Source: Macrostomum lignano (Eukaryota). Taken from it: a DNA stretch of 15,167 nt. The notes beneath the pieces are model-generated. The model made no database searches, was not told the origin of the DNA, and saw nothing but the letters and a program-made list of their open reading frames with translations. The DNA is taken from contig NIVC01005259.1 in assembly GCA_002269645.1 (NCBI GenBank), positions 1-15,167 of the forward strand, given 5' to 3'. Made by a program: the position numbers and the translations under genes. Positions 1 to 15,167 of the stretch are shown here, in pieces; position 1 is the first letter of the stretch; every line of letters starts with the position of its first letter.

Positions 1-499
1 CTTTGTTTGGCACTTGAGTTTCTCGAATATCCAAAGAGGCTTGGAGCAGATGCTGGTTTAAGCTACTGTATATTATACTATAATTTGTCCTTCCGGAAAT
101 TTCTAGAATTAAATAATTCATAATTATTGAATCGAACTTTCGCGAAGGTCACTACACTACTCGACTGTTTTAAAGAAGCATGCACTACAATAGAGCCTCA
201 GAAGCGCTATATATATAGGTGTATTTATAATTTTTTAAGCTTTTAATCTGTTAAATCTAGATATTTTAAGTAATTATGTCATTAAAAGCAACTTTGCAAC
301 TCGTTTTAAAATCTCTGAAGTTTTTATGCATAGCAGACATACTATAATTGGGCAAAGCTTGAGAAAAGGATCAGATGGGCTTCTAACTAATTTACTATCA
401 ACAAAAATTTTATTTTTAGCTTATAAGCTTAGGCCTTTAGTAGCTGTCATGACTAAGTTATAGCCCCATCATACTAAGACTTTAACTGCTAGTCTGCTA

Positions 500-503
500 C
501 TAG
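500..503 (-). other. CTAG 3' terminus followed by T (Helitron CTRR|T end)
   Basis: The minus strand reads hairpin, 15-nt spacer, CTAG, T. This matches the canonical Helitron 3' end and A^T target rule. CTAG alone is short, so support depends on its spacing from the hairpin. Confidence 0.65.
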
Positions 504-518
504 TTAGGTCGAAGTGCA

Positions 519-590
519 GTCCGGAAAAATTGCCAACGAGGAGCGAAGGCGAGAAGCGAGCGTAGCTCCTCGTTGGCAATTTTTCGCGAC
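519..590 (-). terminator. Terminal stem-loop (Helitron 3' terminator-type hairpin)
   Basis: Perfect 21-bp stem 524-544/565-585 (GAAAAATTGCCAACGAGGAGC), a 20-nt purine-rich loop, and a 3-bp GTC/GAC closure after a 2x2 mismatch. Confidence 0.85.
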
Positions 591-1565
591 AAACGAGACC
601 GAGATAATATGTCCCGGAGACTCCCCCAACGTAAAATCAACGTTTTAGAAAATAAAATTGATGCAGAGTTAAAACCACTTGAGATGAAACCATGTGTGAC
701 CCCTCTATGGACGTAAAACATTTAGGGCTACAAGATGTGTGACGTGAAAGTTCCATAGCAACGCGTCTTGGTTGCCATGGCAAACAAAAAAGTGACTTTT
801 TTTAGACCCGTCCAAATCTTGAATCTCAAAAAATAAGGATTCACAATATGGAGTCAAAAATTGATTGAACCCAACTTTTGGCGAATTTTCAGACCTTCAA
901 GACACTGATTGGTTATTTTCCGCTAAATGCTTACCTTGATAGTAATTCTGTAAAAGTGTGTTTTTTAAGTGTCAAAAAATGCGCATTTTTATCAACTTTC
1001 AACTGAGCTCTGTCATTCTAAACAATGGCACCTGGGACTCTTACATGACGCACGACTTTAACCAAGATACTCACTTTAACTGTACATTCGCACCTGTTAA
1101 TTACATTCGAATATTCGACGGGTAGGTATTCGAACCGAAATAAAGGAAATTCAACCTTGTTGCGAGACTCTAAAAAGTACATGAATGCGGTCATTTAGGT
1201 AAGATCTACATGTTTATAATACATTTTGAGCCGTTTCGTTGCACTGACTCTGAGCCATACACTGCTAAAGTCGATAAACGTGATTTAGGCTATTTTTATG
1301 TATTTTTCATGATACAAATGTACAAAAAATAAGAAACGACGACATGCTAGGAAAATCAGACTTTTTAGGCAAGGTGCACAACTAAATTGCGCACAATATG
1401 TATATTTTGAAATTTCGTCTTAGTTTATTGAAGTCGCTGCCGGTACAGAAATGTACTTTAACGACGGTACGGGGGCTTGCATATCGAACATACTTTTTAG
1501 CCTGTAACTTTTGAGCGGATTACCGGAGCGCGACGCGCTTGGTGTCATTGAACTACATTTTAGAT

Positions 1566-2620
1566 GTACTTTAATTTGAATGTATGTTCGCTGTCATTGC
1601 ACGATGCGTTGTACACCTCAGGTCAGGTCACGTGACTTGCTGGAAATGAAATAATGACTTTGTACCTATACTAAGGATAGGTGAAGCGTAAGAATGAACC
1701 AAAATTTGTACTTATTAGAAACACCTAGATGACTACTGTCAGAAAAAATGATATTCACGTCTGTCAGTTGCAAAATTTTGTTATAATTGACTTTTAAAAT
1801 CGAAAAACGTGATTTTGTGCAAAAACAACCTATATGAGCACACATAGGGTGAAAAATTTATTGATTTTCGCTATGAGGTTCTTAGCTTCCAAGAGCACTA
1901 TTGTGCCCAGTAAACACGTACAGATGACTGCTATCTTCGTTAGTGTGCGAAAATTCGTATTTTTACGCTAATAACATTTACCGAATTACGAGGTTCCGGT
2001 GTTATGCGTTTTTTTGCTATATTTCACGCTGCCATTTATTAACGATGCTACGCCAGGCCTTCAGTGTGGTGTCAATAGTTAGCATTTAAAAAGTGCTTTA
2101 ATTTGAGTGTATGTTCGCTGGCATTGCACGATGCGTTGTACACCTCAGGCCAGGTCACGTGACTTGCTGGAAATGAAATAATGACTTTGTACCTATACTA
2201 AGGATAGGTGAAGCATAAGAATGACCCATATTAGTACTTATTAGAAACATCTAGATGAATACTCTCAGAAAAAGTGACATTCACGTCTGTCAGTTGCAAA
2301 AAAAATTTTTAATTGACTCTCAAAATCGAAAAACGTGATTTTGTGCAAAAACAACCCATTTGAGCACTACATAGGGCGGAAAATATATTAATTTTCGCTA
2401 TGAGGTTCTTAGCTTCCAAGAGCACTATTGTGCCCAGTAAACACGTACAGATGACTGCCATCTTCGTTAGTGTGCGAAAATTCGTATTTTGACGCTATTA
2501 ACATTTTACCGAATTACGAGGTTCCGGTACTATGCGTTTTTTTGCTATATTTCACGCTGCCATTTATTAACTATCCTACGCCAGGCCTTCAGTGTAGTGT
2601 CAATAAATAGCATTTAGCAA
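1566..2620. repeat. Tandem duplication, 2 x ~527 bp, inside the left arm
   Basis: Units start GTACTTTAATTTGAATGTATG (1566) and GTGCTTTAATTTGAGTGTATG (2093). They are roughly 90% identical by eye. A third start, GTGCTTTAA, lies at 2621. Confidence 0.92.
1627..1636. promoter_or_regulatory. GTCACGTGAC palindrome (CLEAR/USF-type E-box), also at 2154-2163, 13163-13172 and 13690-13699
   Basis: Exact 10-bp palindrome, one per 527-bp unit. Motif match only. Confidence 0.35.
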
Positions 2621-4122
2621 GTGCTTTAAGATGACATCATGCGCATTGCGTTGCGTAAAAGTGTGGGTCCACAGTTTCGTAACAAGTTAAAATGACCTGA
2701 TTTCGCAAAAATCTTTAAAACAAAAAATACCAAATAGGTAACTAAAAAGCCTTTTGAAACTGAATAAAAAATGCACATAAAAGTGCTATTTTGTAACGTA
2801 AAAAGTCTTGCGTCCTGCAAAAATCTTCTATGGTGACTTTTTGGAGCCGTGAAGTGTAAAAACGTGCGCATTTTTAAAGCTGTTGAACTTACTTTTTGAG
2901 GTATATTTTGAAAATAGGCATTTTATAAATTGTATAACAAAATTTAATTGAAGAAAGCAATAAGGTAAAATAGAATTCGAAATTATTTAATTTTGAAATA
3001 ATTAAACTGTACATTTCAGTCGTTCTGTTCCTTATAATTTCTACAAAAATTTAAATTTAAATCGGTTATGTTAACAGTAGTTTATTGCTGTAGGACAAAT
3101 TTGACCCCAAATTTTCAAAGCAACTTATCTAAGCAAACGCTATCTAAATCTGAAATATTTTCAAGCTTCAATCTGTAGCTATAATATTCGGTTTTGTTAC
3201 GCTATTTATTCGTATCCTACTACATTATATATAATTATTGTACAATATATTATATTCTACAAGTACAAGTTTTAATTGTAATATATTCAATTGTTATCAG
3301 TTTTACACTGTAAGTGTAAGCTTCAAATTTTATTTGAAATATAACTGAAGTATAGTACTTTAATATTATTTTATAGCTAATTAATTGTATTCTGCCAAAT
3401 ATTTACGTTTTTTTTCTCTGCTTTGCTTTTTGCTCCATATTTTTATAAATTATAGTCATATTTACATATATCTTTTAAAAGTACTCATCCTTTCACATTT
3501 TATTTTGTAGTTATCAGTCAAATTTAACTTGAATTTTCCTTTTGTTTGCATAATTTTGACTTAAGACTTTAGTTTTGAAGTAAGTATTCTTTTTATTTCT
3601 TCATATGTTTAGCATAGTACAAATATCTGTAGTACTCTGCTTAATGGTAGAAGTTTGTGGACACTTTTTATAAATTCTGCTCAATTTATTATAAATTTAG
3701 CATTTTTGCTAGACAATATATACATGCCAATGCTCCTTATATCAAGCAATGCTTGAAAGTGCTAGACACTTAGTTTATGGTGAATTTTTACCAAGGGATG
3801 TTTTTTTGCTGATATAGAATTCCTAGAAGCATGTACAAAAACATGGAATATGCCTGAAAAAACTCTAGAAAATATGCACTAAATCCAAGAAAAAATGTTG
3901 AAAGCACAAAAACTACATGGCACACACCGCCTATATGCCAGTATATTATGCTGCAGCATATTAATCCACAATCCAGTAGCAGTGCTAGTGTTCGTAGTTT
4001 AACTAAATTTGCCACCAGAAAAGAGTTGAGTTAACTTGGTAAAGAGTAGCATGTTTTCTGTGTTTAGCTAATTAGTTTCTTTATCATTCTGAAATATTTA
4101 CTAACATGTTTATTTAGACAGG

Positions 4123-4201
4123 ATGGGCAACGACAAAAACAGCATCAAGGACAACACTAGCATTAACAAGGATACAAGTGCTTCTTCTGTTGCTGCCAAT
4201 A
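4123..4201 (+). CDS. Predicted first coding exon of RepHel (MGNDKNSIKDNTSINKDTSASSVAAN)
   Basis: ATG at 4123, then an open frame to a consensus donor GTAAGT at 4202. The phase-1 end matches the next exon (A+GT = Ser). Preceded by TACTAAC (4099-4105) and a CAG acceptor (4119-4121). Confidence 0.7.
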
Positions 4202-4421
4202 GTAAGTTTTGTACATTTGTTGCAACTTGCAGGTGATAGGTGCTACTTTCAGGAATAGTTTCAAAGCAATCCTACCTTTATTATTAATATTCACACCTTA
4301 GGAAACCAGCTTTTACTAGCATTCTTGGCTGCCCATTTGGGCAACAGACAAACTAAAAAGTTCCTGCACTACACAATTTATTTACCAAACAATAAATCTC
4401 AATTGTTCACACTATAACTCA

Positions 4422-4699
4422 CACTGAATAGTTCACAGGTAATTCTGTAAAAAAGTGTTTTTCAGATGTCTAAAAATGTGAATTTTTCAAACTCTTAACT
4501 GACGCAGCTCAAATCAATAGTTCACACTCAATAGTTTAGATTGAATAGTTTCGCCTGAATAGTTTTGACAGACAGAATAATTTCAACTGAATAGTTACAA
4601 CTGAATAGTTTAGACTTAATAATCTTGACTGAGTAGTTTTGACTGAATAGTGTGAACTCAATAGTTTCGACTGAGTAGTTTCGACTGAATAGTTTCGAC
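4422..4699. repeat. Degenerate 14-bp minisatellite, consensus ACTGAATAGTTTCG
   Basis: Repeated (A)CTGAATAGTTTCG-like units, clearest at 4515-4699 and interrupted at 4437-4513. Confidence 0.85.
4437..4513 (+). repeat. Diverged 77-bp fragment homologous to the inverted arm
   Basis: AGGTAATTCTGTAAAA...AACTGACGCAGCTCAAA aligns at about 80% (by eye) to ~941-1004 and to the reverse complement of ~14344-14420. Confidence 0.85.
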
Positions 4700-4916
4700 A
4701 AAGGGAATAAATTCAATTGGAATCTGACCTTGTTTGACAGATCATTAAAATAATTATAGAAACTCTATTTTCGAATGTTTAACACCCTTAGAATTTGAGC
4801 AGATTTAAGAAATTTTGACCACTGTATAATCAGTGCAAAATCTGCAATAGTTTAGAAAAAACGCTATCAAAATTGATCAAGAATGGCACGCTCTAGAGCG
4901 AAATAGATGGACAGAC

Positions 4917-4937
4917 ATATATATATATATATATATA
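4917..4937. repeat. (AT)10 microsatellite
   Basis: Directly visible dinucleotide run in the predicted intron. Confidence 0.95.
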
Positions 4938-4978
4938 GGTAGATTTATAAATTTCTTTTTTACTGTGACTTTAAACAG

Positions 4979-5350
4979 GTGCGAAAAAGTGCGGACGGCC
5001 GAAGAAGAAAAACTGGAGCCGCTCCAAGAATAATATTAAAGTTGCTGCTGTCGGTGATTTAACTGCTGGCGAAGAACAGATTCAAGAGCCAGATGTACAA
5101 CCGGAAGCTGCTGCTGCCTCTTCTATTGCCGCTGCTGGGACTAAAGCTGGTGCTTCTGCTGATGCTGCTGCTAAAACTGAGTCTGTGATTAAGCTGGACG
5201 AGGCTGGTCTGGCTGCCCTGCTAGCTGAACATGATGCTGCTCTGGCCGACGCTCTGGCTGCTTCGGAATACCCCGTGGTCGAAGGTGATGCTGAAGTGCC
5301 CAATTCTGGTGCTGCTTACAATGAGCAACTTATAGGCTACTTGAGTGCTG
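4979..5350 (+). CDS. Predicted second coding exon of RepHel (AT-hook-like KKCGRPKKK, then an Ala/acidic-rich linker)
   Basis: Acceptor TTTCTTTTTTACTGTGACTTTAAACAG ending at 4978, an open GC-richer frame of 372 nt, and donor GTGAGA at 5351. Phase 1 at both ends, giving an in-frame join G+AT = Asp with the main exon. Confidence 0.8.
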
Positions 5351-5535
5351 GTGAGAGTTTTATTTTTTATTGAATTTCTATGCATAGTACAAGTTAATTT
5401 TCTTTCTTACATCTGACTTTGCTTGCGAATATTGAAAATTAGATTTTAGTGTTTACGACTTGTGCAAAATACAATTAATGCTCAATTCCTTAAAATTATC
5501 ATACCTCACTGTTTAAGAGTTGTATTCTTTTACAG
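5351..5535 (+). other. Predicted GT-AG intron (185 nt)
   Basis: GTGAGA...TATTCTTTTACAG boundaries, AT-rich, phase-consistent. Confidence 0.8.
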
Positions 5536-8500
5536 ATGAAACAGGTGCTACTGCAATGGATTTTGCCGAAGGTCATGTAACTGCTGCTGTACAAGTCCAA
5601 CCTGTATGGGTTCCTTTTTCTTCGTGTCGCGTTGAGAATGTACGAGGTGACGGCAACTGTTTTTTCACGGCCATATTGAGACAATTACAAGAACTGCCAG
5701 GTTTTTCCGCCTATCAATCGCTAAGCGTAGAAGATTTTCGAGATGCGGTTGCTGCAGAATTCGAGCAATGGGTGCATCGCGATGTCAATAATCAGGAAAG
5801 AATTATGCAAACAGGACTGAATTGGGAAAAAGTGCGCGACGATACAAGGCGTCCCCGTATGTACGTGCCATGCGGAGTTCCAGAACTAATTGGTGAACTG
5901 TTGCGGCTAGAAGTGTTTATTTATCAGTCAAACATGCTTAATCTAGCGCGGCCTGGCCATTATTCCCGACCGAATATTGGAGAACGTTTGGCTACTATTC
6001 GATTGTTGTTTAATCCTGGTAGTCAACACTACGAAATCGTTCGTGTCAATGATTTGGAAGTTAATGAAGCAAGCTCAGTTCGGCCGACTGGCCAAGGAGA
6101 TTTGAGCGCCAAGAATGTGGAAATGCCCCCTCTCAACGAGAATGTTCATGTTGTCGAAGATCCTGTTGTAATGATGCCACCTCCAGCTCCACCAATGACG
6201 CCTTTTGAAAAGGTTGCAGACTGGACCCGAGTTCAAAGTAGGCATTGGAAGGGACGTTGTAGAAATCAAGCAAAGTCCTTGGAAAATAATACGAGTTTGT
6301 TTGCGCATCCGAATTCATATGAAGTGCTTCGGGATCGGAACAACTCTGTCTGGAATTGGAATGTCGATCTTGACGCGGAGGATAGCGCAGAGTCAGTTGA
6401 AATTGAGCATGTGTCAGAGTCAGTTAAAAGTGATCGTGTGTCAGAGTCCGTGCCATCAAATGTTCCGCGGCGCAGTCGGCGTAAAAAGGATGTTGGGAAG
6501 GCAAGTTGCGCTACGCGTCGGAGTAGTCGACTGAGCGCTAAAGCAAACACATTAGAGTCTGTGTCTGTTGCAGCCTCTAGTGTATCTGGTCAGAGCTTAT
6601 TGAGAAGAAGCAGTCGCACTCGGAGAGCACCATGTTGCAGTTGCATCGGTTGTGGCGACTCAGTTTCGGCGGTTTCAAGCGTTTCTTGCCATTTGGAAAA
6701 AGGAAGAGGTCGAGAAAAGAAGAGCGACGTTGTACCAAGTGCTCCTACTCGTCGCAGCGAGCGTTTGAAAAACCAGCAGCAAGTGGTCAACTATGCAAAT
6801 TCTTTACCACGGAAACAGAGATTGACAAACGCAGAAAATCATATCTGCGAACCCGTTCGATCGTCGCCTAGGAAGACGGCACCTTTGCAGCAGGAGCAGC
6901 AAGATAAACGTCAGTCTGATAATATTCCAGCTACTTCTACGTATTCATCACCACGAAAGACACGTGCTACTCAGGAGAAGCCTGATGAAGCGATCCGTTC
7001 GTCACCCAGAAAGCGGCCTACAATGGAGCAGCAGCCAGCTAAAGAAAATGTTCCGCAGAGCAGCACTTCAGAAGAGAGCGCTCAAGATGCTCCAATTGTT
7101 GAAGATGAAATCGGAGATCCTAATCTGCCAAAGTGCCTTCGCAATCCGTTCACAGACCAGTTCAAAAAGATGAGGCAAGACTTTTTCAATGAAAACATAA
7201 CAAAAGTATCACATTTGAAACAGTGCTACGTGTGTAGGGAAAAGTTTCCTGGAAAATATTTTAGCATCGATTCTGAAGACATGTGCGATCGTTGTTTCAG
7301 AGATGACAATGAGCCGAAATCGTTTAGCCAAGAAAACAATGCGATTCCGATGTTGGAGCAGCCAGAAGATTTGCAAGATTTGAGTGTAGCAGAGCAAATG
7401 TTGATTTCGCCAGTTTTGTCGGTTATTGTTGTGGTACAAATTTTTCCCCAAAAGCAAACAAAATCGAGAGGACACGGAATCATGTTGCCTCAAGATCAGT
7501 CGCACGTTTTGCGAGAGCTGCCAAGACGATCTCTGCCAGTTGTTTTAATGTACGACGAAAGAGCCCGTGTTCAGCCTGGAGAAGCGCAAAGCGGCACAAT
7601 GAACAATTTGCGAGTTCGACGCGACAAAGTGACTAATGCGATGCGCTATTTAATGGCAAACAACAAGTACTTTAGACAGTATCAGGTTTCAATGAATAAT
7701 GATGCGTTGCTACATCTGCCTGAAGATGGTTATGCTCATCAAGTAGAAGGTATGATTGTCGAAATGCAGTCTGACAATGAAGTGAATTTCGAGGCGGCAC
7801 AGCAAGAAGGCGGCTCAGCCAGAGCTGAGCGATTGCAGCAACAAGTAGAAAAAAATGCGGACGAGACGAACGAGCTCGAGGAAACAATTAGTTCGCTGTT
7901 GGAGACTCCTTTGCGTCGATTGGAATCGGCAGTACGAGACAAATTTTTGAGTGAAAAATTGAAATGGCCAGCAAGAAGCAACGAGCCGGTAAACGAATTT
8001 CAGGATGAAGGATATTTTACATTGGCTTATCCTCATCTCTTTCCGGATGGAGCAGGAGATTATAGTACGCCACGTAATTTTGGACTAAGTTTGGGCGACT
8101 ATGCAAAGCATTTGATGCAATTCCGGTGTCCAAGATTTCGTACCGATTTGCGGTTTAAATTTTACATTGAAAATATGGTGATGCGTTGGAGGGCGCTGGA
8201 AGTTGGTCGCGTGTTTGTACACGACAACAAGTATGCTGGATTAAGTGCCAAGGAAATGATTGAAGCACTAAATGACCCGGCAGTATTGGCTAGCGTGTCA
8301 GTTCGAGCATCAGATTTGCGAGGCACAAGCGCTTATTGGCAGAGTAAAGGACGGCAATTGGAAGCCATGATTCGAACGCTTGGTGTTCCTCATTTTTTCG
8401 TGACACTATCGGCAGCAGATGTACATTGGCCAGAGTTGCAGCATGCCTGGGGAATCGATGCAGAGCAATATGAAAGCAATGTAGAACTAAGAGCAGAAAT

Positions 8501-11500
8501 GTTGTCAAAGTTGCAAAAAGATCCCGGAATGGCAGACACTGTGTTTTGGTTGCGATTTGAAACATGTTTGAAACGTTTTTTGGTCGAGCACTGGAAAGTA
8601 AACGATTATTGGTTTCGCATAGAATATCAGAGTCGCGGAAGTCCACACGTTCACGGTTGCATTTGGATGCCAGATGGTGTTGATGTGACATCGAATACAT
8701 TGAATGCAGAAGAATTGACGAGCTTTGTTGACAAGTACATCTGTAGTTGGAATTTGGCCATGGACGAATCGGATTATGGAAATCAAGTTTTGAATGGCAG
8801 TTTAGCAGGTCAAGGTCATCCAGCTCAACTGAAACCGGAAGAGATTGAAAATGACAAGCAAGATTTGCAGTTAATTTCGCATTTGACAGAGAGGCACACT
8901 ATTTGCAGTAAAAAGTGCTTGCGAACAGTAAAAGGCAAACAAGAGTGCCGATTCAAGTATCCGCGCGAGCCGCAGGAAAAGACTGTTGCAAAGCGAGTAT
9001 CCCGTTTAAATTGGCAAGTTGAGACGCAGCGCAACGACGAGCGAATGATTTCTCACAGTCCGCAGTTGCTGTGCATGTGGAGAGCCAATGTCGATGTTCA
9101 AATGATTTCGTCCGTGAAGAATTTGATTCGCTATTTGATCAAGTATGCGACAAAAAGCGAAAAGGAGTCGGATTATATGGCGGAGCTGACAAAGCGTCTT
9201 CATAAGGAGTTGGAAGATAATGCAGAACAGAATGCCGATAACAATTTTCAGCGTAGCAACACTGCAAGGCGTGTTGTACAACAACACTTGATGGCGCAAG
9301 TTGGAGCGCGTGATTATTCGGCGCAAGAGGCAATGCATTTGCTATTGCAGACGTCAATGTACAAGGGTTCGCGAGAATTTGTTTTTGTTCAGACTGGCGA
9401 AACCCGCGCAGTGGAGGAAAAGGGTGTTTGCAGGAATAGTTGCGACAAGTATTCAAAGCGTGCAAAGAATTTGGAAAATGTAACAATGTTTCGTTTCTTT
9501 TCCGACTACTGTCTCAGCCCTAATGGGAGGTGCACAAAAAGGCCGAAACAAGTAGTTTTGCTAATCAGTCCATTTTTTCGACCGAATGAGCAATCAGACG
9601 AAAGACGCGAAGGCTATTATCGGCAGCAGGTTTTGTTGTACAGTTGTTGGCGAAATGAGCGAGAAGCCAAAGGTTTGCACACAAGCTGGCAGCAAGCGTA
9701 CGAAGCCATGCCTGCTGAGAATCGATGCGAGCTGCAGCTGCCCAATTTGGACGATTTGCGCAACGACGAAGCTGACGAAGAAGTCGAAGCAGTTGCGGAG
9801 CTACCCGAAATGACCAACGCAAATGCGCAATCTGCTGCTCAGCCAACTTATGAGCACGAAGAGCAAGAAGATTGGATGGTTGCAGTGGGGGCACTTCATC
9901 GCGAGAGAAATCTATTGGCCTGTCCAGAAGATCAATTGCCAAAGCCGCCAGAAAATTTTGACTGGAGCGCAGCTAGTGGCGGCCAGTTTCCAACGGTTGG
10001 AGAAGCAAAGGCGTTTTTAAGTAGCGACCTAAAACTTGGCGCAAGAGAGGTCGCTGACATGCCGATAAACAGTGTTGAATCGCTTAATGTTCGGCAGCGA
10101 GAAATGTACAACCTAATTGAAAGTCATTTGCAGCTTTCAAGACTAGCCGAAGAAAACCAAGGCGAAAAGCCGGAGCCTCTCAAAGCAATTTTGTATGGTA
10201 GCGCTGGAACTGGAAAAAGCTACTTGATTTCTACATTGCGTCGGTTGATTGGAGAATCAAGATGCAGAATTATGGCATCAACAGGCGTAGCCGCTTTCAA
10301 TATTGCAGGCGAAACTTTGCACTCGGCTTTGAAATTGAATGTAAATTTTAGTGCTGGTGTTGGCAAGAAATCCCTAATGGAGATGCAAGAGCAGTGGAAA
10401 GATGTGCGCTACATTTTTATTGACGAATTTAGCATGCTTGGCCAAAGGTTACTCCGTAAGGTGGATGCTCGTTTGCGCGAATTGTTTCCAGAACACAGTA
10501 AACAGAGTTTTGGTGGTCGATCTGTAATCCTAATTGGCGACGTGTTTCAATTGCCTCCAGTTTTGGACACGCAACTGTACGTTTACAATCCAAATCAAAA
10601 GAAGCACGATATATTGAAATCTGAAGGCTATAAATTGTACATGGAGTTCAAAAAGGTTGTGCATCTGACAGAACAAGTCCGACAAGCAAACGATACGGAA
10701 TTCGCCCAGTTGTTGGATAAACTTCGCGAAGGCAAGGCCGACGAAGCCTGCTGGAATTCGTTGATGAACAATTGTCGCGTCTATGCTCCCGACCTTTTGC
10801 CTGAAGGTTTCCAAAGCGGGTGTACATTTTTATATCACACTAACGAGGATGTGAGAAATCGCAACTACATGCTATTGGGAAAGATGGTTTCCGAATTGAA
10901 TCCTGTGCGGCAAATTAACGCAATTTGTAAAGGAGACGAAGCAAAATTGTGTGGCAAAAAGAAGGAACATAAAAAATCGGATACGAATCTGGAGAAGCGA
11001 CTCTATTTGTGTATTGGTGCTCGAGTAATGCTAACTAGAAATCTGTCAGTACGCAATGGACTTGTGAATGGATCAGTTGGAACTGTACGAGGAATTTGCT
11101 ACGCTCCTGGAAGGCAATCACCAAAGGATTGGCCAGATTGTATTTGGGTTGAATTTGACAATTATTCTGGCCCAGCAATGGGGGCAATTGTACAAGATAA
11201 TCGTGCAATTCGTGTAGTGCCAATTCTGTCAGTAACGAATGAAAAGTTTAAAGGAGGAGCCCAATTGTCGCGTCAACAATTTCCACTACGATTGGCTTGG
11301 GCTAGTACGATTCACAAGAGCCAAGGACTTACAATTCCAAAAGCGTACGTGGCGTTTAGCAAAGGAGGCGCCAGGAAAGCTATTCCAGCTGGATTATTTT
11401 ATACTGCGGTGAGTAGAGTTCGTGCATTTGCAGATTTGCGAGTATCAAGTTGCGATTACAACAATTTCGTGAGCCTTTTTTCTGCACAAAAAGTGCAGAC

Positions 11501-11564
11501 GCAGTTGCATGAGCAAAAGCGTTTGCTGAGAATGTGCTCATCCGCGAATTCTGATAGCCGCTAA
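5536..11564 (+). CDS. Helitron RepHel transposase, main exon (OTU - basic linker - C4 ZnF - DUF6570-like - HUH Rep - PIF1 helicase)
   Basis: About 6 kb with no stop codon. Rep motifs FFVTLSAADVHWPEL, RIEYQSRGSPHVH and YLIKYATK. Helicase motifs GSAGTGKS, IFIDEFS, GDVFQLPPV, QFPLRLAWASTIHKSQGLTI and YTAVSRVR. The 5' boundary is set at the acceptor TTCTTTTACAG (AG at 5534-5535), not at the TTG at 5520. Confidence 0.95.
5630..6040 (+). other. OTU-like cysteine protease domain of RepHel
   Basis: VRGDGNCFF motif (Cys codon 5658-5660) and distal QHYEIV (His codon 6027-6029), matching the OTU D-x-x-C...H pattern. Confidence 0.85.
7224..7295 (+). other. C4 zinc-finger-like motif (CYVC...CDRC)
   Basis: Two CxxC pairs just upstream of the DUF6570-like/Rep region. 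Confidence 0.65.
7350..7690 (+). other. DUF6570-like region
   Basis: The pattern LQDLSVAEQMLIS...GHGIMLPQ...LPR...LRVRRDKVTNAMRYLMANNKYF resembles, from memory, the domain found N-terminal to Helentron/Helitron2 Reps. Not confirmed by an HMM search. Confidence 0.6.
8380..9155 (+). other. HUH/Y2 Rep endonuclease core
   Basis: Motif 1 HFFVTLS, motif 2 EYQSRGSPHVH (8622-8654), motif 3 YLIKYATK (9132-9155) with both catalytic Tyr present. Confidence 0.92.
10180..11430 (+). other. PIF1-family (SF1B) DNA helicase domain
   Basis: Walker A GSAGTGKS (10197-10220), Walker B IDE (Asp codon 10422-10424), GDxxQLPPV, and motifs V/VI TIHKSQGLT and YTAVSRVR. Confidence 0.95.
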
Positions 11565-11577
11565 CTTGCTATTCTAA

Positions 11578-12280
11578 AGTCGGCAACTATTTAGTCAGCA
11601 ACTATCCATCCAGTCAGCATCCGTCCAGTCAGCAGCCGTCAGTCAGCAACAATCCAGTCAGCAACCATCCAGTCAGCAACCATCCAGTCAGCAAACATCC
11701 ATCCAGTCAGCAACCATTCGTCCAGTCAGCATCCATCCAGTCAGCAACCATCCAGTCAGCAACCATCCAGTCAGCATCCGTCCAGTCAGCAGCCATCCAG
11801 TCAGCAACCGTCCATCCAGTCAGCAACAATCCAGTCAGCAATCATCCAGTCAGCAACCATCCAGTCACAACCATCCAGTCAGCAGTCATCCAGTCAGCAA
11901 CCATCCGTCCAGTCAGCAACCATCCGTCCAGTCAGCAATCATCCGTCCAGTCAGCGACCATCCAGTCGGCAACCATCCAGTCACAACCATACGTCCAGTC
12001 AGCAACCATCCAGTCAGCAACCATCCAGTCAGCAACCATCCATCCATTCAGCAACCATCCAGTCAGCAACCATCCAGTCAGCAACCATCCAGTCAGCAAC
12101 CATTCGTCCAGCAACCATCCATCCAGTCAGCAACAATCCAGTCAGCAACCATCCAGTCAGCAAACATCCATCCAGTCAGCAACCATTCGTCCAGTCAGCA
12201 TCCATCCAGTCAGCAACCATCCAGTCAGCAACCATCCAGTCAGCATCCGTCCAGTCAGCAGCCATCCAGTCAGCAACCGT
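11578..12280. repeat. 15-bp minisatellite, consensus AGTCAGCAACCATCC, with variant units
   Basis: Begins 13 bp after the RepHel stop codon. Some units carry ATCC/GTCC insertions. The + strand is strongly C/A-rich. Confidence 0.97.
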
Positions 12281-12705
12281 TGTAGAAATTATAAGGAACA
12301 GAACGACTGAAATGTACAGTTTAATTATTTCAAAATTAAATAATTTCGAATTCTATTTTACCTTATTGCTTTCTTCAATTAAATTTTGTTATACAATTTA
12401 TAAAATGCCTATTTTCAAAATATACCTCAAAAAGTAAGTTCAACAGCTTTAAAAATGCGCACGTTTTTACACTTCACGGCTCCAAAAAGTCACCATAGAA
12501 GATTTTTGCAGGACGCAAGACTTTTTACGTTACAAAATAGCACTTTTATGTGCATTTTTTATTCAGTTTCAAAAGGCTTTTTAGTTACCTATTTGGTATT
12601 TTTTGTTTTAAAGATTTTTGCGAAATCAGGTCATTTTAACTTGTTACGAAACTGTGGACCCACACTTTTACGCAACGCAATGCGCATGATGTCATCTTAA
12701 AGCAC

Positions 12706-13760
12706 TTGCTAAATGCTATTTATTGACACTACACTGAAGGCCTGGCGTAGGATAGTTAATAAATGGCAGCGTGAAATATAGCAAAAAAACGCATAGTACC
12801 GGAACCTCGTAATTCGGTAAAATGTTAATAGCGTCAAAATACGAATTTTCGCACACTAACGAAGATGGCAGTCATCTGTACGTGTTTACTGGGCACAATA
12901 GTGCTCTTGGAAGCTAAGAACCTCATAGCGAAAATTAATATATTTTCCGCCCTATGTAGTGCTCAAATGGGTTGTTTTTGCACAAAATCACGTTTTTCGA
13001 TTTTGAGAGTCAATTAAAAATTTTTTTTGCAACTGACAGACGTGAATGTCACTTTTTCTGAGAGTATTCATCTAGATGTTTCTAATAAGTACTAATATGG
13101 GTCATTCTTATGCTTCACCTATCCTTAGTATAGGTACAAAGTCATTATTTCATTTCCAGCAAGTCACGTGACCTGGCCTGAGGTGTACAACGCATCGTGC
13201 AATGCCAGCGAACATACACTCAAATTAAAGCACTTTTTAAATGCTAACTATTGACACCACACTGAAGGCCTGGCGTAGCATCGTTAATAAATGGCAGCGT
13301 GAAATATAGCAAAAAAACGCATAACACCGGAACCTCGTAATTCGGTAAATGTTATTAGCGTAAAAATACGAATTTTCGCACACTAACGAAGATAGCAGTC
13401 ATCTGTACGTGTTTACTGGGCACAATAGTGCTCTTGGAAGCTAAGAACCTCATAGCGAAAATCAATAAATTTTTCACCCTATGTGTGCTCATATAGGTTG
13501 TTTTTGCACAAAATCACGTTTTTCGATTTTAAGAGTCAATTATAACAAAATTTTGCAACTGACAGACGTGAATATCATTTTTTCTGACAGTAGTCATCTA
13601 GGTGTTTCTAATAAGTACAAATTTTGGTTCATTCTTACGCTTCACCTATCCTTAGTATAGGTACAAAGTCATTATTTCATTTCCAGCAAGTCACGTGACC
13701 TGACCTGAGGTGTACAACGCATCGTGCAATGACAGCGAACATACATTCAAATTAAAGTAC
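12706..13760. repeat. Mirror copy of the 2 x ~527 bp tandem duplication in the right arm
   Basis: Reverse complement of 1566-2620. Confidence 0.92.
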
Positions 13761-14310
13761 ATCTAAAATGTAGTTCAATGACACCAAGCGCGTCGCGCTC
13801 GGTAATCCGCTCAAAAGTTACAGGCTAAAAAGTATGTTCGATATGCAAGCCCCCCGTACCGTCGTTAAAGTACATTTCTGTACCGGCAGCGACTTCAATA
13901 AACTAAGACGAAATTTCAAAATATACATATTGTGCGCAATTTAGTTGTGCACCTTGCCTAAAAAGTCTGATTTTCCTAGCATGTCGTCGTTTCTTATTTT
14001 TTGTACATTTGTATCATGAAAAATACATAAAAATAGCCTAAATCACGTTTATCGACTTTAGCAGTGTATGGCTCAGAGTCAGTGCAACGAAACGGCTCAA
14101 AATGTATTATAAACATGTAGATCTTACCTAAATGACCGCATTCATGTACTTTTTAGAGTCTCGCAACAAGGTTGAATTTCCTTTATTTCGGTTCGAATAC
14201 CTACCCGTCGAATATTCGAATGTAATTAACAGGTGCGAATGTACAGTTAAAGTGAGTATCTTGGTTAAAGTCGTGCGTCATGTAAGAGTCCCAGGTGCCA
14301 TTGTTAGAAT

Positions 14311-14356
14311 GACGCAGCTCAAAGGTCGCGCTGACGCGCGACCTTTGAGCTGCGTC
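14311..14356. other. Perfect 21-bp-stem, 4-nt-loop hairpin inside the right arm
   Basis: GACGCAGCTCAAAGGTCGCGC-TGAC-GCGCGACCTTTGAGCTGCGTC. Confidence 0.95.
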
Positions 14357-14574
14357 AGTTGAAAGTTGATAAAAATGCGCATTTTTTGACACTTAAAAAC
14401 ACACTTTTACAGAATTACCTATCAAGGTAAGCATTTAGCGGAAAATAACCAATCAGTGTCTTGAAGGTCTGAAAATTCGCCAAAAGTTGGGTTCAATCAA
14501 TTTTTGACTCCATATTGTGAATCCTTATTTTTTGAGATTCAAGATTTGACGGGTCTAAAAAAAGTCACTTTTTT

Positions 14575-14609
14575 GTTGCCATGGCAACCAAGACGCGTTG
14601 CTATGGAAC
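14575..14609. promoter_or_regulatory. Two adjacent RFX X-box-like motifs (mirror copies at 750-785)
   Basis: Perfect palindrome GTTGCCATGGCAAC (14575-14588) and GTTGCTATGGAAC (14597-14609). Motif match only; no functional evidence. Confidence 0.4.
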
Positions 14610-14767
14610 TTTCACGTCACACATCTTGTAGCCCTAAATGTTTTACGTCCATAGAGGGGTCACACATGGTTTCATCTCAAGTGGTTTTAACTCTGCATCA
14701 ATTTTATTTTCTAAAACGTTGATTTTACGTTGGGGAGTCTCCGGGACATCTTATCTCGGTCTCGTTT

Positions 14768-14808
14768 GTCCGGAAAAATTGCCAACGAGGAGCGAAGCGA
14801 GCGAAGCG
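14768..14808 (+). repeat. Truncated copy of the terminal hairpin, in direct orientation relative to 519-560
   Basis: GTCCGGAAAAATTGCCAACGAGGAGCGAAG is identical to 519-548 on the + strand, although the adjoining arm is inverted. Confidence 0.9.
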
Positions 14809-15167
14809 TCAGTCAGCAACAATCCAGTCAGCAACCATCCAGTCAGCAACACATCCAGTCAGCAAACATCCATCCAGTCAGCAACCATTCGTCAGTCAGC
14901 ATCCATCCAGTCAGCAACCATCCAGTCAGCAACCATCCAGTCAGCATCCGTCCAGTCAGCAGCCATCCAGTCAGCAACCGTCCATCCAGTCAGCAACAAT
15001 CCAGTCAGCAATCATCCAGTCAGCAACCATCCAGTCACAACCATCCAGTCAGCAGTCATCCAGTCCAGCAACCATCCGTCCAGTCAGCAACCCATCCGTC
15101 CAGTCAGCAATCATCCGTCCAGTCAGCGACCATCCAGTCGGCAACCATCCAGTCACAACCATACGTC
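14807..15167. repeat. Second, direct copy of the 15-bp minisatellite (copy of ~11637-11995), running off the window
   Basis: Same order of variant units (AACAATCC, AAACATCCATCC, AACCATTCGT, AGCAGCCATCC, GTCACAACC, GCGACC, GTCGGCAACC, ATACGTC). Confidence 0.95.

Follow-up and report, generated by a model that had tools for sequence, protein, structure and literature searches.

Organization of the Locus

The DNA analysed here, referred to as the window, is the whole of contig NIVC01005259.1 of Macrostomum lignano (15,167 bp; locus L017 of the comparison set), and its features are collected in Table 1. The other loci of the set were fetched by means of the RepHel protein and come to about 470 kb in all, a sample that is biased towards RepHel-bearing copies. 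Comparison of these copies gives the following layout of the family: a (CTAG)TT terminus, a 13-nt asymmetric TIR at the 5′ end (5′-ATIR), a hairpin whose stem measures 26 bp, some 3.5 kb of non-coding sequence that includes 527-bp repeats, a three-exon OTU-Rep-Pif1 gene, a satellite of 15/19-nt units (1.5–6 kb) and a tail of 1.06 kb.

Table 1. Features along the window, with positions counted from its first base.
Feature	Position	Strand	Description
Host flank	1–499	.	Unique to this locus; homology with 9 other copies with full 5′ ends starts at 498–500, all flanks differ
5′ terminus	500–518	+	CTAGTT, then the 13-nt 5′-ATIR AGGTCGAAGTGCA (506–518); identical in 10 copies beside unique flanks
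5′ hairpin	519–590	+	Stem A 519–544, loop 545–564, stem A′ 565–590
Native 5′ non-coding region (left arm)	591–3046	+	Continuous with the RepHel gene; 99.8–100% (mostly 99.9%) identity to L002–L016 and L018
527-bp tandem repeat	1540–2634	+	About 2.1 copies, within the native 5′ non-coding region
AT-rich 5′ non-coding region	3047–4122	+	Not duplicated; colinear with other copies; GC 0.24–0.31
RepHel exon 1	4123–4203	+	tblastn of the 2159-aa gene model P0012, residues 1–27 at 100%; annotated gene start 4123
Intron 1, arm-sequence fragment	4432–4513	+	84% identity to 935–1010
Intron 1, 14-nt tandem repeat	4526–4699	+	About 12 copies (TRF)
RepHel exon 2	4981–5358 (tblastn limits)	+	P0012 residues 28–153 at 98%
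RepHel exon 3	5523–11564 (ORF 5520–11564)	+	OTU-like, DUF6570, HUH Rep, Pif1 helicase; intact through the stop
3′ satellite, first 715 nt	11565–12279	+	15/19-nt units, CCAGTCAGCAACCAT (TRF)
Junction J1	12278–12281	.	Satellite ...CAACCG / TTGTAGAA (arm position 3046); microhomology 1 nt (T)
Inverted duplicate (right arm)	12280–14808	-	Copy of element nt ~46–2547 (window 545–3046); 99.8% identity with other copies' 5′ arms
Landmarks of the right arm	14310–14357; 14768–14793; 14794–14808		48-nt palindrome; stem arm A; loop nt 1–15
Junction J2	14807–14809	.	Loop ...GAAGCGAGCGAAGCG / TCAGTCAGC (satellite position ~75); microhomology 2 nt (CG)
Satellite restart	14809–15167	+	Restart at array position ~73–75; 98.9% copy of 11637–11995

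The spacer between two inverted arms holds one intact RepHel gene, as the preliminary description had stated. Its long ORF gives Pfam matches to Helitron_like_N (1e-29), PIF1 (7e-27) and DUF6570, and the catalytic and OTU-like motifs stand in it without interruption: the OTU-like DGNCFF (5649–5666), the HUH motif in the form HVH (8646–8654), YLIKYATK (9132–9155) and the Walker A motif GSAGTGKS (10197–10220). The splice sites of exon 2, read from the sequence, lie at about 4970 and 5353. In the PDB, the protein is matched by Pif1 helicases (2e-32) and weakly, over the helicase, by Helraiser (7lcc, 2e-14). Beyond the helicase there is no Pfam match of any kind, hence no C-terminal endonuclease, and only about 60 aa separate UvrD_C_2 from the stop; the nearest homologues outside Macrostomum, at 23–26% identity, carry OTU and AP-endonuclease (Exo_endo_phos) domains, as Helentrons do, which is at most an indirect hint of a grouping with the Helitron2/Helentron clade. 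The HUH motif, the two catalytic tyrosines and the fused Pif1-like SF1 helicase place the element, on its predicted protein, in the Helitron superfamily, and the gene was thus correctly called a Helitron-type HUH Rep/Pif1 helicase from the start.

The Two Arms and the Satellite

The two arms (565–3046 and 12280–14793) form a long inverted repeat of about 99.5% identity, separated by 9233 nt; an inverted match of such length and identity is far beyond chance, and the near-identical arms of the preliminary description are real. Between them there are 4 substitutions, about 8 homopolymer indels of a single base each, and one palindrome of about 36 nt present in the right arm only, since at about 1003–1011 the left arm has lost this internal palindrome by a deletion private to it. 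Between 1004 and 12280 the window is 99.8–100% (mostly 99.9%) identical to 14 other loci, and the upstream arm is joined to the RepHel gene in every related locus that reaches this region (L002–L016 and L018). The left arm is, by this comparison, the native 5′ region of the family, and the downstream arm is an extra inverted copy. Moreover, the comparison of variants between arms and copies found none that are common to both arms yet missing from other copies, and so there is no sign of ITR-type homogenisation of the arms.

The outer end of the right arm consists of one stem arm and 15 nt of the loop, after which the satellite begins; the 5′ terminus (the terminal 45 nt), the ATIR and the second stem arm are absent. 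That is to say, the same stem-loop does not stand at both outer ends, as had been claimed: in DNA folding the left hairpin has a dG of −29.1 kcal/mol and a z of −6.8 (−32.9 and −8.9 in the consensus copy L005), while the right outer end (14768–14808) does not fold (z +1.4). These limits also bear on the possibility that the arm is an independent non-autonomous element which transposed, inverted, into the satellite of this copy. The inverted segment is sharply bounded, and Helitron2/Helentron families often yield non-autonomous derivatives; against this, the segment has neither the 5′ terminus, 5′-ATIR and half of the hairpin nor any 3′ terminus (ATIR, hairpin, CTAG), it is flanked by a 643-nt target duplication whereas Helitrons make none, and in the roughly 470 kb of RepHel-fetched loci, a sample biased towards such copies, the arm was not found elsewhere than in the 5′ region of RepHel copies. 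Such an origin is very improbable.

The same 15/19-nt satellite lies on either side of the right arm, so the arm is inside the 3′ satellite of the element and not at a terminus. The stretch before it matches, at 100% identity, the opening 715 nt of the intact 5.2–6-kb arrays in L006, L007, L008 and L020, and the stretch after it aligns from array position 73 through the array end, which means that a 643-nt duplication of satellite accompanies the arm. The true 3′ end is not within the window; it is found in the overlapping contig L022, which matches window positions 7914–15167 with 36 single-base indels and 0 substitutions and then continues with about 6.5 kb more of satellite, the normal 1.06-kb tail and the 3′ end. 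Since the right arm has satellite before and after it and L022 shows the real 3′ end beyond the window, the span 500–14808 is not an element, and the earlier view that the arms bracket it does not hold.

It might be thought that the arm was placed in the satellite by PacBio reads that were chimeric or wrongly joined, in a contig that is small and of low coverage. Nearly all of the window, a complete contig of 15 kb, is repeat, and it shows many single-base indels against the overlapping contig and the family consensus; satellites are hard to assemble, and the two contigs with this arrangement are of modest size (15 and 26.7 kb) and could have reads in common. However, the second contig, which extends 6.4 kb further, has the identical right-arm structure and both junctions, a chimera would require two junctions within one read, both junctions have microhomology, the satellite phase (1–715, then 73 to the end) is that of an orderly duplication, and one breakpoint is identical to the nucleotide to an independent rearrangement in the 75-kb contig L006. 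An assembly artefact is thus unlikely.

The inverted arm was found in 0 of the 16 other loci that reach the tail, in all of which the satellite is uninterrupted; only L022, a contig of the same locus, has one. These 16 loci are single-armed, with asymmetric ends of Helitron2 type at unique chromosomal sites. The preliminary description had proposed a Helitron-derived linear replicon with 2.5-kb hairpin-ended ITRs and a fold-back or rolling-hairpin life cycle like that of parvoviruses, and because the other copies have only one arm this idea fails on the terms that it had itself set. Two inverted arms of 2.5 kb around an HUH Rep gene, the strong hairpin at the left end and three junctions resembling hairpin-capped or flipped ends (J2, the second copy in L006, and L008) would agree with it; but the right arm is internal, with satellite, tail and the real 3′ end after it, it is truncated by half of the hairpin and the terminal 45 nt so that its end is unfolded, the helicase is of Pif1 type (SF1) and not the SF3 of parvoviral Reps, and arm-specific variants in common are lacking. 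A rolling-hairpin replicon can hardly be believed in here. Its fallback, an inverted duplication, fared better: the duplication is present, but its polarity is reversed, since it is the native 5′ region, and not a 3′ end, that lies upstream.

Taken as one explanation, it is very likely that the window represents the 5′ two-thirds of one autonomous rolling-circle transposon copy of the Helitron2/Helentron lineage, of roughly 17–21 kb, and that the inverted "terminal" arms reflect a one-off rearrangement confined to this copy, with no new mode of replication by hairpins behind them. This Helitron family of Macrostomum lignano is young, and its near-identical copies indicate recent activity. In the family, the breakpoints of rearrangements cluster in two palindromes of the 5′ region.

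Ends of the Element

The 5′ ends of 10 copies start with CTAGTTAGGTCGAAGTGCA followed by the hairpin, each beside a unique flank, and the left flanks end in N-CTAG, where N is A in 6, G in 2, C in 1 and T in 1. At the other end, a tail of 1064 bp is common to 16 loci with 15 distinct right flanks and closes with TGCACTTCGACCT-GCT-AAGGTG-GCA-CACCTT-CAATCTAG|T; that is, the 3′ end reads CTAG|T, with T as the host base, and T is the first base of the right flank in 16/16. The 5′-ATIR is the reverse complement of the 3′-ATIR TGCACTTCGACCT; in these 16 copies the latter terminates 26 nt ahead of the 3′ end. The 6-bp hairpin AAGGTG/CACCTT is weak alone (z −1.3).

CTAG is common to both junctions and may belong to the target or to the element; if it is target sequence, the element may in truth begin at 504 (TT...), and the 5′-ATIR is offset from the 5′ end by 2 nt if the start is TT and by 6 nt if it is CTAG. 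The host flank of the window has an extra CTAGT 11 nt upstream of the 5′ junction. In a sister family, a tandem junction has one CTAG only, which suggests a 5′-TT start and a CTAG^T target. In that family the ATIR pair is 11 nt long and occupies the same positions with another sequence, and GAAGACG/CGTCTTC stands in place of the 3′ hairpin. The core of its 5′ hairpin loop, GCGAGCGAAGCGAG, is kept, on a stem of 21–22 bp of unrelated sequence. As for a target-site duplication, inspection by eye found no direct repeat between the flanks of the two-ended copies L005, L006, L008, L013 and L018.

Relationship to Known Systems

The published end definitions of Helitron2 and Helentron match the architecture of the element. 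It has been reported that Helitron2 elements have hairpins at the 5′ and 3′ ends and no target-site duplication, an asymmetric TIR of 8–15 bp whose 5′ copy lies 0–2 bp from the 5′ end and whose 3′ copy lies about 20–30 bp before the 3′ end, on the upstream side of the 3′ hairpin, a 5′-T start, and the targets TTTT^T/C or, in fungi, TNAT^A (Bao & Jurka 2013, PMC3627910; FoHeli of Fusarium, PMC5148889). The present element resembles them in its single RepHel protein without endonuclease, hairpins at both ends, lack of a target-site duplication and near-identical copies, and in a 13-nt asymmetric TIR with the 5′ copy 2–6 nt from the end and the 3′ copy 26 nt from it, just upstream of the 3′ hairpin. 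However, it is larger (17–21 kb against 5–11 kb), its 5′ hairpin is very long (26-bp stem, loop of about 21 nt) and adjoins the ATIR instead of including it, its 3′ end is CTAG with a host T as in canonical Helitrons, neither TTTT^T/C nor TNAT^A is evident as its target, RepHel carries a fused OTU-like domain, and a satellite of several kb lies inside the element.

With Helentrons, of which HINE/DINE-1 are non-autonomous derivatives (Thomas et al. 2014, PMC4067079), the element shares subterminal inverted repeats, a 3′ palindrome, the association with an OTU cysteine protease, and internal micro-/minisatellites and tandem repeats that can form much of the element (PMC4067079). It differs from them in that the C-terminal AP-endonuclease domain is absent (Pfam), insertion is not into TT, a base other than T precedes the element in 9/10 copies if the start is CTAG, and terminal T runs are lacking. 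Because there is no C-terminal AP-endonuclease and no TT target or boundary T-runs, the element would be, judged on ends and domains, at most proto-Helentron-like or Helitron2-like.

Helitron1 (such as Helraiser) is similar in its HUH/Y2 Rep and Pif1 helicase, in the 3′ CTRR end (here CTAG) with a short hairpin 8 nt upstream and a host T after it, and in the host A before the 5′ end in 6/10 copies. In contrast to its 5′-TC...CTRR-3′ structure, which has one hairpin (at the 3′ end), lacks a TIR and targets A^T, the 5′ end here is CTAGTT or TTAGG and not TC, a 5′ hairpin and an asymmetric TIR are present, and the match to the Helraiser protein is the weak one given above.

With parvoviruses and densoviruses, the element has in common an HUH nuclease, one strong terminal hairpin towards the 5′ side of the HUH gene, and both hairpin orientations (flip/flop-like) among its copies (L008, L006 and the right arm of the window); unlike them, it does not have hairpins at both physical ends, the second arm being internal and truncated, it exists as integrated chromosomal copies with asymmetric ends, and its helicase is an SF1 Pif1 and not SF3.

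Rearrangements at palindromes and quasipalindromes, by template switching, MMBIR/FoSTeS or the repair of hairpin-capped breaks, may offer an analogy. The present case would resemble them in its breakpoints within hairpin loops and stems, in the microhomology of 1–2 nt at its junctions, in its duplication-inversion, in the hairpin of L008 (flipped, with the loop inverted and the stem perfected) and in the deletion of one palindrome. The difference is that here the rearrangements are located inside a transposon with a single-stranded transposition intermediate, and because this intermediate is single-stranded, the rearrangements may, by analogy, arise during transposition instead of chromosomal replication.

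Possible Origin of the Right Arm

The right arm is best read as a duplication-inversion: element nt ~46–2547, spanning from the 5′ hairpin loop to an AT-rich palindromic spot, is present a second time, inverted, 715 nt into the satellite together with the satellite duplication. From the anatomy of the junctions, its cause was probably an error of replication or repair rather than transposition. By one route, there would have been two microhomology-mediated template switches: a strand synthesised through the satellite would jump onto the single-stranded top-strand DNA of a 5′ region, copy back to the folded hairpin, stall in the loop and return to the satellite. By a second route, a break in the satellite would capture a fragment that ended in a hairpin whose loop had been opened. 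In the inverted arm, the terminal loop has top-strand sense and the body bottom-strand sense, so the simple two-switch model would need a flipped-hairpin template, such as L008 has, or one more switch within the hairpin.

From what is known of the family, the element would move in Helitron fashion: a nick in the top strand would be made at the 5′ end by the HUH/Y2 Rep, this strand would be peeled off 5′→3′ by the Pif1 helicase, and the 3′ signals would end the reaction, with no role for the inverted arm in transposition.

The three junctions of hairpin-capped or flipped appearance are independent of one another, and in L006 an unrelated rearrangement restarts at the very loop nucleotide at which J2 breaks. 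L006 is one of six other copies with partial duplications in direct orientation, all of which restart in these two palindromes of the 5′ region, and the comparison of copies shows the palindromes to be a hotspot of rearrangement.

Inverted Arms and RepHel Gene of the Window

A long inverted repeat is present in the window, with arms at 565–3046 and 12280–14793 that are spaced by 9233 nt. In a gapped alignment the arms differ by 4 substitutions, by about 8 homopolymer indels of one base each, and by a palindrome of ~36 nt present only in the right arm. A match of such length and identity far exceeds chance. The preliminary description, made from the sequence alone, had placed long inverted arms around one RepHel gene, and this was borne out by a single long ORF (5520–11564) lying between the arms. 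In Pfam, the ORF matches Helitron_like_N (1e-29), PIF1 (7e-27) and DUF6570; it carries the HUH, YxxxY and Walker A motifs and an OTU-like N-terminus (DGNCFF...HYE). The Pfam matches of this N-terminus to OTU and otubain are sub-threshold (E 0.05 and 0.003, respectively); the basis of the OTU call is the DGNCFF...HYE motifs, together with the PF02338 annotation of a paralogue that is 49% identical. No C-terminal endonuclease was found in RepHel with Pfam, and therefore the element is regarded as Helitron2-like or proto-Helentron-like, not as a strict Helentron. An Rfam scan of the whole window returned zero families at the gathering score.

The same stem-loop had also been described at both outer ends, which holds for the left end only. 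The left end (519–590) forms a hairpin whose stem measures 26 bp (dG −29 kcal/mol, z −6.8), whereas at its outer end the right arm keeps a single stem arm with 15 nt of the loop before it passes into satellite, and this stretch does not fold (z +1.4). Moreover, a 15/19-nt satellite flanks the right arm on both sides, at 11565–12279 and at 14809–15167.

Anatomy of the Family across Copies

The window makes up the whole of contig NIVC01005259.1 (15167 bp; assembly GCA_002269645.1) of Macrostomum lignano. For comparison, 21 further element-bearing loci were gathered by exact protein match (numbered with the prefix L below). Window positions 1004–12280 are 99.8–100% identical, mostly 99.9%, to 14 other loci, and the left arm is contiguous with the gene in all related loci that extend far enough upstream. 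Ten 5′ ends begin with an identical CTAGTTAGGTCGAAGTGCA and the hairpin, with unrelated flanks. On the 3′ side of the gene, the satellite is unbroken in the other copies, at a length of 1.5–6 kb, and is followed by a shared tail of 1064 bp, the terminus of which reads ...TGCACTTCGACCT-GCT-AAGGTG-GCA-CACCTT-CAATCTAG. The first host base after this 3′ end is T in 16/16 loci, among which 15 right flanks are distinct. The 5′ end carries 13 nt, AGGTCGAAGTGCA, whose reverse complement is TGCACTTCGACCT; the latter stops 26 nt short of the 3′ end, immediately upstream of the short hairpin; that is to say, the element has a terminal inverted repeat that is asymmetric (ATIR). By the published definition, ends of the Helitron2/Helentron lineage combine a hairpin at each end with an asymmetric TIR of 8–15 bp, and the 3′ copy of this TIR sits upstream of the hairpin at a distance of 20–30 bp from the end (PMC3627910; PMC5148889); the ends of the window's family agree with this. 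OTU domains and internal tandem repeats are likewise known in Helentrons and HINEs (PMC4067079). A literature search for a described Macrostomum Helitron found nothing relevant. The comparison of copies sets out the complete structure of a Helitron2-type family of roughly 20 kb in an animal used as a model of regeneration.

Two of the loci, L005:21790 and L019:12916, have an identical right flank beyond the element's 3′ end; they are one locus, or allelic or homeologous copies, so that contig counts exceed independent insertions. At least 16 insertions are 99.8–100% identical across the compared stretch, and the family is very young and probably still active.

Nature of the Right Arm

The preliminary description tentatively explained the two arms as hairpin-ended terminal repeats of a rolling-hairpin replicon, which leads one to expect both arms around other RepHel copies as well. 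However, the inverted arm is absent from all 16 other loci reaching the tail, and these single-armed copies refute the rolling-hairpin or ITR reading. The sole other occurrence of the inverted arm is in L022 (contig NIVC01000174.1), whose first 7232 nt correspond to window 7914–15167 with 36 single-base indels and 0 substitutions; L022 is therefore the window's own locus on an overlapping contig. Past the inverted arm, the L022 sequence runs through a further 6.5 kb of satellite into the normal tail. The right arm therefore lies inside the element, whose true 3′ end is located about 7.5 kb beyond the end of the window. The ITR-like picture arose from viewing a single rearranged copy whose contig breaks off before the real 3′ end, and a false lead, the supposed rolling-hairpin Helitron, is thereby removed.

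The 715 nt of satellite preceding the right arm are 100% identical to the initial 715 nt of the intact arrays, and the satellite 3′ of the arm restarts at about array position 73 and continues to the array end. The rearranged order is [satellite 1–715][inverted 545–3046][satellite 73–end], which is a duplication-inversion with a satellite duplication of 643 nt. A simple insertion into the satellite was ruled out, because the array resumes 643 nt upstream of the point of interruption. The inner junction J1 (12279/12280) reads CAACCG|TTGTAGAA with a microhomology of 1 nt, and the outer junction J2 (14808/14809) reads ...GAAGCGAGCGAAGCG|TCAGTCAGC with one of 2 nt. The right arm might, as an alternative, be an independent non-autonomous element, but the inverted segment has no 5′ terminus, ATIR, second stem arm or any 3′ terminus, and is thus not capable of being a mobile unit; this and the 643-nt duplication flanking it contradict such an origin. 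An assembly artefact, in which the inverted arm would be unreal in the genome, is unlikely, since both junctions are present in two contigs and each shows microhomology, the satellite phase is orderly across the rearrangement, and the breakpoint in the loop falls at exactly the same nucleotide as in an independent rearrangement within a 75-kb contig (L006). A missed-adapter palindromic PacBio read was also rejected, as the structure is not a simple one-centre palindrome. In summary, the window belongs to an ordinary copy of a Helitron2-type transposon, inside which an inverted duplication specific to this copy has arisen.

As a test for in-cis copying or homogenisation of the arms, variants common to both arms yet missing from 10 other copies were sought; there were none, a result uninformative on the source copy. 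The right arm resembles the family consensus; changes private to the left arm, among them the missing internal palindrome, may be real or consensus errors. This perfect 48-nt palindrome (14310–14357; 22-bp stem, dG −32 kcal/mol) occurs in the right arm and every other copy; its deletion from the window's left arm at 1003–1011 is either real or a consensus error.

The anatomy of the rearrangement is read directly from the contigs, and from it we infer its origin, for which two routes are proposed. In the first, two microhomology-mediated template switches would occur: a nascent strand growing through the satellite would jump to single-stranded top-strand DNA of a 5′ region at 3046, copy back to the folded hairpin, stall in the loop and return to the satellite 643 nt upstream. 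In the second, a break in the satellite would capture a fragment whose end is an opened hairpin. Movement of the element itself is presumably by the standard rolling-circle transposition of Helitrons, as suggested by its intact catalytic motifs and defined asymmetric ends, the lack of a target-site duplication, and near-identical copies at different sites.

Hairpin-Associated Rearrangements

Six other copies (L006, L007, L011, L013, L015 and L016) carry direct partial duplications with the structure [5′ end...X][restart...]. X is scattered over 1641–5633, and the restart at the six loci is invariably within the 5′ hairpin or the internal 48-nt palindrome, because of which these are considered a rearrangement hotspot. 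Nested insertion was rejected for these duplications, as there is no remainder of a host copy past the 3′ end. Over the family, the rearrangement breakpoints cluster in the two palindromes of the 5′ region.

Positions of rearrangement breakpoints and of the flipped-loop hairpin among element copies
Copy	Feature	Position
Window	Breakpoint	14794-14808
L006	Breakpoint	L006:2788-2830
L007	Breakpoint	L007:~2153-2167
L008	Flipped loop, perfected stem, full-length copy	L008:1748-1824
L011	Breakpoint	L011:~5098
L013	Breakpoint	L013:~4224
L015	Breakpoint	L015:~6406-6433
L016	Breakpoint	L016:~6291-6433

The identical loop-nucleotide break (GAAGCGAGCGAAGCG^) is seen in two independent events, the inverted arm of the window and the second copy in L006. 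At J2, in the second copy of L006 and in the full-length L008, the loop is flipped and the stem perfected, and all three read as a bottom-sense body joined to a top-sense stem arm and loop. Either a loop-opened, hairpin-capped end or a switch of template within the hairpin would be expected to leave such a footprint. The conserved loop core, the shared loop break and the flipped-loop ends raise the idea, rather improbable as it stands, that the 5′ hairpin is an active processing site as well as a recognition fold. If it were so, Helitron2 transposition or second-strand synthesis would use hairpin-capped or loop-nicked 5′-end intermediates, made by Rep or by the host, and the clustered duplications of the family would be failed products of 5′-end processing. 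Little significance attaches to the inverted-arm finding in its original form, and a modest amount to the hairpin-associated rearrangements and to conservation of the loop.

Sister Family

A sister RepHel family with 46–49% amino acid identity was observed on contig NIVC01000521.1 (L023:319-410 and L023:20640-20790). It has the same terminal plan, with (CTAG)TT, but unrelated ATIR and stem sequences: its ATIR is 11 nt (GTGGGACGATG / CATCGTCCCAC), the 5′ stem is 21–22 bp, and the 3′ hairpin of 7 bp is followed by ATTCACTAG. The loop core GCGAGCGAAGCGAG of the 5′ hairpin is kept despite entirely different stems; the loop is conserved and the stems co-vary across the two families. Together with its clustered breakpoints, this cross-family loop conservation makes the window's family natural material for studying the function of the Helitron2 5′ hairpin.

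In L023, the 3′ end of one element adjoins the next 5′ end via a single CTAG, which points to TT (window 504) as a possible start of the element and to CTAG^T as a possible target. CTAGT motifs also recur in host DNA directly upstream of two insertions (window 470–500; L013:1240-1270), and these few sites fit a CTAG^T target preference.

Satellite and Other Internal Repeats

The satellite is the element's own, with units of 15/19 nt (CCAGTCAGCAACCAT), and occurs at window 11565–12279 and 14809–15167, at L002:10033-16011 and in other copies; a longer repeat of about 480–500 nt lies inside the array. Its length varies from 1.5 to 6.5 kb among copies otherwise 99.8–100% identical. Since several contigs end within it, the satellite probably breaks assembly. 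This multi-kb satellite bears on the seeding of satellites by Helitron-lineage elements, and is also relevant to the assembly difficulty of the M. lignano genome.

Intron 1 of RepHel (4432–4699) contains an 84%-identical arm fragment similar to 935–1010, which includes the first half of the internal palindrome; a 14-nt tandem repeat (ACTGAATAGTTTCG) of about 12 copies comes after it. In addition, the 5′ non-coding region has a 527-bp tandem repeat of about 2.1 copies, 88–95% identical, at 1540–2634 (and 12692–13786).

Follow-up and report, generated by a model that had tools for sequence, protein, structure and literature searches.

Half of a large 5′ hairpin, H1, lies at positions 14768–14808 near the right end of a Macrostomum lignano contig, and it is confirmed to be inverted relative to the 2.49-kb arm that it adjoins. 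These 41 bases are the end of a 2.53-kb fragment of a transposon's 5′ region, inverted within the element's own 3′ satellite, and are not a second terminus. The inverted half is not a product of chance: 15 consecutive loop bases run the wrong way, and three further junctions, all in other loci, share this configuration. We consider it reasonably probable that the half-hairpin is the scar of a strand that turned around at H1, either at a capped end or through a fork U-turn, and that loop opening and end joining followed. The interpretation offered by the first-pass annotation of this DNA is partly supported: a turn-around is retained, while flip/flop of the hairpin by terminal resolution is not.

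The element, its copies and its 5′ hairpin

The window, meaning the whole stretch of DNA analysed here, is the entire contig NIVC01005259.1 (15,167 bp; locus L021) of assembly GCA_002269645.1, which was built from PacBio reads with Canu and polished with Pilon (PMC5730564). The M. lignano genome is highly repetitive and partly duplicated (PMC5730564). We compared the window with 19 further locus records of the same family (L001, L003, L006–L020, L022 and L023; ~400 kb in total), which are ~99.9% identical to it in their shared parts. All comparisons were pairwise, against real copies rather than a family consensus. L003 and L017 are probably one locus, as both have the same 5′ flank and the same rearrangement. 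L001 may conceivably be the window's own locus, as it has 1 mismatch to it over 8.25 kb, but its satellite is different, and the 3′ flanks have no comparable part. A sister family is represented by L002 (protein identity 46–64%). As a source of more arm copies, we sought gene records with the product of an 81-codon open reading frame inside the arm and found none; look-up of P0003, P0004 and P0005 returned no record.

Judged from its sequence, the element is a copy of a very young, apparently intact Helitron2-type (HLE2) rolling-circle transposon. It is an ordinary transposon of this type, the kind being already known and the member new. The idea of a linear, hairpin-ended, Rep-encoding replicon in an animal genome was dropped, the element being an integrated Helitron2-type transposon. 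Its features, and those of the rearranged right end, are as follows.

1–504: host flank, ending in CTAGT (500–504), the pentanucleotide found before every 5′ end in the family.
505–518, plus strand: 5′ terminus with the 13-nt 5′ asymmetric terminal inverted repeat AGGTCGAAGTGCA (506–518), identified from its reverse complement near the 3′ end of 10 other copies.
519–590, plus strand: left copy of H1, with outer arm 519–544, loop 545–564 and inner arm 565–590 (inverted repeat I20, DNA fold and comparison with nine canonical copies).
591–3046, plus strand: left arm, a conserved non-coding 5′ region, found upstream of the gene and with unchanged orientation in every copy that extends this far.
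4123–11564, plus strand: RepHel gene with introns (Pfam scan, motif scan, gene models P0041 and P0042).
11578–12279, plus strand: 3′ satellite with a 15-bp unit, CCATCCAGTCAGCAA, and a higher-order period of ~484 bp (Tandem Repeats Finder), cut at junction J1 (12279/12280).
12280–14767, minus strand: right arm, an inverted partial copy of 591–3046 (2.49 kb; repeats I1–I16 and alignment).
14768–14808, plus strand: half of H1, comprising outer arm S1 (14768–14793) and loop bases 1–15 (14794–14808), cut at junction J2 (14808/14809).
14809–15167, plus strand: satellite resumed, a near-exact direct copy of 11638–11995 with single-base indels only, running to the contig end.

The last exon of RepHel is a 2014-codon open reading frame (5520–11564) with neither stops nor frameshifts. 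Its product matches the Pfam domains Helitron_like_N (1e-29), PIF1 (7e-27) and DUF6570 (PF20209; 2.5e-18), has an OTU-like Cys box at the N-terminus and, in a motif scan, retains the HUH motif SPHVHG, the two-tyrosine motif RYLIKY and the Walker A motif GSAGTGKS. The nearest proteins are from M. lignano. DUF6570 is a reported marker separating HLE2 from HLE1 (PMC11417382, HELIANO), and the layout described for Helitron2 has asymmetric terminal inverted repeats and hairpins at both ends (PMC3627910, Bao and Jurka 2013). In HLE2 the 5′ repeat is terminal, and the 3′ repeat precedes a hairpin and is 20–30 nt from the end. Four HLE2 traits were found here: an HUH-Y2 Rep joined to a PIF1 helicase, DUF6570, asymmetric terminal inverted repeats and a 5′ hairpin. 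The Pfam scan gave no match in RepHel to Exo_endo_phos, the apurinic-apyrimidinic endonuclease domain, which is present in distant fish and metagenome homologues. Consequently, the element is not the Helentron variant of HLE2.

The ends are uniform across the family. At 11 distinct 5′ ends, each in a different host flank, the sequence is CTAGT/T-AGGTCGAAGTGCA (the slash marks the junction), then H1, then AAACGAGACC and the arm. Homology between the window and the other copies begins near 489–500, and the sequence upstream of CTAGT differs among the flanks of L003, L009, L010, L012, L016, L018, L019, L020 and L022. The true 3′ end, present at 10 loci, consists of TGCACTTCGACCT (the 5′ repeat in reverse-complemented form, placed ~35 nt from the terminus), GCTA, a 5-bp hairpin (AGGTG-GCA-CACCT) and then TCAATCTAGT, beyond which the 3′ flanks diverge; the window stops short of it. 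All 5′ junctions read CTAGT/T and all 3′ termini read CTAGT, with T as the next base in 6 of 10 loci, counts that describe occupied sites only. Helitron2/HLE2 elements are described as inserting between T and T with no target-site duplication. H1 is therefore subterminal: cleavage at CTAGT/T would place it 14 bases in from the 5′ end, and the shared CTAGT starts 19 bases ahead of it. Internally, the left arm contains a 527-bp unit repeated twice (1540–2634), and the 5′ region of the sister family has a homologous layout.

In its canonical form, H1 combines a stem of 26 bp, in which outer arm GTCCGGAAAAA and inner arm TTTTTTCGGAC form a single G.T mismatch, with a 21-nt, purine-rich loop of GAGCGAAGC repeats; its calculated folding free energy is −31.9 kcal/mol (z = −9.4). 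The left copy in the window is a variant that, compared with nine canonical copies, has private changes in the loop and inner arm (DNA fold of −27.4 kcal/mol, z = −7.8). The loop contains GCGAAGC, a mini-hairpin of extreme stability and of resistance to nucleases and exonucleases that occurs at single-strand replication origins (PMC13037366). In the sister family, an unrelated 21–22-bp stem carries the same loop core, GCGAGCGAAGCG, in the same sense in 2/2 copies. Common to two families with unrelated stems, GCGAGCGAAGCG is a candidate recognition motif. Because the loop motif was kept although the stem was not, H1 is probably a strand-specific recognition structure for RepHel or a host factor. 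At the natural tail-to-head junction in L002, the predicted fold has a terminal-repeat stem enclosing the 3′ hairpin, with CTAGT/T unpaired and H1 directly adjoining.

In two relatives from ENA metagenomes (L004 and L005; 32% identity), the 12-mer GCGAGCGAAGCG appears once, within a stem of only 4 bp that lies on the other strand and 7 kb downstream of the gene. This occurrence was set aside as evidence.

An inverted 5′ fragment in the 3′ satellite

After GGTCTCGTTT, a mirror copy of the 5′ region would continue with the reverse complement of the inner arm and a pyrimidine-rich loop; the window instead has the outer arm and the purine-rich GAAGCGAGCGAAGCG. Positions 14768–14797 are an exact direct copy of 519–548 (family D16), next to an arm that is reverse-complemented, which bears out the inversion proposed by the first-pass annotation. 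That proposal relied on two asymmetries. The purine-rich loop strand does support it: the right end reads GAAGCGAGCGAAGCG in the canonical sense. The CG/GC difference in the stem, by contrast, is private to the left copy, whose inner arm ends in CGCGAC, and so is not diagnostic alone. The match drawn between the right end and the left hairpin (519–560) is exact over 519–548, but the 41 bases as a whole follow the family-typical H1 and not the left variant. All 41/41 are identical to the family-typical outer arm plus loop bases 1–15 (L003, L009, L010, L013, L016–L020 and also L022). The stem at the right end has the outer-arm form; thus, loop and stem both back the inversion. As also reported at first, only the first half of the hairpin is present at the right end, the outer arm with 15 loop bases, and it is cut at J2.

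The right arm and both of its junctions are particular to the window. Among the other 19 loci (~400 kb), we found no minus-strand arm, so that the window's right arm is the sole one, and no k-mers of J1 or J2. In every other copy that reaches the equivalent of window position 12279, the satellite is uninterrupted beyond it. The description of the element as two 2.4-kb arms with terminal hairpins is consequently abandoned: H1 is subterminal, the true 3′ end is different at 10 loci and the right arm is absent from 19 loci.

Over the inner 2 kb, the right and left arms differ by one substitution, private to the right arm, and by some homopolymer indels. Over the outer 500 bp, the right arm agrees with the other copies, and the left arm has private changes. 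The right arm also retains a second palindrome, H2 (about 14312–14355), which is missing from the left arm. The variant sites in the arms are the private substitution of the right arm and one site that sets L003 apart from all others. The arms are too alike for shared variants to link the right one with its left counterpart, with L010 or with L012.

Microhomology amounts to 1 nt at J1 and 2 nt (CG) with the satellite at J2. Past J2, the satellite is out of phase with the interrupted array, and a stretch of 173–642 bp is repeated. Therefore, the event was not a clean capture, and extra steps are needed. A second copy nested in the satellite was rejected as the source: neither end of the element is present in the inverted piece, and CTAGT does not occur in the satellite.

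Loop orientation across the family and alternative origins

At the 11 true 5′ ends, the loop has the canonical sense in 10 (among them the variant left end of the window), is mosaic in 1 (L012) and is a clean inverted, or flop, form in 0; in the sister family it is canonical in 2/2. If orientation were random at 50:50, one or fewer non-canonical ends among 11 would be expected with P ~0.006 (binomial). The first-pass annotation had suggested scoring loop orientation in the copies, with near-equal numbers of both isomers expected from hairpin transfer; the copies are not a near-equal mix, with 10/11 canonical and the sister family at 2/2. A whole-hairpin inversion, that is, a complete inverted H1, was found in none of the family loci. 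The inverted loop pieces measure 4–18 nt and occur at rearrangement junctions or in L012.

The internal junctions show the opposite preference. All that retain loop bases (4/4) are flop-type, and none carries a canonical-sense 3′ loop part on the inner arm.

Window, right end: 13–15 loop bases kept, joined to satellite.
L010: 14–15 loop bases kept, joined to the arm in direct orientation.
L023: 6–7 loop bases kept, joined to an inverted upstream segment.
L022: 4–5 loop bases kept, joined to the coding region in direct orientation.

The inverted form is thus not unique to the junction at J2, as the first-pass annotation had allowed that it might be; flop-type remnants are present at L010, L012, L022 and L023. 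Each of the four loop breaks lies 0–2 nt 3′ of a GCGAAGC motif. They form two groups, one 9-nt repeat unit apart, with the window and L010 coinciding within 1–2 nt. With n = 4 junctions, the association of breaks with mini-hairpin motifs is no more than suggestive. Where it adjoins the arm, the stem has the outer-arm form in the window and L012 and the inner-arm form in L022 and L023. L012 itself has a perfect 32-bp stem, its arms homogenised, and a loop mostly of the opposite sense (a partial spacer inversion).

Three further junctions (L011, L019 and L020) are sited at the base of the hairpin or within its inner arm, and one falls within the second palindrome (L003/L017). The junctions of L011 and L020 contain filler T-runs, which are typical of end joining. 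Over 20 loci, the 5′ hairpin is the dominant rearrangement site, with at least 9 junctions in or at H1 or the second palindrome.

A turn-around at H1 has to be weighed against four other origins. An assembly or read artefact, in which the right 2.9 kb came from a chimeric read or from the mis-joining of near-identical copies, is unlikely. It draws on the size of the contig (at 15,167 bp among the smallest of a 764-Mb assembly), on noisy PacBio reads, on copies that are ~99.9% identical and on the many contigs that break within the arm or satellite. Both contig ends are error-rich, with extra single-base indels, J2 lies within the last 2.9 kb, and J1 and J2 are found nowhere else. However, an artefact would require two separate junctions, and J2 lies in the loop, in the same inverted configuration as the break in L010 and within 1–2 nt of it, the latter being on a 75-kb contig. 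The same kind of scar occurs in L022 (a 341-kb contig) and L023 (a 208-kb contig), which argues that the process is biological, and the inner 2 kb of the right arm is clean apart from its one private substitution. A missed SMRTbell adapter was specifically rejected: such a read would yield a palindrome of the directly preceding sequence, and the inverted segment is not the reverse complement of that sequence.

Alternatively, there may have been no turn-around at this locus: template switching between the stem arms may have inverted the loop earlier, in place, in an L012-like source, of which the right arm would be simply an inverted and truncated copy. When reverse-complemented, the L012 hairpin does match the outer arm and the same 15 loop bases, diverging only beyond them. 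L012 and the right arm also have in common the perfect inner-arm form that ends in CCGGAC, and template switching is known to homogenise arms and invert spacers. Nevertheless, we regard this origin as unlikely, slightly more so than an artefact. It leaves the inverted sense of 4/4 loop-retaining junctions unexplained, with L022 and L023 having the canonical inner arm; it would require the window and L010 to have been truncated independently at one and the same point of the loop; and the right arm and L012 share no linking substitutions. The first-pass annotation's own alternative, template switching at a quasi-palindrome, is close to the reading that we prefer.

It is very improbable that RepHel cuts inside the conserved loop, at a cryptic second cleavage site, and transfers the Rep-linked end to other DNA. 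The conservation of the loop core across families with unrelated stems, the coincidence of the window and L010 breaks within 1–2 nt and the equivalent 9-mer repeat positions of all four breaks speak weakly for such cleavage. Yet the boundaries in 11 loci are at CTAGT/T, upstream of the hairpin and not in the loop, and the context of the loop breaks is unlike CTAGT. The junctions have microhomology and, in L011 and L020, filler T-runs, as is typical of end joining, and the inverted sense is not accounted for by cleavage alone. The idea that Rep nicks the loop at a single fixed position is weakened further by L022 and L023, which break one repeat unit earlier.

Least probable of all is parvovirus-like terminal resolution, the first-pass proposal that RepHel nicks by the stem and transfers the hairpin, giving flip and flop at every replication. 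In its favour, RepHel belongs to the HUH enzymes and has kept its motifs intact, half of the hairpin runs counter to its arm, and inverted loop pieces recur (L010, L012, L022 and L023). Against it, H1 is not at a physical terminus, the second arm is missing in 19 other loci, the true 5′ ends depart from 50:50 (10 canonical, 1 mosaic and 0 clean flop; P ~0.006), the inverted pieces are 4–18 nt at rearrangement junctions with no complete inverted hairpin anywhere, the helicase is of PIF1 type rather than the SF3 type of parvoviral Rep, and the sister family keeps a constant orientation in both copies.

A proposed turn-around at H1 and comparison with known systems

The sense of the retained loop bases is what points to a turn-around. 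What the junctions keep is the loop's 5′ part, reverse-complemented, for which the arm's complementary strand must have continued into the outer stem arm and loop. Simple joining of a broken canonical loop would leave a canonical-sense 3′ loop part on the inner arm, and this is never seen.

In the first step of the proposed mechanism, on the arm side of H1, the arm's complementary strand would become one with the outer stem arm and loop, and three routes could bring this about. An extruded cruciform could be resolved into hairpin-capped ends. Alternatively, complementary-strand synthesis on a folded single strand could be ligated to the base of the 5′ hairpin after removal of a flap, which would be 14 nt long if cleavage occurs at CTAGT/T. 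A polymerase could also make a U-turn between the stem arms. The loop would then be opened, and its 3′ tail would be trimmed back to the nuclease-resistant GCGAAGC mini-hairpin. Finally, the end would be joined to a satellite break via 1–2 bases of microhomology, and the other end of the fragment likewise. We infer that a RepHel nick just upstream of H1 (by 14 nt if at CTAGT/T) could be the initiating lesion. These steps would account for breaks that are variable yet linked to the motif, for partners of either orientation and for junctions resected into the stem. Both stem types would be expected, since a mismatched S1/S2 stem can be resolved either way. End joining of a capped end and serial polymerase template switching would both fit the data.

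A more ambitious reading is possible, although we hold it only tentatively and think it more likely wrong: the flop-type scars may record a parvovirus-like turn-around intermediate of Helitron2 itself. RepHel would nick the 5′ end, and the displaced transposon strand would fold into the 5′ hairpin. Complementary-strand synthesis would be covalently joined to that hairpin, the product being linear, hairpin-capped, extrachromosomal Helitron DNA. Its loop would then be opened and the DNA recaptured at chromosome breaks. If so, the GCGAAGC-loop hairpin would be both a strand-specific recognition element and the family's main source of structural variation.

Whichever route a turn-around at H1 took, the scars offer direct sequence evidence for strands turning around at the hairpin in vivo. 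They give a descriptive handle on Helitron2 5′ ends as single-stranded DNA, whose behaviour is poorly known, and their recurrence is a modest, testable clue to how the 5′ hairpin behaves in vivo. For users of the M. lignano assembly, the practical consequence is that contigs often break or rearrange within this element.

The element agrees with published Helitron2/HLE2 in several respects. It has the RepHel with an HUH-Y2 Rep, a PIF1 helicase, DUF6570 and an OTU-like N-terminus; short asymmetric terminal inverted repeats, the 3′ one preceding a small 3′ hairpin; a 5′ hairpin; a satellite close to the 3′ end; and, in the sister family, tail-to-head tandem copies. It differs in that the 5′ hairpin is far bigger (26-bp stem and 21-nt loop) and does not take in the terminal repeat, next to which it sits. 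In addition, the loop bears a conserved GCGAAGC-type motif, and CTAGT is present at all 5′ junctions and all 3′ termini.

In parvovirus-type termini, the hairpin forms the physical end of a linear genome that carries inverted terminal repeats on either side. Flip and flop are about equally common, each being the exact reverse complement of the other over the entire hairpin, and Rep nicks site-specifically beside the stem, at the terminal resolution site. Neither the terminal position with repeats at two ends nor similar numbers of whole-hairpin orientations was found here. The element shares with AAV, parvoviruses and densoviruses an HUH Rep and an imperfect palindrome of variable relative orientation, and covalently closed turn-around ends are a plausible shared intermediate. 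In contrast to these viruses, the hairpin here is subterminal and at one end only of an integrated transposon, its orientation is fixed at the true ends, the inverted pieces are partial and confined to rearrangement junctions, and the helicase family differs.

Template switching at short inverted repeats offers another parallel. It leads to arm homogenisation and spacer inversion (PMC8604942; PMC8794818; PMC5453318), as in the perfected stem and inverted spacer of L012, and inverted loop pieces are the expected product of a switch between stem arms. The present case differs in its spacer, which is long (21 nt) and internally repetitive, and in that most events are tied to kilobase-scale duplications rather than to clusters of point mutations.

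Fold-back inversions and hairpin-capped intermediates at short inverted repeats are likewise documented (PMC7467729; ODIRA, PMC10766183). A complete arm-hairpin-arm palindrome, the product that fold-back predicts, was found nowhere in ~400 kb of family loci, which hold only cut-down derivatives; here the second half of the palindrome is missing. Other marks of fold-back are present: homogenised arms with an inverted spacer in L012, an inverted upstream segment joined to the hairpin in L023 and, in the window, an inverted duplication that pivots on a short inverted repeat, with the spacer in one sense at the pivot and microhomology at the far junctions. Unlike in fold-back inversion or ODIRA, the pivot was cut in its loop and joined to satellite 11 kb away in the same element.

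Repeats and palindromes within the element

The window's Helitron2-type element is associated with the following repeats and palindromes (window coordinates).

11578-12279 and 14809-15167: 15-bp satellite on the element's 3′ side, with a higher-order period of ~484 bp
1540-2634 and 12692-13786: two tandem copies of a 527-bp unit in each arm, 88-95% identity
14312-14355: the second palindrome, a perfect one with a 20-bp stem that folds at -29.3 kcal/mol, located ~430 bp into the arm
4432-4513: arm-like internal segment in the same orientation, 84% identical to the arm around the second palindrome
4516-4719: 14-bp tandem repeat of 12 units, directly after the arm-like segment

Copies that are otherwise 99.9% identical (the window and the family loci L001 and L006-L020) differ in the length of the 15-bp satellite, which is ~1.6 kb at its shortest and exceeds 6 kb at its longest. 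We found the second palindrome in all copies, and it is also kept in the sister family; the window's left arm is without the palindrome's core. The arm-like segment and the adjoining 14-bp repeat are likewise both present in other copies. In the sister family, a unit of 883 bp occupies the position that corresponds to the 527-bp arm repeat.

The environmental-assembly relatives L004 and L005 contain an exact match to the 12-mer GCGAGCGAAGCG within a 4-bp mini-stem (minus strand, 21503-21514), close to a Helitron that is distantly related.

Duplicated 5′ regions and interrupted assemblies

Partial duplication of the 5′ region, in direct orientation, was found in seven loci (L003/L017, L010, L011, L015, L019, L020 and L022), each with a different upstream partner. 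In five of the seven (L010, L011, L019, L020 and L022), the second copy begins in or at H1, the 5′ subterminal hairpin. In L003/L017, probably a single locus, it begins within the second palindrome, and in L015 deeper within the arm.

Two further copies are altered in other ways: ~1.25 kb of unrelated sequence is inserted within the copy at L023 (~7867-9122), and the L008 copy is 5′-truncated, its arm beginning part-way in (upstream of 7828).

The assembly is often interrupted by this element family: many contigs begin or end inside the element, within the arm, hairpin or satellite (L001, L006, L007, L011, L013, L014, L015, L019 and L020).

Element ends and target sites

The sister-family locus L002 (20652-20780) holds a tail-to-head tandem junction, in which the 3′ end of a copy is followed directly by the 5′ end of another, as expected for read-through during rolling-circle transposition.

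CTAGT stands directly upstream of the element's 5′ end in every case (at 500-504 in the window) and supplies the last bases of the 3′ terminus in every case (L001 and L006-L014; for example, ~17080 in L006). These sequences suggest that the element is always cut on the 3′ side of CTAGT and that its target site resembles its own 3′ end, a pattern shared with bacterial HUH transposons.
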